Shown piece by piece: positions 1 through 64,000 of a stretch of 64,000 nt of DNA. Under the pieces are notes generated by a model, which ran no database searches, had not been told where the DNA came from, and was given only the letters and a program-made list of their open reading frames with translations. Numbering within the stretch: position 1 is the first letter of the stretch; each line of letters starts with the position of its first letter. The stretch lies in assembly GCA_041665345.1 (NCBI GenBank), contig JBAYJA010000001.1:521206-585205 (forward strand), in the 5' to 3' direction. Source of the DNA: Patescibacteria group bacterium. Lineage in GTDB: Bacteria; Patescibacteriota; Patescibacteriia; PEXW01. The position numbers were made by a program, and so were the translations under genes.

Positions 1-326
1 CTGGGCACTTCCACGCATCAGTGAAAGCTGTGGAAGCGGTTGACGCAGCCCTTGGGAAATTATCAGCATTGGTGAAGAAGGTGAAAGGCACGTTAGTGAT
101 TACCGCAGACCACGGCAACATTGAAGAACTGAAGAATGTCCGCAGCGGTGAAGTGGATACCGAGCACTCCGCAAATCCAGTTCCTTTCATTGTTGTTGGG
201 TCACACCTGAAGAAAGTGCGTTTGCAGAAAACCGGTCGGTTGGCAGATATTGCGCCAACCATTCTCCACCTCATGAACACCCCGCAACCCGCGGCCATGA
301 CAGGCAAGAGCTTGCTCTGCTCCTAA
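1..326 (+). CDS. gpmI: 2,3-bisphosphoglycerate-independent phosphoglycerate mutase, C-terminal portion (5' end lies outside window)
   Basis: The frame is open from position 3 (GHFHASVKAVEAV...). The ITADHGN..E..HS..PVPF segment aligns with the C-terminus of the complete copy at 331-1932. Confidence 0.7.
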   Translation, partial: GHFHASVKAVEAVDAALGKLSALVKKVKGTLVITADHGNIEELKNVRSGEVDTEHSANPVPFIVVGSHLKKVRLQKTGRLADIAPTILHLMNTPQPAAMTGKSLLCS

Positions 327-330
327 CGGT

Positions 331-1932
331 ATGCCTGAAACCTTTACTCCAAAAAATCGACCCGTCGTGCTCATCATCCTTGATGGCTGGGGACTAGCTC
401 CGGTCTCGCGCAGCAATCCCTTTAGCATGGCAAAGCTCCCTGCGTACGAATCGTTGTGCACGCATTTTCCCACCATGGCCTTGCAAGCCTCAGGGGAGTC
501 AGTAGGTTTGCCCTGGGGGGAGATGGGGAACTCTGAGGTAGGGCACATCAACCTTGGTTCAGGCAAAATTGTCTACCAAAATTTACCACGGATTAACAAA
601 GCGATTGCCGATGGATCGTTTTTCACCACCGCGGCATTTCAGCAGGCAGTAGCAAATGTAAAGCAGCGAGATTCGCAACTGCACCTGATGGGTTTGGTGA
701 GTTCTGGTGGGGTGCATAGTTTCAATGAGCATTTGTATGCCCTGCTTGAATTTGCCAAACGTGAAGGGGTGGCCAAGGTTTTCGTCCATGCATTTTTGGA
801 TGGACGGGACACCCCACCCAAGAGTGCGGAAAACTTCATTGCGAAATTGCAGCAGCATATCCAAGAGACTGGCGTGGGGGCAATTGCGACGCTTGCGGGC
901 CGGTTCTGGGCCATGGACCGGGACAATCGTTGGGAGCGCATTAGCAAGGCGTACGACGCGCTGGTTCGTGGCAAAGCTGACGTGCAAGGGACGGATCCCT
1001 TAGTCATCATTCAGCAAAGTTACGCGAAGGGAGTGCTGGATGAAGAGTGCGTACCGTCCGTGATCACGGATGCCAGTGGAAAGCCTGTCGCGACCATTCA
1101 GGACGGGGATAGTGTCATCACCTTCAATTTTCGGCCAGACCGGATGCGACAAATAACCAAAGCTTTTACGTTGCCGGGTTTTGAAAAGTTTGACCGAGGG
1201 CCGTACATGCAGAATCTCACGTACGTGACCATGACGGAGTATGATAAAGATTTGCCAGTCACGGTAGCTTTTCCACCGGAGCAAGTTGCCTTTCCTGTAG
1301 CACGTGTCATTGCCGATGCGGGGTTGTCCCAGCTGCACATTGCGGAAACCGAGAAGTACGCGCACGTTACCTACTTCTTCAATGGGGGGCAAGAGCAGGC
1401 GTATCCAAGAGAAGAGCATGTTCTCATTCCCAGTCCACACGTGTCATCCTATGACCAAAAGCCAGCCATGGCTGCGCGGGAAATTACCGAGCGGTTGGAA
1501 AAGGAATTAGCCAAAGCCGCGTATGACTTCTACGTCGTCAATTTTGCCAATGCGGATATGGTCGCCCACACCGGGAACATGCAAGCAACCATTGAAGCCA
1601 TGGAAATTCTGGACGAATGTTTGCAGCGTGTGAGCGAAGCAGTACTTGCGGTGAATGGCGTCGCGTTCATTACTGCAGACCACGGTAACGCTGAAGAATT
1701 GTTGAATTTGCAAACTGGCTCGATTGATAAGGAGCATAGTACCAGCCCAGTGCCATTCATTGCGCTGAGTCAGGCTTGGAAAGACACCTCGCCCTATTTG
1801 CTCCCGGGCGGGACGCAGGTACTGACAAGCGTCCAACCGGTTGGTATACTCTCGGATGTTGCAGTGACGATACTCGAAACCCTTGGGTTGCCTGTGCCAG
1901 AAGAAATGACCGGGAGAAATTTGCTCAGTTAG
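331..1932 (+). CDS. gpmI: 2,3-bisphosphoglycerate-independent phosphoglycerate mutase (full length)
   Basis: 533 aa. N-terminal ILDGWG motif, central metalloenzyme core and C-terminal ADHGN..E motifs typical of iPGM. Confidence 0.9.
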   Translation: MPETFTPKNRPVVLIILDGWGLAPVSRSNPFSMAKLPAYESLCTHFPTMALQASGESVGLPWGEMGNSEVGHINLGSGKIVYQNLPRINKAIADGSFFTTAAFQQAVANVKQRDSQLHLMGLVSSGGVHSFNEHLYALLEFAKREGVAKVFVHAFLDGRDTPPKSAENFIAKLQQHIQETGVGAIATLAGRFWAMDRDNRWERISKAYDALVRGKADVQGTDPLVIIQQSYAKGVLDEECVPSVITDASGKPVATIQDGDSVITFNFRPDRMRQITKAFTLPGFEKFDRGPYMQNLTYVTMTEYDKDLPVTVAFPPEQVAFPVARVIADAGLSQLHIAETEKYAHVTYFFNGGQEQAYPREEHVLIPSPHVSSYDQKPAMAAREITERLEKELAKAAYDFYVVNFANADMVAHTGNMQATIEAMEILDECLQRVSEAVLAVNGVAFITADHGNAEELLNLQTGSIDKEHSTSPVPFIALSQAWKDTSPYLLPGGTQVLTSVQPVGILSDVAVTILETLGLPVPEEMTGRNLLS

Positions 1933-1945
1933 TAACCTCCTCGCC

Positions 1946-3844
1946 ATGATTCACTTCCTCACCCGCAAACTTGAAGGGATCCATCCAGCGCACCACTGGA
2001 CGTTTGGCATTGCCGGACTGGCGTCCATTGCCATTTTGGTCGTGCTCTTCATGGCAAGTCGGCCACCAGTACCATCGCTGACCGGTCTGCGCGAGAATGG
2101 CCTGTACCGCATTGATAGCCCACTGGAACTGGAGTTTGCCTGGCCTGTGGAGCGAAAGCTGGACGTAACGGTTTCACCTGCAGTGCAGCCGCAGATTTCC
2201 TACCACAATTTTCTCCAGCAACGGCATTTAGCCACGGATGCGGTGATAACTCCAGAGCATACCTGGCTACCAAACACCACGTACACGGTTGAAGTGAAAA
2301 ATGTCCGGCGGATGCTCTGGCCTTTTGGTGGACCAAAAACTTTCACTTTCACCTTTACTACACAAGCACTCCCAGCAGTCGCTGTGGTGCAGCCAGGATC
2401 GACGCAGGAAATTCCGGCTGATCAGCAGTGGGATGTGGTGCTGGACAGAGCAATTGATCGAGCGGCAACTTTTGAGGTGCAAACCGAGCCTGCGGGCGCA
2501 TTGACCGTCACCGCGCAAGCAGATCAACGTACCTTACACGTTCAACCGCAGCAACTGTTGACGCAGGGGCAACCGGTAACCTTGGTGGTGTCGCGAACGC
2601 CGCAGCAGTTCATTTTTGATTCTGACGTTGTGGCCAGCCAAGGCGAGCCTGAGGAAATCCATCGGTCGACGTATACCGTGCGTCAGCCACCTGGCCTTTC
2701 CGCCGTGCAACCACAAGGAGCTGGAGTAGCGCTCGCCTCGCCCGTACGGTTAACCTTTTCTGAGCCAGTTGCAGTTGCGGATGTTGAAAAAAATGTAGCA
2801 ATTGCGCCAAAGGTAACAGGGAACTGGTCGCAAGTTGATGCACAGACCGTGCAGTTTGCCCCAAGTGATCTTGTACAAGCAACAACGTACACCGTCAGTG
2901 TGCCCAAAGGTTTGAAAACCACCACAGGAGGATTTATTCCAGCCGAAGTCGTATCACAGTTCCGCACTATTGAACCAGTTGCAGTGACAGGGGTGAGTCC
3001 AGCACATGGGAGCGGTGGCGTCCGCGTCGGATCCAAGCTGCGCTACACCTTCAATCAAGTAGTGGACCATGCCAGTGCCGAAGCGCATTTCCGCATTACG
3101 CCAAAGGTGGAGGGGACTATGAGCTGGGCAGGGAATGTCTTATCATTTACACCCAAGACTGCATTGACGTTGGGTACAGCGTACAGCGTCACCTTGGGTT
3201 CTGGAATAACCAGCCCAGCGGGTTTGCCGTCAACGCAGGATGCAACGTACACCTTTTCCACCGAATTAGCCGTCACCCGCATTGCCGTGCCCTTCCACCG
3301 TCAGGAACGGAGTCTGAGTTGTGAAGCTGCTACTGCGGTTATGGCCCTGCGCTACTACAAGGTGTCTATTACCGAGAAAGCCATTATTGACGCGGTGGGT
3401 TTTGACCGAACGAAGAAACAGGGGAATGTTTGGGGAAACCCGCATGTAGCTTTTGTGGGAGACATTAATGGCCGGCAACCCAGCACTGGGTACGGTGTGT
3501 ACTGGCAACCTATTGCAAAAGCTATTAGTGCGTACCGGCCAGCACGGTGGTTTACGGGTTGGTCCCTGCGGCAACTGCTTACTGAAGTGGAAGCCGGGCA
3601 TCCAGTGATTGTCTGGGGTACAGCTGGGTCTGGGAAGCGGATTGACTGGAAAACCCCAAGCGGCGGGAACGTGGTGGCCGTGATGGGGGAGCACGTCTTC
3701 GTGGTCATGGGCTACATAGGCTCCATTGATAACCCTCAGGTCATCATCACCCAAGATCCGCTCTCTGGTGAGCACCGGTTTACCAAGGCGTCGTTCCTGT
3801 GGAATTGGGGCGTGTTGGGGAACAGCGGGGTCGTGGTAGAGTGA
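1946..3844 (+). CDS. Membrane-anchored protein with Ig-like repeats and C-terminal C39-like cysteine peptidase domain
   Basis: N-terminal TM helix and repetitive beta-rich middle. The C-terminal segment (SCEAATAVMALRYY...GHPVIVWG...GEHVFVVMGY) resembles the peptidase_C39-like (YvpB-type) fold. Confidence 0.5.
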   Translation: MIHFLTRKLEGIHPAHHWTFGIAGLASIAILVVLFMASRPPVPSLTGLRENGLYRIDSPLELEFAWPVERKLDVTVSPAVQPQISYHNFLQQRHLATDAVITPEHTWLPNTTYTVEVKNVRRMLWPFGGPKTFTFTFTTQALPAVAVVQPGSTQEIPADQQWDVVLDRAIDRAATFEVQTEPAGALTVTAQADQRTLHVQPQQLLTQGQPVTLVVSRTPQQFIFDSDVVASQGEPEEIHRSTYTVRQPPGLSAVQPQGAGVALASPVRLTFSEPVAVADVEKNVAIAPKVTGNWSQVDAQTVQFAPSDLVQATTYTVSVPKGLKTTTGGFIPAEVVSQFRTIEPVAVTGVSPAHGSGGVRVGSKLRYTFNQVVDHASAEAHFRITPKVEGTMSWAGNVLSFTPKTALTLGTAYSVTLGSGITSPAGLPSTQDATYTFSTELAVTRIAVPFHRQERSLSCEAATAVMALRYYKVSITEKAIIDAVGFDRTKKQGNVWGNPHVAFVGDINGRQPSTGYGVYWQPIAKAISAYRPARWFTGWSLRQLLTEVEAGHPVIVWGTAGSGKRIDWKTPSGGNVVAVMGEHVFVVMGYIGSIDNPQVIITQDPLSGEHRFTKASFLWNWGVLGNSGVVVE

Positions 3845-3915
3845 AAAAATTGCATAGACGAACTGTATTTATGGCGGTATAGTTTCTGTACCGAAGGATA
3901 TAATTTATACACGAT

Positions 3916-4965
3916 ATGCCAGAATCATCTGAACACTTTCCATACATCCAAGAGGGTCAAGAAGCACGGGAACGTGAGCCCGTTTCGGTTGTTAATGCAT
4001 TTCAGGAACGCGGATTACCATCAAGAGAAGATCAACGCGTTGTAGAGATTACAGGTGAACAATCTGTGGTTGAGCATTTGGAACCGTTGCAAGCGCAGAA
4101 TGCGCCCAATGTACTGTACGGGGTACCCCATGGCGGCGAGCTTGTCCCCAAAGAGCTGCACGACCGAATGACCGAAGAGGGGCGAGAGACATCAGTCATG
4201 ATTGATCTGAATACGCCAGATATTTTTCGAAGTGAAAGAATTCCTTCGGTTGAAACAAAAATTTCACGGTACATTGTTGATCCAAATCGAGCACCAGATT
4301 TTCGTCCAGAGGAAGCTTTTGAACCCGGAAAGGCGCCTGGAAAAATACTTTGGAAAACCGGGGCAAATATGGGTCCAATGTATGAACGTGAGCCGTCCGC
4401 TGATGAAATTCAAGAGTATGCGAAAAAGTTTTACCTACCCTACTATAATCGAATGATGGGAACGGTAGGGACAATGCTTGATCGACGTGCTTCACCCTCT
4501 GAGCGTGTATTGATTCTCGATGGTCATTCATTTCCAGTTGTTGAAGATTTACGAAAGTACTACCAGCATTATGGTATAGACCAACCTGAACTCCTCCCCA
4601 TGTTCATTTTGGGAGACCGTGATGGTGAAGGTTGCGACCCAGACATCATGCAGCGTTTTCGGGTAGGACTTGAACGTGGATTCCAAGAACTCTCCGAGCA
4701 AGATCAGGCGTTACTTCAAACAAGCATGAAAGGCCCATTGGTTAGTCAAAATGAGTTCTTAAAAGGAGTGCATAATATTTCATTTTGGGGTGCGCGTGAG
4801 CAAGGGGCAAACGCAATACAAATTGAAATGAATGAGAGTGCTTATGTTGACAGGCAGGGAAGTAGTTGGGAAAAATTCACTTACAATCCGCAAAAAATCA
4901 CTTTGATGCAGAGAATTATTGAACGTGCATCACTTGAAGTAAATGAGCTCTTGAAGCGGAAGTAA
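3916..4965 (+). CDS. N-formylglutamate amidohydrolase (FGase)-like hydrolase
   Basis: Ordered VPHGGE, VDPNR, DGHSFP and IQIEMNE motifs resemble the FGase family. Lower GC than flanking core genes. Confidence 0.4.
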   Translation: MPESSEHFPYIQEGQEAREREPVSVVNAFQERGLPSREDQRVVEITGEQSVVEHLEPLQAQNAPNVLYGVPHGGELVPKELHDRMTEEGRETSVMIDLNTPDIFRSERIPSVETKISRYIVDPNRAPDFRPEEAFEPGKAPGKILWKTGANMGPMYEREPSADEIQEYAKKFYLPYYNRMMGTVGTMLDRRASPSERVLILDGHSFPVVEDLRKYYQHYGIDQPELLPMFILGDRDGEGCDPDIMQRFRVGLERGFQELSEQDQALLQTSMKGPLVSQNEFLKGVHNISFWGAREQGANAIQIEMNESAYVDRQGSSWEKFTYNPQKITLMQRIIERASLEVNELLKRK

Positions 4966-4978
4966 TTCAACACTTACT

Positions 4979-5833
4979 ATGTCCGAAACTTTTTTCCAAG
5001 AGTTTGACCAGAAGATCACCGCATTTGCCAGCAAGGGGAAAATTCGGCTTGGCATGGGTTTGGCTTCACCAGATGATGCAATTCTGAACAGCTTAAAGCA
5101 AGTTGAACAGTATGCCCAAATAACTTTGGTTGGACCTGCGTCCATTCAAGGTTTGAAAGATTTCCCAGTGATTGTTGACCCCGAACCAGAAGTCCGCTTA
5201 GCAACACTCCTAGCAAAAGGAGAGTTTGATGCTATTATCCGCGGGACAGTTGATGACTTTAAAACGTACGAAAAATACACCGAGTTGACAGGGGAAAAGT
5301 ACACTTTTGCACCTGCACTTTTGGCGTCACCGAATGGTTTTCATTTTTTCCTCACCTCTGCAAGCAACCCGGAGAATTGGCAAAAAGAAGATCGGCTGCT
5401 GTCGTCATCACAAATTGCTGGTTTTCTTCAATCTTGGGATGTAACTCCGAACCTCGCTGTTTTTTCTGGGGAGCGACATGAAACTTACCCTCGGAAAAAG
5501 CATATTCGTGAAGGGGTGGTTGGAATACTCAATCAAACGTATGAAGATGCTGAGTGGATTGTGAAGGAACTGCAGGCGCAGGGGTTCCAAGCAAAGCACT
5601 GGGCAATAGATTTGAACCCAGCAATTGAAGCGGGCGCAAATATAATTTGTCCGGTCAATGGTATGGTTGGCAACCAAGTATTCCGGGTCCTCCTTTTCTG
5701 TGGTGGGAAAATTCTCTTTGGAACGCGCTTAGGTTTATCAAAACTGTACGAAGATAACAGCAGAACCGAAAAGGATTTTTCCTACCATGTGAAGTGGTTA
5801 GCGGCATTGGTGAATAAGCAAGCATATGCATGA
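4979..5833 (+). CDS. Hypothetical protein (weak phosphate acyltransferase-like N-terminus)
   Basis: 284 aa ORF. GKIRLGMGLASPDD...ITLVGP is reminiscent of PTA/PTB N-termini but weak. Overlaps the next gene by 8 nt (ATGCATGA). Confidence 0.3.
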   Translation: MSETFFQEFDQKITAFASKGKIRLGMGLASPDDAILNSLKQVEQYAQITLVGPASIQGLKDFPVIVDPEPEVRLATLLAKGEFDAIIRGTVDDFKTYEKYTELTGEKYTFAPALLASPNGFHFFLTSASNPENWQKEDRLLSSSQIAGFLQSWDVTPNLAVFSGERHETYPRKKHIREGVVGILNQTYEDAEWIVKELQAQGFQAKHWAIDLNPAIEAGANIICPVNGMVGNQVFRVLLFCGGKILFGTRLGLSKLYEDNSRTEKDFSYHVKWLAALVNKQAYA

Positions 5834-7262
5834 ACGTTTTGCTGATCGTTTTCTACATGCAGGTCAAAATCAGCTTCTCACAAAGCAGGAAGGGAACCTC
5901 TCGCTTCTCAATTTTGCCTGTTTGTTAAAAGGGTGTTCCCCAGCCTATACCCGACGATACTACGGAAAAATGGATTTTGGATCCCTTGCTTTTTTTAGCC
6001 AAAAGAAGCATGGTATTTCTTTTTTCTCATTACAAAAGTATCAAGAAACCACTCGTCGTACGTTCAGTGCATATCATCAACGAAATACGAAAAAAAGCCC
6101 AAATGTACAGGATTTTCAGAAGTTGTGGAGGGTGGTTGATGGTTTATATAGCAAGTTCAATGAACAGCGTATTCGTCAATTAGATGAACAAGCTTTACAG
6201 AAGTGCATTTCCGAAATTTTAGACAAGATTGCCCGTCTTTTGGCGATGACCGTGTATACCGAGTCATTGGATATTCCGCAAATACAAACTTACTTTCGCG
6301 AAAGTGGTGGAAGAGCGAGTATAGAAAATTCTTTCTTGCAAAAAGTTGTGGTACCAACCTTCGCATCATTTTCTCAGCATGCTCACAAGTTACTCCTTAA
6401 AAAATATTCGAATCATGATGCGCAATTTCTCTTCAGTGATTACTTTTCCAGCCCAACCGAGATACAAGCACAAACCCGAGCACATAGTTTCATTCGTCAA
6501 AAAGGTGGTGTACAGGCAATGCGCCAAACACTACGGCAAATGCAAAAAATGACAAAAAAATCAGAGCAGGTTATACGTCATTTTTGGAAGAAGTTACTAC
6601 CGCAGGAGCGTAAAGTTTTCGCTTTTGTCCAAGCGAGTATTGCTTTACGGGATCTCCGAAAAATCCCGTTTAATAAACTGTTGGTGCTTTTAAACACTGC
6701 AACTCGGGAGGTGCTGCAACGAAATAAAATCCCAGCGCAACTATCCCCGTATGTTTTTTATGCTGAGCTTGAGGAAGGGGTGGTTCGTCAACCTTCCTAT
6801 CTAAAAGTTTTACGTAGCCGGGAACGAAGAGGTGTGAACGCCTACTTTTTTCCAAATGCTGTCCATATCCGATCCGGCGCCTATAACCAAGAATTGAAGC
6901 AATTACTACGAGCCGTTGGGTCGAAGGCTCGGTCTACTCAACTGCAAGGGACAACTGCATTCATAGGCGTCGTGGAAGGGAAAGTGCAACGAATTCTGAG
7001 TGAAAAAGATTTTCACCGCTTCCGGAAAGGGAATATATTAGTTACCAGTATGACACGGCCTGAATTTGTCCCCCTACTTAAAAAGTCAATCGCCATCATC
7101 ACTGACGAAGGTGGGGTGACTTGCCATGCCGCAATTATTTCTCGTGAATTACAAATTCCTTGTATTGTGGGAACGCAAATTGCTACAAGGGTGTTGAAAG
7201 ATGGCATGCAGGTGCGAGTGGATGCTAAACATGGTGTTGTGCAGGTGTTGAAAAACAAGTAA
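5826..7262 (+). CDS. PEP-utilizing enzyme mobile (phospho-histidine swivel) domain protein
   Basis: C-terminal ILVTSMTRPEFVPLLKKSIAIITDEGGVTCHAAIISRELQIPCIVG is a classic PEP-utilizers His domain. The large N-terminal region has no recognisable family. AT-rich coding. Confidence 0.6.
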   Translation: MHERFADRFLHAGQNQLLTKQEGNLSLLNFACLLKGCSPAYTRRYYGKMDFGSLAFFSQKKHGISFFSLQKYQETTRRTFSAYHQRNTKKSPNVQDFQKLWRVVDGLYSKFNEQRIRQLDEQALQKCISEILDKIARLLAMTVYTESLDIPQIQTYFRESGGRASIENSFLQKVVVPTFASFSQHAHKLLLKKYSNHDAQFLFSDYFSSPTEIQAQTRAHSFIRQKGGVQAMRQTLRQMQKMTKKSEQVIRHFWKKLLPQERKVFAFVQASIALRDLRKIPFNKLLVLLNTATREVLQRNKIPAQLSPYVFYAELEEGVVRQPSYLKVLRSRERRGVNAYFFPNAVHIRSGAYNQELKQLLRAVGSKARSTQLQGTTAFIGVVEGKVQRILSEKDFHRFRKGNILVTSMTRPEFVPLLKKSIAIITDEGGVTCHAAIISRELQIPCIVGTQIATRVLKDGMQVRVDAKHGVVQVLKNK

Positions 7263-7265
7263 TAC

Positions 7266-8210
7266 ATGAATACAATGTATACAAAAGAATTTGCGAAAAT
7301 TAGGAAATCAGATTCTTTCATGGCTGGGGGTAAAGGCGCATCATTAGGAAAAATGACACAAGCGCGGATACCTGTTCCCCCAGGCTTTGTTATTCTTGCC
7401 ACGGCATTTGACAAGTTTATTCTTGAAGGGAGTATTGCAACTATCATTGGATCAACGTTGCGAAAGGTAGATTCCCGACAAACCAAGTCTGTCGTTGTCG
7501 CTTCTAAAGAAATCCGACAGGTCATACGTCGAACCAAAATTCCCAGTGAAATACAGAAAGCCATTCAGCAGCAAGTTTCAAAATTAGGAGCACATTTTTT
7601 AGCAGTACGCTCTTCCGCAACGGCTGAAGATGGGGTTGATGCTTCTTGGGCAGGGGAACTGGAAAGTTACCTTAACGTGACTCCGCAGAATGTTATGGCA
7701 GCAGTTCGGAACTGCTGGTCTTCGCTGTTTACCCCTCGAGCAATTTTTTATCGATTTGAAAAGAAATTCCAGAAGAGAAAAGTATCTGTAGCGGTGGTAG
7801 TGCAAACGATGATTCAATCCGAAGTATCTGGTGTAGCTTTTACCGTACATCCGGTAACCAAAAATCGAAATCATGTGGTCATTGAAGCAGGCTATGGATT
7901 GGGTGAAGCAATTGTGGGTGGAAAAATTACTCCGGATATGTTCGTGGTGCATAAAAAAAGTGGGAACATCATCGAACGTCGCATTAGCGAGCAGCACATG
8001 CAGATTGTCCGTTCAGGAACCGGTACAAAGGAGACAAAAGTACCACGTCAAAAAATTGGTTTGCAAAAACTTTCTGATGCAGTCGTGTTACGTCTAGCAA
8101 AACTTTGTCTGACCATTGAGCAGCATTACAAAAAGCCCCAAGATATTGAGTGGGCTTTTGCAAAAGGAAAACTATGTATAGTGCAAAGCAGGCCAATTAC
8201 TACTTTATGA
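7266..8210 (+). CDS. PEP synthase/pyruvate phosphate dikinase N-terminal ATP-grasp (nucleotide-binding) domain protein
   Basis: GGKGASLGKM...IPVPPGFVI and later ATP-grasp motifs match PPDK_N. Starts 4 nt after the preceding His-domain gene. Confidence 0.65.
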   Translation: MNTMYTKEFAKIRKSDSFMAGGKGASLGKMTQARIPVPPGFVILATAFDKFILEGSIATIIGSTLRKVDSRQTKSVVVASKEIRQVIRRTKIPSEIQKAIQQQVSKLGAHFLAVRSSATAEDGVDASWAGELESYLNVTPQNVMAAVRNCWSSLFTPRAIFYRFEKKFQKRKVSVAVVVQTMIQSEVSGVAFTVHPVTKNRNHVVIEAGYGLGEAIVGGKITPDMFVVHKKSGNIIERRISEQHMQIVRSGTGTKETKVPRQKIGLQKLSDAVVLRLAKLCLTIEQHYKKPQDIEWAFAKGKLCIVQSRPITTL

Positions 8211-8245
8211 TAGAATAAAAGTATCGCAAATAACCAGATTATTGT

Positions 8246-8488
8246 ATGCCCGAAACCCAAGAAGAATTTAAAATCACCAGCGAAAAGCTGGTGGAAAAAG
8301 TGAAGGAACTTATCCACGAAGGGAACATTCGGCGGATCATCATTAAGAACGAGAAAGGGGAGTCAGTCCTGGAAATTCCTGTCACCCTGGGTGCGGTTGG
8401 CTTCTTGCTTGCCCCCTACTTGGCTGCCATTGGCGCTTTAGCGGCGGTGCTGACCAATTGTTCTGTGGTTGTGGTGAAGAAAGCATAA
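8246..8488 (+). CDS. Small membrane-associated protein (DUF4342-like)
   Basis: 80 aa with a hydrophobic C-terminal half (LGAVGFLLAPYLAAIGALAAVL). Confidence 0.4.
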   Translation: MPETQEEFKITSEKLVEKVKELIHEGNIRRIIIKNEKGESVLEIPVTLGAVGFLLAPYLAAIGALAAVLTNCSVVVVKKA

Positions 8489-8516
8489 GCTCAACCTGGT
8501 GCGAAAGACAACAGTC

Positions 8517-8545
8517 TTGACTTTTTACGTAGGAGTTTAATACTA
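8517..8545 (+). promoter_or_regulatory. Candidate sigma70-type promoter for ABC transporter operon
   Basis: TTGACT, a 17-nt spacer, then ATACTA about 40 nt upstream of the 8588 start. Confidence 0.3.
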
Positions 8546-8587
8546 TTCTACAGCCTCTCACTATAGGTAATTACTTTTTTCTCACAT

Positions 8588-9877
8588 ATGATGGAAATTT
8601 TTCGAAACATGTTTCGGCGGAAAATGCGAACTGTGCTGACCATCGTTGGTATCACCGTGGGCATTTTTGCGTTTACGGTTATGGGTTCCATGGCACTCCG
8701 TTTCAACAAAATGATTGCCGGGGGGAAGAGCTTCATTACCGGGCAGATTACGCTCATGCCCAAAGGGACGTCATTCACCTCCATGGGCGGTGCCGCGTTT
8801 TTGCCGGTTGATACCCTGCAGCAAATCAGCAAGGTGGAAGGTGTGCAGGCAGTTGCGGCTGGCGTGGAATTAGCTTTGAAGGAACCAGACCCAGATAATC
8901 CAACCGGGGAGTTTAGTTTTGGTCCGCCGCCGACCATTGAAGGTATGGATCTCAACTCTACCTATGAAAATCGGAACTGGAAGACCATGGATATGAAAGC
9001 TGGGCGAATGCTGGCGAAAGGGGACAAGGATAACCAGGTCACTGTCGGCTACACCATTGCTATTGATAAAGGATTGAAGGTTGGTGATGAAACGGAAATT
9101 CGTGGTCGGAAGTTTGAAGTGATTGGGATTATTGATCAAACCCTCACGGGGCCTGACCAGTACGTATTCATGTCCCTCAAGTCTGCACGTGAGCTGCTTG
9201 TGGAATCCAACCCTTTCCTTAAGTCTTTGAAAGAACGCTCAGACGAAGCAGCGAAAATCTCTGATGCAGATTTGGCAAAGTTGCCTGAAGCAACCCGGAA
9301 GCAGGTTTTGGATGCACGCGCGTTCAAGCTAGAAGACGTGACGCAAATGGGTGCTGTTTCCTGGCAGGATGGTCAAGACCCAGATGTGGTGGCGAATCGG
9401 ATCAAGGATCAATTCAAAGATGAAGTCATTGTCCTCTCGCCCATCAAACTTGGGGAGACCATTGATAAAGCCTCAGCGATTTTCAACGCAATTATTCTTG
9501 GGAGCGCGGTCATTGCGTTGATTGTGGGTGGCTTCTCCATTATCAACACCATGGTCATGTCCATTTCTGAGCGGAAGCGGGAAATTGGGATTAAGAAAGC
9601 CATTGGTGCCTCCAACCGTTCCATTGCGTGGGACTACACTTTGGAAGCTGGTGCCATTGGGATTTTGGGTGGGCTCATTGGCATGGGCTTTGGCCTGCTG
9701 GCAATTTTCTTCATCAACGGGCAAACGGCGAAGAGTGGAGCTGAGATCTTCCTGGTTACTCCTGGCTTCATGGTTGGGGTGGTGGTTTTCTCCCTGGTCT
9801 TGGGTTTGGTCGCAGGTCTCTTGCCGGCCGTCCGTGCATCCAAGATGAATGCGGTTGATGCAATTCGTGAACTGTAA
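8588..9877 (+). CDS. ABC transporter permease, FtsX/MacB-like
   Basis: N-terminal TM helix, large periplasmic domain and a C-terminal FtsX-type 3-TM bundle. Confidence 0.8.
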   Translation: MMEIFRNMFRRKMRTVLTIVGITVGIFAFTVMGSMALRFNKMIAGGKSFITGQITLMPKGTSFTSMGGAAFLPVDTLQQISKVEGVQAVAAGVELALKEPDPDNPTGEFSFGPPPTIEGMDLNSTYENRNWKTMDMKAGRMLAKGDKDNQVTVGYTIAIDKGLKVGDETEIRGRKFEVIGIIDQTLTGPDQYVFMSLKSARELLVESNPFLKSLKERSDEAAKISDADLAKLPEATRKQVLDARAFKLEDVTQMGAVSWQDGQDPDVVANRIKDQFKDEVIVLSPIKLGETIDKASAIFNAIILGSAVIALIVGGFSIINTMVMSISERKREIGIKKAIGASNRSIAWDYTLEAGAIGILGGLIGMGFGLLAIFFINGQTAKSGAEIFLVTPGFMVGVVVFSLVLGLVAGLLPAVRASKMNAVDAIREL

Positions 9878-9886
9878 TTTACCTTT

Positions 9887-10567
9887 ATGAACCGAACTTT
9901 GATTCATACCGAAAACCTGCACAAGCAGTACCGCATGTCCAAAACGAACGTCGTGCACGCGCTGCGGGGGGTGAGCCTGGACGTCCAGGAAGGGGATTTC
10001 ACTGCAATCATTGGTCCTTCTGGCGGCGGCAAATCCACGCTCTTGCACATCCTGGGCTTGCTGGATAAACCAGACAACGGGACGTTCATACTCGACGGCA
10101 TTGATGTGATGAAAATGAAGGAGAAGGAAGCGCACCTGGTTCGCGCCAAAAAACTAGGTTTCATCTTCCAAGGCTTTAACCTCATTCCCACGCTCACCGC
10201 GTTAGAAAACGTGATGCAAGCTGGGCGCTATGGCGGTCTCAATGCCAAAGCACGAAAAACGCGAGCTTTAGAACTCTTGGAGCAGGTTGGTCTACACCAG
10301 CGCGGCAATCACAAACCCAATGAACTCTCAGGTGGCCAGCAGCAGCGAGTTGCCATTGCTCGGGCACTCATGAACAAACCCACCATTATTCTGGCGGATG
10401 AGCCAACTGGCGAGCTGGATTCCAAGACCTCAGCCGAAATTATTGCCATGCTCCAGCAGTTGAATAAGGAGCACAACCAGACCTTCCTCATGGTCACCCA
10501 CAACCTAGACGTGGCCGCGATGTGCAAGAAGGTGGTGAAGCTGGTGGACGGGAAGAATGAAACGTAG
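9887..10567 (+). CDS. ABC transporter ATP-binding protein (LolD/MacB-type)
   Basis: Walker A GPSGGGKST, signature LSGGQQQRVAIARAL, Walker B ILADEPTGELD. Confidence 0.9.
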   Translation: MNRTLIHTENLHKQYRMSKTNVVHALRGVSLDVQEGDFTAIIGPSGGGKSTLLHILGLLDKPDNGTFILDGIDVMKMKEKEAHLVRAKKLGFIFQGFNLIPTLTALENVMQAGRYGGLNAKARKTRALELLEQVGLHQRGNHKPNELSGGQQQRVAIARALMNKPTIILADEPTGELDSKTSAEIIAMLQQLNKEHNQTFLMVTHNLDVAAMCKKVVKLVDGKNET

Positions 10568-10598
10568 AAAATGAAGCGCACGCATTATTGAGTTCGTA

Positions 10599-10633
10599 AA
10601 GAAAAAACCCAAAAATCTTCTGGGTTTTTTTGA
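10599..10633. terminator. Bidirectional rho-independent terminator between convergent genes
   Basis: Hairpin cccaaaaatcttctggg flanked by an A-run and a T-run. Confidence 0.6.
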
Positions 10634-10643
10634 AGCCGCAAGC

Positions 10644-11333
10644 TCACATCCGTGCAGAAATCGCTATTTTTTTGGAAGTGATTTTGTCAAGTAAATTTGT
10701 CGCAACACGAACTTTTGCTTCTTTTGAAGTTTTTCCCGTTGCGGAGTCGTAACTCCGTTGAAAAATAAGTGCTTGGGCAACAAATTTTCCATTTCTAAAG
10801 AAAACGCGGTATTCCACGAATGTCCTGTACACCTGTCGAACGTACTTGGCTAGTTCGGTTATTGGACAGGTTATTGCTCTATCGTTGGCCTTCCACTGCA
10901 TCTCTGGATGAAGCGTTTCTTGTAAAAACCGTTTTGCTTCACGTATACCCCGCTCAATGTAGAGGGCTCCAACCAGTGCCTCATAGGTCGTTCCTAAAGA
11001 ATGTGCGTTCGGCAGGTCTTGGTTGTGCAAAAGATCTTGTAAATAAATATCTACCGCACTTTTTTGGAGTATCGAAGCAAGGCGTTTGTTACTCCAACCC
11101 ATTGACGCCATCTTACTGGCCAACGCAGGATCGAGACCCTCATGACGTATCAGTTGTTCACAGACAAAGAAATGGATAACACCGTCACCCAGGAAAGCAA
11201 GTTGATCCCGAGTGTAGAATGGGGTTCGGTATTTCTTTTTGTCTGGTAAACCAATAGCCACTGCAAGTGCTCTCCGTGTTCGCAGTTGTAAGCCCAGAGC
11301 TTTTGCGAAGTACTGGGCAATAGCATTTTTCAC
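10644..11333 (-). CDS. rnc: Ribonuclease III
   Basis: LAFLGDGV and YEALVGALYIE catalytic-domain motifs plus a C-terminal dsRBD-like GKTSKEAKVRVA. I place the start at GTG 11331-11333 because AAGGAGG lies 5 nt upstream. The longer ATG-started ORF to 11465 is probably spurious. Confidence 0.7.
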   Translation of the reverse strand: MKNAIAQYFAKALGLQLRTRRALAVAIGLPDKKKYRTPFYTRDQLAFLGDGVIHFFVCEQLIRHEGLDPALASKMASMGWSNKRLASILQKSAVDIYLQDLLHNQDLPNAHSLGTTYEALVGALYIERGIREAKRFLQETLHPEMQWKANDRAITCPITELAKYVRQVYRTFVEYRVFFRNGKFVAQALIFQRSYDSATGKTSKEAKVRVATNLLDKITSKKIAISARM

Positions 11334-11377
11334 TTTTCCTCCTTGATTTTGTGTTTCAGTGTTAGTAGTTTTATGGA

Positions 11378-13465
11378 ATGTATGATTTCTGTCAACCGCG
11401 CTATACTGTAACCATGAACTTTTCTGCACTCTTGCATCCAAGATCAATCGCCGTGGTTGGCGCATCGCATGATCGAAAGAAAATTGGGAATGTGCTATTC
11501 CGCAATTGCTTAGGTTTTGGCTACCGAGGAAAAGTGTACCCGGTTAATCCCACGGCCAAACGGATTGAAGGAAAGCGGGCGTATGCATCCATTGGCAGCC
11601 TCCCAGTACGTCCAGACCTGGTAATCATTGCTACACCAGCTGTTACCGTGCCTGCGGTGCTGCGGGATGCTGTGCGTGCCAGAGCCAAAGCAGTAATTGT
11701 CATTAGCGCCGGGTTCGCGGAAACCGGAATGGTTGGCACAAAGCTTGAACGTCAGATTATGGCGATTGCGAAAAAAGGAAAACTGGCTCTGCTGGGTCCA
11801 AATTGTTTGGGCATGGTTTTGCCACACCTAAAGCTCAATGCGTCATTTAGCCAAGGTATGCCAGACGTAGGAAACGTGACCATCCTGTCCCAATCCGGCG
11901 CAATTGCCGTGGCCAACATGGAGTGGGCAAAGAAGCATCACGTTGGCTTCCGGGCAGTGGTGAGTTTGGGAAACAAGGCAGTCTTGGGGGAGGAAGCGTT
12001 GCTTGAAGTGTTTGGGAAAGATAAAGGAACCGGGGTTATCCTCATGTACTTGGAAGACATCCGCAGTGGCCGAGCTTTTTTGGAAACGGCACAGCAGGTG
12101 TCCAAGCAGAAGCCAGTCATCATCTTGCGCGCGGGCAAGACCGCCGCCGGCGCAAAAGCTGCATTCTCGCACACCGGTGCATTGGCGGGGAGTGGGGAAG
12201 TGACCGATGCCTTGCTGCGTCAGGCGGGTTGTACCGTGGTGCGTACTACCGATGAATGGTTTGCCCTTGCGGCGGCGTTTGAGCAACTCAAGCGGGCAAA
12301 AGGAAATCGGTTGGCGATTTTGACTAATGCTGGCGGTGCGGGTATTTTGGCGACTGATGCTATGGCTGGAACCGCGCTGCAATTCGCGTCGTTCAAGCCA
12401 AAGACGATCCAAGCGCTGCGCAAAGTGCTTCCTCCTGCTGCCAGTGTGCACAACCCGGTTGATGTTATTGGTGACGCGCCGCCCAAGCGTTACGCAGACG
12501 CCTTACGAGTTGTAGTCGCAGATCCCGGGGTAGACATCGTGGTCGCTTGCATCACGCACCAAATGGTGACGCAGAGCCGCCTCGTGGCCAAAGCGATTGT
12601 CGAAATACAAAAGCGAACACCCAAGCCAATTATCCCAGTGTTCATTGGTGGTGCACAGGTGCAGCGAGCATTGGATACTGTTCGGAAGGCAAACCTCTCC
12701 GGTTTCGCTTACCCAGAGACAGGCATTTTTGCCGCAGGGGCATTGGCCAGAATGAGCAAAGTAAAACTTCCCATTCGGCCAGTGACAAAGCTACAACCGC
12801 AATCTGCGGGAAAGCTCACGAGTCTGGTTGGCGCCCAAGCCGCAAAACTTCTTCGATCAGCAAAGATTTCCGTGCTCCCAACCTACGCAATTCAGTCAGC
12901 GCAACAGGCGGTGAAAGTTGCCAAGCGACTTGCATATCCGGTTGTCATGAAGCTAGAAGCCTCCAGTGTTTTGCATAAAACCGAAGCAGGGGCAGTAACG
13001 GTTGATCTCCACACCCCAGCCATGGTGCAAGCGGCATATACGACGTTTGCCCGTCGTTTCAGAAAAGAATTAAAGAACCCTAACGCACATATTGTTTTGC
13101 AAGACCAGCGTCAGGGCGGAGTTGAGCTTATTCTCGGTGCGGTTCGTGATCCGCAGTTTGGGCCGATTATTGTCCTGGGGTTTGGGGGCATCTTTGTGGA
13201 AGCCATGCACAGCGTGGCTTACGCGTGCGCGCCCATGACTTTGGCTGATGTAAAAATTTTTGTGGAATCTTCACCAGTCTGGAAAGTGCTCCGGGGTGCG
13301 CGCGGCCAGGAATTTGCCACCCGGGAAGTTATGCACTTGGTTGCGAAGCTCAGTTCGTTCATTGCCAAACACCCTAAGGTGCAGAGTGTGGATCTTAACC
13401 CAGTACTGGTCAATCACCGAGCTGCAACACCTGTGGATGCCCGGATTATGCAATTTCCTGTATGA
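11378..13465 (+). CDS. acd: Acetyl-CoA synthetase (ADP-forming), fused alpha/beta
   Basis: CoA-binding Rossmann domain (SIAVVGAS), succinyl-CoA-synthetase-like flavodoxin domain and C-terminal ATP-grasp. The true start may be the ATG at 11414 (MNFSALL). Confidence 0.8.
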   Translation: MYDFCQPRYTVTMNFSALLHPRSIAVVGASHDRKKIGNVLFRNCLGFGYRGKVYPVNPTAKRIEGKRAYASIGSLPVRPDLVIIATPAVTVPAVLRDAVRARAKAVIVISAGFAETGMVGTKLERQIMAIAKKGKLALLGPNCLGMVLPHLKLNASFSQGMPDVGNVTILSQSGAIAVANMEWAKKHHVGFRAVVSLGNKAVLGEEALLEVFGKDKGTGVILMYLEDIRSGRAFLETAQQVSKQKPVIILRAGKTAAGAKAAFSHTGALAGSGEVTDALLRQAGCTVVRTTDEWFALAAAFEQLKRAKGNRLAILTNAGGAGILATDAMAGTALQFASFKPKTIQALRKVLPPAASVHNPVDVIGDAPPKRYADALRVVVADPGVDIVVACITHQMVTQSRLVAKAIVEIQKRTPKPIIPVFIGGAQVQRALDTVRKANLSGFAYPETGIFAAGALARMSKVKLPIRPVTKLQPQSAGKLTSLVGAQAAKLLRSAKISVLPTYAIQSAQQAVKVAKRLAYPVVMKLEASSVLHKTEAGAVTVDLHTPAMVQAAYTTFARRFRKELKNPNAHIVLQDQRQGGVELILGAVRDPQFGPIIVLGFGGIFVEAMHSVAYACAPMTLADVKIFVESSPVWKVLRGARGQEFATREVMHLVAKLSSFIAKHPKVQSVDLNPVLVNHRAATPVDARIMQFPV

Positions 13466-13740
13466 AAATTTCCATTCCGCTGAGCACAGTTGGCAACCCC
13501 CGCGTCTTCTTCTCACGTTTGGGCTACCATGCTGAACCCAACGGAAGTTACGCGCGGCGGGTGAGCGGCCAACCCTTTCCGCGGTACCATGTGTATGCGG
13601 ATTTGCGCGGCGAAGAAGTGATCGTCAACCTACACTTGGATGCCAAGCGACCCAGTTACGCTGGCACATCAGCCCATGCCGGAGAGTATGACGGACCATT
13701 GGTCGAAGCTGAGTTGCGTCGAATTGCGAGTGGAGGGTAG
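13462..13740 (+). CDS. Hypothetical protein
   Basis: 92 aa ORF. Its start overlaps the acd stop (ATGA) in the recurrent aatttcctgtATGaaa context. Confidence 0.35.
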   Translation: MKISIPLSTVGNPRVFFSRLGYHAEPNGSYARRVSGQPFPRYHVYADLRGEEVIVNLHLDAKRPSYAGTSAHAGEYDGPLVEAELRRIASGG

Positions 13741-13755
13741 GCGATGCATGTAAAA

Positions 13756-13779
13756 GACCTCCCGCAATTGCAGGAGGTC
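13756..13779. terminator. Near-perfect 24-bp palindrome hairpin between convergent genes
   Basis: gacctcccgcaattgcaggaggtc. Confidence 0.45.
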
Positions 13780-13785
13780 AGGTTG

Positions 13786-14082
13786 CTAGTCAAGCACTTG
13801 GCAAACAGAGCTGTCGAATACGAATGCGCCCATGTGTACGAGCGGCGCATTGTTTTCCCACCAGGCGCATGCTTTTTGGTTGCTTTGGCGTAAGATGTTC
13901 AGGGCTTCTTTGGTATTTACCTGAAAGCCACTTCTGTTCACTCGTTTCCCCGTCAGTACACCCCCGACGTATCCGCCAGGGCTCGCGTACTCAAAAGGTA
14001 GTTCTAGTCCTACCCAAGCTTCACGCACCCAGTCAGGTGCTTCTCCAGGAGGAGGAGTGACAATGAGAATTTTCCCGGGCAT
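13786..14082 (-). CDS. Hypothetical protein
   Basis: 98 aa ORF convergent with the 13462 gene. Confidence 0.35.
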   Translation of the reverse strand: MPGKILIVTPPPGEAPDWVREAWVGLELPFEYASPGGYVGGVLTGKRVNRSGFQVNTKEALNILRQSNQKACAWWENNAPLVHMGAFVFDSSVCQVLD

Positions 14083-14130
14083 TTTCCCTCACTTTCATTT
14101 GGATTTTGTCCTTATGTTATACTAGAAACA

Positions 14131-15882
14131 ATGAAACCAACGGTCAATAGTTTTACCTGGAAAATTGGGGGGCAGGCTGGCGATGGCATAATGGTCACCG
14201 GCGCCATGCTGAGCAAAATTTGCACACGCGCAGGGTTGTGGGTCACGGACTACAGCGAGTACCCCAGCCTCATTCGGGGTGGGCACAACACCCAGGTGGT
14301 GCAGGTGGATGCTGAGCAAATTTTTTCGCACGACCAGGGGATTGAAATCCTGGTTGCTTTGAACGAGGAAACCGTTCGGCTCCATGCCAAAGAGCTGAGT
14401 CCAGGTGGGGTCATTCTGCACGACCCAGACAAGCTGGTGATCAACGATGCAATGCTGGGGAATCGAAAAGATGTCCAGGTCATTGGTGTGCCTTTTTTGA
14501 AAATCGCGAATAACTTGGGTGGCAAAGATATCATGCGGAACACGGTGGCCTTGGGTGCAACGCTGGGGTTGCTTCGCGCACCCAAGGAGTTGATTGCCGG
14601 CGTCATGCACGACACGTTTAGCGCTAAGGGTGAGGCGGTGGTGAAAATGAATGAAGACATTTGCATGGCCGGGTACCAGCACGTGATGGAGCACGTGCCA
14701 GAGCAATTTGGCTGGAGCATGCAAGCGCAGCAACTTCCTCCGCGCATGGTGATGACGGGGAATGATGCAATTGTCCTTGGTCTGCTCCATGGTGGTTTGA
14801 AATTCTACGCGGCGTATCCCATGACACCTTCATCCTCCATTCTCACGGGTTTGGCGGAAGTAGCCTCAACCTACGGCATTGTGGTTCGCCATGCAGAAGA
14901 TGAAATTTCTGCCGTGAACCTGGCTATTGGCGCAGCCTACGCCGGTGCCCGCGCTGCCACAGGCACCTCTGGCGGGGGATTCTGCTTAATGACCGAAGGT
15001 GTGGGTTTGGCCGCAGAAGCTGAAGTGCCGCTGGTTATTGTGAATGCCATGCGCCCCGGTCCATCCACGGGTTTGCCAACCTGGACAGAGCAAGGGGATC
15101 TGCGTTTGGTGATGCATGCCTCGCAAGGGGATTTCCCCCGCATCATTGTGGCGCCAGGTGATGTGACGCAGGCATTTCAAGAATCAGCCCGCGCCATGCA
15201 AATTGCCGAAGCCTACCACTTGCAGGTCACTATCCTTACGGATAAGTACTTAGCGGAGAGCCATTGGAGTACTCCACATTTTGCGCTGGAGCAGTTGCAG
15301 CCAACCAAAGCCGGGTTTGCTGATGCAGCGATGTTGCAGGGTGTGGATACCTACCAACGGTACGCAGACACGGCAAATGGGGTTACCCCACGCAGTGTCC
15401 CAGGGCAGCCGGGTGGGGTGCACACGGCAAATTCTGACGAGCATGATGCAATTGGCCATGCGGACGAAACCTCAGAAATGCGCGTGCTCCAAGTGCAGAA
15501 GCGGGAACGGAAACTCGCTGCGGCCATGGCAGACCTGCCGCCGCGTGTCCTTTTGTACGGAGACGCGGATGCGGATATTACTATGGTCACCTGGGGTTCT
15601 GCCACGCTCTCATGTCGCGAAGCCATGCGGAAGCTGACCCGGATGGGCATTCGGGTGAACATTCTGCAAACTCTGTACATCCTGCCATTCCCGGTGGAGG
15701 AAATGCATACTTTTTTCAAAGCCGCAAAGCAGACTGTGCTGGTGGAGAATAACTTTTCTGGCCAGTTTGGCGGCGTGCTGCGCGAGTACACTGGCTTGCA
15801 GTGCAACCATCAACTTTTGAAGTATGATGGTCGGCCTTTCTGGCCAGAGGAAATTGTGGACTACGTGAAAGGGATTGTCTAA
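14131..15882 (+). CDS. korA: 2-oxoacid:ferredoxin oxidoreductase subunit alpha (fused gamma-alpha)
   Basis: N-terminal POR gamma-like domain (KIGGQAGDG) then an alpha subunit domain. Overlaps the downstream beta subunit gene by 8 nt. Confidence 0.85.
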   Translation: MKPTVNSFTWKIGGQAGDGIMVTGAMLSKICTRAGLWVTDYSEYPSLIRGGHNTQVVQVDAEQIFSHDQGIEILVALNEETVRLHAKELSPGGVILHDPDKLVINDAMLGNRKDVQVIGVPFLKIANNLGGKDIMRNTVALGATLGLLRAPKELIAGVMHDTFSAKGEAVVKMNEDICMAGYQHVMEHVPEQFGWSMQAQQLPPRMVMTGNDAIVLGLLHGGLKFYAAYPMTPSSSILTGLAEVASTYGIVVRHAEDEISAVNLAIGAAYAGARAATGTSGGGFCLMTEGVGLAAEAEVPLVIVNAMRPGPSTGLPTWTEQGDLRLVMHASQGDFPRIIVAPGDVTQAFQESARAMQIAEAYHLQVTILTDKYLAESHWSTPHFALEQLQPTKAGFADAAMLQGVDTYQRYADTANGVTPRSVPGQPGGVHTANSDEHDAIGHADETSEMRVLQVQKRERKLAAAMADLPPRVLLYGDADADITMVTWGSATLSCREAMRKLTRMGIRVNILQTLYILPFPVEEMHTFFKAAKQTVLVENNFSGQFGGVLREYTGLQCNHQLLKYDGRPFWPEEIVDYVKGIV

Positions 15883-16753
15883 GCCTATGGAAACCACACC
15901 CCAGCAGAGTGCAAAATTCAATACGGAGAAAGTGCCAACCTGGTGCCCAGGGTGCGGTGACTTTGGCATTTGGACAGCCTTGAAAAATGCCTTCACGGAA
16001 ATGGACTGGAACCCAGCTGACGTTTTGGTGGTCTACGGCATTGGCTGCTCTGGTAACATGTCCAGCTTTGTGAAGTCCTACGGCTTCCATGGTTTGCACG
16101 GCCGCGCCCTGCCAGTGGCCGTGGGCGCCAAGCTGGCCAACCGAAAACTGAAGGTGATCGTGGTGGGCGGTGACGGCGACGGGTATGGTGAAGGCGGGAA
16201 TCACTTCATCCACACGCTCCGGTCCAACCCGGACATCACCTACATTGTGCATGATAACCAGGTGTACGGTCTGACCAAAGGCCAAACCTCTCCCACCACG
16301 GAGCAAGGTGAGAAAACCAGCTCTGCACCTGAAGGTGCACCTGATCAGCCCATCAATCCTCCAGCTCTGGCTATTGCCGCCGGCGGGACATTCGTGGCGC
16401 AGGGCTTTTCCGGTGACACGCGCCAACTCACCCAGCTCATTAAAGACGGGGTAGCGCACCCAGGCATGGCGCATATCAACGTGCTGCAACCCTGCGTGAC
16501 CTTCAACCATCACAATACCTTCTCCTGGTTTTTCAAGCGGGTGTACAAAGTGGAGACCACACCGTACGACTTTACGAACAAAACCGAAGCCTTTGCCAAA
16601 GCACTGGAGTGGGGTGACAAAATCCCCACTGGTCTGCTCTACCGGGAAATCCGTCCAACCCTGGAAGAGCGGATCTCTGAATTGCGGCACGAACCCTTGG
16701 TGCATAAGCCACTTGCCGTGGATCTTGCAGCGACGCTGCAGACCTTCATTTAG
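15875..16753 (+). CDS. korB: 2-oxoacid:ferredoxin oxidoreductase subunit beta (TPP-binding)
   Basis: CPGCGDFGI and GDGDGYGEGGNH TPP-binding motifs. Confidence 0.85.
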   Translation: MSKPMETTPQQSAKFNTEKVPTWCPGCGDFGIWTALKNAFTEMDWNPADVLVVYGIGCSGNMSSFVKSYGFHGLHGRALPVAVGAKLANRKLKVIVVGGDGDGYGEGGNHFIHTLRSNPDITYIVHDNQVYGLTKGQTSPTTEQGEKTSSAPEGAPDQPINPPALAIAAGGTFVAQGFSGDTRQLTQLIKDGVAHPGMAHINVLQPCVTFNHHNTFSWFFKRVYKVETTPYDFTNKTEAFAKALEWGDKIPTGLLYREIRPTLEERISELRHEPLVHKPLAVDLAATLQTFI

Positions 16754-16860
16754 TCTGGCTAACCCATTGTCAAGCAGCCCTGCGCTTGGGGGTTTTTGGC
16801 AACCCTTGCATTTTTCAGCCGCCGGAGTAACCTAGTCTCTATCCCTCAAGGAGGAGGAAA

Positions 16861-17046
16861 ATGCTCATTTCTTGGTTGCGTCAGAAGTTCAGTACGCCCC
16901 CAATTGCCGTTTCACACGAACCACTGTGCCCGTGTGGAGGCACACTCCAACATGCCGAAGCAACAACGTCCTTTGCGTGGCTTGTCTGCAGTAAGTGTGG
17001 ACTTTTTCGCCACCCATCTTGCGTTGCCGGGTTTGGAAAAAAGTAG
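16861..17046 (+). CDS. Small zinc-ribbon-like protein
   Basis: 61 aa with CPCGG...CSKCG cysteine pairs. Unusually strong SD (AAGGAGGAGG) 5 nt upstream. Confidence 0.45.
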   Translation: MLISWLRQKFSTPPIAVSHEPLCPCGGTLQHAEATTSFAWLVCSKCGLFRHPSCVAGFGKK

Positions 17047-17047
17047 C

Positions 17048-17093
17048 CGTTGGTCACCTGACTGACGGCTTTTTCTTCCCTTTTTTTATGCGT
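17048..17093 (+). terminator. Rho-independent terminator
   Basis: agccgttggtcacctgactgacggct hairpin followed by a T-rich run. Confidence 0.55.
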
Positions 17094-17127
17094 AGAAAAC
17101 CCAAAAAGTCTGGTATACTACCAGAAT

Positions 17128-18861
17128 ATGCAGACGACATGGCGGGTGGCAGAGCCGGTGCCTGAGGAGGTGCGGCGGCAATTCCCAGAACTCAACCCAA
17201 TTGTGCTCCAATTACTCTGGAACCGGAACCTTCGTACCCAAGCGACGATGGACGAATTTGTGCAGCCCGACTGGGGGAAGGACATTCATGATCCTTTCCT
17301 GTTTCGGGATATGCAGAAGGCCGTGGATCGAATCCTCCAGGCGATTGCAAAGAAAGAACGGATTATTGTCCACGGTGACTACGACGCAGATGGTGTGTGC
17401 AGCGCCGCAGTGCTGACGACTACCCTGTCCGCCCTGGGTGCAGACGTGGACGTGTACTTGCCGCACCGGGAACGGGAAGGGTATGGCCTGAACCTGCAGA
17501 CCATTGAGCACCTGAAGAAGAATCACGCCGCGCAGCTCATTATCACCTGTGACTGCGGCACCAGCAACGCGGCTGAAGTCGCCCGTGCGCACGAGCTTGG
17601 TATGGACGTGATCATTACCGATCACCACCACGCCCCGGCAGTCATGCCCAAGCCGTACGCCATTATCAATCCGCAATTACCTGACTGTGGTTACCCCTTC
17701 CCACACCTGGCTGGTTCAGGCGTGGCATTCAAAGTTGCGCAGGCGTTGCTCCGCAAGTGTGGACAAAAAATACTCAATGGTTTAAGCATCGAAGGTTTTG
17801 AAAAATGGCTGCTGGATTTCGTAGCCATTAGCACCATCACGGACTTCATGCCGCTCATTGGCGAAAACCGAACCCTGGTGAAGTTTGGCTTGGTGGTGCT
17901 GCGAAAGTCGCCGCGTCCGGGTTTGCGTGCCATGGCAGAGGTCAGCAGTATGAAGCAGGAGAATATTGATACCACCACCATTGGTTTTCAAATTGGCCCA
18001 CGCTTGAATGCCGCTGGGCGGATGGATCATGCCAGTACGGCGTACCGTTTGCTGGTCGCCCCAGATGCATCTGAAGCAACTGCCTTGGCCATTGCGTTGA
18101 ATACCAGCAATGCTGAACGACAGAAACTTACCGAAACAATTTTGCGGGAAGCAAAGCAATCCATTGGCGAGGTCACCTCATCAAAGCGGATGCTCATTGC
18201 CAAAGGCGATCAGTGGCCAGTGGGGATTCTGGGCTTGGTGGCCGGAAAGTTAGCTGACGCGTACCACCGGCCGGTATTGGTCATGTCTGCCCATGGGGAG
18301 GAGTTTGTGGGTTCAGGTCGCAGTATTCCGCAGTTTCACATTACCGAAGCCTTGCTCCGTCACAAAGAGTTGCTTGTGAGGTACGGTGGCCATGCTGGTG
18401 CGTGCGGCTTCACTCTCCGGGTTGATGCGGTGGACACATTTATCCAGGCAATGGAGCAGGACACCAGCGAGCGCGTGACTGAAGCTGATTTGGAAAAAGA
18501 CATTCGGATTGATGCAGACATTCCGCTGCAGCACGTGGACTGGGAGCTCTTTGATGTGATGGATCAGTTTGAACCTTTTGGCGAAGGTAACCCCAAGCCC
18601 GTCTTCGCCACCCGGCACATGACTATCACCGACCTGCAACCAGTGGGTAAAGAGGGGAAGCACCTGCGCATTCACGTGAACCACGTCGTGCCCGAAGTGC
18701 GCAAGTTCATTGCCTTTGGCGCGGGGCTCACTTGGGGGAAGGATCTGACAGTAGGTGATAAAGTGGATATTGCCTACACCGTGGACAAGAATGAGTGGAA
18801 CGGAACCCGGGAATTACAATTGAAGGTTGTTGATCTTCACCGTCACAATCTAGACGTATGA
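17128..18861 (+). CDS. recJ: Single-stranded-DNA-specific exonuclease RecJ
   Basis: DHH motifs (VHGDYDADGV, ITDHHH), a DHHA1 domain and a C-terminal OB-fold region. Confidence 0.85.
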   Translation: MQTTWRVAEPVPEEVRRQFPELNPIVLQLLWNRNLRTQATMDEFVQPDWGKDIHDPFLFRDMQKAVDRILQAIAKKERIIVHGDYDADGVCSAAVLTTTLSALGADVDVYLPHREREGYGLNLQTIEHLKKNHAAQLIITCDCGTSNAAEVARAHELGMDVIITDHHHAPAVMPKPYAIINPQLPDCGYPFPHLAGSGVAFKVAQALLRKCGQKILNGLSIEGFEKWLLDFVAISTITDFMPLIGENRTLVKFGLVVLRKSPRPGLRAMAEVSSMKQENIDTTTIGFQIGPRLNAAGRMDHASTAYRLLVAPDASEATALAIALNTSNAERQKLTETILREAKQSIGEVTSSKRMLIAKGDQWPVGILGLVAGKLADAYHRPVLVMSAHGEEFVGSGRSIPQFHITEALLRHKELLVRYGGHAGACGFTLRVDAVDTFIQAMEQDTSERVTEADLEKDIRIDADIPLQHVDWELFDVMDQFEPFGEGNPKPVFATRHMTITDLQPVGKEGKHLRIHVNHVVPEVRKFIAFGAGLTWGKDLTVGDKVDIAYTVDKNEWNGTRELQLKVVDLHRHNLDV

Positions 18862-19265
18862 TTCCCATCATGGCTACAGTGTGGACAGACGGCGGCGCCC
18901 GGGGTAACCCAGGGCCAGCCGCCATTGGCTACGTCATGGAAATTGAAGGGCAGACCGTGGCTTCGGTTGGCGAATGCATCGGCGAAGCCACGAACAATGT
19001 TGCTGAGTACACGGCATTACTCCGAGCGCTGAATGCGGCAAAAGCAAAGGACGCGACCATGGTGCATTGTTTCCTGGATAGTCTGTTGGTTGTGGAACAG
19101 CTCAACCGGCGGTACAAGGTGAAAGATGCAAACTTGGCCAAACTCTTTACCCAAGTATGGAACCAGTGCCAGCAGTTTCAAAAAGTAACCTTCCAGCATA
19201 TCCCGCGCGAGCAGAACAAGCGGGCAGACGCCTTGGTCAACGCTGCTCTCGACGGAAAACTGTAG
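18858..19265 (+). CDS. rnhA: Ribonuclease H (type 1-like)
   Basis: TDGGARGNPGPAAIGYV, ATNNVAEYTAL and C-terminal NKRADAL motifs. Overlaps the recJ stop (ATGA). Confidence 0.75.
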   Translation: MIPIMATVWTDGGARGNPGPAAIGYVMEIEGQTVASVGECIGEATNNVAEYTALLRALNAAKAKDATMVHCFLDSLLVVEQLNRRYKVKDANLAKLFTQVWNQCQQFQKVTFQHIPREQNKRADALVNAALDGKL

Positions 19266-19269
19266 CTGT

Positions 19270-20151
19270 ATGCTCATCAACCTTGCCCTCATTCTCTTCG
19301 TGGCTGCGGTGGTCGCGCTCATCGTGGCCGCCTGGAAAATTGCAGATAGCCTTATCAAAAGTCCGCGGGAGATCCGTCCGGAGGATTGGGTGACGTTTGG
19401 TTTCCACCCAGAGTTTGTCCGCTTTGCTGCAACGGACAAGGTACAGCTGTCTGGTGCCTTCATCAAAGGCAACCGGCCAGAAACCATTCTCCTCCTCCAC
19501 GGGTACAGCCATTCCAAAACCCAGCTTCTCCCCCAAGCCAAACTCCTGCACGCGCAAGGGTACAATCTCTTTCTCTTTGACTTCCGTGGTTCAGGTGAGA
19601 GTGGAGGAGACTACATTACCTTTGGCGAAGAAGAGCAGCGAGATTTGGTGGGTGCTGTTGATTACCTGCGCTCCCGAAAAGACATTGATACAGACCGCCT
19701 GGGTATTTTTGGTTTTTCCATGGGTGGTTCGGTCGCCTTGCTCAAGGGTGGTGAATTGCCAGGTGTGCGAGCAATTATTGTGGACTCCAGTTACGCGGAA
19801 TTCACCTCACTCATTAAAATGAGTTTCAAAGAGTACTTGGGTAAATTTCCTTTTTTTCCACTTGGGAACTTAGTGCTGTACCTCATTAAGGTTCGGACCG
19901 GTGCGTACTTTGCGAACATCAAACCTTTCCAAAATGTGCACAAACTTGGCAGCATTCCGTTGCTCGTCATTCATGGCACTGCTGACCGCACCGTACCGTT
20001 CTGGGATGCCCTGCGCGTCCAAGGCAGTGCCACAGGCCCTGCTGAGCTAATGGTAGTCCAAGGGGCTGGGCATAATGATACATTTGCCACGGGCGGGGAT
20101 AGGTATGCCAAAAAAGTTGTGGGCTTTTTCCAAACCCACTTAGGCGAGTAA
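19270..20151 (+). CDS. Membrane-anchored alpha/beta hydrolase
   Basis: N-terminal TM helix, GFSMGG nucleophile elbow and a C-terminal HGxxD. Confidence 0.7.
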   Translation: MLINLALILFVAAVVALIVAAWKIADSLIKSPREIRPEDWVTFGFHPEFVRFAATDKVQLSGAFIKGNRPETILLLHGYSHSKTQLLPQAKLLHAQGYNLFLFDFRGSGESGGDYITFGEEEQRDLVGAVDYLRSRKDIDTDRLGIFGFSMGGSVALLKGGELPGVRAIIVDSSYAEFTSLIKMSFKEYLGKFPFFPLGNLVLYLIKVRTGAYFANIKPFQNVHKLGSIPLLVIHGTADRTVPFWDALRVQGSATGPAELMVVQGAGHNDTFATGGDRYAKKVVGFFQTHLGE

Positions 20152-20174
20152 AAAAGCAGAAAATGTGGTAACCC

Positions 20175-20203
20175 TTGACAAATAAGGGGTTTTGGTGTAT
20201 TCT
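20175..20203 (+). promoter_or_regulatory. Sigma70-type promoter
   Basis: TTGACA, a 17-nt spacer, then TATTCT. AAGGAG lies 7 nt before the ATG at 20250. Confidence 0.5.
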
Positions 20204-20249
20204 CAGCAGTTAAAACTGAAATAAAAACACTTTACAACAAGGAGTTGTT

Positions 20250-21035
20250 ATGTGCTTGTTTAAGAGAGTCTACGTAAACGGCCAGCAGGCCACAGTGGCT
20301 CAGGATGGTTTCTTTGAGACCGACCTACGCGGACCGCTGGACATCAGTGTTGCGGTTTTACCGACTGCAGCACAAGCTGCCCGGAGTTTCGCCTTCTCAA
20401 TAACTGGGCGTGAAAAGGTTATCACACTTCGGGATTGGGTCGTGGAAGACGAAGTGGTTAGTGTTGAGTTCACCGTAAAGCTGAACGCTCAAGGCGTTCC
20501 AGCATATCCGGATAACCATATCAAGGTGTTTGCCATTGGCTCGGATGGAGACTTCTCGGTGTACGAAATTTCCGTGGTACGACAGGAAGACCGATTCTTC
20601 CTATGCCAGCAGGTTACCCACCGCGGAACTTGCTACCGTGACCAGGAAGGTCTGGTACGCTGCCCGTACTTCTCGCAAGGCATCCACCAGTGGACCGCGC
20701 TCATGCCGTACATCGAGAACCTAGCCAAAAAGTTCGTCAAGGTTCTCCCGCCCATCAGCGCATACCACGAGCCAAGAGAGCTACTCATTTCGCCGAAGAA
20801 TGGTCATGGTTACGTTTGTTGGTTCAACATTGCCATGGGTGTCGGCGTTGCCAAAGTCCGTTTGGATGGAGAAGTGCAGTCAGTGAAAATTTACTGGCGG
20901 CATATCACCAACCGAACCAATAACGGTCTTCGGTACGTGCCTGAGAGTTCGGTCATTACGTACCAGCACATTCAACTGGTACCCAACCCCAAGGGCCTCT
21001 CTCACCAACTCATTGGTGTGAAGTTGGCCGCTTAA
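20250..21035 (+). CDS. Hypothetical protein
   Basis: 261 aa with its own canonical promoter and SD. No family recognised. Confidence 0.5.
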   Translation: MCLFKRVYVNGQQATVAQDGFFETDLRGPLDISVAVLPTAAQAARSFAFSITGREKVITLRDWVVEDEVVSVEFTVKLNAQGVPAYPDNHIKVFAIGSDGDFSVYEISVVRQEDRFFLCQQVTHRGTCYRDQEGLVRCPYFSQGIHQWTALMPYIENLAKKFVKVLPPISAYHEPRELLISPKNGHGYVCWFNIAMGVGVAKVRLDGEVQSVKIYWRHITNRTNNGLRYVPESSVITYQHIQLVPNPKGLSHQLIGVKLAA

Positions 21036-21058
21036 GTCGCACATTTATTTTCGGAACC

Positions 21059-21086
21059 GGGTACGAGCCTCACAACCTCGTACCCT
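21059..21086 (+). terminator. Hairpin terminator
   Basis: gggtacgag...ctcgtaccc 9-bp stem followed by a T-rich stretch. Confidence 0.45.
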
Positions 21087-21154
21087 CCTTCCTCCAGCGG
21101 TTTTCAAATAACCCTTGAAGGAAGGAATAGAAAATCAACAAATAGGAGAAAAAA

Positions 21155-21661
21155 ATGGAGAACATTACAAATCATTTCATTGCCATGTACGTAGTCGTGG
21201 GTCTGATATTTTTCGTACTTCTTGTTCTGACAATCCGATCTTTTCTTTTCATGAGGAAGCGTTTGAAAGATCGCTGTTACGAGGCACACTGTTACGCTCT
21301 GGAAATGCTCCTCTCTTTGCGAGGCACTGAGATTATGCCTGCAACGCTTGAATGGCACCAGAAGTGTCTAATACTTCTGGAGTCACACCCCTCAATCCCA
21401 GAGTACTTCCGGACGTCAGGTATTGGACCAAGAACATCATCGTTGATGATCTGCTGCATTCGGATCCAAACCTTAAGCGCAATGTACCAACGAACGATGC
21501 AATTCCTAGTGAGAGAGGGACTCTCACAAGAGATGATTGACAGTACACAAAAGCGGTTCGAACAGGAATTTGCCGATACCGAAAAGGTTTTGCAAGAAAA
21601 AGGTTATGCGTACGATATTCAACCAATGCGTCACGCGCTTGCACACGTACTCGGCATTTAA
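21155..21661 (+). CDS. Hypothetical membrane protein
   Basis: 168 aa with an N-terminal TM helix (FIAMYVVVGLIFFVLLVL). Confidence 0.45.
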   Translation: MENITNHFIAMYVVVGLIFFVLLVLTIRSFLFMRKRLKDRCYEAHCYALEMLLSLRGTEIMPATLEWHQKCLILLESHPSIPEYFRTSGIGPRTSSLMICCIRIQTLSAMYQRTMQFLVREGLSQEMIDSTQKRFEQEFADTEKVLQEKGYAYDIQPMRHALAHVLGI

Positions 21662-21743
21662 GTGTAACTTCATCAAAGGCAGTACATTCGTCTCGTTCTT
21701 TCCATGACACGGTCCCTCCTGGATCGTGTTTTGCTATCTGCTG

Positions 21744-21790
21744 ACCCCGCATACGTTAAAGTAATATGCAGCTGCGGGGTTTCGCTCTGC
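21744..21790 (+). terminator. Hairpin upstream of alaS (terminator or leader structure)
   Basis: ccccgcata...tatgc...tgcgggg stem followed by tttcgctctgccttt. Confidence 0.35.
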
Positions 21791-21870
21791 CTTTGCCTCT
21801 TTCATTACAGGCATTATTTGGCGGAGCTCAACTTGCCTTTGGCAGGGTTTTTCGCGTACACTAGGCACAC

Positions 21871-23715
21871 ATGCAGCTGAAGGATATTCGTTCAAAATTC
21901 TTGCATTTCTTTGAAACGCGGAAGCACCGGGTGATATTGTCGTCCTCGCTCATTCCCGCAAATGACCCATCCGTTTTGCTCACCACTGCGGGTATGCAGC
22001 AGTTCAAGCCATACATGCTGGGGGAGCGGGATCCCAAGGCAGACTTGGGTGGCCGCCGGTTCACCAGCGTGCAGAAGTGCTTCCGCACCTCGGACATTGA
22101 CGAAGTGGGGGATGCCACGCACCTAACCTTCTTTGAAATGCTGGGGAACTTTAGCGTGGGGGATTACTTCAAGAAAGAAGCCATTGCCTACGCCTGGGAA
22201 TTTTGCACAAAAGTGGCACACGTCGCTGAAGACCGGATGTGGGCAACGTACTTCCACGGGGATGACGTGCGGGTGAAGAAAGTGAAAACGCACTTACCTG
22301 CCGACAGTGAATCAGCCAAGCTCTGGCAGCAGTACTTGCCCAAGGAACGCATTGCTGGGTACGGGCATGATGCAAACTTCTGGGGTCCACCCGGCCAGAC
22401 TGGCCCTTGCGGCCCGTGTACGGAAATCCACATTGACCGGACGGGTACGCCGTGTGACTTGGGGGCCAAGTGCTTGCCCAATTGCAATTGTGGTCGGTTC
22501 CTGGAAGTCTGGAATTTGGTACTTATGCAGTATGAGAAGAATGCTGAGGGCGCGTATATTGAATTGCCCATGAAGAATATTGACACGGGTATGGGTTTGG
22601 AACGCTTGGCTATGATCTTGCAGGGGAAGGACAGCGTTTTCCAAACCGAAGCGTTCGCACATATTATTGACGTGGTGAAAGCCGACCCGCACTTCGCGTT
22701 GACGGGTGTTGATGTGGAAGATGTGCGCCGCTTGCGCATTGTCTCAGACCACTTGAAGGCCGCGATCTTCCTCCGCGCGGATGAAGTGCGTTTTAGTAAC
22801 AAAGAGCAGGGTTACATTCTGCGCCGCATTTTTCGCCGAGCCTGTGACCAGTACCTCCACCCAAATCCAGATTTGTCAGCAGTCTTTGATGCGGTGGCGA
22901 AAGAGTACGGGCATGCCTACCCCGAGCTGGAGCAGAAGCGCCAAGCGATTTTGGAAGACTTCCAAAAAGAGTATGGGAATTATGAGAAAGTCCGGCTCAT
23001 GGATATTGGCAAACTGGTAAAGCAGTTGCCGCGGGACCATGTCCTTGGGCAAGTGGAAACGCCGCAAGGGGAGTCCCACATCCAAATTACTGGCAAAGCA
23101 GCCGTCCAATTGTTCACGACCTACGGCACGTCCGTGGATCAGTTGCGCCAAAAAGGCTTTGCCTTTGACCAGGCAGACTTTGAAATTGAACTGGACAAGC
23201 ATCGCGGTGTGTCCCGCGCCGGCGCCACCAGCAAATTTGGCGGCCATGGTTTGTACAGCGCTGATTTGACGGACGAGGAACGAAAAATTGCCACGCGGTT
23301 GCACACGGCCACCCACTTGCTGCAGCAAGCTCTGCGCGACGTACTGGGTCCAGAGGTGCAGCAGGACGGGTCAGACATTACCCCAGAGCGTTTACGTTTT
23401 GACTTCCGTTACCCCCAGAAAATGACGCCAGAGCAGATTCTCCAGGTGGAAACCATTGTGAACGCCAAAATCAAGGAAGACTTACCTGTGGAAAAACAGG
23501 AAATGCCCATCAAAGACGCCCTCGCAGCCGGGGCTTTAGCTTTTTTCAAAGAGAAGTACCCAGAGAAGGTTACGGTCTATTCTGTGGGAAATTACTCCAA
23601 GGAACTCTGTGGCGGCCCGCACGTGACGCATACGGGGGAGCTGGGCAGCTTTAAGATCCAGTCGGAGAAGTCAGTTTCCGCCGGGGTACGGCGGATAAAG
23701 GCAGTGGTTGGGTAG
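21871..23715 (+). CDS. alaS: Alanine--tRNA ligase (short form lacking C-Ala domain)
   Basis: N-terminal class II core (FFETRKH, TTAGMQQFKP), editing-domain HxxxH (HTATHLL) and CGGPHV motifs. At 614 aa it ends after the editing domain. Confidence 0.9.
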   Translation: MQLKDIRSKFLHFFETRKHRVILSSSLIPANDPSVLLTTAGMQQFKPYMLGERDPKADLGGRRFTSVQKCFRTSDIDEVGDATHLTFFEMLGNFSVGDYFKKEAIAYAWEFCTKVAHVAEDRMWATYFHGDDVRVKKVKTHLPADSESAKLWQQYLPKERIAGYGHDANFWGPPGQTGPCGPCTEIHIDRTGTPCDLGAKCLPNCNCGRFLEVWNLVLMQYEKNAEGAYIELPMKNIDTGMGLERLAMILQGKDSVFQTEAFAHIIDVVKADPHFALTGVDVEDVRRLRIVSDHLKAAIFLRADEVRFSNKEQGYILRRIFRRACDQYLHPNPDLSAVFDAVAKEYGHAYPELEQKRQAILEDFQKEYGNYEKVRLMDIGKLVKQLPRDHVLGQVETPQGESHIQITGKAAVQLFTTYGTSVDQLRQKGFAFDQADFEIELDKHRGVSRAGATSKFGGHGLYSADLTDEERKIATRLHTATHLLQQALRDVLGPEVQQDGSDITPERLRFDFRYPQKMTPEQILQVETIVNAKIKEDLPVEKQEMPIKDALAAGALAFFKEKYPEKVTVYSVGNYSKELCGGPHVTHTGELGSFKIQSEKSVSAGVRRIKAVVG

Positions 23716-24154
23716 TTGTAAAGCCATAGAGCGGTAAAGCTGTAGAGATCCTGGAAGCCTGCAACAATCTGTCATTGCGAGGAACGAGTCTTTCACCGCC
23801 TTGGCGGGACCCCGCTGCTGCGGTGGCGAGTGACGTGGCAATCCCGCTGTCATACGGAACCAAGATGACTCTCTGGCTCGTGACCAACAATCCACGCACC
23901 CTGGAGAGGGTGCTCTGGTTGTGCACCACCTTGTCACCTCCATTAGGGTTACCTCCCCTACCCCCTCCTTCGAAAGGGGGGGGGAGGAGTTTGTTTAAGT
24001 AAGCCATACCCCCCGTATCGAGATACGTTACACGGATGACGGCAATCGTTAAAGAATCAAGCAATTGTAACCCAACCTTTTACGAAATCCTATGCCCATT
24101 GCCGATACGGGTTGCGATACCGTTACCCGTATTCCATTCCTCCACCCCAGCCCT

Positions 24155-24182
24155 TGACGTCCCTCCAGCGGTCTGGTACAGT
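24155..24182 (+). promoter_or_regulatory. Candidate sigma70-type promoter for infA-ribosomal operon
   Basis: TTGACG, a 16-17-nt spacer, then TACAGT, about 170 nt upstream of infA. Confidence 0.4.
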
Positions 24183-24349
24183 CCACTGGTAGCTGTTTTA
24201 TTCTCTACAACCTGGTCTCTGTTGCGCTCGCCCTTGTCCTGATGCTGCTGTGTACTGACTATCCCATCTTTGTATTGGGAGGTAGTTGCACAGTACCGTC
24301 CTCGGTGTTTTCGGACGGGTGTTTGCCTGACCCAGGAACTTTCCACCGC

Positions 24350-24622
24350 ATGGCTCGATTCCGCCGAAAACCCCAAGATGGACTTCCCAAGCCGGAAGCA
24401 CGCGGGGTCAATAAGAAAGGTTTTTTGGAGGTTGATGGGATTATTGAAGAACTCCTGCCTTCCGCTACCTTTCGCGTCCGTTTGCAGAACGGCCACATTA
24501 TTCTGGCGCACCTCTCCGGCCGCATGCGCATGAACAAGATTAAAATTCTCCCCGGGGACTCGGTGATTCTGGAAATGACCCCCTACGACCTGCACAAGGG
24601 TCGGATTACCTACCGCAAGTAA
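24350..24622 (+). CDS. infA: Translation initiation factor IF-1
   Basis: S1-like core [46 protein letters not shown] chose the ATG at 24350. The longer ORF from 24242 is unlikely. Confidence 0.8.
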
Positions 24623-24630
24623 TTTCCTGT

Positions 24631-24744
24631 ATGAAAGTTCGCGCCTCTGTTAAACCCATTTGCATGAAATGCCGCGTCATTCGACGGGGCAAGAAGCTGC
24701 TGGTCATTTGCAGTAACCCCAAGCATAAGCAACGTCAAGGCTAA
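24631..24744 (+). CDS. rpmJ: 50S ribosomal protein L36
   Basis: [37 protein letters not shown]. Below the ORF-track length cutoff, so read directly from the sequence. Confidence 0.85.
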
Positions 24745-24747
24745 TCT

Positions 24748-25137
24748 ATGGCTGCACGTATCGCCGGTGTCACCCTTCCAAATAAACCCATCCGCATTGC
24801 CTTGCGGTACATTTATGGCATTGGGCCCACCCTGGCTGAGCGGATTTTGGCTGAGGCAAAAGTGAATCCCCAGACGCGGACCAATGATCTGAGTGATACG
24901 GACGTGAACAAGTTGCGTGAACTGGTGGAAAAAGGCCACAAGGTAGAAGGGGATCTGCGACGTGACATTCTCATGAACATCAAGCGTTTGAAAGAAATCA
25001 ACTCGCACCGGGGCATGCGCCACGCGCGCAACTTGCCGGTTCGCGGCCAACGCACCAAGACCAATTCCCGCACCACGCGTGGTAACGTCCGCCGCACCAT
25101 GGGCAGTGGCCGCAAACCTTCAGCAGAAAAGACCTAA
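24748..25137 (+). CDS. rpsM: 30S ribosomal protein S13
   Basis: MAARIAGVTLPNKPIRIALRYIYGIGP. Confidence 0.9.
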   Translation: MAARIAGVTLPNKPIRIALRYIYGIGPTLAERILAEAKVNPQTRTNDLSDTDVNKLRELVEKGHKVEGDLRRDILMNIKRLKEINSHRGMRHARNLPVRGQRTKTNSRTTRGNVRRTMGSGRKPSAEKT

Positions 25138-25146
25138 CCCGCCTCT

Positions 25147-25614
25147 ATGTCTGACGACCAAGCAAAAGTCTTACCCGAATTTAGCACCGAACTTCCCGGC
25201 GCTCCTGTTGCACCTGAGGTGGAAGCCACGGCTCCAGCCAAAAAGAAGCGCAAGAAGTCCAAGAAGTTCGTGCAGCACGGCATTGCTTTTGTGCAAGCCA
25301 CCTACAACAACACCATTGTGAGCATTGCGGATTTGAATGGGAACGTCATTGGCTGGCGCTCTGCCGGCGCCGCAGGTTTTCGCGGCCCCAAGAAGGGCAC
25401 ACCGTACGCCGCCGGGGTGATTGTTCGCCAGCTCATGGAGAAGATTAAGGACGTGGGGTTGCGCCAGGTGGATGTCCGCGTCAAAGGCATTGGCAGTGGC
25501 CGGGAAGCCGCGATCCGCGCCCTGGTTGGCAATGGTTTAGCAATTACGTCAATCAAAGATGTCACGCCCATTCCGCACAACGGTGTTCGGGCACCTAAAG
25601 TTCGCCGCGTCTAA
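25147..25614 (+). CDS. rpsK: 30S ribosomal protein S11
   Basis: GIAFVQATYNNTIVSIADLNGNVIGWRSAG. Confidence 0.9.
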   Translation: MSDDQAKVLPEFSTELPGAPVAPEVEATAPAKKKRKKSKKFVQHGIAFVQATYNNTIVSIADLNGNVIGWRSAGAAGFRGPKKGTPYAAGVIVRQLMEKIKDVGLRQVDVRVKGIGSGREAAIRALVGNGLAITSIKDVTPIPHNGVRAPKVRRV

Positions 25615-25622
25615 CACTTCTT

Positions 25623-26231
25623 ATGGCTCGTACTCTTGGTCCAAAACATAAGCGCTGCCGTCGGTACGGCGTGAAACTCTGCGACGCTGCGAAGTGTCCA
25701 GTCACCCGTCGTCCCTACCCAACCGGGCAGCACGGCCCCAAGGGCGCGTCCCGCATGTCCGAGTATGGCACCCAGCTGGCCGAGAAGCAGAAAGCCCGCG
25801 CCATCTACGGTTTGCTGGAACGGCAATTTTCAAACTACTTTGTGAAAGCCAAGCGGAAGAAAGGCGACACTGGCCAGCACTTGCTGCAGCTCCTGGAGCG
25901 CCGGCTGGACAATGCCGTGTTCCGCGCTGGCTTTGCCGCCACGCACGCCCAGGCCCGGCAGTACGTGGGCCACGGCATGGTCATGGTGAATGGCAAGCGC
26001 GTCACCATTCCTTCCTTCAGCCTGAAAGTTGGCGAAGTGATTACCCTCAAACCCACGGCCCGGGTGAAAGCCCAGGTGCAGGAACGTTTGAAAGGCGTGC
26101 ACGAAGCCGTGCCTACCTGGTTGACCGTGGACATGGAAAAAGTGTCAGCCACGCTGGCTCGGCTCCCCGAACGGGATGACGTGCAGCAGCCGCTCAACAT
26201 GCAGCTCATCGTCGAATTTTACTCTCGCTAG
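25623..26231 (+). CDS. rpsD: 30S ribosomal protein S4
   Basis: MARTLGPKHKRCRRYG plus a C-terminal S4 RNA-binding domain. Confidence 0.9.
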   Translation: MARTLGPKHKRCRRYGVKLCDAAKCPVTRRPYPTGQHGPKGASRMSEYGTQLAEKQKARAIYGLLERQFSNYFVKAKRKKGDTGQHLLQLLERRLDNAVFRAGFAATHAQARQYVGHGMVMVNGKRVTIPSFSLKVGEVITLKPTARVKAQVQERLKGVHEAVPTWLTVDMEKVSATLARLPERDDVQQPLNMQLIVEFYSR

Positions 26232-26249
26232 TTCGTTTACGAAACGCTT

Positions 26250-27023
26250 ATGGAACGCATCCAACTCCCATCCAAAATTTCCTTCACCGACACCGAGCCC
26301 AACGTTACGGACGTGGTCATTGAACCATGCTTCCCTGGCTACGGCACCACGCTGGGCAATGCCCTGCGTCGCGTCCTCCTGTCCTCGTTACCTGGCGCTG
26401 CAATTACCGCGGTGAAGATTACCAATGCCACGCATGAATTTGCCACAGTTCCACATGTGAAAGAAGACGTGGTGGACCTCATTTTGAACCTCAAAGGCGT
26501 ACGCTTGGCTGTGCACGAAGGGGAAGGCGGCACCGTGATGCTGAAGGTGAAGGGTGAGAAGGTTGCAACCGCTGGGGACATTAAGTGCCCAGCCAACATT
26601 GAAATCCGCAACCCTGAGCATGTCATTGCTACCCTAACCGACAAAGCTGCCGATTTGGAAATTGAGTGCACGGTTGGCGTTGGCCGTGGGTACGTCCCCG
26701 TGGAGCAGCGCGAGAAAGAGCGGTTGGATCTGGGCGTGATTGCTGTGGATGCGATTTACACTCCAGTGCGCAATGTGAACTTTGCCGTGGAGCACGTCCG
26801 CGTTGGCCAAATGACCAACTACGACAAAGTGACATTGACCATCCGCACGGACGGTACCATCACCCCCGCAGCTGCCTTTGGTGATGCCACGCATATCCTG
26901 GTTGACCACTTCCAACATTTGCTCGAGTCCGTTCCTGCTGTTGCGGTTGCTGAAGTAGCAGACGAAAAACCTGCGAAGAAAAAGAAAGCAACCAAGAAAG
27001 AGAAAGCTGAAGACGCTGAATAA
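26250..27023 (+). CDS. rpoA: DNA-directed RNA polymerase subunit alpha, N-terminal domain only (no alpha-CTD)
   Basis: The alpha NTD dimerisation/assembly domain is clear. The protein ends at 257 aa with a lysine-rich tail instead of the CTD. Confidence 0.85.
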   Translation: MERIQLPSKISFTDTEPNVTDVVIEPCFPGYGTTLGNALRRVLLSSLPGAAITAVKITNATHEFATVPHVKEDVVDLILNLKGVRLAVHEGEGGTVMLKVKGEKVATAGDIKCPANIEIRNPEHVIATLTDKAADLEIECTVGVGRGYVPVEQREKERLDLGVIAVDAIYTPVRNVNFAVEHVRVGQMTNYDKVTLTIRTDGTITPAAAFGDATHILVDHFQHLLESVPAVAVAEVADEKPAKKKKATKKEKAEDAE

Positions 27024-27031
27024 TATTTTGT

Positions 27032-27382
27032 ATGCGCCACCGGAAGACCCGTCCCACTCTTGATCGAAAAGCTGCACCACGCAACGCCATGTTGCGCCAG
27101 ATGGTGGCGAGTGTTGTGCTGACCGGACGGATTGTGAGCACCACGGCTAAAGTCCGCGCGGTGCAACCTCTAGTGGAGCGCGCCGTGACCACGGCGAAGA
27201 GCAACACCCTGGCTGCCCGGCGTCAGCTTATGCGCACCTTGCCGGAAGCTGCAGTCAACAAACTCCTTACCACCTGGGGCCCCAAGTTCAAAGAGCGCAA
27301 AGGCGGCTACACTCGCCGCATGCTCATTGGCCAACGCCAAGGCGACGGCGGCCACCAGGCAATGCTTGAATTCATCGACTAA
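27032..27382 (+). CDS. rplQ: 50S ribosomal protein L17
   Basis: MRHRKTRPTLDRKAAPRNAMLRQM. Confidence 0.9.
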   Translation: MRHRKTRPTLDRKAAPRNAMLRQMVASVVLTGRIVSTTAKVRAVQPLVERAVTTAKSNTLAARRQLMRTLPEAAVNKLLTTWGPKFKERKGGYTRRMLIGQRQGDGGHQAMLEFID

Positions 27383-27747
27383 TGCGTAAACCCTCACCAC
27401 CACAAACGATTGTGACTCTGGATGCCAGCGGCAAAGTCCTGGGTCGTTTTGCAACCCAAGTTGCCGTCTATCTCATGGGCAAGCACCGTCCTAGCTACCG
27501 GCCAGATGCCATTACTGGCGACCGGGTGGTGGTGGAAAATGCCAAGAAGATTATGGTGACCGGCAACAAGCTCACCCAGAAGCACTACCACCACTTCTCC
27601 GGCTACCCCGGTGGCTTGCGCAGCACCAACCTGCGAGACAAGCTTGCTAAAGATCCAACCTCCATCATCATTCTGGCCGTGAAGCGCATGCTGCCCAACA
27701 ACCGGCAGCGCGCGCTCCTGCTCAAGCGGCTCACCGTCAAACCGTAA
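27382..27747 (+). CDS. rplM: 50S ribosomal protein L13
   Basis: Start overlaps the rplQ stop (TAATG). L13 core motifs are present. Confidence 0.85.
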   Translation: MRKPSPPQTIVTLDASGKVLGRFATQVAVYLMGKHRPSYRPDAITGDRVVVENAKKIMVTGNKLTQKHYHHFSGYPGGLRSTNLRDKLAKDPTSIIILAVKRMLPNNRQRALLLKRLTVKP

Positions 27748-27759
27748 ACTTTTTTCCAA

Positions 27760-28329
27760 ATGCCTACCAAAGCTACTGCCAAGCCAGCCCGCAAACCCGC
27801 CGCCAAAGCCGCGGCCAAGAAACCCACCAAGCACACTGCTGCTGGCGGGAAGATTGTGGTGAAGCGCGCGGTGAAGAAAGTAGTCCACAAAGCAGCCGTA
27901 CCAAAGGTGGAAGCGCTGCACACGGTGGCCATGCCCGCCCGGGAGGAGTACCAGTCAACAGTTGGCCGCCGCAAAACTGCGGTTGCCCGCGTGCGCTACT
28001 ACAAACTGGGTACCGGGGAAATTGTGGTAAACAACTTGCCCGTGGAAAAGTACTTTGGGTACTTTACCTGGCAAGAGCTGGCCAAGCGCCCGCTGACCAT
28101 TGCCAACTGGCAAACTGGCCGCTGGACCATCAAAGTCCAAGGCGGTGGCGTTCCCGCCCAGGCGCACGCCATGGCGCACGGCATTGCCCGCATGCTCCAA
28201 ACTCTGGACGTTGATCTGCGTGCTTCCCTCAAGAAGGCAGGCATGTTGACCCGGGATGCCCGCGTCAAAGAGCGCAAGAAGTACGGTTTGAAGCGTGCTC
28301 GCCGCGCCCCGCAGTGGCAGAAGCGTTAA
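27760..28329 (+). CDS. rpsI: 30S ribosomal protein S9 with about 60-aa K/A-rich N-terminal extension
   Basis: S9 core YQSTVGRRKTAVARV... through C-terminal KKYGLKRARRAPQWQKR. Histone-H1-like N-terminal tail. Confidence 0.85.
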   Translation: MPTKATAKPARKPAAKAAAKKPTKHTAAGGKIVVKRAVKKVVHKAAVPKVEALHTVAMPAREEYQSTVGRRKTAVARVRYYKLGTGEIVVNNLPVEKYFGYFTWQELAKRPLTIANWQTGRWTIKVQGGGVPAQAHAMAHGIARMLQTLDVDLRASLKKAGMLTRDARVKERKKYGLKRARRAPQWQKR

Positions 28330-28376
28330 GCTTTGCCCATGCGCCACTGGCGCACTGTCGGTGCTGGTGATTCCCT

Positions 28377-29912
28377 ATGACCAAGCCCGAACCTACAACC
28401 GAAACCAACAGCGGCCAAAGTCGCATTTTGCGGAACACGTCGTACCTGACGGGGGCTTTTGTGCTGCAGAAGGTTATCTCCTTTGTCTACTACACGGTCG
28501 TCGTCAACCACATTGGCGTGTCCCGGTCTGGGGAGTACGATCCGCTCAAGTCGCTCATTCCCATTGCCCTCATCCTCATTGACTTCTCCTTGTCCCAGGT
28601 GGTCACCCGGGAAATTGCCCGCAACCCTGGGCGGATGAAATCCATTCTGGGCAACGTGCTGGGGCTTAAGCTCCTGTTCACCCTGGTGGTCATGACTGCC
28701 TTTGGGTTTGTCACCAACTTTGGGAACTTCAGCCAGGACGTGCAGTCTTCGCTCTACCTCGTTGCGCTCATCGTTGGCTTTGACACGTTCACCCTCACGT
28801 TCTTCGCCGTGCTCCGGGGTTTGCAGAACATGAAGTACGAGGCCATGGGCATGATCATCAACCAAGTCCTGGCCGTGGGCATTGGCTACACCACCCTGCG
28901 CCTGGACCTGGGTCTGCGCGGCATTTTCTTTGCCACCCTGCTGGGTTCTGCTGCAAACTTCGCCTGGTCCACCTACGCCCTGCGCCGGTTCGCCAAAGTC
29001 TGGCCGCGGTTATACTGGGATGTGGTGCTGGTCAAAGAGTTGCTCAAACTGGCTGTCCCGTTCGCCATTGCTGCCATGCTGGTGAAAGTCTACACCTACA
29101 CCGACCGGTACTTGCTGCTCATCCAGAAGGGTTCTATTGCGGTTGGGTACTACGCCGTGGCGCACAAGTTGACGTTCGCCCTGGAGTTCCTCCCTTCCGC
29201 CTTTGCCGCGGGTTTATACCCAGCCATGAGCAATTTCTACGTAAGTTCCAAGGAGAAACTAGCTGACACCTTTGAGCGCGCAATGGTGTACATGATGATC
29301 ATTAGCGTGCCCATGTCCTTGGGCATCTTCGTGCTCGCGAGTAGCTTTGTGGGCCTGGCGTTCAAAGACTTCTTTGCTCCGTCCGCAGACCCCCTTCGGA
29401 TCCTCATCCTCAGCTTGCCGGTCATCTTCATGAACTTCCCGGTGGGTACTTTGCTGAATGCTAGCAACCGCACCCGGTTCAATACCATCAGCATGGGCAT
29501 CACTGTCTTGGTGAACCTCTCCCTCAATACGTTGCTCATCACTCGGTACTCGTACATGGGCGCAGCTGTGGCAACCTTCATTAGCGGCACCGTCTTGTTC
29601 TGCATGGGCATGTACTGGACCAAAGGGGTCATTGACGTGCCCTGGCGCCGTTTGCTGCACCGCCTGGGCCGGGTCTACCTGTCAGCGGTCGTGGCCGGCG
29701 CTGCCATTTTCCCCATCCGGAATGCATTCCCCATTTTCGTCAGCGGCCGGCGGGCTGACGTGGTGCTGTGGACCTTGCTCTTCGTCATCATCTACGTGGC
29801 CGGTCTGTTGTACTTCAAAGGTGTGAAGCGGGAAGAGCTGGCTGCCATTTGGAAAATCATTCGGCGCAAGTCTGCCATTGCCAAAGCTGACGGACCTGCA
29901 GCCGGGAAGTAG
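28377..29912 (+). CDS. Polysaccharide biosynthesis protein / MOP-family flippase (Wzx/MurJ-like)
   Basis: 511 aa with about 14 predicted TM helices, typical of oligosaccharide flippases. Confidence 0.7.
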   Translation: MTKPEPTTETNSGQSRILRNTSYLTGAFVLQKVISFVYYTVVVNHIGVSRSGEYDPLKSLIPIALILIDFSLSQVVTREIARNPGRMKSILGNVLGLKLLFTLVVMTAFGFVTNFGNFSQDVQSSLYLVALIVGFDTFTLTFFAVLRGLQNMKYEAMGMIINQVLAVGIGYTTLRLDLGLRGIFFATLLGSAANFAWSTYALRRFAKVWPRLYWDVVLVKELLKLAVPFAIAAMLVKVYTYTDRYLLLIQKGSIAVGYYAVAHKLTFALEFLPSAFAAGLYPAMSNFYVSSKEKLADTFERAMVYMMIISVPMSLGIFVLASSFVGLAFKDFFAPSADPLRILILSLPVIFMNFPVGTLLNASNRTRFNTISMGITVLVNLSLNTLLITRYSYMGAAVATFISGTVLFCMGMYWTKGVIDVPWRRLLHRLGRVYLSAVVAGAAIFPIRNAFPIFVSGRRADVVLWTLLFVIIYVAGLLYFKGVKREELAAIWKIIRRKSAIAKADGPAAGK

Positions 29913-29918
29913 ACACCC

Positions 29919-31655
29919 ATGAAGGTGCTCCTCCTCACCACTACCTTTCTCCCAGCCTACGGCGGCGTGGAGAAGTTTTTGGCCACGCTGTTTGGAGACC
30001 AAGCTGCTCTCCACGTTGATGTGCTCACCGAACCCGGGGCAGACGTGGTCCCCAAGTGGAAGCTTATTCGTCAGCCCTTGCTCACTGGGAAAATCCGCCC
30101 CCGCTGGCTGCAGACTCTGTGGCAGATTCCAAAGCTCGTTAGCGAGCAAAAGTACGACGTCATTGTGCTGGGCCACTACGCTCCATACCTCGCAGGCGCG
30201 TTCAATGCACGCAAGAAGTTTGGCACCAAAGTCGTGGTTATCACCCATGGGTACGATGTCCTGAGCTATGACACTGCTGGTGGCTTCCGCCGGTGGTGGT
30301 TGCGTCGTCACTTGCGGAGTGCAAACCTGGTGGTCGCCAATAGCCAGTTTACAAACGAGCACCTGAAGCGCTTGGGGGTGGCGGAAAGCCGCAGAACCGT
30401 CCTGACGCCTGGGGCAGAGATTCCCATTGACGTCCTGAGCAAAGCTGAGGCTCGGCAAAAATTACAACTACCTGCTGATAGCCAGGTGCTGCTCACCGTG
30501 GGCCGATTAGCGAACCGTAAAGGCCATACCCTGGCTGTCGACGCCGTGGCGCAGCTTGTGCAAACCTTTCCCAAGTTGCACTACCTTATTGTTGGCCGCG
30601 GGTCAGAAGAGGGGAGTATTCAGCAGCGGATTGCCAAGCACAAGCTGGAAGCGCAGGTACACGTCCTGAACAACGTAGAAGATACCAGCATTGTCTACGC
30701 TGCCGCTGATTTGTTCCTGTTCCCCAGTACCGAAGGCGGGCGGGGGAATGTGGAAGGTTTTGGCTTGGTGAGCGTGGAAGCGCAGATGCACGGGCTACCA
30801 GTCATTGCCAGCAACACCGGCGGCATTCCCGAAACCCTGGAAAAAGGTTTGACCGGCGAGTTGGTAGAACCCGGGGAAGCGGATGAAATTGCCAAAGCCG
30901 TGGAACCGCTGCTGGCTGATCCCTTGAAACTCCAACGTTACAGTGACCGCGCCCGGAAGTTTGCCGTTGAGCATTTCCAGTGGGAAACCCGCCGTACCCG
31001 GATTGTGGAACTACTCACTACTGTCACAAAAGTTCCCAAGGTGAAAGTGAGCGTAGTAATTCCAGCCTTTAACAGTGCCAAGACGCTTGCCACCACCCTC
31101 AACAACCTCAATGCCCAAACCTTGAAGCCAGCAGAGATTGTCGTTGTGGATGATGGTTCTACTGACGACACCTCCGAAATCGCGAAGAAGTTTGACGTGC
31201 AGCTTATCCGCCAGGAGAACAAAGGCGCCCCTGCCGCTCGGAATGCCGGGTTTGCCAAAACCACAGGGGACTTTGTGCTGTACTGTGATGCCGATGTGCA
31301 GCTGCAGCCAACCATGCTGGAAAATATGACTCGAGCCTTGCTCCTGCACCCTGAGGCCGGCTATGCCTACAGTGACTTCAAGTTTGGCTGGCATACGTTT
31401 GATTTGTTTGATTTTGATTCAGAGCGTTTGCAAAAAGCCAACTACATTTCCACCATGTCCTTGCTGCGGAGAGAGAACTGTATTGGCTTTGATGAGAGCT
31501 TGAAACGGTACCAGGACTGGGATTTGTGGAAGAGGTTGCTGGTGAAGGGTGTGAGGGGGATGTGGGTGCCTGGACGACTTTTTAATGCAGGCTTCGGAGG
31601 GATAAGCAAAGATTCTGTGAAGGATGTATGGAAACTCGCAAAGTCGAAAATGTAG
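29919..31655 (+). CDS. Bifunctional glycosyltransferase (N-terminal GT4, C-terminal GT2)
   Basis: GT4 motifs (EGFGLVSVEAQMHGLPVIASNTGG) followed by a GT2 domain (VSVVIPAFN...VVDDGSTDDT). Confidence 0.8.
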   Translation: MKVLLLTTTFLPAYGGVEKFLATLFGDQAALHVDVLTEPGADVVPKWKLIRQPLLTGKIRPRWLQTLWQIPKLVSEQKYDVIVLGHYAPYLAGAFNARKKFGTKVVVITHGYDVLSYDTAGGFRRWWLRRHLRSANLVVANSQFTNEHLKRLGVAESRRTVLTPGAEIPIDVLSKAEARQKLQLPADSQVLLTVGRLANRKGHTLAVDAVAQLVQTFPKLHYLIVGRGSEEGSIQQRIAKHKLEAQVHVLNNVEDTSIVYAAADLFLFPSTEGGRGNVEGFGLVSVEAQMHGLPVIASNTGGIPETLEKGLTGELVEPGEADEIAKAVEPLLADPLKLQRYSDRARKFAVEHFQWETRRTRIVELLTTVTKVPKVKVSVVIPAFNSAKTLATTLNNLNAQTLKPAEIVVVDDGSTDDTSEIAKKFDVQLIRQENKGAPAARNAGFAKTTGDFVLYCDADVQLQPTMLENMTRALLLHPEAGYAYSDFKFGWHTFDLFDFDSERLQKANYISTMSLLRRENCIGFDESLKRYQDWDLWKRLLVKGVRGMWVPGRLFNAGFGGISKDSVKDVWKLAKSKM

Positions 31656-31703
31656 TAAATTGGTATAGCCGATCGATTTTGCCTCGGAAAAGGAGAAGTG
31701 AGG

Positions 31704-31731
31704 GTAAAAAAATCCCATCGGGTGATGGGAT
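31704..31731 (-). terminator. Rho-independent terminator (minus-strand gene; possibly bidirectional)
   Basis: tcccatcgggtgatggga hairpin preceded by an A7 run, giving a T-run on the minus strand. Confidence 0.55.
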
Positions 31732-31750
31732 GTAAATTCTGGGAGGTGTA

Positions 31751-32389
31751 TTAGACCCCCTGGGTCAATTTGTGTTGGTACCATGGAGCAATGTCGAGGT
31801 GCCACCCGAGCTCCTGGGTTGCTTTCCACAGGAGAAGCTCAATTGCGGCGAGGCGATCGTTCGGGTGTTCTTCGACGAGTAGCCTGACGGCTTTGACAAG
31901 GTTGAATGCAACCTTGTCGCAGGCATAGCGCTCGGTTTTGCCGAGGCACTCAATGAGCAGATCGAGATTGTCGAGGACCCCTATGAACCCAATGGACTCA
32001 CCAGTCATGGAATCACGGTAGTACTCGTATGCATCGTCAGAAACGGTACCATTCACATAGAGCCCTGGTATGACTGATTGGGGAGGAGCGTCACGCACGC
32101 CGTCAAGCGGGTAATAGCCGAGACCGCCCAAGCCGTTCTCGAGCTTATTGACGATATAGCCCGGTGAATTGCTCGGTCCCTCCGGTGTCATCAGCGCGAT
32201 TACCGCACGCATGATAAGTTCACACGCATTGTGCGGAGAATAGTCCTTGCCGCTTAATGCCAGGCAATACTGGACCGTTTCTGCGCGGGCTAAGAGATCG
32301 GAGCGGCTGATCGTGCCGTTAGTCGATGTGACGTATGCATGGGTCAACGGGATTTCCCCCGGCTTGATCCTAATGGAGATAGGGTTCAC
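31751..32389 (-). CDS. Hypothetical protein
   Basis: 212 aa, native GC, no recognised family. Confidence 0.45.
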   Translation of the reverse strand: MNPISIRIKPGEIPLTHAYVTSTNGTISRSDLLARAETVQYCLALSGKDYSPHNACELIMRAVIALMTPEGPSNSPGYIVNKLENGLGGLGYYPLDGVRDAPPQSVIPGLYVNGTVSDDAYEYYRDSMTGESIGFIGVLDNLDLLIECLGKTERYACDKVAFNLVKAVRLLVEEHPNDRLAAIELLLWKATQELGWHLDIAPWYQHKLTQGV

Positions 32390-32700
32390 TTTTCCTCCTG
32401 GGAAGATGCTTTGTTTTGAGTTTTTGCTTTCGTAAAGATTACCTGTGATTTACACTTATGGCAAGGTCAGTAGTTGATTTTTGGCTAGGAAAGGGGGAGA
32501 ATGGGGGCATGATCGAACTCAAGACCAAGAAAACCAAGGCATCAAGCAGCTCAAGAAAAAGCTCTATAGCAAAGTCCGTCGAGGTCCGGTTGAGGGGAAG
32601 GCTGTGAGCAGGGATTGAGGTAGGAGAGGGTTGTTTTGGTTGGTTTTCGTCTCGCCGGCAGGCTTTGATTTATCGGCAGTATTTAGAGTAGACTAGCTTT

Positions 32701-34671
32701 ATGAAGATTACTTCTGTTTCAATATCTAATATCCTTAGTTTTCCTCATAAGGAAGCATTTTCTACTCCCACTATTACCTTTCAAGGCGAACGATCAGGAG
32801 GAAGTCAGCATATTTTGATTGGTCCAAACGGGTCGGGGAAAAGTAATTTTATTGAAATAATCAACCAGATTTTCCAAAGGGTTCTGTTTCAGCCTATTGT
32901 CTTTAATGAAAGCTCTCTAAATCAATTTAAAAGGACTGGTAATAAGAATGGCTTAGGGCAAACAATCCAGACACCACAAAAAAGCCCCACTAGTTATATT
33001 GAAAAAAATTATTATTCAACCCAGATGGATAAAAAAGTAATTATAGAGATTGAACTAAGCGATAAAGACCAGGAAAACATAATCTTTCTTGGACACAATA
33101 TTGAACAAATAAATGAAATGATTGATAGGTATGGAAGTTCAGGCACTCCGGTGATTCATAAATTCTCAACCAGTTTTGATTTAAACGAACTTGCCAAAAT
33201 TCACAAGTTAGAGTTAACAATTGAAGATAATTCACCGACAAATACCTATACTGTAAACGTAAATGGAAATACCCCAGAAAAGCAGCTTGCGAGTGAATAC
33301 CTTCAATTTTTTAAACTTTTAAAAAGGCTTATATATATTCATAACAGTTATGAGATAGGAGAGCGGGGAACTTCTTGGAAAGAAATAAACGAAAATTTCG
33401 TTTTGCTCGGAAGCTACAGGAATTACCATAGCTTTAATGAATCAGTCGATGTTAATCCTGATCCCGAGGCTCAATTTAGGGCATTGGATGAGAGGCGATT
33501 AAATGAAAATACTAAGAGTGGTGACAATAACGAACCAGCTGTCATGGAACTTGTTCGCCGAAAAGTAGCAAATGAATACCATCGTTTAATACATAATCCG
33601 GAAGCAACTGTTAAAAAAGCACCCGAGTTAATAAAAAGCTTCCCATTGCTAAAGAAAATTAATGAAAAGTTAAATTCTTTTTTAGGTATAACCCTAGAAA
33701 TCACTGATCCAGAATATAGGGATTTAAGCTATGAAATGTTTTTTTCCGACAATAACGCAGGTGGTCAAAGGGTGAATTTCTCCGGTTTAAGTTCAGGCCA
33801 AAAAAGTATAGTACACCTTATTTTTACTTTGTTTGGATACGATCTTGATAACGGTTCTATAATAATTGATGAGCCAGAACTTCATTTGCATCCTCAAATG
33901 CAACAAAAGTACTTAAAACTTATTAAAGAATTAAAGGAAGAAAAGAACATACAATTTGTTATCGCTACTCACTCCCCAATTTTTGTAAATTCTGAAACTA
34001 TTAAGGACACATATCGATTTTTTATGGACCAGAAAGAGACAAAAATTATTAATCCAAAGATCACGAGTTCAGAATATGAACTAATCAAAATTCTGGATTA
34101 TACAAATTCTTCAAAGATCTTTTTCTCTGAAAAAGCAATTCTAGTCGAAGGCGAGTCTGACGAGTTTTTTTATAGGTACTTCATTGAAGAATATCTGAAA
34201 ACAGAATTCCCATCTCTACAAAGTCAACAGTTAAAAACTTATGAAGTTTTTAATATTAGTGGGAAAGGAAGTAGTAAAAGATGGAGAAAGTTTTTAGAAG
34301 ATTTTAAAGTCGATGTCTCTTTTGTGGCAGATTGGGACAATATCGCTAACTTTAAAATTGAAAATGTACAAGAAATGGCGAATCTTACAAGCAAGACTCA
34401 AACTGATTATTGCGGAATAACTGAAGAATTGATCAAGAATCATAACGTAAAGTTTAGTGAGATTTCGTCAGCTATTGATAGCCTCAAAGCGTCTAAGAAT
34501 TACATATTAAAATTAGGGTCCCTTGAGTGTTACCTAGGGTTGTCAGGAAAGGAAAAAGTGGAAGAAGTCATTGATTTTTGTCATACAAGATTTTTAAGCT
34601 GGAAAATAGAACCCGTCTATGAGAACAAACGGCTTGAATTAGAAAATATTTTTAAAGGCATACTAGTATAA
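32701..34671 (+). CDS. OLD-family ATP-dependent endonuclease (ABC-type ATPase + TOPRIM), class-1 OLD or fused PARIS AriA/AriB-like
   Basis: Walker A GPNGSGKSN, ABC signature-like LSSGQKS, Walker B IIIDEPELHLHP, H-loop ATHSP. TOPRIM motifs: ILVEGESDE, ISGKGS, VADWDN. Strongly AT-rich compared with the flanks. Confidence 0.8.
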   Translation: MKITSVSISNILSFPHKEAFSTPTITFQGERSGGSQHILIGPNGSGKSNFIEIINQIFQRVLFQPIVFNESSLNQFKRTGNKNGLGQTIQTPQKSPTSYIEKNYYSTQMDKKVIIEIELSDKDQENIIFLGHNIEQINEMIDRYGSSGTPVIHKFSTSFDLNELAKIHKLELTIEDNSPTNTYTVNVNGNTPEKQLASEYLQFFKLLKRLIYIHNSYEIGERGTSWKEINENFVLLGSYRNYHSFNESVDVNPDPEAQFRALDERRLNENTKSGDNNEPAVMELVRRKVANEYHRLIHNPEATVKKAPELIKSFPLLKKINEKLNSFLGITLEITDPEYRDLSYEMFFSDNNAGGQRVNFSGLSSGQKSIVHLIFTLFGYDLDNGSIIIDEPELHLHPQMQQKYLKLIKELKEEKNIQFVIATHSPIFVNSETIKDTYRFFMDQKETKIINPKITSSEYELIKILDYTNSSKIFFSEKAILVEGESDEFFYRYFIEEYLKTEFPSLQSQQLKTYEVFNISGKGSSKRWRKFLEDFKVDVSFVADWDNIANFKIENVQEMANLTSKTQTDYCGITEELIKNHNVKFSEISSAIDSLKASKNYILKLGSLECYLGLSGKEKVEEVIDFCHTRFLSWKIEPVYENKRLELENIFKGILV

Positions 34672-34710
34672 AAAAATCTAGGCTCATGCCCAAAACCCCA
34701 CTTCAACCCC

Positions 34711-35112
34711 ATGAAATATCCCCTCACAATCATCGCCATCATCACTCTTCTCCTGACCGCCACGGCATGCACAAAGAATACTCCAACGACTAACACGCCG
34801 GTTGTGGTCAATACTATAGTGAATCAAGGCACCGCACCTACCGAATCCGGATGTCCGCAAGAAGGGCATATTAAATCTCCGGCCAGCACAAACGCGGCGA
34901 CGATTACATTTGATAACCAAACTGGCGCTGACCTGAAAGTTTACTGGCTCGACTTTAACGGGGCGCGGAAGTTTTATACCGACGTGAAAGCGCATAGCAA
35001 AAAAGACCAAGCCACCTGGGTCGGACATGTATGGGTCGTGGCTGATGGTGCCGGACAATGCGTCAAGCTTCATTCCGCCAACGCCGTCGCTCAAACGCTC
35101 GTGATTGATTAA
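34711..35112 (+). CDS. Lipoprotein, N/T-rich linker family
   Basis: Signal peptide and lipobox LLTATAC, then a TNTPVVVNTIVNQG linker. Confidence 0.6.
   Translation: MKYPLTIIAIITLLLTATACTKNTPTTNTPVVVNTIVNQGTAPTESGCPQEGHIKSPASTNAATITFDNQTGADLKVYWLDFNGARKFYTDVKAHSKKDQATWVGHVWVVADGAGQCVKLHSANAVAQTLVID
35041..35112 (+). repeat. Direct repeat copy 1 (3' end of lipoprotein gene)
   Basis: About 86% identical to 35779-35850. Confidence 0.8.
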
Positions 35113-35148
35113 GAAGGCTCAGCTTTACATTGCTTAACAACCAACTGT

Positions 35149-35763
35149 ATGCGTAAAATAGTCACAACGACATTCATTACCCTTGATGGGGTCATGCAAG
35201 CGCCGGGCGGCCCAGATGAGGATAAAGCCAGTGGGTTTGCGTTTGGTGGATGGCAAGCGCCGTTCGTGGATGGTGAGCTCATGAAGACTATGGGCGAATG
35301 GCTGGGGCAGCCGTTCGAACTGCTCCTTGGCCGAAAAACCTACGATATCTTCGCAGCGTACTGGCCCTCGAATACGAGTGTGCCGGTTGTGGCCGAGCCA
35401 TTCAATGCAACCAGAAAGTACGTCGTTTCACACAATCCTGATTTCAAGCCCACGTGGAATAATTCCGTGGTGGTGTCTGGCGATGTTGCAGCCGAAATTG
35501 CAAAACTCAAAGCCATGGAGGGCAAGGATCTTTGGGTGCATGGCAGTGGGAGCCTTATTCAGACCTTGCTTAAGCACCAGTTGATCGATCGGATGCACCT
35601 CTGGATCCATCCACTGACCATTGGCTCTGGCAAGAAATTGTTCGAACAGGGAACCCAGCCGGCGACGTGGAAACTGGTTGAGGCAAAGATTGGGACCTCG
35701 GGGATAATCTTAGCCACCTATGAGCCTGCCGGGCCGCTGGAAACGGGGACCGTGGGGACATAA
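35149..35763 (+). CDS. Dihydrofolate reductase family protein (RibD C-terminal domain-like)
   Basis: TFITLDGVMQAPGGPDED...LLLGRKTYD...WVHGSGSLIQTLL matches the bacterial DHFR-like/RibD_C family. Confidence 0.7.
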   Translation: MRKIVTTTFITLDGVMQAPGGPDEDKASGFAFGGWQAPFVDGELMKTMGEWLGQPFELLLGRKTYDIFAAYWPSNTSVPVVAEPFNATRKYVVSHNPDFKPTWNNSVVVSGDVAAEIAKLKAMEGKDLWVHGSGSLIQTLLKHQLIDRMHLWIHPLTIGSGKKLFEQGTQPATWKLVEAKIGTSGIILATYEPAGPLETGTVGT

Positions 35764-35778
35764 ACATTCACTTTTTTG

Positions 35779-35850
35779 GCTGATGGTGCCGGACAATGCG
35801 TCAAACTCCATTCAGCCAACGCCGTTAGCCAAACGCTGGTGATTAATTAG
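35779..35850 (+). repeat. Direct repeat copy 2 (remnant of lipoprotein 3' end; candidate pseudogene fragment)
   Basis: It would encode LADGAGQCVKLHSANAVSQTLVIN*, versus VADGAGQCVKLHSANAVAQTLVID* in copy 1. It is in the same frame as the DHFR-like gene and directly after its stop. Confidence 0.75.
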
Positions 35851-35875
35851 CAAGCTTAATTGGTTATTAACGCCT

Positions 35876-36370
35876 ATGAAAAAAACAATTTGTTTCCTCA
35901 GCACCGTGCTATTTGCCCTTCTCCTCTCCGGCTGTACGTCTGGCAGCACAACGAACACGACAAATACTACTGGTGTGGTGAATACCATAAATCAGGCCGT
36001 GGCGACAGCGAATGAGAACAGTAATGCAAGTGTCGCAAGCGATACAGATAAAGTATGTGGCTGGGTAAATAAATCTGATGTGATTATGAAGCTCAACTTT
36101 GCCGATGGTGTGGCAAAAGATACTTCGTACGAAGCAGGGTTTTATTTGTCAGAAATAAATCTCTTTGCCCGGCTCGCCCGCAAGGAGTGTGATTACCGGA
36201 CTGGTTTCAGCTACGAAGAGCTGAAGGGGAAGGGCGCAGTTCAGCTGGGCGTGCGGGGGTATACGGATAGCAATCGGCGCCAGCTGGCAAACGAGCCGCT
36301 CAGTGTTGTCATCGGTGCTGATGGCCATCCCAATATTGGGTCTGCTATCGAAGTAACGGTTTTGGATTAA
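35876..36370 (+). CDS. Lipoprotein, N/T-rich linker family
   Basis: Lipobox LLLSGC, then TNTTNTTGVVNTINQA. Confidence 0.6.
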   Translation: MKKTICFLSTVLFALLLSGCTSGSTTNTTNTTGVVNTINQAVATANENSNASVASDTDKVCGWVNKSDVIMKLNFADGVAKDTSYEAGFYLSEINLFARLARKECDYRTGFSYEELKGKGAVQLGVRGYTDSNRRQLANEPLSVVIGADGHPNIGSAIEVTVLD

Positions 36371-36531
36371 TGAAAAGAATAACCCTCTCCATCCTCGCAA
36401 TACTGCTCGGAGTATTTCTCTTTATCTACGGCGGAGCTGATGATAGTCCTGGCGCCCAAGGACTTGGGCTGCTCCTGGTGCTTTTTGGGGTATACTGGTT
36501 CTGGAAGATGAAGAAGAAAAAGGCTGTCTAA
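36370..36531 (+). CDS. Small two-TM membrane protein
   Basis: 53 aa, MKRITLSILAILLGVFLFIYGG...LLLVLFGVYWFWKMKKKKAV. Its start overlaps the upstream stop (TAATG). Not in the ORF track because it is under 60 aa. Confidence 0.45.
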   Translation: MKRITLSILAILLGVFLFIYGGADDSPGAQGLGLLLVLFGVYWFWKMKKKKAV

Positions 36532-36556
36532 CATTCCCCGTTTGTATGTAATCCGT

Positions 36557-36590
36557 TTTACTCAATAAAAAGCACCCCGTTGAAAAACTC
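36557..36590 (-). terminator. Rho-independent terminator for minus-strand lipoprotein gene
   Basis: ccccgttgaaaaactcaacgggg hairpin preceded by an A-run on the + strand. Confidence 0.55.
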
Positions 36591-36627
36591 AACGGGGGCT
36601 GAAATGTGCTGATTTGACCGAAGTGGC

Positions 36628-37086
36628 TTACTTATTCAAAAAGTCAAACAGAGCTTTCTGGGAGGGAGTCAGGTCTTCGACGAGTATCATTTCTTCATCC
36701 CATTTGGTCTTTCCTGGGCGAATGAATGAAAGGTAAATCCTTTTTACTCGCTCGCAATAAACAGTATGACCAACTCTTCCTGCCGCATCAACAAGATCGT
36801 CGGTGTCTTCGTAGTCTTCCGTTACGAGTCTATTCGTGGCTCCAGATACCGTGCCAATGATCAGACTCGCTTCCTTGTCTTTGCATGAATCCGGTACTTC
36901 GGTTGAGTAGATCACTTTGACTTCGGCGCTTTCCATTCGTGCCGCCTGCAGAAGATTGACCAACGTGATGTTGTCAGTGGATTCAGCTTTCGCCTCTCCT
37001 TCAGAACTCCCGCTGCAGCCAACTAGCGAAATGCTTGCGAACATTGCGGCGAAAAGCAGGGTCAGTAGAATTGTACTCTTTTTCAA
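36628..37086 (-). CDS. Lipoprotein
   Basis: Signal peptide and lipobox SLVGC. Confidence 0.6.
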   Translation of the reverse strand: MKKSTILLTLLFAAMFASISLVGCSGSSEGEAKAESTDNITLVNLLQAARMESAEVKVIYSTEVPDSCKDKEASLIIGTVSGATNRLVTEDYEDTDDLVDAAGRVGHTVYCERVKRIYLSFIRPGKTKWDEEMILVEDLTPSQKALFDFLNK

Positions 37087-37268
37087 GGTGCCTCCTAGAT
37101 ATTAGGTGTTGGTGCTTGGTTTCTTCGTTTCGTAATCAAAAACAATAGCACAAATTGATTATTTGTCAATAGCATTAGGGAAAGGGTTGACCGTTAGCAC
37201 CAATAACGAAGTTTTCAATTCGCACGGGAGGGGAAGGTGACAAGAGAGAGCCGGTATGCTATAGCTAC

Positions 37269-37628
37269 ATGCACACTATGGCGCAAATTCAACTACTAAC
37301 GACAGCACTGACGAAAGCCGAGTTGCAAGAAATTGCAAACGAACGTTTTGGTGATATGGTGAAAGGTGTTGTGGACGTTGCGCAGGGGCTTTTGGCACTT
37401 GGCGGAGAGCTCCATGCGGATATTGAAGCGTTTCTCCTGGATCATGGCTCCGTGCAGGCAAATTTGTGGGGCATAAACCTCTACCCATCAATGGATTTCC
37501 CGGGTATGGTTGAATTCGATTCAATGATCAATATTCGTCCCAGCCAAGGAAATTCGTCCCGCGGGGTTGAAAATGAGGATCTCCAGAAAAAGATTCTGGC
37601 AGTTGTACAGAAGCACCTTGTCCAATGA
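37269..37628 (+). CDS. Hypothetical protein
   Basis: 119 aa ORF. Confidence 0.4.
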   Translation: MHTMAQIQLLTTALTKAELQEIANERFGDMVKGVVDVAQGLLALGGELHADIEAFLLDHGSVQANLWGINLYPSMDFPGMVEFDSMINIRPSQGNSSRGVENEDLQKKILAVVQKHLVQ

Positions 37629-37948
37629 GCCAAGCACAGCATCATGACCTGGCGCAGGGACGGTGGCAAAATATGACTTTAGCCGAACAGCTTGGGAACG
37701 TTGGAAGTGAGTACAGCCGAGCACGAAAGTGGAAGGAGCAGGGGAACGAACAGTTTTTTGGTAAAGCTTTTTCTCGGCTCCTTGAGCTTCTGGATTTGAC
37801 GATTACTGATAACCGCTGGCACGGACCACGTCGCCGCGAACTCACTCGGGTGCGTAGTGGGGTATGCGAAGAGCTCCTGGGGAGAGAAGCAGCAGGAATG
37901 AGCTTCAACAAGTACTTTGATGTCATGGCTGTAGCGGCGCGAAGGTAG
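37625..37948 (+). CDS. Hypothetical protein
   Basis: 107 aa. Overlaps the upstream stop (ATGA). Confidence 0.4.
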   Translation: MSQAQHHDLAQGRWQNMTLAEQLGNVGSEYSRARKWKEQGNEQFFGKAFSRLLELLDLTITDNRWHGPRRRELTRVRSGVCEELLGREAAGMSFNKYFDVMAVAARR

Positions 37949-37977
37949 AATCTTCGCGTTGTTTCAGAGTAATCACT

Positions 37978-38289
37978 ATGACCAAACCAAAAATCTCCGG
38001 CGGTGTCGCCCACAAAATGCCCTTGGATTTGCAGAAAGCTCTGCTTGCTGACAAAGCTGCTTTGCATTTGTGGGAAGACATTACCCCGCTGGCCCGGAAT
38101 GAGTGGATTTGCTGGGTGGAATTTGTGAAGTCACCAGAGAAGCGGAAGGAGCATATTGTACGTGTGGTTTCCGAGCTTAAAGAGGGGATGCGCCGACCGT
38201 GCTGTTGGATTGGGTGTACGCACCGGAAAGATAAAAAAATAAGCCCATCAGTCAAAGGGATACTTTTGAAACGGGGATATAAAGTTTAG
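37978..38289 (+). CDS. YdeI/OmpD-associated family protein
   Basis: The LDLQKALLADKAALHLWEDITPLARNEWICWV pattern is typical of the YdeI-like bacteriocin-protection family. Confidence 0.55.
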   Translation: MTKPKISGGVAHKMPLDLQKALLADKAALHLWEDITPLARNEWICWVEFVKSPEKRKEHIVRVVSELKEGMRRPCCWIGCTHRKDKKISPSVKGILLKRGYKV

Positions 38290-38296
38290 GGGTATA

Positions 38297-38311
38297 CCCC
38301 CACACCAAATT
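38297..38311. repeat. Left 15-bp inverted repeat (cccccacaccaaatt)
   Basis: Perfect reverse complement of 38565-38579. Confidence 0.85.
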
Positions 38312-38566
38312 ATGTTTTATCTTTATATCTTAAAAAGTCACAAGGATAATAAGCTGTATATTGGATCAACGAATGACCTTCGACGACGCTTTAAGGAGCA
38401 CAATGAAGGTAAAGTCTTTTCGACGAAAAGCAGACGACCATTTGAGATCGTATACTATGAGGCATATAAGGCCGAAAAAGACGCGCGTCATAGAGAGGTA
38501 AATGTAAAATTACGTAGTCGTGCCTTTACGCAATTGAAGAAGCGAATTGGAAATAGTCTAGAGTAA
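38312..38566 (+). CDS. GIY-YIG nuclease family protein (UPF0213/YhbQ-like)
   Basis: FYLYILKS...LYIGSTNDLRRRFKEHNEG. AT-rich coding. Confidence 0.75.
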   Translation: MFYLYILKSHKDNKLYIGSTNDLRRRFKEHNEGKVFSTKSRRPFEIVYYEAYKAEKDARHREVNVKLRSRAFTQLKKRIGNSLE

Positions 38567-38579
38567 TTTGGTGTGGGGG
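38565..38579. repeat. Right 15-bp inverted repeat (aatttggtgtggggg)
   Basis: Overlaps the stop codon of the GIY-YIG gene. Confidence 0.85.
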
Positions 38580-38700
38580 CAAGCAGAAGTGGATTCTTGG
38601 GAAAAAGAAGTAATAAAGTTGCGGTGGAGAATAATAACCCCACTGAAATAGACAGGGTATATTTTGATTCCTAGGGGGCGTGTTCATTTTACCTGCACGC

Positions 38701-38729
38701 TTGACATTCTTTACTTTCCATGATAGTGT
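38701..38729 (+). promoter_or_regulatory. Candidate sigma70-type promoter
   Basis: TTGACA, a 17-nt spacer, then TAGTGT. GGAGG SD before the ATG at 38772. Confidence 0.4.
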
Positions 38730-38771
38730 AGTAGATCAAAAATACATTACATTGAAATAATTGGAGGTTTT

Positions 38772-39119
38772 ATGTTCGGATCAATGCGCTACCCGGAGGG
38801 ACTACATAAGCCCGAACGAGGTGGGGAAGTGGATTGGCATGTCTGGTGCAACACAGGCGCACAAGAGATTCTTCGGACAGAAGAGTATGCGGAGAAAATT
38901 TCTGCAAATCCTGCCTATAAGTGGGTAGTAAGTTTTGCCAATGCTTCTGCTGCACGCATTTTTCCCGGCCATCCAATGTGGGAATTGCTGACAAGCATAG
39001 CCAAAACGTACAAAGTGGAAGTATTTCAACTCACTTTGGAGGGCGGGTATGTTCCTTGGCACGGAGGATCTGGTGATCTCCGCGAGTTTGATGGGATTAA
39101 AATTAGTGCGCTCGGCTAG
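38772..39119 (+). CDS. Hypothetical protein
   Basis: 115 aa. Confidence 0.45.
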   Translation: MFGSMRYPEGLHKPERGGEVDWHVWCNTGAQEILRTEEYAEKISANPAYKWVVSFANASAARIFPGHPMWELLTSIAKTYKVEVFQLTLEGGYVPWHGGSGDLREFDGIKISALG

Positions 39120-39137
39120 CACATTGCAAGAGGTACA

Positions 39138-39176
39138 AAGGCACAACTACGGTTGTGCCTTTTTGCATATTTTTAG
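39138..39176 (+). terminator. Rho-independent terminator
   Basis: aggcacaactacggttgtgcct followed by ttttt. Confidence 0.65.
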
Positions 39177-39326
39177 ACATCTGGTACGCTAATACACATT
39201 GGATCCATACTCTTGCCCTGCCCTTGGGATGCGTAAAAAAGAGTCCAATTTCTACTCAACAAGGGCCCCAATCATCCAACTAGTCAGGTCGAGTGGATGA
39301 TCTTCGCTCACTAACTCTACCCACAT

Positions 39327-39521
39327 ATGGACCAAGAAGCAGAGTTCAAGAGTACCCACGGCGGTATGACGCCGCAAGAGGAGTACTGGGTGAACCATAA
39401 AGGGCGACGGTGGAGATGGGATGAATGGGGCTCGCCAGTTGGCTTAAGCCTGGGCTGGGCACTCTTCATAATCCCCCTGGGGATATTCCTGTACTTCCTG
39501 CACCTCTCGGGCATTATCTAG
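39327..39521 (+). CDS. Small membrane protein
   Basis: 64 aa with a C-terminal TM helix. Confidence 0.35.
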   Translation: MDQEAEFKSTHGGMTPQEEYWVNHKGRRWRWDEWGSPVGLSLGWALFIIPLGIFLYFLHLSGII

Positions 39522-39540
39522 CATCGCAGTGGTAATGCAG

Positions 39541-39578
39541 AACCGACCTCCTTTGTAGGGGGTCGGTTTGCTTTTTTA
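39541..39578 (+). terminator. Rho-independent terminator
   Basis: aaccgacctcctttgtagggggtcggtt followed by a T6 run. Confidence 0.65.
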
Positions 39579-39667
39579 ACCAAGCCATTTCCATCCGGGT
39601 TGACACAACAGACAACCCATGGTACGGTCAGGTGTTAAAAAATCGAAACTGAAAGAAGGAGAAGTGC

Positions 39668-40063
39668 ATGCGTATTGCATACATTATGCGTGGTGTGTCT
39701 GGCAGCGGCAAGACCACGGTAGCAAAGCAGCTCATTCAAAATGGAGGGACAATCCACGCAACAGACAACTACTTCATGGTTGAGGGAGTGTATACGTTCG
39801 ACCCGGCGAAGCTTTCGGAATACCATGAACTAAACTTCCAGTCTTTTTCCGAAAGTCTGCAAGCAGGCGTGCCTGTCATTGTGTGTGACAATACGAACAT
39901 TCTGTATACACATTACCAACGGTACGTTGAGGCTGCTGAGCAGGCTGGCTACCTGGTTGCTATTGTGACCTTGCCGCACCCAGATCCGCAGCAAGCGGCT
40001 GAGCGTAACCTGCACGGTGTCCCTCTGTACGCCATCGACCGGCAAATCAGCCGTTTTGAGTAG
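39668..40063 (+). CDS. P-loop NTPase / small kinase (AAA_33-like)
   Basis: Walker A GVSGSGKTT. AAGGAG SD upstream. Confidence 0.55.
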   Translation: MRIAYIMRGVSGSGKTTVAKQLIQNGGTIHATDNYFMVEGVYTFDPAKLSEYHELNFQSFSESLQAGVPVIVCDNTNILYTHYQRYVEAAEQAGYLVAIVTLPHPDPQQAAERNLHGVPLYAIDRQISRFE

Positions 40064-40205
40064 TTCTAGTGGCTCTTCGATTTTATCGGGGAGCCTTTTC
40101 CATTTGCACTTTTGCCCGAAGGAAAGACCAAGAAGAGATGTGGCCACAAAGGAAGCGTTCAAAAATATTTTGAACAATCACAGAACGTACGCTATACTAC
40201 GGCTT

Positions 40206-41009
40206 ATGAAAAAAGCACACATGTTTTCCGTTCTGGTCGCTGTCGTTCTCCTGGGTACCGCGTGTAGTACACCCAGCCAGCAGATAAATGCCCCGGTTGC
40301 GAACACGAACACCAGCACATTTTCGAACACGAATGAGGGCACAAACACGAATACCGCTGTCACGACTGATCCCAACCAACCAGACCTCCTAATAAAGCAT
40401 CTGGGTTTGAACGTTGGTCCGTACGATTCAGCCACCAAAATGGCGGGAGATATCAAGTTTATCAAATCCAAGCTAGGGGGGACCGACCGGCCGCTGTCCG
40501 AATTTGGCTACATTATTCCAGGGGCAAATACCTCAACGCGGATGGATAAACCAAACCCACAACCAACTTTCAGCGCGCCACTAGGCACCAAAGTCCATGC
40601 TATTGTGGATGGCGAAGTCGTCCGTATTGAAACGCTGTACAGCAATGACTTCTCCATTATGCTTGCCTCATCACGCGAGAGTGAGTGGATCTACGAACTG
40701 GAACACGTCATCAAACCCGTCGTCAAGGTTGGCGATCACGTCAAGGCTGGCGACATCATCGCCGAGGTCAGTACTCACGACTCGCAGCACTATCCTGGTA
40801 TTGGCCTGGTAGAAATTGGGATTCTCCGTGGTGGCAACCCCCCACAGCACGTCTGCCCTTTCCAATATTTGGACCCAACCGTAAAAGTTGACCTTCAGCA
40901 GCGCATCAAAAATCTACAGGACGCGTGGGAAACGTATCGCGGAAATAAGAGCATCTACGGGACTGACCAGATTATTGGTTGCAAGAGCTTGGAGCCAATC
41001 CAAGGGTAA
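40206..41009 (+). CDS. Lipoprotein, N/T-rich linker family
   Basis: Lipobox LLGTAC and an N/T-rich linker. The C-terminal domain is related to the 49034 lipoprotein. Start chosen at the ATG at 40206. Confidence 0.55.
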   Translation: MKKAHMFSVLVAVVLLGTACSTPSQQINAPVANTNTSTFSNTNEGTNTNTAVTTDPNQPDLLIKHLGLNVGPYDSATKMAGDIKFIKSKLGGTDRPLSEFGYIIPGANTSTRMDKPNPQPTFSAPLGTKVHAIVDGEVVRIETLYSNDFSIMLASSRESEWIYELEHVIKPVVKVGDHVKAGDIIAEVSTHDSQHYPGIGLVEIGILRGGNPPQHVCPFQYLDPTVKVDLQQRIKNLQDAWETYRGNKSIYGTDQIIGCKSLEPIQG

Positions 41010-41020
41010 AACACTATCCT

Positions 41021-41503
41021 ATGAACCCACTAATGAAACCCATTACCCCACATCTGTGGTTTGATACGCCTGAGAAAGTGAAAGCCGCGGTTGAGTACTA
41101 TGTCTCGGTTTTTCCGAACTCCAAGACCCTCAGCTCCTACGTGCTGCACAACACACCCACGCCTGGCGGGGACACGTTTGTCTACGAATTTGCATTGAAC
41201 GGCCAGCGGTTCATCGCCATCAATGGTGGTGACCTGTTCAAGTTTAACGAAGCGATCTCCTTCATCATTACCTGTGAATCGCAAGAAGAGCTGGATGCCT
41301 ACTGGTCCAAACTCTCGGCCGTTCCGGCGTCTGAACAGTGTGGCTGGTGTAAGGACAAATTTGGATTGATTTGGCAAATCACGCCGGTGTATCTGGATGA
41401 GGTAATGTCCAGCGGGAATCAGGCGAAAATTGACCGTGTGACGCAAGCATTCTTACCAATGAAAAAGATTATCATTTCTGATCTGAAGAAAGCTGCAGAG
41501 TAA
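41021..41503 (+). CDS. VOC-family protein (PhnB / 3-demethylubiquinone-9 3-methyltransferase-domain-like)
   Basis: ITPHLWFDT...AVEYYVSVFPNS...GQRFIAINGG motifs. Confidence 0.6.
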   Translation: MNPLMKPITPHLWFDTPEKVKAAVEYYVSVFPNSKTLSSYVLHNTPTPGGDTFVYEFALNGQRFIAINGGDLFKFNEAISFIITCESQEELDAYWSKLSAVPASEQCGWCKDKFGLIWQITPVYLDEVMSSGNQAKIDRVTQAFLPMKKIIISDLKKAAE

Positions 41504-41507
41504 ACCC

Positions 41508-41927
41508 ATGCCCGAAATAAAGACCAAGAAGAACAAAGGCAGTGTGTCCAAGTTCATCCAGGCTGTCCCTGACGTGAAGCGGCGCAAAGATGCCCAGGTG
41601 TTGGTGAAAATGTTTGCTGAGGTGACGGGTAAAAAGCCAACTATGTGGGGCACGGCTATTGTGGGCTACGGCATGTTTCACTACAAGTCTGCGCGCAGCA
41701 CCCAAGAAGGTGATTGGCCGCTGAGTGCCTTTTCACCGCGGAAGCAGAATCTGACCTTGTACATCATGCATGGCCTGAAGCCGGCTGACCTAAAAAACCT
41801 GGGACCACATACCACGAGTAAAGGCTGTTTGTACATCAAACGGTTGTCTGATGTAAATCTCGTGGTCCTGAAAGCCGCGATTTTGAAGTCGTACAAGTTT
41901 ATGCAGAAGCAGTACCCACGGGGATAA
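41508..41927 (+). CDS. DUF1801 (YdhG-like) domain protein
   Basis: SVSKFIQAVPDVKRRKDAQVLVKMFAEVTG pattern. Confidence 0.55.
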   Translation: MPEIKTKKNKGSVSKFIQAVPDVKRRKDAQVLVKMFAEVTGKKPTMWGTAIVGYGMFHYKSARSTQEGDWPLSAFSPRKQNLTLYIMHGLKPADLKNLGPHTTSKGCLYIKRLSDVNLVVLKAAILKSYKFMQKQYPRG

Positions 41928-42020
41928 AGAACAAAATTCCCACCAAATCACTAGGAGTTTGTCGGGCAGGGGATTTTTTGGTATCGTAGACACATAGCTT
42001 CGTATTCAACAACCGACCAT

Positions 42021-42419
42021 ATGAAAATGTGCCCTGTGGTGCACTTCGAAATGCCTGCCGAAGATAAAAAGCGGATGACCGAGTTTTACACCAAAGTTTT
42101 TGGTTGGCAAACCCAGCAGCTGGGCAAGGAGATGGGGGAGTACGTGGTGGTTACCACCACGGAGACTGATGAAAATCGGATGGTGAAAGCACCTGGGACC
42201 ATCAACGGTGGTTTTTACCAAAAGACTGAGGACAAGCTTTCACAGTACCCGTCCATTGTCATTCAGGTGGATGATATCCAAGCGCATATGAAGATTGTGG
42301 AAGATGCCGGCGGAAAAATCTCTGGGAAGATGGAAGACATTCCCGGGATTGGGTTGTGGGCATCCATTATTGATTCCGAAGGCAACCGCATTAGCATGCT
42401 GCAGCCGCACAAGCGGTAA
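42021..42419 (+). CDS. VOC family / glyoxalase-bleomycin resistance fold protein
   Basis: HFEMPAEDKKRMTEFYTKVFGWQ and C-terminal ISMLQP. Confidence 0.65.
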   Translation: MKMCPVVHFEMPAEDKKRMTEFYTKVFGWQTQQLGKEMGEYVVVTTTETDENRMVKAPGTINGGFYQKTEDKLSQYPSIVIQVDDIQAHMKIVEDAGGKISGKMEDIPGIGLWASIIDSEGNRISMLQPHKR

Positions 42420-42454
42420 CGATTGAAAAACGTTTTGCTTCTTTTGAGCCGCGG

Positions 42455-42530
42455 GGTGCCCCAACCAGTTGTTTGCAGATTCCCATCGCTGCAACTGGCC
42501 CACCCCCGGCTCTTTTTTGTGAAGAAAAAA
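42455..42530 (+). terminator. Compound (nested-hairpin) rho-independent terminator, paralogous to 43535-43607
   Basis: Outer ggggtg/cacccc stem, inner ccagttg/caactgg stem, then cggctcttttttgtg. Confidence 0.55.
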
Positions 42531-42663
42531 AGCAGAAGGTTAGTTCCAAAACTTTTTCCCGCTGTGGTAGAGCGTTGACTAAACGCCAAGGCAAGTTTGA
42601 GGATTTTTGGGTTGTATGAATTATCCATAGTGTAAATTTACGAAAGAATTGAAGCCCGAGCGA

Positions 42664-42702
42664 AGTAGATTGGAAAAATAAAAAGAAGCCCAGGCGAAGT
42701 TT
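42664..42702 (-). terminator. Rho-independent terminator for STAS gene
   Basis: aagcccaggcgaagtttcgtcgggctt preceded by an A-run, giving a T-run on the minus strand. Confidence 0.55.
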
Positions 42703-42739
42703 CGTCGGGCTTGTTTGGTATAAAACCGTAAGTGATGAG

Positions 42740-43108
42740 TTATGCAGAAGCGGAAAGGGAACGGTGCAGCACCTCTGCTGCCTTTTCTGCAGAAGGGTAG
42801 ATATACACTTCCTTATTCAAGAATGCGCATGCTAGTTGTATAAGGAGCGGGTGTTCACCACCAAGCGTGAGGGCAAGTTTCTGCTTTTTGTTGCCCAGGA
42901 GCTTGTGGATCAAAATGAGCTTGCCCACCGCATAGTCGCTAATGGCTGTAACGCCTGTCAGGTTTACGAGATGCAGGGTATACTCGTTTGCCTCATTCGT
43001 TATGGCGAAATCAAGTATATCCGCAACATAGTCATTAATGGCTCCTGTTAGCGTGTACTCCATAATATCCCGGTCGCGTACCTGCTGGACTAGTTGTTTA
43101 GGGTTCAT
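42740..43108 (-). CDS. STAS-domain protein (anti-sigma-factor antagonist-like)
   Basis: 122 aa with a STAS-like pattern. Overlaps the PadR gene by 11 nt, suggesting an operon. Confidence 0.5.
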   Translation of the reverse strand: MNPKQLVQQVRDRDIMEYTLTGAINDYVADILDFAITNEANEYTLHLVNLTGVTAISDYAVGKLILIHKLLGNKKQKLALTLGGEHPLLIQLACAFLNKEVYIYPSAEKAAEVLHRSLSASA

Positions 43109-43424
43109 TTTTCCTCACTTTTTTTGATGCCTTTGCAATTATCTCAAGTGATGCCTGAGTGATTCTTTGCCCTTTTTTTGTAAGTGCAAAATACGTTTTT
43201 GCACGACCACCACGTGTTGGGGTAGGTTGTCTCGTTTGCTTCGACAGCATTCCTTTTTTCACAAGCCGATTGAGGGTTGTGTATAGCGCGCCGACAGTTG
43301 GCATGTTTGCGAACTTGCCGATGTCTTCGCGGATGCTTATGCCGTAAGCGTTTTTGTTGTTTCGCATAACGGCAAGCATCACCAGCAATTCAAAACGTAT
43401 AAAGTGCATTTTTTTGATTTTCAT
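43098..43424 (-). CDS. PadR family transcriptional regulator
   Basis: Winged-helix signature ISIREDIGKFANMPTVGALYTTLNRLVKKG. Confidence 0.7.
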   Translation of the reverse strand: MKIKKMHFIRFELLVMLAVMRNNKNAYGISIREDIGKFANMPTVGALYTTLNRLVKKGMLSKQTRQPTPTRGGRAKTYFALTKKGQRITQASLEIIAKASKKVRKNEP

Positions 43425-43534
43425 TTTTCCTCTTTTGGAAATGCGTGATATTCAAATCATTTTATAATAGTAAGGCTAGCCCGTCAATACTATCTTATTG
43501 ATTGCCTGAATCTTGCGTAAGCACAGGGGTTGGA

Positions 43535-43607
43535 GCTTTCCCAGAAGTTGAGAACCGTACGGTACGATTGCTACAGCTGGCTCACCCCCGGCGCTTTTTG
43601 TGAAAAA
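43535..43607 (+). ncRNA. Candidate small RNA 3' end / terminator-like element, paralogous to 42455-42530
   Basis: ggggttggagc...gctcacccccggcgcttttt. No upstream + strand CDS. Confidence 0.3.
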
Positions 43608-43670
43608 ATACCCCGGTAGTTGGTGTCTACCGGGGGCTGCATCCCATATTCTACAAGGTTGAAAGGCTCC
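43604..43670 (+). repeat. Hairpin repeat unit A (aaaataccccggtag-loop-ctaccgggggctgcatcccatat...)
   Basis: Perfect 9-bp stem. Related to unit B. Confidence 0.6.
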
Positions 43671-43767
43671 CACAGCTGGAGTCCAAATACAGTCTGTGCG
43701 TCAATGGAGCCAAAAATACGGAATGAACAGGTTTTCAGTGTAGCAAAGTGCTTTCCTATGTCAAGAA

Positions 43768-43833
43768 CAAAATACCCCAGTAGCAAGCTACCGGGGCTGC
43801 CTTCCACATATGTAGAGGCTGATAGACACCCAC
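43768..43833 (+). repeat. Hairpin repeat unit B (aaaataccccagtag-loop-ctaccggggctgccttccacatat...)
   Basis: About 75% identical to unit A over about 65 nt. Confidence 0.6.
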
Positions 43834-43957
43834 ACAGGGTCAGTGCAAAGACGTACCTGTGCTTTGGGCGCCTAAACGAAAAATATGACAGATATAGGAC
43901 TTCGGCTTTGTATTCCTTTCGCCTGCAGTCAGAGGTACACAACCCAGCTACGGAGAT

Positions 43958-44296
43958 TTAGCGCGTCTGCCTGCGGTTTTTCGTGATATCCACCAATGCA
44001 GCCTTGGCTCGAGTGCCGCAGCTTCGAATGAGGACGTCCAAGGGCTTTTTGAGGAGTTCCAGAACCGTCTCCGGTGTTGGTGCTTGATCCAGCATACGCA
44101 AGGTTTTCGTGCTTTTTTGCTGGGTAGCGTAGGCCAGCCAGACGCAACCGCAGGTTGGACTTTCCCCCCGAACCGCGGCGTAGTGCGTGAAGGATGGATC
44201 TACATCATTGGGATGTACTCCTTCCAATTCTCGCAGGTCGTACCACGTTGTCACCGCGTGCAGAATAGTACCGTGCCGGGGGCAGAATATTTTCAT
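43958..44296 (-). CDS. Hypothetical protein
   Basis: ORF on the minus strand. Start chosen at the internal ATG (MKIFCPRHG). Confidence 0.35.
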   Translation of the reverse strand: MKIFCPRHGTILHAVTTWYDLRELEGVHPNDVDPSFTHYAAVRGESPTCGCVWLAYATQQKSTKTLRMLDQAPTPETVLELLKKPLDVLIRSCGTRAKAALVDITKNRRQTR

Positions 44297-44416
44297 TTTC
44301 AAATTTGGTTTTCGCATGCGCAATCTCCTTTTGTTTCTGTCTTTTGCATTCACTCTAGGTCGAGTTTTAGGCTTCTGTCAACGTCGTTTGCTCAGGCTTG
44401 ATTCTTCCGCAGGGGT

Positions 44417-47400
44417 ATGGCACCATGGGGCTACAGTGAAGGTGAACTATCACCTGAACATGTTTTTTCTCCGCTTACTGAATACCATATGGAAAATCCA
44501 GGGCAGCAGGCCGGTTCGTTTAAAGAGCATCCGTTCGATTGGAACGCGAAACTTGTCCGGTACTTCTTGCACAACTCCCGGCTGGTGTGGGTCATTATTG
44601 GCGCCATTGTTATTGGCGGACTTTTTGCTTTAGTACACTTTCAGCGCCAAGGCTTTCCTCAGGTAAGTCCGAAAATAGTCTTGGTGCAGACACTTTTTCC
44701 TGGAGCCACGGCAGAGGAAATGGAACGGCAGGTGACAAGCGTGATTGAGGCGGCGGTGAAAGATGTCAAAGGCCTGAAAGAAACGTCCTCAACGTCTGCC
44801 AACAGTTTTTCTAATGTTGTGGTTACCTTGGAAGAATCGGTGAATTTGGATACCGCCACCCAAGACGTGCAATCCAAAGTCCAGGCGATCCAGGCCGAGT
44901 TGCCAGACGATGCTGAGGCGCCAAAAGTAGAGACGTTCTCCACCAGTGGCCCAGCCTTCATCTTCGGTATTACGCACGAGAGCCAAAAGATAGACACGAT
45001 TCGTCAGGTTGCTAGTGACGTCATCCATGCATTGAGCGATGTCCCAGGAGTGAAGTCTGTCACGCTGGCTGCTGATGCCCCGGAGCAGATTCACATTACC
45101 TTTGATCCAGCAAAGATGTCGCAGGCTGGGGTCAACCTGCAAATTCTCCAGCTGGCACTCCAGGGCGCGAACGTCAATTTTCCTGCCGGCACTTTGGATT
45201 TGGATGGGAAAGCGCAGTCCATCGTAACGATTGGCGCCTATAGCAGATTGGAAGATATTTCGAATTTGCTTTTGGGTGTAAACCCGCAAACCAAGCAGCC
45301 GATTCGGGTTCAAGATATTGCCAAGGTCACCCGGGGTTTTGCAACCGAGGAAAACATTGATCGGTTTGGGTACATTACCAATAATCAGCTCGTGAGCCGG
45401 CCTGGTGTACTGGTGAATATTATGGTGACGAATGATGCTGATGTCATTAAAACCAAGGCCGCCATTGATGCCCACCTGGCAGAAATGCGAGACGCAAACA
45501 CATTGGCGAAAGAGGTGGACGTGGTTGAGCTCAGCGACACGGCGCGTGACACGAAGAACCAGATAGGCGAAATTTTAGATGGCGCAGTTGGATCGCCAGC
45601 CAATGCGTACTTCCTTGGGGGGATTCAGCTCCTTTTCCTGGTCATGCTGGTGTTTGTGAACTGGCGTACTGCCATTGTGGCCGCCTTGGCCATTCCGCTG
45701 TCCATGCTCTTCACGTTCACGGCTTTGGCCATCACTGGCACGCAGCTGAACACCATAGTGTTATTCTCTCTCATTTTGGTGCTGGGGTTAATTGTGGACC
45801 CAGCGATCATCATGATTGAGGCTATTCAACGCTACCGGGATCTGCAGCATAGTGCTACGGATGCCGTGTTGGAATCTGGCCGACGGTATGGCGCGTCACT
45901 GTTCATGGCGGTGCTAGCGTCCATCATTGTCTTCCTGCCCTTTGGAGTAGTGTCTGGTATCTTTGGGGAAATTATTACGTACATTCCGCTTACTGTCATT
46001 CCCGCGCTTATTGCCTCGTACCTCATCCCCATTGCCATTCTGCCCATGCTTTCCAAGTGGCTCATGCGGCCGCGGCGGGTGAAAGCCGGGGATCAGGCTA
46101 TAGCTGCCGAAGATGAAGGACTGTGGCCTGTTGCCCGCTGGTTCATGTCCGTAAGCCAAAAGTTGTTGAAAGCAAAGTGGCGGCAGATTACGACTATTGT
46201 CGTGGCACTCATTTTAGTCATGGCCTCAGTCTCTATTGTGGGCTCTGGCAAAGTGCAAGTGGTGCAATTTTCCAAAGCGAATGATAATCCTTACATTTCT
46301 ATTGATGCACGCTTTACCAAAGGGTTGACTTTCGCTGATCGGTCGGCCACAGGTACTGCCCTGGAAGCGCTTTTGCTGGACGAGCCAGGAGTGGCAAAAT
46401 TTTTCTACTACCAGCAGAGCCGGGATAACCTTTTCCTCTTCGCTGAACTACAAGCGAAAGCCGAACGGGATGCGGAGAATACTAGTAAAAAGATTGTGGA
46501 GCGTTTGAAAGCAAATGTTGCAGCTGTGCCGCACTTGGATGATGTGCTGGTGGGTGAGCTGGGCGTGGGTCCACCTGAAGCGGACTACCAAATCCAGGTT
46601 CAGTTGAATGATAATGACCCGACGATTCTGGAAAAAGCCGCGGTGGATATTGGCAACCACCTGCGCTCGTTGGAGCACATTATCCGGGTGGATGATGGCT
46701 ACACCGGGAAAGGCGAATCCGAAGTTCGGGTGACTCTGGATCGGACGAAAGTGCAAGTAGCGGGTTTGTCCAGCTTTGAAATTGGCCAACAGCTGAAAGC
46801 AGTAATCGGTGAAACCACGGTGACCAAGTTCACGGGCGAAGGTGGCTCAGCCGACGTCATTTTGAAGAACGGGGCTGTACCCAAAGACTTGGAAGCCATC
46901 CGCAACCTGCCACTGGTTAGTAGCCGCACAGGCCAAACGGTCCGCGTTCGTGACGTGGCGACGGTGCAGCAAGAATCAACAGTCAGTGCTATCCAGCGGT
47001 TTGACGGTCTGCGCTACGTCAGCGTCCGGGCCCGGATTGATGACAGCAAGAACTTGGTGGCCGTCCAGCAGAAGCTGAACGACTACCTGACCGATGAGAA
47101 GTTGGAGCAGTTGGGGATTGATAGCCGAGATTCCCGTGGAGACTTTGACGACATTGCCAAGTCATTCAAAGACTTGGGCATGGCGCTGGCTGCGGCCATT
47201 CTGCTCACCTACATTTTCCTGGTGCTGCAGTTCAAGTCCTTTTCTCAGCCGCTCATCATGCTCATCACCGTGCCGCTTTCGCTCACCGGCGTCTTCCCGG
47301 CGCTGCTACTCACCGGGTCTGACCTAGGCTTCCTGGAAGTGCTTGGCGTTACTATTCTGGTGGGGATTGTGGTAAGTGTAGGTATCTTCCTCATGGACTA

Positions 47401-47683
47401 CGCCAACCAGCTCGTCAAGGAACGTGGCTACACCGCGAAGGAGGCCATTATCCAAGCCACCGGCGTTCGCTTCCGTCCCATTGTCCTCACAAAACTGGTA
47501 GTCATTGGCGGGCTTTTGCCTCTGGCCATTGAGTCAGAATTCTGGCGCGGCTTAGCCGTGGTAATTATTGGTGGTATTGCTCTCTCCGGTTTCCTGTCCC
47601 TCATTGTCCTGCCCATTCTCTACGTTTGGATCCAGGCGGGCCGGAAGAAACTGCATGGATCTCTGACGAAACTTGAAGGTTAG
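44417..47683 (+). CDS. RND-superfamily efflux transporter permease (AcrB/MMPL-like)
   Basis: Twelve TM helices in two 6-TM bundles with two large periplasmic loops. The likely start is the ATG at 44489. No adjacent membrane-fusion protein gene. Confidence 0.8.
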   Translation: MAPWGYSEGELSPEHVFSPLTEYHMENPGQQAGSFKEHPFDWNAKLVRYFLHNSRLVWVIIGAIVIGGLFALVHFQRQGFPQVSPKIVLVQTLFPGATAEEMERQVTSVIEAAVKDVKGLKETSSTSANSFSNVVVTLEESVNLDTATQDVQSKVQAIQAELPDDAEAPKVETFSTSGPAFIFGITHESQKIDTIRQVASDVIHALSDVPGVKSVTLAADAPEQIHITFDPAKMSQAGVNLQILQLALQGANVNFPAGTLDLDGKAQSIVTIGAYSRLEDISNLLLGVNPQTKQPIRVQDIAKVTRGFATEENIDRFGYITNNQLVSRPGVLVNIMVTNDADVIKTKAAIDAHLAEMRDANTLAKEVDVVELSDTARDTKNQIGEILDGAVGSPANAYFLGGIQLLFLVMLVFVNWRTAIVAALAIPLSMLFTFTALAITGTQLNTIVLFSLILVLGLIVDPAIIMIEAIQRYRDLQHSATDAVLESGRRYGASLFMAVLASIIVFLPFGVVSGIFGEIITYIPLTVIPALIASYLIPIAILPMLSKWLMRPRRVKAGDQAIAAEDEGLWPVARWFMSVSQKLLKAKWRQITTIVVALILVMASVSIVGSGKVQVVQFSKANDNPYISIDARFTKGLTFADRSATGTALEALLLDEPGVAKFFYYQQSRDNLFLFAELQAKAERDAENTSKKIVERLKANVAAVPHLDDVLVGELGVGPPEADYQIQVQLNDNDPTILEKAAVDIGNHLRSLEHIIRVDDGYTGKGESEVRVTLDRTKVQVAGLSSFEIGQQLKAVIGETTVTKFTGEGGSADVILKNGAVPKDLEAIRNLPLVSSRTGQTVRVRDVATVQQESTVSAIQRFDGLRYVSVRARIDDSKNLVAVQQKLNDYLTDEKLEQLGIDSRDSRGDFDDIAKSFKDLGMALAAAILLTYIFLVLQFKSFSQPLIMLITVPLSLTGVFPALLLTGSDLGFLEVLGVTILVGIVVSVGIFLMDYANQLVKERGYTAKEAIIQATGVRFRPIVLTKLVVIGGLLPLAIESEFWRGLAVVIIGGIALSGFLSLIVLPILYVWIQAGRKKLHGSLTKLEG

Positions 47684-47699
47684 GCCATTCTCAGTTTCC

Positions 47700-47730
47700 C
47701 AGCCGCCTCATGGATTGGGGCGGTTTTTGG
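47700..47730 (+). terminator. Rho-independent terminator
   Basis: gccgcctcatggattggggcggt followed by ttttt. Confidence 0.6.
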
Positions 47731-47769
47731 GTTGTTGATTTCTCATCGTAACAATGAGATGATACGCAT

Positions 47770-48117
47770 ATGGAAAATGATATCAAGGACCTCCAAAAGC
47801 GAATTATTGCTTTCCGAGATGCGAGAGACTGGGCGAAGTTTCATCAACCAAAAGAACTGGCTATTTCTTTGGCCATTGAGGCAGCAGAGCTACTAGAAAA
47901 GTTTCAATGGCAAAAGGGCGGGACAAAGGAGTACCAGGACGAAAACCGGGAAGATATTGGGGATGAGCTTGCAGATGTCTTCATTTACGCGCTCAACTTG
48001 GCGCACCAGATGGGTTTTGACGTGAAGGAGATCGTGGAAGAGAAGTTGAAGAAGAGTGGTCTGAAGTACCCCGTGGAAAAGGCAAAAGGGACGGATAAGA
48101 AGTATACGGAGCTATGA
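47770..48117 (+). CDS. MazG-like nucleotide pyrophosphohydrolase
   Basis: EAAELLE...DELADVFIY EExxE/D motifs. Confidence 0.7.
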   Translation: MENDIKDLQKRIIAFRDARDWAKFHQPKELAISLAIEAAELLEKFQWQKGGTKEYQDENREDIGDELADVFIYALNLAHQMGFDVKEIVEEKLKKSGLKYPVEKAKGTDKKYTEL

Positions 48118-48280
48118 AAATCAACGCCATTTGGCACAAAGCACATCGAATGCCAAAGAACGCAACGCTGAAGCAGAGAATTACCTGGCACACAGGACAT
48201 GCCGAAAATTGTCAGTGCCGGGACTCAAAGGCTCATCTCAACAAACTTAAACTGAAGCAACGCCATGTTGCACTTACTGT

Positions 48281-49012
48281 ATGAATGACACATTAACGAA
48301 TTGGGTGAAGACCGCGAAACAGGCCGGCATGTCCGAGGTTAATATCATTACACAACTAAAGGGGCAAGGCTGGCGCTTAAATGATATTCAACCGGTATTG
48401 CAGACCGTGGCAGACGGAGAACGTGTCGCTACAAAGGAGTTGGTAACATTTTCTTTACCTCCGGAACCATTTTTAGGGTACTGGGTAGGTGCAGGAACTT
48501 TGTTCATTGGGATGCTTATTGTTACCGGGATTGGACTACAATTTGTCCCCAGTGACCAAGATGCACCGTTGTCAGATGTTTTTGTAAGCTGGTCTGGTCT
48601 AGCAATTATTTTTCTTCTATTTTTGGCACCGGCACTCTTCTACGTTGTTCATTTTCTGGTTCCGTGGTTCCAAAGCGCGCGTTACCACCGAACCCTTACT
48701 TTTTCGCAGACTGGCGTGAGTATGCAATTTCATGGGGGGAGGAAAGATACATATATACCCTGGGAAAAAGTTGATCATTACTCAGTAATCACTCCAAAAG
48801 CATTAGATTCTCTGGTCAAAAAAATAAACCACAGTCTTGGTACCGTCGATATTCATTTACACCAAAAATCGGCGAAGAAGTCAGTTTTTGCTGGGGCAGG
48901 CGGCACCACTTTTTTTGGCGATGATCTAAAGTACGTCCTGGAGATTCCAGCTGAAAAACAAAAAGACGTTAAGACGTTCATGAGTGCGAAGAATATTTCT
49001 TTAGAAATGTAA
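48281..49012 (+). CDS. Hypothetical membrane protein
   Basis: Two or three TM helices in the central region. Confidence 0.45.
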   Translation: MNDTLTNWVKTAKQAGMSEVNIITQLKGQGWRLNDIQPVLQTVADGERVATKELVTFSLPPEPFLGYWVGAGTLFIGMLIVTGIGLQFVPSDQDAPLSDVFVSWSGLAIIFLLFLAPALFYVVHFLVPWFQSARYHRTLTFSQTGVSMQFHGGRKDTYIPWEKVDHYSVITPKALDSLVKKINHSLGTVDIHLHQKSAKKSVFAGAGGTTFFGDDLKYVLEIPAEKQKDVKTFMSAKNISLEM

Positions 49013-49033
49013 AGTTCGTTCCATCGTATCCAT

Positions 49034-49819
49034 ATGCGAAAACTCTATCTTCTCCTCAGCGTCAGCCTTCTCCTCCTCATAGGTGCAGCCTGCACCAAGC
49101 AAGTTGCAACGACCCAGAACCAGAATAGTTCTGCTTTGGTGAATACTGCGCAAACAAATGAAAATCCGCACAGCGCAAACGCCAATGCACAGGTTGTTTC
49201 TGACACGCATTTTTTGACTGCTGATGTTTTACCCGTAAATTTGGTCGGGCAAATTTCCAAGTTTCGGTCTGGCTCCGGGCATGATTTCAACGACGGAACC
49301 GAAACTTGTCGGAGCATGAAACACTACCTTGACCCAAAGACCCGGCAGCTACTCACACCCGACGAGCTATTGAATGAGAAGTACCCAGCCACGGTTCCGG
49401 TTTACAGTCCAACCACTGGAACTATCCGGGAAATCCAAACTGAGCAATTCCCTTTGGGTAAGCAGATCCACATTGCACCCGGCATGGCCTCAGACTATAA
49501 CATTCGACTTTTTCATATTTACCCTTTGGCCACGCTGAAGGTGGGGGATAATGTAGCTGCCGGTCAGCAAATTGGGACTATTAAAGCAGTGCAAGGTTTT
49601 GACATTGCGGTGGAGAAGTTTGGCGCTCAACGTCCTTCGCTTCTCTCGATGTTCGAGGTGATGAATGAGCAGCAACTCGCAGCATGGGCAGCACGGGGTG
49701 TCACCCCAGCAAATGCAATTATCTCTAAAGCCGCCCGGGATGCAGACTCTCTAACCTGCAATGGCGAAGCTTTTACGACAAGCCAAGAGAATGCCAAGGA
49801 TTGGGTGAAGTTGAAGTAG
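49034..49819 (+). CDS. Lipoprotein, N/T-rich linker family
   Basis: Lipobox LLIGAAC and a Q/N-rich linker. C-terminal domain similar to the 40206 lipoprotein. Confidence 0.6.
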   Translation: MRKLYLLLSVSLLLLIGAACTKQVATTQNQNSSALVNTAQTNENPHSANANAQVVSDTHFLTADVLPVNLVGQISKFRSGSGHDFNDGTETCRSMKHYLDPKTRQLLTPDELLNEKYPATVPVYSPTTGTIREIQTEQFPLGKQIHIAPGMASDYNIRLFHIYPLATLKVGDNVAAGQQIGTIKAVQGFDIAVEKFGAQRPSLLSMFEVMNEQQLAAWAARGVTPANAIISKAARDADSLTCNGEAFTTSQENAKDWVKLK

Positions 49820-49865
49820 ACTGATTTACTACGAAAGTTTGAGTTGAAACGCCTACACCATTGAC

Positions 49866-49905
49866 AATGGAAAAGCCAAAAAAAACGGACAACCATAGTG
49901 GTGTC
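49866..49905. terminator. Bidirectional rho-independent terminator
   Basis: acggacaaccatagtggtgtccgt flanked by an A-run and a T-run. Confidence 0.65.
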
Positions 49906-49939
49906 CGTTTTTTTACAAGGAGCCTGTAGAAGACCGGTA

Positions 49940-50647
49940 TTAGTCGTCAGAGCGACCAAAAATCCGGAGGAGGTGCAAAAAGAGATTCACAATGTCCAGG
50001 TAGATTGCAACTGAAACGTCTACAGCGTTATCAAGTGTGTAATCTAGCTCCAACGCGCGATTCCAGTCGAACATGATGTAACAGGTGAAGAGTATGGCAC
50101 CACCGTAATCAAGGATACTTACCCACCAGGGGACGGCTGCGGTGACATCGACAATTGGGGCAAAGAAGACTTCGAGGAGACGTCCTGCGAGTAGGACCAG
50201 TAAACCCGCAAAAAGGTACTTACTCCAATGCTGAAGCGAGCCTGGGTAGATGATGCCAATGATCGACATAATCGTCGAAACGCCGATTGTCATCAACAAG
50301 GCATTGATGACCACATCTGTTTTATAGAGAGCAACCGTAGGTCCACAGAGTGCCCCAAGCGGAATGACTACCATTAGGTAGCCAAGGAAGGAAATCACCC
50401 AGTTACGGCTGTTGACTGAAATGATTATTCCGGCAATGGGAATCCCGAGGCCGATGACAATAGCCATCAACCAGTGTGGTTGCCATGCCAAGCACTGATA
50501 CGCCATCAACGCGGACGCGATGAGTCCCAATAAGGTAAAGAATGTCACCGCAAAGATGTACGTCCGCTCCGACATACTGGGTGTTTGAGCCCGGGACCAG
50601 CCACGATCCCAAACCGAATCAGATAATCCCATACTTTCTCCTCTCAC
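49940..50647 (-). CDS. Bax inhibitor-1/YccA family membrane protein
   Basis: Seven predicted TM helices, BI-1-like organisation. Confidence 0.6.
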   Translation of the reverse strand: MRGESMGLSDSVWDRGWSRAQTPSMSERTYIFAVTFFTLLGLIASALMAYQCLAWQPHWLMAIVIGLGIPIAGIIISVNSRNWVISFLGYLMVVIPLGALCGPTVALYKTDVVINALLMTIGVSTIMSIIGIIYPGSLQHWSKYLFAGLLVLLAGRLLEVFFAPIVDVTAAVPWWVSILDYGGAILFTCYIMFDWNRALELDYTLDNAVDVSVAIYLDIVNLFLHLLRIFGRSDD

Positions 50648-50823
50648 TTTCTGTCCTCAAGTTATTCTACTGTCAAAGAGTTTGCTCATTACTGTAGCGC
50701 TATTTCAACACTTTGTCAAGTCCTTGTGCGCTTCCATGAAAAATATAAAGGATTTGATGAAGTAGGCGGTATTTATGCAAAATGAAAAAGCGGGAAGATT
50801 TCTCTTCCCGCTTGTATGTACAA

Positions 50824-52203
50824 TTAGAACTTTCGCCCAGCGCCGCCACCGCCAAAGCGACCGCCACCGGGTTTGTACCCAGCGCCGCCACCAGACCGGG
50901 AACCGCCAAACGAGCTCGTTCGTCGGGTTTGATTCAGACTGGTGTACGTTTGCCGTGGATGCAAATCATCTTCGGCATAGCTCAGGGCGCTGCCCATAAG
51001 CTGTGTTGCATCCCTCAGGTGCTTGCTGACCTCCAACCAGTCAATTGGCGTCTCCGCAATCGATGCCTTAGCTGCTTGTAACGATTTTTCGGCACTCGAA
51101 AGTTTGGCCTTGGCTTCCTTTCCAACTTTCTCGTCGGCAACGGTTTTGCTCGCTATTGCAAGTGCATTTGTGAGTTTCTGTAGTTCTTCTGGAACTGTTT
51201 GCTGTGCGTGACGTAAATCCGCCAACCGAGCTGAGATTGCGAGAACAGATGCCTCAGCTTGGTTCGCCAGTATCAGCGCTTCTGCTGCAGCTGATGCAGC
51301 TTCGATTATGTCGTCTCGTTTTTCAGACTTCAGTAGCGTCGTTGCACGTTGCATGTGCTGCTCTGCTTTCGTGTGGAGTTTGGCAACGACGCTTGCGAAA
51401 CCTGTCAGTGCGTTCCAGTTTACTGGCGGGTAGTTTTCTCGCAGATGCTGGAGAAGTTTTTCCTTTTCTGGAATTCCTTCTGTTGCACGAGCAAAGGTTT
51501 GTTTTACATTTCCTAAGCTCTTCTGCGCATCTTGCCGAGTTCGTTGCAAAAAGCGTTTGCGTTGAATTGGGATGTAAATAATTGCCGTAATCCCCCCAAT
51601 GACCATAAGACCCAGAAGAACCATCAGGAAACCTTGTAGCAATGCCGCCGTCTCCTGCTTCTCTCGCTGTTGTACTTGCGTGTTGTATGCAAGGCGCTGT
51701 TCCCACGATTTTTCTCCTAGAGTGCGTTGTACGGCTTGCACCCCAGCCAGCAGTGCTTCAGCGTAGTGTTCCTGCTTCAACAAACCCATCATGTCTTGAT
51801 CAATGATATGACCGCAAGCAATGTCCGGTAACTCATTTTCAATGCCGTAACCGGTATGGAAACGTACTTCCCGAGCATCAGGATCTACGGTGAGATGGAG
51901 AATGATGCCATTATCCAAACCTTGCTTTCCTGGCTTCCATACATCACCCAGCTTTTGGGTAAATGTAAACATGTCGTATCCACCAAGATTGGCAGTCGTC
52001 ACCACCACGATTTCAATGCTGGTTGTGGTGTCGTAGGATTTCAGAATACTGTTCAAATGCGCACGCTGCGCATTGGAAAAAACACCAGCGTGGTCCTGTA
52101 CGTACTCCCACTTTTCGTTGAAGACTGGGACTTCTTGCCCAAACCCAACGGTAATCATACTGGCAATAACCAGTGCTAGCCCAAGGAAAAATACTCGTCG
52201 CAT
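50824..52203 (-). CDS. TPM-domain (YgcG-like) membrane protein with Gly-rich C-terminus
   Basis: Signal peptide, TPM phosphatase-like domain, TM helix, coiled coil and a GGGAGYKPGGGRFGGGG tail. Confidence 0.65.
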   Translation of the reverse strand: MRRVFFLGLALVIASMITVGFGQEVPVFNEKWEYVQDHAGVFSNAQRAHLNSILKSYDTTTSIEIVVVTTANLGGYDMFTFTQKLGDVWKPGKQGLDNGIILHLTVDPDAREVRFHTGYGIENELPDIACGHIIDQDMMGLLKQEHYAEALLAGVQAVQRTLGEKSWEQRLAYNTQVQQREKQETAALLQGFLMVLLGLMVIGGITAIIYIPIQRKRFLQRTRQDAQKSLGNVKQTFARATEGIPEKEKLLQHLRENYPPVNWNALTGFASVVAKLHTKAEQHMQRATTLLKSEKRDDIIEAASAAAEALILANQAEASVLAISARLADLRHAQQTVPEELQKLTNALAIASKTVADEKVGKEAKAKLSSAEKSLQAAKASIAETPIDWLEVSKHLRDATQLMGSALSYAEDDLHPRQTYTSLNQTRRTSSFGGSRSGGGAGYKPGGGRFGGGGAGRKF

Positions 52204-52320
52204 CTCGCTTCCTCCTGTTCGGTGATATTGTATTGTTAATGAACACCTGAAACTACCTCATAAAACCTACTTTGTCAAGGTGTAACCATACTTCAGTTTT
52301 TTCCTCTATACTCAACTCCT

Positions 52321-52818
52321 ATGCGCATTCCCACCCGTAAACCCGGTAAGTACGCTGACCTCTTCCGCGATCCTCACATGACGCAGGAGAAATTTGATGA
52401 ACTCAGCGCACTCCTGGCTCGTCTAAAGAAAGCTAGGCCAGAAGCAGCGGCTGAAGTGAAACGTCTAGCCGAGATGGGGGACTTTTCCGAAAACGCGGCA
52501 TACCAACTCGCCAAAGGCCGGTTGCGTGGGTTGAACCAAAAGCTCATGGAAACTGAGGATCATCTCAAACATGCGAAAATCATCTCCACGGCAAAAGGTA
52601 ACGGCGTTGTGCAGCTAGGAAGTACAGTAACCGTGAACCAGGCTGGGAAGCAGCAGACGTACCGGATTCTTGGGCCAACCGAGACAAATCCTAGCAAAGG
52701 GATTATTTCGCATGTGTCACCGTTGGGTGCAGCATTACAAGGCAAGAAAGTAGGGGATACAGTGCAAATGAATATTGGATCGGACACTGTTCGCATTACC
52801 ATCATCAGCGTGGCTTGA
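52321..52818 (+). CDS. greA: Transcription elongation factor GreA
   Basis: N-terminal coiled coil with DFSENAAY and a C-terminal FKBP-like domain. Confidence 0.85.
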   Translation: MRIPTRKPGKYADLFRDPHMTQEKFDELSALLARLKKARPEAAAEVKRLAEMGDFSENAAYQLAKGRLRGLNQKLMETEDHLKHAKIISTAKGNGVVQLGSTVTVNQAGKQQTYRILGPTETNPSKGIISHVSPLGAALQGKKVGDTVQMNIGSDTVRITIISVA

Positions 52819-52852
52819 CACTGTATTATAATAAGATTATAATACATCTACT

Positions 52853-53092
52853 ATGACCCAAAAAGTCCTAAAAGTTGGCGATTCCGCGGCGGTGACTATT
52901 TCAAAGGAATCACTGAAAAACCTTGGCTGGAAGGTTGGTTCACGCGTAAATGTTACCGTTGACCCACTGAAGCAAATAGTAAAGATAGTCCCGGAAAAGC
53001 GTCAGAATGCTGATGAAGACAAGATCGCAAAATTGACGATGCGTTTTATTGAGCGTTATCGTTCAGACTTGTTAGCCCTAGCAAAACAGTAA
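52853..53092 (+). CDS. AbrB/MazE-type antitoxin
   Basis: VLKVGDSAAVTISKESLKNLGWKVGSRVNV swapped-hairpin motif. Overlaps the toxin start. Confidence 0.65.
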   Translation: MTQKVLKVGDSAAVTISKESLKNLGWKVGSRVNVTVDPLKQIVKIVPEKRQNADEDKIAKLTMRFIERYRSDLLALAKQ

Positions 53093-53481
53093 TGCGATAC
53101 CTTAAAGTTGAGCATCTCTTGAAGATGCACTCATTTGTAGTAGACGAAACTGGTGGCGCTCATGGTCTTCGTGATCGTGGGCGCTTAGAAAGTGCAACAA
53201 CCCGACCGCAACAGAGTGTGTTTGGAAAAGAATTATTCCCAACAATTTTTCAAAAGGCGGCTGCGTATGCACACGCAATAATTTTTGACCATCCATTTGT
53301 AGATGGAAACAAACGAACAGCTATGACTGCAGCGCTCGTTTTCCTTGAAGACAATGGTTTTCGCTGTGTTACAAAAGAAGGTGAAATTCATGCATTCGCT
53401 TTACGGATTGTCCGTGAGAAAATGGAAATTCCTTCAATTGCAATCTGGCTGCAAAAACATACTGAGCAAATAAGAAACTGA
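53092..53481 (+). CDS. doc: Doc (death-on-curing) / Fic-family toxin
   Basis: Fic motif HPFVDGNKRTA. Confidence 0.8.
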   Translation: MRYLKVEHLLKMHSFVVDETGGAHGLRDRGRLESATTRPQQSVFGKELFPTIFQKAAAYAHAIIFDHPFVDGNKRTAMTAALVFLEDNGFRCVTKEGEIHAFALRIVREKMEIPSIAIWLQKHTEQIRN

Positions 53482-53486
53482 ACCCC

Positions 53487-54959
53487 ATGACACATGATTC
53501 CGTTGTTCTCCGTTTTTCCGACGTCAGCTTTGAGTACGAACGCAGCCACAAAAAGTTGCTGGACGACGTGTCTTTTTCTGTACGCACGGGCAGCCGCATC
53601 ACGCTCATGGGCCAGAATGGCGCAGGGAAGAGTACTATTTTTAAACTCATTACCGGGGAAGCTGAACCAACCGAAGGCCAGGTCTTCCGAACGCCAAGCA
53701 ATGCTACTGTTGCCATTGCCCGGCAAGTGATGCCCAAGGACATGCTGGGGCTGAGTATCCGGGACTACTTTGCCACAGCTTTCACGGAGGTCGAATACAG
53801 TCTGGATAAGCTTATTAAAGATGTCTTTGCAATTGTTCACCTAGATGTACCAATCACCAAACTGGTGAAGGAACTTTCTGGCGGGCAACAAGCGAGGTTA
53901 CTGCTCGCACATGCACTCATTCAGAAGCCTGACATTCTGTTGCTGGATGAGCCCACGAACAATTTGGACCAGCATGGGATTGACCACCTCACCAGCTTCC
54001 TGGTGATGTATGAGAAAACCTGCCTGGTCATTTCGCACGATGCTGACTTCCTGAATGCATTTTCCGACGGGGTGCTGTACTTGGACGTGCACACGCAGAA
54101 GGTGGAGCAGTACACGGGGAACTACACAGATGTGGTAGAGGAGATTAGCCAGCGGATTGAACGTGAAAATTTACTCAATGCTCGTATGCAGCGCCAGGTG
54201 AAGGAGAAGCGGGCGCAGGCTGAAGTCTTTGCCCACAAAGGCGGCAAACTCCGGTTCGTAGCCAAGCGCATGCGGCAAGCAGCAGAGTCTGCCGAAGAAA
54301 GTATTGTCAGCGTTCGCCAAGAGGATAAAGCTATTCGACCTTTTACCATTCTCTGCCAAAACTTTGACAGCCACTTCCATGGGAAAATTGTGCAGCTCCA
54401 TGCTGTGGGCGCCATGTACAACCACAAAGTGGCAATCAAGAAATTTGATCTGGATATTCGGAAAAATACCCACATTGTGCTTGCGGGTCCAAATGGCATT
54501 GGGAAGAGCACGTTGCTGGCCGTGCTCGCCGCAGGCTCGTCCGACTATGCCACCATTGCCCCAGAGGTTGTGGTTGGGTACTACCAGCAGGACTTTGGGA
54601 ACTTGGATGGTGAGCAAATTGCGTACGACGCTTTGGTGGAAGTCATGGCCGAACGAGATGAGCACAAGCTGCGCTCCACAGCCGCTGGGTTTCTGCTGGA
54701 CGGAGCTATTCTCTCCCGCAAAATTGAAGCGCTATCCGAAGGGCAGAAGGCGCTACTCTCGTACAGCCGTCTAGTTTTGCAAAAACCTGGACTACTCATT
54801 TTAGATGAGCCAACCAACCATGTGAATTTCCGCCATTTGCCTGTCCTGGCTGACGCACTGGATCAGTACCAAGGAGCAATGATTATGGTTTCGCACATTC
54901 CAGAGTTTGTGCAGCAAATCCGCGTGGATACGGTTATTGACCTCGCAGCGATACGGTAA
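53487..54959 (+). CDS. ABC-F family ATPase (two tandem ABC domains, no TMD)
   Basis: Two Walker A motifs (GQNGAGKST, GPNGIGKST) and two signature motifs. Confidence 0.8.
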   Translation: MTHDSVVLRFSDVSFEYERSHKKLLDDVSFSVRTGSRITLMGQNGAGKSTIFKLITGEAEPTEGQVFRTPSNATVAIARQVMPKDMLGLSIRDYFATAFTEVEYSLDKLIKDVFAIVHLDVPITKLVKELSGGQQARLLLAHALIQKPDILLLDEPTNNLDQHGIDHLTSFLVMYEKTCLVISHDADFLNAFSDGVLYLDVHTQKVEQYTGNYTDVVEEISQRIERENLLNARMQRQVKEKRAQAEVFAHKGGKLRFVAKRMRQAAESAEESIVSVRQEDKAIRPFTILCQNFDSHFHGKIVQLHAVGAMYNHKVAIKKFDLDIRKNTHIVLAGPNGIGKSTLLAVLAAGSSDYATIAPEVVVGYYQQDFGNLDGEQIAYDALVEVMAERDEHKLRSTAAGFLLDGAILSRKIEALSEGQKALLSYSRLVLQKPGLLILDEPTNHVNFRHLPVLADALDQYQGAMIMVSHIPEFVQQIRVDTVIDLAAIR

Positions 54960-56194
54960 TGTCGGTGTACGACCTTTTGGTCATTGGTGGTGGCGCAGCG
55001 GGGATGATGGCCGCAGGCAGGGCTGCCGAGCGTGGGAAACGTGTACTCCTCCTTGAGAAGAATGCACAGCTTGGTGCAAAGCTCGCTATAACCGGTGGTG
55101 GTCGGTGCAACATTACCAACGCAGAAGAGAACCAGCGTCTGTTTTTGGCACACTTTGGGAAGGCGGAAAAATTCCTCTACTCGTCCTTTGCCCAATTTGA
55201 CAATCAAGATGCAATGCGGTTTTTCACGGATCAGGGGTTGCCCACTGTGGTCCAAGCCGGTCAGAGAGCATTTCCAAAAACGGAACGCGCTGAGGATGTG
55301 GTTCGTCTGTTCGTCAACTACTTGGCATGCGGAAAAGTGGAGGTGCGGAAGCGAACAACCGTAGAAACCATCCGTATAGTTGATGGAAAAATAGCTGGCG
55401 TTGTGGTGGGGAAAGAACTCATGGTTGCAAAAAATTATCTATTGGCTACAGGCGGACGTTCCCATCCTGAGACTGGTTCAACCGGTGATGGTTTCCGGTG
55501 GCTGGCAAAGTTAGGGCATACCGTAGTACCCCCAACACCAACCATTGTTCCACTCGCTGTCGCTGACACCTGGGTAAAAAACTTAGCTGGTGTCGCATTG
55601 GATGATGTGCACGTAAGCTTTTTCCAAAAAGGGCAGAAGCTATTGCAGTTGAAGGGCCGGATACTCTGCACCCACTTTGGCTTGTCAGGCCCGCTCATTC
55701 TCAACGCTGCGGGCAAGGTGGGGGATATGCTCCGCCAGGGTAAAGTGACCGTGAGTATTGATGTTTTTCCAAAACTGGACTTTGGTAGCCTCGATAAGCA
55801 CATCACCAAAGTTTTTGATCAAAATAAAAACAAAGTGTTGAAAAATGTGCTGCGACTCCTCACGCCAACCGGCACGGCAGCCAGCATCATTACCTTACTT
55901 CCCAGAGTTCTACACGAAAAGAAAATTCATAGTATCTCCCAAGCTGAGCGGAAAGCTCTGGGGCAATTATTGAAGGCTCTGCCCATCACCGTTCAAGGTC
56001 TTATGGGCTATGAATGGGCTGTGGTGGCAGACGGTGGTGTTCCCATTCGTGAGGTGGATGGGAAGACTTTTCGATCTCGGAAATACGACAATCTTTTCAT
56101 TACTGGCGACCTACTGCACATTACCCGGCCTTCAGGCGGGTACTCTTTACAACTGTGCTGGACCAGTGGGTACGTAGCCGGAAATCATACCTAG
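54959..56194 (+). CDS. HI0933-like FAD-dependent oxidoreductase
   Basis: DLLVIGGGAAGMMAAGRAAERGKRVLLLEK FAD-binding fold. Confidence 0.75.
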   Translation: MSVYDLLVIGGGAAGMMAAGRAAERGKRVLLLEKNAQLGAKLAITGGGRCNITNAEENQRLFLAHFGKAEKFLYSSFAQFDNQDAMRFFTDQGLPTVVQAGQRAFPKTERAEDVVRLFVNYLACGKVEVRKRTTVETIRIVDGKIAGVVVGKELMVAKNYLLATGGRSHPETGSTGDGFRWLAKLGHTVVPPTPTIVPLAVADTWVKNLAGVALDDVHVSFFQKGQKLLQLKGRILCTHFGLSGPLILNAAGKVGDMLRQGKVTVSIDVFPKLDFGSLDKHITKVFDQNKNKVLKNVLRLLTPTGTAASIITLLPRVLHEKKIHSISQAERKALGQLLKALPITVQGLMGYEWAVVADGGVPIREVDGKTFRSRKYDNLFITGDLLHITRPSGGYSLQLCWTSGYVAGNHT

Positions 56195-56210
56195 TTGCTA
56201 TACTTGCGCT

Positions 56211-56474
56211 ATGGATACCTTGCAAGCGCAAATTGCAGAAATCCAAGCTAGAAATGCCAGGGTTGAAGCTGACAAAGCTTGGGAGCGAAGTTGGATACGT
56301 CGTGGCTTTATTGCCCTAACGACGTACGTTTTTGCGCTCCTTTGGTTGCTTGTCATTCACAGTGACCGGCCATTCCTCACTGCGCTCATCCCTTCTGTTG
56401 GGTACGTGCTTTCAACCATTTCCCTTCGCTCACTACAGCAAAGGTGGTTGGCACGCAAGAAGCAAGTCGTATGA
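56211..56474 (+). CDS. Hypothetical small membrane protein
   Basis: Two TM helices. Confidence 0.4.
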   Translation: MDTLQAQIAEIQARNARVEADKAWERSWIRRGFIALTTYVFALLWLLVIHSDRPFLTALIPSVGYVLSTISLRSLQQRWLARKKQVV

Positions 56475-57718
56475 ACCGTCCCCTAATCTTTCTTATCACC
56501 CTCGTTGTAGTTGCTGCAGCCTTTGGGGTAGCACCCAAGGCTGGCAAAGCTGCAACGACAAAGACCTTTACCTTTGCAGCAGATATGTACAGCTTCACCT
56601 ACCCTAGTACGTGGAGCACGAAGCAGGGGAAGAAGGCAGTCACACTTCTTCCACCAGCTGCAAATGTGAAAAAGCTACAGCAGCAAGGGGTTAGCTATAC
56701 CGCAAACGTGCAATTGCTGAATAATGAGAGTAACATCCTCACAGCCGGGTTGCGAGCAACGTTGAAGAAGAGTTGGTCTGGGTTTGTCACAGCGTATGCG
56801 AAAGAGGTGACAAAGAAGAATGGCGCTACCCAAAAGGTTTCAGCATCCAGTCGCTTGGGTTGGCAGGCATCCATCATTACTTTGCAGCGGACAGTTCGTG
56901 GCACCAAGACCACATGGCGTATCACCCTACTCTCACCTGACAAGCAAAGCGTCTTTGCAGTTGCAGAAAAATGGACCAAGCAAAGCAGTAGTCCATTTCC
57001 GGCGACCATCGCCAATGTCGTAAAGACCCTTACCCCATTTGCAAATGTGCAGTGGTCATTCAACGGGCAGCAGTGGCGAGTGAGTGGTGTACCTCCTGCC
57101 TGCCCAAACCCATTGCTCATCCCCTCACCCGTGGACGTAACGCTGGCCACTTCAATGCTCTACCCCGGACAGTACCGGAGCGGGAATTACAAAGCGCACG
57201 GTGGCTTTCGGTTACAGGGCGTTCCAAGTGGGGAAGTGGGTATCTGGGTTCCTCAAGATGCGTTTGTTGTAGACGGGGCCCACTACACTGAAAATGGAGA
57301 TCCACAGTACATGTTTGACCTCCATGCTCCTTGCGGCATACAGTACCGCTTTGATCACCTCCGTACTCTCTCACCAACTTTCGCTACACTGGCTGCGCAA
57401 CTTCCTGCTGGAGGTGCGGGGGATACTCGCACCACAACTTTCAAAAAACCGCTTTTGGTCAAAGCTGGGACGGCAATTGCCACGACTGTTGGTGAACCTG
57501 CCAGTTCAAATATCTTTTTTGACTTTGGGGTCTACGACCTGCGCCAGCAGAATACTGCATCTCGGAATGCTACCTGGACTGCAGAGCACCCTTTGAGTAG
57601 TCAAAGTTGGTACGCGGTTTGCTGGCTCAAGCTGTTGCCAGCAGCAGATTCTGCCTTTGTTCTGGGTTTACCTGCAGCAGACGGGGTGAGTGGGGATAGT
57701 AGTGATTACTGCAATTAA
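56471..57718 (+). CDS. Secreted hypothetical protein
   Basis: Signal peptide MNRPLIFLITLVVVAAAFG. Start chosen at the internal ATG. Confidence 0.5.
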   Translation: MNRPLIFLITLVVVAAAFGVAPKAGKAATTKTFTFAADMYSFTYPSTWSTKQGKKAVTLLPPAANVKKLQQQGVSYTANVQLLNNESNILTAGLRATLKKSWSGFVTAYAKEVTKKNGATQKVSASSRLGWQASIITLQRTVRGTKTTWRITLLSPDKQSVFAVAEKWTKQSSSPFPATIANVVKTLTPFANVQWSFNGQQWRVSGVPPACPNPLLIPSPVDVTLATSMLYPGQYRSGNYKAHGGFRLQGVPSGEVGIWVPQDAFVVDGAHYTENGDPQYMFDLHAPCGIQYRFDHLRTLSPTFATLAAQLPAGGAGDTRTTTFKKPLLVKAGTAIATTVGEPASSNIFFDFGVYDLRQQNTASRNATWTAEHPLSSQSWYAVCWLKLLPAADSAFVLGLPAADGVSGDSSDYCN

Positions 57719-57810
57719 CCGTATGCACCTATGAAAGTGCGTAGGTTTGTCTGCAGTCGTAATCTCGTACTATACTACTGTGAGTTCACTCGCCATAATC
57801 ATACCTTTGT

Positions 57811-58314
57811 ATGACCAACAGTAGCCAAGCAGGTAGTGATGCACTCATTATCGAACGCACTTTTTCTGCACCCGTAGAAAAAGTCTGGCAAGCCTGGTCT
57901 GACCCAGAGCTCGCGAAGAAGTGGTGGGGTGCCAAAGCTTTTACTGCACCTTCTATGACCATTGACTTCCGCGTCGGTGGGAAGTACTTGTTCTGCATGC
58001 GCGGCAAGCCCGCACCTGATGCGCCAGAGCAAGATTTTTGGAGTACTGGCACGTACAAGGAGATTGTGCCCATGCAGAAAATTGTGTGCACCGACAGCTT
58101 TGCAGATGCGCAAGGGAATATTATTTCTGGGAAAGAGTATGGGATGGAAAACTTTCCACTGGAGTTAGAAGCCACAATTACTTTTGAATCACTTGCCGAT
58201 GGTACAACCAAGATGCGCCTGGAGCATGCTGGCATGCCGGCTGGTACTGACAAAGAGCTAACGCAAGTTGGCTGGAACGAATCATTTGATAAGCTTGCGG
58301 CTGCAATCGAATAG
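57811..58314 (+). CDS. SRPBCC (AHSA1-like) domain protein
   Basis: ERTFSAPVEKVWQAWSDPEL..KWWG. Confidence 0.7.
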   Translation: MTNSSQAGSDALIIERTFSAPVEKVWQAWSDPELAKKWWGAKAFTAPSMTIDFRVGGKYLFCMRGKPAPDAPEQDFWSTGTYKEIVPMQKIVCTDSFADAQGNIISGKEYGMENFPLELEATITFESLADGTTKMRLEHAGMPAGTDKELTQVGWNESFDKLAAAIE

Positions 58315-58317
58315 TCT

Positions 58318-58704
58318 ATGCAATCCACAAAAGTTCCAAAAACTGTCTCCGCGTACATTGCTGCTGCGGCGCCGCAAGCAAGGCCTATGCTACGGCAATT
58401 GCGGAAACTCATCACCTCTTGCGCACCCAAGGCAGTGGAAGGCTTAAGCTACCACATGCCGTACTACAGCTACAAAGGTCGCTTGGTGTACTTTGCTGCC
58501 TTTCGGGATCACTGCAGTCTTTTCCCAGCCAGTGGTTCAGTCACCAAAAATTTTGCCAAAGAGCTAACGAAGTACAAAACGTCTAAAGGGACAATTCAAT
58601 TTCCCTTAGGAAAAGCTATTCCCGCTGGTTTAGTAAAAAAGATTGTGAAGGCGCGGATGCAGGAGAATGAAATACGAAATACGTTTCGGACTGTCAAAGT
58701 GTAG
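58318..58704 (+). CDS. DUF1801 domain protein
   Basis: YIAAAAPQARPMLRQLRKLI...YHMPYY. Confidence 0.55.
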   Translation: MQSTKVPKTVSAYIAAAAPQARPMLRQLRKLITSCAPKAVEGLSYHMPYYSYKGRLVYFAAFRDHCSLFPASGSVTKNFAKELTKYKTSKGTIQFPLGKAIPAGLVKKIVKARMQENEIRNTFRTVKV

Positions 58705-58919
58705 AAAAGGCGGTCGGCATGGAGGCTCGTTAGGTCAGAGGGTATGGAAGAAGGTTTTTTAGGATACATTGCATTTTCTGAGACTCTACCCTCGGCCGTA
58801 CAACCTAACTAGCCTCCACACCCACTAACCACGTCGCCATACCTTTCCCCTTGCATGCATCGGCTATTCAGCGTACACTAGTAGCCTTTGGGCAACTCCT
58901 GCCTGGTATCTGCATTCTT

Positions 58920-59438
58920 ATGGCGAAACCTTCATTTTCACGACGTCCAGGCGGTAAACGCCCAGCTGGGAAGTTTGGGGGTCGGGATCGGAGTGTGGAT
59001 AGCACAATGCACTTGGCAACCTGCGCGAATTGCGGTGACTCATGTGAGGTACCGTTTTTGCCAAAGGGGAAAAAGCCCGTGTACTGTAACAAGTGCTTTA
59101 AGCAATTTGGGAAAGGTGAAGGGGAGGAGACATTTGCGGATGAACCCCGGCTGTACCCGGCAACCTGTGGCAATTGCGGCAATGAATGCACGGTACCTTT
59201 CCGGCCTGTGCAGGGTAAACCAGTCTTTTGCAAAAACTGCTTTGGGAAGTACAAAGGTAGCCCCGGCCAAGCAGATGGCGGAAATATGCAGGAGCAAATG
59301 GACCGCATCAATATGAAGTTAGATAACATTCTCCGGGTTTTGGCTGCTCGGCCCACCCGGCCTGCCGCACCAACGCGGGATTACCCCCGCACCGGAAAGA
59401 ATTCTGGCTGGCGAAAAGACAACAAGAAGCGATTCTAA
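58920..59438 (+). CDS. Tandem CxxC-CxxC zinc-ribbon protein
   Basis: Two copies of C.NCG..C.VPF.P..GKPV.C..CF. Start taken at the internal ATG (MAKPSF). Confidence 0.5.
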   Translation: MAKPSFSRRPGGKRPAGKFGGRDRSVDSTMHLATCANCGDSCEVPFLPKGKKPVYCNKCFKQFGKGEGEETFADEPRLYPATCGNCGNECTVPFRPVQGKPVFCKNCFGKYKGSPGQADGGNMQEQMDRINMKLDNILRVLAARPTRPAAPTRDYPRTGKNSGWRKDNKKRF

Positions 59439-59450
59439 GTCTCTTCCTGT

Positions 59451-59711
59451 ATGTACGTCCTTTACGTTGTTCGGTGCGCAGACGCAACTCTGTACACCGG
59501 TATTACCGTAGACATTTCCCGCCGGATTACTGAGCATAATACCTCCAGCAAAGGCGCGCGGTACACACGCAGCAGACGGCCTGTGCGTTTGGTATATGTA
59601 AAGAAGTACCGAACGCGTTCCACGGCAACCAAGGCCGAATTGCAATTCAAGCAGCTTTCTCGCAATGAAAAGTTGCAGCTTATCAAGCAGGCAAAGCGAA
59701 AAGCAAAGTAG
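59451..59711 (+). CDS. GIY-YIG nuclease family protein (native-GC paralog)
   Basis: YVLYVVRC...LYTGITVDISRRITEHN. Confidence 0.75.
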   Translation: MYVLYVVRCADATLYTGITVDISRRITEHNTSSKGARYTRSRRPVRLVYVKKYRTRSTATKAELQFKQLSRNEKLQLIKQAKRKAK

Positions 59712-59726
59712 AGTATACTGTGCGAT

Positions 59727-60077
59727 ATGAGCACGAGGACGGAAACCATAACTTACCTTTTGGACCAGCTCACTGGCTTGCCGGACATTGCCGCGCGAAA
59801 AATGTTTGGGGAATATGCTCTGTACTGCAATGGGAAGGTTGTTGCATTGGTGTGTGATGACCAACTTTTTGTAAAAATCACTGAACCTGGAAAAGGTTTC
59901 ATTGGCAAGGAATATGAAGAAGGTGAGGCATATCCTGGGGCAAAACCTTCCATGCGGATCAGTGAGGAATTGCTGGAAGATCGGCAGTGGTTTGGTAAAC
60001 TCATTCAGCTTACGGCAGATGCATTGCCAATGCTAAAATCAAAGCCGAAAAAGTTGGCAAGGGGCCCTCGTTCGTAG
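59727..60077 (+). CDS. TfoX N-terminal domain protein
   Basis: MFGEYALYCNGKVVALVCDDQLFVK pattern. Confidence 0.55.
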   Translation: MSTRTETITYLLDQLTGLPDIAARKMFGEYALYCNGKVVALVCDDQLFVKITEPGKGFIGKEYEEGEAYPGAKPSMRISEELLEDRQWFGKLIQLTADALPMLKSKPKKLARGPRS

Positions 60078-60101
60078 TTTTCAGGACTTTTCTTTGTCCA
60101 T

Positions 60102-60785
60102 ATGCGCAAAGTTGCAATTTTCGACATTGACGGCACTATCTTCCGTTCCAGCCTACTCATTGAGGTCACCAATGCTTTGATTGCCGAAGGAGTGTTTCCT
60201 GCATCAACAAGAAAAATGTACCAGAAGCCATTTGAAAATTGGCTGAACCGCAAAGCTGGGTATGACAAGTACATTGCCGCGGTGGTCAAGGCTTTTGATA
60301 AGCATATCCAGGGAGTAGAGCGCGCTGTCTTTCTCCGCATTGCGCAGAAAGTTTTGGACTACCAAAGCCACCGGGTGTACCGGTATACTCGTGACCTCAT
60401 TACTACCCTGCGAAAGCGGGGCTACTTTCTGCTGGCCATTTCTCACTCGCCCAAAGACATGGTGGACGCATTCACCAAGCACTGGGGATTTTCCAAAGTG
60501 TATGGTCGTATTTTTGAACTTGATAGCCAAAATTGTTTTACTGGAAAAATTTTGTACCGCGAACTTATTGATGACAAAGCCACAATACTACAACGAGCAA
60601 TTTCCAAGGAGAAGCTCTCGCTGAAAAGTTCCATTGGTGTTGGAGATTCGGAAGGGGACATACCCATGCTGAAAATGGTTGAGCAGCCTATTTGCTTTAA
60701 TCCAAACGCTGTCCTCTACAAGGAAGCAAAGAAGCGGGGTTGGGAAATTGTGGTGGAGCGGAAGGATGTGATTTACGTTTTATAG
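60102..60785 (+). CDS. HAD-superfamily hydrolase (subfamily IB-like)
   Basis: Motif I FDIDGT and C-terminal GDSEGD. Confidence 0.7.
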   Translation: MRKVAIFDIDGTIFRSSLLIEVTNALIAEGVFPASTRKMYQKPFENWLNRKAGYDKYIAAVVKAFDKHIQGVERAVFLRIAQKVLDYQSHRVYRYTRDLITTLRKRGYFLLAISHSPKDMVDAFTKHWGFSKVYGRIFELDSQNCFTGKILYRELIDDKATILQRAISKEKLSLKSSIGVGDSEGDIPMLKMVEQPICFNPNAVLYKEAKKRGWEIVVERKDVIYVL

Positions 60786-60794
60786 TGCAATGAA

Positions 60795-60820
60795 AAGGCC
60801 TCGTTATGTAACGAGGCCTT
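60795..60820. terminator. Bidirectional hairpin terminator
   Basis: aaggcctcgttatgtaacgaggcctt. A T-run follows on the minus strand. Confidence 0.6.
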
Positions 60821-60841
60821 TAACGAGCAAGTCGAAATTGT

Positions 60842-61285
60842 TTATGCGGTCGGCGTACCGTTATTAGGTGCGGCATTGAGCTTCGCAAGGTGGATTGAAA
60901 TCACCTGTTGAACCTCAGAGCAGATTGATGGCCATGGAACAAGCGAAGTGCGTTCGATACGCACTTTGTACCGATCAACCTTCACGTCCTGAACGCCGTG
61001 GATTTTTGAAATCTCGATTACGAGATTTTCTGACGGTTCTGATGATTTCTGGTCAATCAGTTTGAGATGGTGTGCACGGTCTGAAAGTTGGACATTTGTG
61101 CTCAACCAGGCGACAGTGTATAGTTCGCCGTTTTGATCCCATGAAAATTGATGAATGCATGGCATTTGTAAAGAACCTCCTGTGCGCAATAGGGTTGCGC
61201 GTTCCCATCTTGAATCGATACCGAACACACTTATGGTCGCACGTTCAAGACTGCCTATACTAGCGCATGCAATGTGTATTGTCAA
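60842..61285 (-). CDS. Hypothetical protein
   Basis: 147 aa. Confidence 0.45.
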   Translation of the reverse strand: MTIHIACASIGSLERATISVFGIDSRWERATLLRTGGSLQMPCIHQFSWDQNGELYTVAWLSTNVQLSDRAHHLKLIDQKSSEPSENLVIEISKIHGVQDVKVDRYKVRIERTSLVPWPSICSEVQQVISIHLAKLNAAPNNGTPTA

Positions 61286-61354
61286 GGCTTACGTGCTCTG
61301 AGTATCACAAAACAAGGAAATTCTTGTTATGATAAAAAGTGATAGAATAATGTT

Positions 61355-62131
61355 ATGTCCGACTACTACAACCCCCAAAGAACCAAAAATCTCTACGACC
61401 CCAAAAGTCCAGCGCCGTTCCGACTCTCTCGTTCAAAAATAGATTTGTATTTAGAGTGTCCACGCTGCTTCTACCAAGACCGTCGCTTGGGCGTGGGTCG
61501 GCCACCGGGGTTTCCTTTCAGCTTGAATAGTGCAGTGGATGAACTGCTAAAGCGGGAATTTGACGTGCACCGTGCCAAAGGTACCAAGCACCCGCTGCAG
61601 AAGAAGTACAAAATCAATGCCAAACCCATGGCGCATGAGAAGCTGGACGAGTGGCGTGATTCCCTTCGGCGGGGTATTACGTTCCACCATTCGCTTACAA
61701 ACTTCCTCATTACTGGTGGCATTGACGATCTCTGGGTCAAACCCAAGGGTGAGTTGATCATCGTTGACTACAAAGCCACATCAAAAAAAGAAGAAGTGAA
61801 CCTGGATGCGGATTGGCAAATTGGCTACAAGCGGCAAATGGAAGTGTACCAATGGTTGTTCCGGCAAAATGGCTTTACCGTTTCAGACACCGGGTACTTT
61901 GTGTACTGCAATGGGGACAGTGATGCAAAAGCTTTTGATGCAAAGCTGGAATTTACCATCAAGCTCATACCCTACGTCGGGAAGACAGACTGGGTTGAGC
62001 CAACGTTACTGGATGCGTACCGATGCTTGCAGTCAAATGACCTTCCTGCAGCTGGAGCAGGCTGCGACTACTGTCGGTACGTTGGTGCTATTACGCAAAT
62101 ACGCTCAGCGAAAGGCAAAAGCGGGTTATGA
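61355..62131 (+). CDS. PD-(D/E)XK nuclease, Cas4/RecB-like with 4-Cys cluster
   Basis: N-terminal CPRC, GIDDLW, IVDYKAT and YKRQMEVYQ (QxxxY) motifs, and a C-terminal CDYCRY. Confidence 0.7.
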   Translation: MSDYYNPQRTKNLYDPKSPAPFRLSRSKIDLYLECPRCFYQDRRLGVGRPPGFPFSLNSAVDELLKREFDVHRAKGTKHPLQKKYKINAKPMAHEKLDEWRDSLRRGITFHHSLTNFLITGGIDDLWVKPKGELIIVDYKATSKKEEVNLDADWQIGYKRQMEVYQWLFRQNGFTVSDTGYFVYCNGDSDAKAFDAKLEFTIKLIPYVGKTDWVEPTLLDAYRCLQSNDLPAAGAGCDYCRYVGAITQIRSAKGKSGL

Positions 62132-62191
62132 GTTCGTGAGTGGTAGGGGAGGGGAAAAAGCAGTACACTTACAGTACTTCGCATTTTTTTC

Positions 62192-63067
62192 ATGGCTATG
62201 CCAGACACCCACGAGCACCATGCTCCATACCGAAAAACTATATTCTGGTGGGTTTTCTTTACCTTCCTTTTCATTGGCTTCATTGCCAGCGGAACACTCT
62301 ATCTCATCCGAACGAAGTACATTTTTAGCGAAACGCAGAAAGAGCTACAACAAATTGCGATAAACGTCGTTCAAGGAGTTCCTGCAGTTGTGCATGAGTC
62401 CCTGCAAAAGCCCGAAGATCAAAAAGAGAGCGGCTACGCGCAAATTGAAAGCTACTTTCAATCAGTGATGAAAGGGAATCCGGCTATCGATGATATTTAC
62501 ACACTCCGCCCAACTGCCAATGCGCATACCATGACTTTTGTGGTGAGTGGTAAAGGATCAACCGACGCAGATGGGAATGGCACCATTGATAATGATGAAG
62601 TGAAAGCCATGCTGGGTGAAGAGTATGACACTACTGAACTTCCGGAGCTTGAAGCAGGTCTACTCGCTCCATCCGTAGACCCAGCGTTCACCTATGATAA
62701 GTGGGGTACGTGGCTTTCTGGGTACGCGCCGCTGAAGAATGCTGAGGGGACGTCCATTGCTGTTCTGGGGATTGACTTGTCAGCCAGTACAGTGAACGAA
62801 CAGCGCTGGCAAGTACTTCGCTCCATTGGATATGCAGATTTGATCATTTTTCCAATCGTCCTCATCATCTCCTTGCTCCTGGCTTGGCGGATAAGTAAAC
62901 CATTTACCATTCTAGCGCAGGGGATGGATCGGGTAACCCATGGGGATCTCAACTTTCACTTGCCAGTAACTGGAAATCGGGAAGAGAAGCATTTCCGAGA
63001 ACTCTTCAATGGTATGCTTTCGGCTTTTGAAACTGCCCGTGCAAAGCCACCGAAGAAAAACTCATAG
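62192..63067 (+). CDS. Membrane protein with periplasmic Cache-like domain and HAMP domain, no output domain
   Basis: TM1, a roughly 180-aa extracytoplasmic domain, TM2, then a HAMP-like segment. Ends at 291 aa. Confidence 0.55.
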   Translation: MAMPDTHEHHAPYRKTIFWWVFFTFLFIGFIASGTLYLIRTKYIFSETQKELQQIAINVVQGVPAVVHESLQKPEDQKESGYAQIESYFQSVMKGNPAIDDIYTLRPTANAHTMTFVVSGKGSTDADGNGTIDNDEVKAMLGEEYDTTELPELEAGLLAPSVDPAFTYDKWGTWLSGYAPLKNAEGTSIAVLGIDLSASTVNEQRWQVLRSIGYADLIIFPIVLIISLLLAWRISKPFTILAQGMDRVTHGDLNFHLPVTGNREEKHFRELFNGMLSAFETARAKPPKKNS

Positions 63068-63072
63068 CGACT

Positions 63073-63678
63073 ATGCCAATTGTGCAGCACACATCTTGGG
63101 AAGATATCTACCAATTTGGGAACCTGCAATCTGCATCGTGGTTTCGGAGTGATGTGGATCCAGATATTGAGAAGGCGGTAACAACCTACGGGCAGAAAGG
63201 TGGACGGGTGCTGGACGTTGGCTGTGGCATGGGCATGCAAACTATAGCCTTGGCAAAGCTTGGCTATCCAGCGACTGGAATAGACGTATCACCAACAGCC
63301 ATTCACCACGCCCGTCAGCTGGCCGAGCGTGAGGGTGTGGAAGTAACTTTCACCGTTGCAAATTTTTTGCACGCACGTTTTCCAGAACCCTTTTCCATTA
63401 TTTTAGACCGAGCAGTGCTGCAGGGTTTTAGCGTGCATGAGCACGAACTGTACATGGAGGCGTTGCAACATGCCTGTAGCGCCAGCGGCATTGTCATCGT
63501 TAAGACGCTGCACCAGCAATCCCAGAAAAGTGTTGGTCCACATGGGTATGACGAGGAAGCGTTGAAAGCTTTGTTCGCGCCAGCCTTTTCTTTGGAAAAC
63601 ATTTGGGAATGCAGTTTTAGCGGACACCCCAACGCCCCAAAGAATGCGCTCTGCGCTATTCTCCGTCGTGAAGCGTAA
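63073..63678 (+). CDS. Class I SAM-dependent methyltransferase
   Basis: VLDVGCGMGMQ motif I. Confidence 0.75.
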   Translation: MPIVQHTSWEDIYQFGNLQSASWFRSDVDPDIEKAVTTYGQKGGRVLDVGCGMGMQTIALAKLGYPATGIDVSPTAIHHARQLAEREGVEVTFTVANFLHARFPEPFSIILDRAVLQGFSVHEHELYMEALQHACSASGIVIVKTLHQQSQKSVGPHGYDEEALKALFAPAFSLENIWECSFSGHPNAPKNALCAILRREA

Positions 63679-63683
63679 GGACA

Positions 63684-64000
63684 GTGGAGAGCGATCAATT
63701 TCACGCTATTGTTCTGGAGGCATGGGAAGCGCTTCCGGCACGGTTTCGGGAACGCATTCACAATGTTGCGATCGTCGTTGAGCCGGTTGGCCGCACGCCA
63801 GTTGGTTTTGAGCATGGGATTGCCAGAGGTTCCATACTCTTGGGTTTATACCAGGGCATTCCCTTGAACCGGCGGAGCGAAGGCTATAGCGGTGTGCTAC
63901 CAGACCGGATTACCCTTTTCCAAGAAGCTATTCAGCAGGTTGCGCAAGGGGATGATCACCTCGTTCGGCAAGTAGTGGAAGATGTGCTACTGCATGAAGT
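63684..64000 (+). CDS. Metallopeptidase-family (zincin-like, DUF1025-type) protein, 3' end outside window
   Basis: GTG start. Open frame to the window edge, ending ...VVEDVLLHE (start of HExxH). Confidence 0.45.
   Translation, partial: MESDQFHAIVLEAWEALPARFRERIHNVAIVVEPVGRTPVGFEHGIARGSILLGLYQGIPLNRRSEGYSGVLPDRITLFQEAIQQVAQGDDHLVRQVVEDVLLHE

Follow-up and report, generated by a model that had tools for sequence, protein, structure and literature searches.

The block of interest lies on the minus strand of a 64-kb window (the whole stretch of DNA that was analysed), which belongs to a 1.08-Mb contig in the metagenome-assembled genome of an uncultured member of the Patescibacteria, and is made up, in the direction of reading, of a gene for a 119-aa protein, two similar units named B and A, a PadR gene and a gene for a 122-aa protein (Table 1). 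The gap between the 119-aa gene and PadR measured 533 bp, versus a crude median of 63 bp in the window. An earlier note on this DNA had described a duplicated hairpin element of about 65 nt in the gap, and both copies were found where it had placed them, at 43604–43670 and 43768–43833. The size of the element had been underestimated, as the homology covers an RNA of ~128 nt together with a promoter-like stretch, so that one unit fills the whole 164-bp period. This period corresponds to promoter, RNA and terminator with zero spacer, which indicates that the duplicated item was a complete gene. The only other assembly retrieved, the independent Logan assembly SRR18595301 (1253 bp), was 100% identical across the whole locus, and the arrangement is therefore not an assembly artefact.

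Table 1. Features of the locus, with positions counted along the window.
Feature	Coordinates	Strand	Description or basis
Promoter-like site of 119-aa gene	44381-44352	minus	TTGACA-18-TAGAGT
119-aa protein gene	43958..44317	minus	gene call; AAGGAG ribosome-binding site
Unit B, degenerate promoter homologue	43907..43932	minus	CTGACT, 14-nt spacer, TACAAA; aligns with promoter of A
Unit B, predicted paralogous RNA body	43767..43895 (43895->43767)	minus	fold, pairing analysis
Unit B, U-tract	43885-43879	minus	
Unit B, P1	43872-43866 with 43831-43825	minus	GGCGCCC with GGGUGUC
Unit B, P2	43862-43856 with 43838-43832	minus	GCACAGG with CCUGUGU
Unit B, loop	43855-43839	minus	17 nt
Unit B, linker	43824-43816	minus	UAUCAGCCU
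Unit B, extra hairpin	within 43819-43799	minus	linker 3' end, variable 15 nt, GCAG start
Unit B, variable 15 nt; GCAG	43815-43801; 43800-43797	minus	
Unit B, terminator	43767..43797	minus	(G)CCCCGGUAG / loop CUUG / CUACUGGGG(U), then AUUUUGU
Unit A, sigma-70-type promoter	43737..43764	minus	TTGACA, 16-nt spacer, TACACT, TG before -10; 10/12 match
Unit A, predicted independent sRNA, ~128 nt	43603..43730 (43730->43603)	minus	fold, shared blocks
Unit A, 5' extension	43730-43719	minus	shared-block alignment
Unit A, U-tract	43718-43712	minus	UAUUUUU; shared-block alignment
Unit A, P1	43711-43706 with 43670-43665	minus	GGCUCC with GGAGCC; pairing analysis
Unit A, P2	43699-43694 with 43675-43671	minus	(G)CACAG with CUGUG; pairing analysis
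Unit A, loop	43693-43676	minus	18 nt
Unit A, linker	43664-43656	minus	UUUCAACCU
Unit A, variable 15 nt; GCAG	43655-43641; 43640-43637	minus	
Unit A, terminator	43603..43636	minus	CCCCGGUAG / loop ACACCAA / CUACCGGGG, then UAUUUUUU
43-bp direct repeat, right copy	43567..43608	.	overlaps/abuts U-run of unit A
PadR operon promoter-like site	43459..43487	minus	TTGACG, 17-nt spacer, TAAAAT; 10/12; downstream of terminator A
PadR gene	43424..43098	minus	downstream of unit A
43-bp direct repeat, left copy	42485-42527	.	brackets PadR + 122-aa cassette with right copy

The neighbours of the block (the 119-aa, PadR and 122-aa genes) are all on the minus strand, and the PadR operon, formerly read as divergent, is thus co-oriented with the units and downstream of them. 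The 'STAS' label given earlier to the 122-aa protein reached only a sub-threshold value in Pfam (E 0.08, 13.2 bits versus a cut-off of 22.6). The 119-aa protein matched no family; its one true homologue (P0194) has the same length and 49% identity, with C12, H15, C56 and C58 invariant between the two. A match of the 119-aa protein to the C-terminal RNA-binding domain of LGP2/RIG-I (E 0.6) was discarded, since it was gone with a two-sequence profile, and the single-sequence AlphaFold model of the protein was unusable (pLDDT 47). The 43-bp direct repeats on either side of the PadR and 122-aa cassette share ~86% identity (Smith-Waterman 49 versus 16.0 ± 2.1 for shuffles). The 'terminator-like structure' that had been noted before the first copy on the plus strand (43576–43592) is part of the right-hand repeat, and was found to be weak, with 5 pairs and no plus-strand gene to terminate. 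As the 43-bp repeats bracket the cassette and PadR has its own promoter-like site, the cassette was probably inserted later beside pre-existing RNA genes, which would weaken the case for a functional link of PadR with the units.

Architecture and strand of the two units

Units A and B were found to have both sequence and secondary structure in common. Their Smith-Waterman score was 47, compared with 15.8 ± 2.1 for shuffles (0/2000 as high), and the region upstream of the hairpin alone scored 23, a value attained by 15 of the 2000 shuffles. The shared 3' pattern GCAGCCCC-N12-24-GGGGTATTTT had exactly two matches in the 64 kb and none in 100 shuffles; nhmmer likewise gave no third copy in the window, and the same was true of R1, a covariance model made for this analysis, which with filters off matched the two units only. 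The units are arranged head-to-tail, each with the order promoter, U-tract, P1/P2, C/U-rich linker and terminator. Conservation between them is uneven: the stems, the L2 core, the linker and the U-tract are retained, with the terminator stem as the best-conserved segment of the repeat (17/18 positions), and the sequence is scrambled in the terminator loop, in the 5' extension and at the junction of P1 and P2. A recent, selectively neutral duplication might equally account for this pattern of similarity.

The functional strand of the units is the minus strand, because a U-run adjoins each hairpin on that strand only, with none on the plus strand. Additionally, the lone non-Watson-Crick position of the terminator stem of B reads as a G.U pair in a minus-strand RNA but as C.A in a plus-strand one, and the same would hold for the G.U in P1 of B. 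Both units thus end on the minus strand in a G+C-rich stem-loop followed by a U-run, the sequence form of a strong intrinsic terminator. The terminator scan gave 9 pairs with 7 G-C, a loop of 7 and the tail TATTTTTT for unit A, and 10 pairs with 6 G-C, a loop of 4 and the tail ATTTTGTT for unit B. The 9-bp GC-rich stems reported earlier were accordingly recovered (9 perfect pairs in A, 9–10 in B), but they terminate the units on the minus strand and are not internal elements of an sRNA. Terminator B is the sole terminator 3' of the 119-aa gene, and unit B lies within the 3' untranslated region of this gene, with its promoter remnant ~25–30 nt, its RNA body ~60 nt and its terminator stem 160 nt past the stop codon (43958). 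The part of the window that was scanned contains five further strong terminators, four of which start 6–30 nt past a stop codon.

The promoter of unit A begins 3 nt past the U-run of B and ends 26 nt before P1 of A, with a predicted transcription start at ~43730. Few sites reached 10/12 quality: the 28.6 kb scanned contained 7, counting both strands, and these were mostly ahead of genes, so that the chance expectation of such a promoter in the 55-nt slot before unit A on the minus strand is ~0.007; promoter-like sites of equal quality precede both flanking minus-strand genes, the 119-aa gene and PadR. The corresponding stretch of unit B has too short a spacer and a -10 element without the final T. 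In silico, unit A has a predicted 10/12 promoter as well as a terminator, and unit B has its terminator but no credible promoter of its own beyond the degenerate homologue.

In both units P2 is nested inside P1 and closes a loop of 17–18 nt with the conserved core GUnUUUGnACU, followed by a C/U-rich linker of consensus UnUCArCCU; in addition, B but not A forms a hairpin between the linker and the terminator. The earlier note had proposed folding each unit, and both proved far more stable than their shuffles, though on no strand other than the minus strand. The minus-strand values were -47.2 kcal/mol (z -4.33) for unit A and -54.4 kcal/mol (z -4.92) for unit B, with 0/200 shuffles as stable in either case, and the plus-strand z values were -2.42 and -2.00, respectively. 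In the hand-curated two-sequence alignment from which the pairing counts were taken, the shared structure (P1, P2 and terminator, 23 pairs) had standard pairs in 43 of 43 informative cells, and pairing dropped to 37–50% when the 3' partners were slid by 1–3 columns. One compensatory change was observed in P1 (U-A to G.U) and two further pairs changed from G-C to G.U, a covariation nearly without statistical weight because it comes from two copies in one genome. The shuffle control for shared pairing (228/500) was uninformative for the same reason, as with two sequences only the pairing indicates consistency and is no proof.

Coding potential, RNA families and relatives

The description of the gap as non-coding was borne out. 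Three long ORFs cover the gap, none of which matched Pfam, NCBIfam or PHROG, no start codon with a ribosome-binding site was found inside the units, and no reading frame is common to both copies, since 164 nt is not divisible by three. A protein-coding reading was rejected on these three grounds. Rfam 15, the covariance-model search suggested earlier, gave no match at gathering threshold over the whole window. At E ≤ 10, the segment 43300–44500 returned terminator-driven noise only (Spot_42, NsiR1, anti-hemB, Phe_leader and MIR2629), with no aptamer even at this level. Spot_42 was the best sub-threshold match (17.9 bits versus a threshold of 80), and NsiR1 reached 15.6 bits versus a threshold of 39. 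NsiR1 (RF02399) is a tandem sRNA array of heterocystous cyanobacteria. The weak minus-strand cmscan matches of the units to NsiR1, Spot 42 and anti-hemB (13–18 bits versus thresholds of 39–80, E 1.5–7.8) reflect the generic terminator hairpin only, and membership in these families was rejected.

Relatives of the units were sought with exact patterns in 185,579 species-representative genomes, the JGI metagenomes and IMG/VR, collections none of which holds the source genome itself. The pattern GCAGCCCCN{0,1}GGN{8,18}CYGGGGTATTTT had 14 matches in the species genomes, 6 in the metagenomes and 0 in the viral collection, and the core pattern TGTGGGNGNCTNTCARCCT had 8 in the viral collection; all of these proved to be unrelated terminators or chance words without flanking similarity. 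Model R1 was run on the window and 14 loci, and together with nhmmer it found nothing credible in ~116 kb of related or PadR-homologue loci. Two of the loci, L009 and L020, scored 17–22 bits with R1 and were set aside, both having been fetched for a terminator-pattern match; the match in L009 follows a coding region (judged by eye) and the upstream sequence of L020 is nearly identical to that of L009. Searches of phage and plasmid collections with blastn 'distant' returned nothing. Hence, no homologue was found with the exact patterns or in the related loci, the nearest relative being 78% identical in the RND pump. Genomes of this lineage have been sampled very sparsely, and these negatives do not refute conservation of the units.

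The RND pump is closest to Candidatus Kerfeldbacteria (78% identity), and the relatives of the pump in this group (70–78% identity) do not have the whole block of 119-aa gene, units, PadR and 122-aa gene. One of them (L042) retains a cluster of the same glyoxalase, 3-dmu-9_3-mt and DUF1801 families in a different order, the last gene of which, a DUF1801 gene, immediately precedes the pump. The loci of the relatives contained no RND-linked PadR ortholog, and the nearest PadR homologue (55% identity) has other neighbours.

Candidate sibling RNAs and competing explanations

The best explanation for the block appears to be a tandemly duplicated sRNA gene with two sibling candidates on the minus strand, a tentative reading to which we give slightly less than an even chance. 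The earlier note had offered a duplicated small-RNA gene or a leader array; the former alternative is the one favoured here, whereas the geometry and strand assumed for it were wrong and the leader is disfavoured. A small-RNA gene is favoured by the orphan promoter and terminator of A, by the nested stem-loop that the units share, with its strand-specific G.U pairs, by z-scores that are strongly negative for one strand and by the absence of coding potential. The ancestral unit would have been a complete gene of ~164 bp, with a sigma-70 promoter, an RNA of ~128 nt and a Rho-independent terminator, the RNA carrying a 5' U-tract, the nested P1/P2 with its conserved loop, and a C/U-rich linker left single-stranded. 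Once this gene had been duplicated head-to-tail, copy A would have kept its promoter and yield an autonomous transcript (~43730->43603). Copy B would have lost a good promoter and be produced chiefly at the 3' end of the 119-aa mRNA, of which it would form the 3'UTR or from which it would be derived as an sRNA. Both units would be expressed as RNAs, and these predicted RNAs may base-pair in trans, using either the loop or the linker, both conserved and unpaired.

The most serious competitor, which we consider unlikely although by no means negligible, is a duplicated 3'UTR or terminator module without a role in trans, in which two strong serial terminators would end the transcription of the 119-aa gene and insulate what follows, at first the glyoxalase gene in convergent orientation and today the inserted PadR operon; the similarity upstream of the hairpins would be the residue of a neutral 164-bp tandem duplication. 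Such a module would agree with the B hairpin being the sole terminator that follows the 119-aa gene, with the conservation of 17/18 positions in the terminator stem, with the failure to find either a homologue or a target and with the 43-bp repeats, which suggest an ancestral junction of convergent genes, where tight termination matters. It accounts less well for the distance of 160 nt from the stop codon to terminator B, given the 6–30 nt of the other terminators, and for a high-quality promoter between the two terminators, which a fail-safe pair would not need. Moreover, P1/P2 were kept with a compensatory change when the terminator loop and junctions diverged fully, and the RNAs are unusually stable as a whole and not in their hairpins alone.

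An origin as a relic or non-autonomous mobile element (e.g., of the palindrome-associated IS200/IS605 type, whose two ends carry similar subterminal hairpins), or as a member of a dispersed-repeat family of the genome, was judged very improbable. The two similar hairpins in direct orientation ~164 bp apart and the lineage-specific surroundings, rearranged with respect to relatives, are compatible with it, and the DNA inspected amounts to 6% of the 1.08-Mb contig; nevertheless, the neighbourhood has no transposase or integrase, the covariance model with filters off detected no further copy in 64 kb, the phage and plasmid collections gave no match, and a function at the RNA level is indicated by the promoter, by the U-run and by the G.U pairs. 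The least probable reading was a tandem cis-regulatory leader, with riboswitches or protein-dependent attenuators controlling read-through into the PadR/122-aa operon. Tandem attenuators are a known architecture, and the units do precede PadR in its own orientation and end in a terminator each. However, a separate promoter-like site (10/12) serves PadR after unit A, and no riboswitch-like switch is apparent, because the alternative folds obtained when the 3' arm of the terminator was blocked were 15–17 kcal/mol weaker and left the 5' arm unpaired. The absence of any Rfam aptamer match, even at E ≤ 10, argues in the same direction, as do the bracketing 43-bp repeats and the lack of an RND-linked PadR ortholog, which suggest that the cassette arrived later; the 'regulatory leader array' proposed earlier is therefore disfavoured.

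Several known systems resemble a pair of sibling sRNA genes in part. Small RNAs derived from 3'UTRs are represented in enterobacteria by CpxQ, SroC and DapZ. Like them, unit B uses the terminator of the upstream gene and could be released from, or act within, the 3' end of the mRNA; unlike this class, it has an autonomous paralogue directly downstream, which is unusual, and its release is hypothetical. Tandem sibling sRNAs have been described as OmrA/OmrB in E. coli, AbcR1/AbcR2 in Agrobacterium and Sinorhizobium and PrrF1/PrrF2 in P. aeruginosa, and the S. meliloti AbcR pair sits between regulator genes (PMC4211561). As in these pairs, the units are paralogous and of ~80–130 nt, are set head-to-tail in one intergenic region with their own Rho-independent terminators, and follow the pattern of siblings that are 65–80% identical with the identity concentrated in segments (PMC4211561). 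The known pairs differ in being expressed, Hfq-dependent, conserved across genera and provided with known targets, whereas the units reported here are an in-silico prediction with no homologue found, and one copy is without a good promoter and inside the 3'UTR of a gene. Since the promoter of A starts only 3 nt past the tail of B, transcription past terminator B would yield one composite B+A RNA; a PrrH-type read-through (PMC4211561) is hypothetical here, terminator B being strong (10 pairs and a U-run). None of the three pairs has a sequence or Rfam relationship to the units.

Arrays of repeats coupled to proteins were also considered. TIGR arrays occur in Patescibacteria and phages, and the repeats of ToxI and TIGR are of a few tens of nucleotides, in several copies that are not known to be individually terminated, coupled to ToxN-like proteins or to Tas proteins with a Nop domain. 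A type III toxin-antitoxin locus is recognised by an array of short repeats with one terminator, followed by a gene for a ToxN/AbiQ-type endoribonuclease. The likeness of the present block to ToxI/ToxN and TIGR arrays (PMC12045711) lies in tandem non-coding direct repeats beside protein genes in a lineage of parasitic bacteria. A ToxIN-like system was rejected, as the units are 164 bp long and terminated one by one, and the PadR and 122-aa genes downstream gave no PADLOC match; a TIGR array was likewise rejected on the length of the repeat, the terminators and neighbours with no PADLOC or Pfam match of such a kind.

As far as we know, work on small regulatory RNAs in the Candidate Phyla Radiation (Patescibacteria) is scarce, and hardly any sRNA regulator, nor any obvious RNA chaperone, has been described in the group; no studies of small regulatory RNAs in Patescibacteria were found in a full-text literature search. 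As these bacteria have genomes of ~1 Mb with short intergenic regions, two complete promoter-RNA-terminator units in a gap of 533 bp make a concrete and testable candidate, albeit of modest importance as an in-silico prediction in a single genome. If expressed, the units would extend the duplication of sibling sRNAs to reduced, episymbiotic bacteria. A broader proposal, that they are the founders of a lineage-specific class of regulatory RNA in Kerfeldbacteria-like Patescibacteria tied to the conserved 119-aa Cys/His protein, is regarded as improbable; in such an RNA-protein module, one copy would reside inside the 3'UTR of the 119-aa gene and the other would be its autonomous sibling.

The conserved loop and linker would also, if the units are expressed, offer a handle for finding targets. 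Scoring of the whole RNAs with duplexfold was meaningless and a seed-restricted version was used instead, in which 66 translation-start regions of the window (6% of the contig) gave no outlier for both siblings and no effect on neighbours. The CCUU/CCUC of the linker was found to be complementary to the AAGGAG/AGAGGA ribosome-binding sites of the organism.

A lineage-specific block beside the RND pump

The minus-strand block at 42420-44416, which separates the glyoxalase gene from the RND pump, comprises the 122-aa gene, PadR, the two candidate sRNA units and the 119-aa gene. When the pump locus was compared with those of three relatives from Candidatus Kerfeldbacteria (L039, L041 and L042; 70-78% identical), the whole block was found to be missing beside the pump, and on this sequence comparison it is lineage-specific. 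The GC content of the 119-aa gene (0.55-0.575) was higher than that of the PadR region (0.38-0.43). On each side of the PadR and 122-aa cassette stood one copy of an imperfect direct repeat of 43 bp (period 1082 bp), and the pair resembles a scar left behind by cassette insertion or att-type recombination. The right copy overlaps the U-run of sRNA unit A, and the weak plus-strand hairpin described as terminator-like in the earlier note was located inside this copy.

Features in and around the block and in other long gaps
Feature	Position	Strand	Remarks
98-aa ORF	13786-14082	-	unannotated; in a long gap
Strong terminator	13779-13756	-	after 98-aa ORF
Strong hairpin	17045-17070	+	11 pairs; 291 nt past preceding stop codon
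64-aa ORF	39327-39521	+	unannotated; hydrophobic C-terminal stretch; in a long gap
Strong terminator	39540-39569	+	after 64-aa ORF
Imperfect direct repeat, 43 bp	42485-42527 and 43567-43608		~86% identity between copies
Inverted repeat ATAGTA-N15-TACTAT	43467-43493		across spacer of PadR promoter-like site
119-aa protein gene	43958-44317	-	no family

Promoter regions and the 119-aa protein

The inverted repeat at the PadR promoter-like site, with the palindrome GGCTAGCC at its centre, may be an operator for PadR autoregulation, but its 6-bp arms are near chance level. The longest RND pump ORF (1088 aa; start region 44417-44489) begins 72 nt ahead of the NCBI-annotated start (1064 aa, P0074); the divergent promoter region that the pump and the 119-aa gene have in common is therefore ~170 bp long, not 100 bp. 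A single full-length homologue of the 119-aa protein was found (P0194, 49% identity), on an NCBI/Logan contig of 22,240 bp. C12, H15, C56 and C58 were invariant between the two proteins and form a possible zinc site. A weak likeness to the LGP2/RIG-I C-terminal domain (E 0.6) was lost in a profile search and was rejected.

Other long gaps

The 64-aa and 98-aa ORFs, each followed by a strong terminator at a distance of 6-18 nt, are probably real small genes. The 374-bp gap at 16754-17127 contained several terminator-like hairpins on both strands, including the strong 11-pair hairpin at 17045-17070, and may be a further non-coding region of interest.
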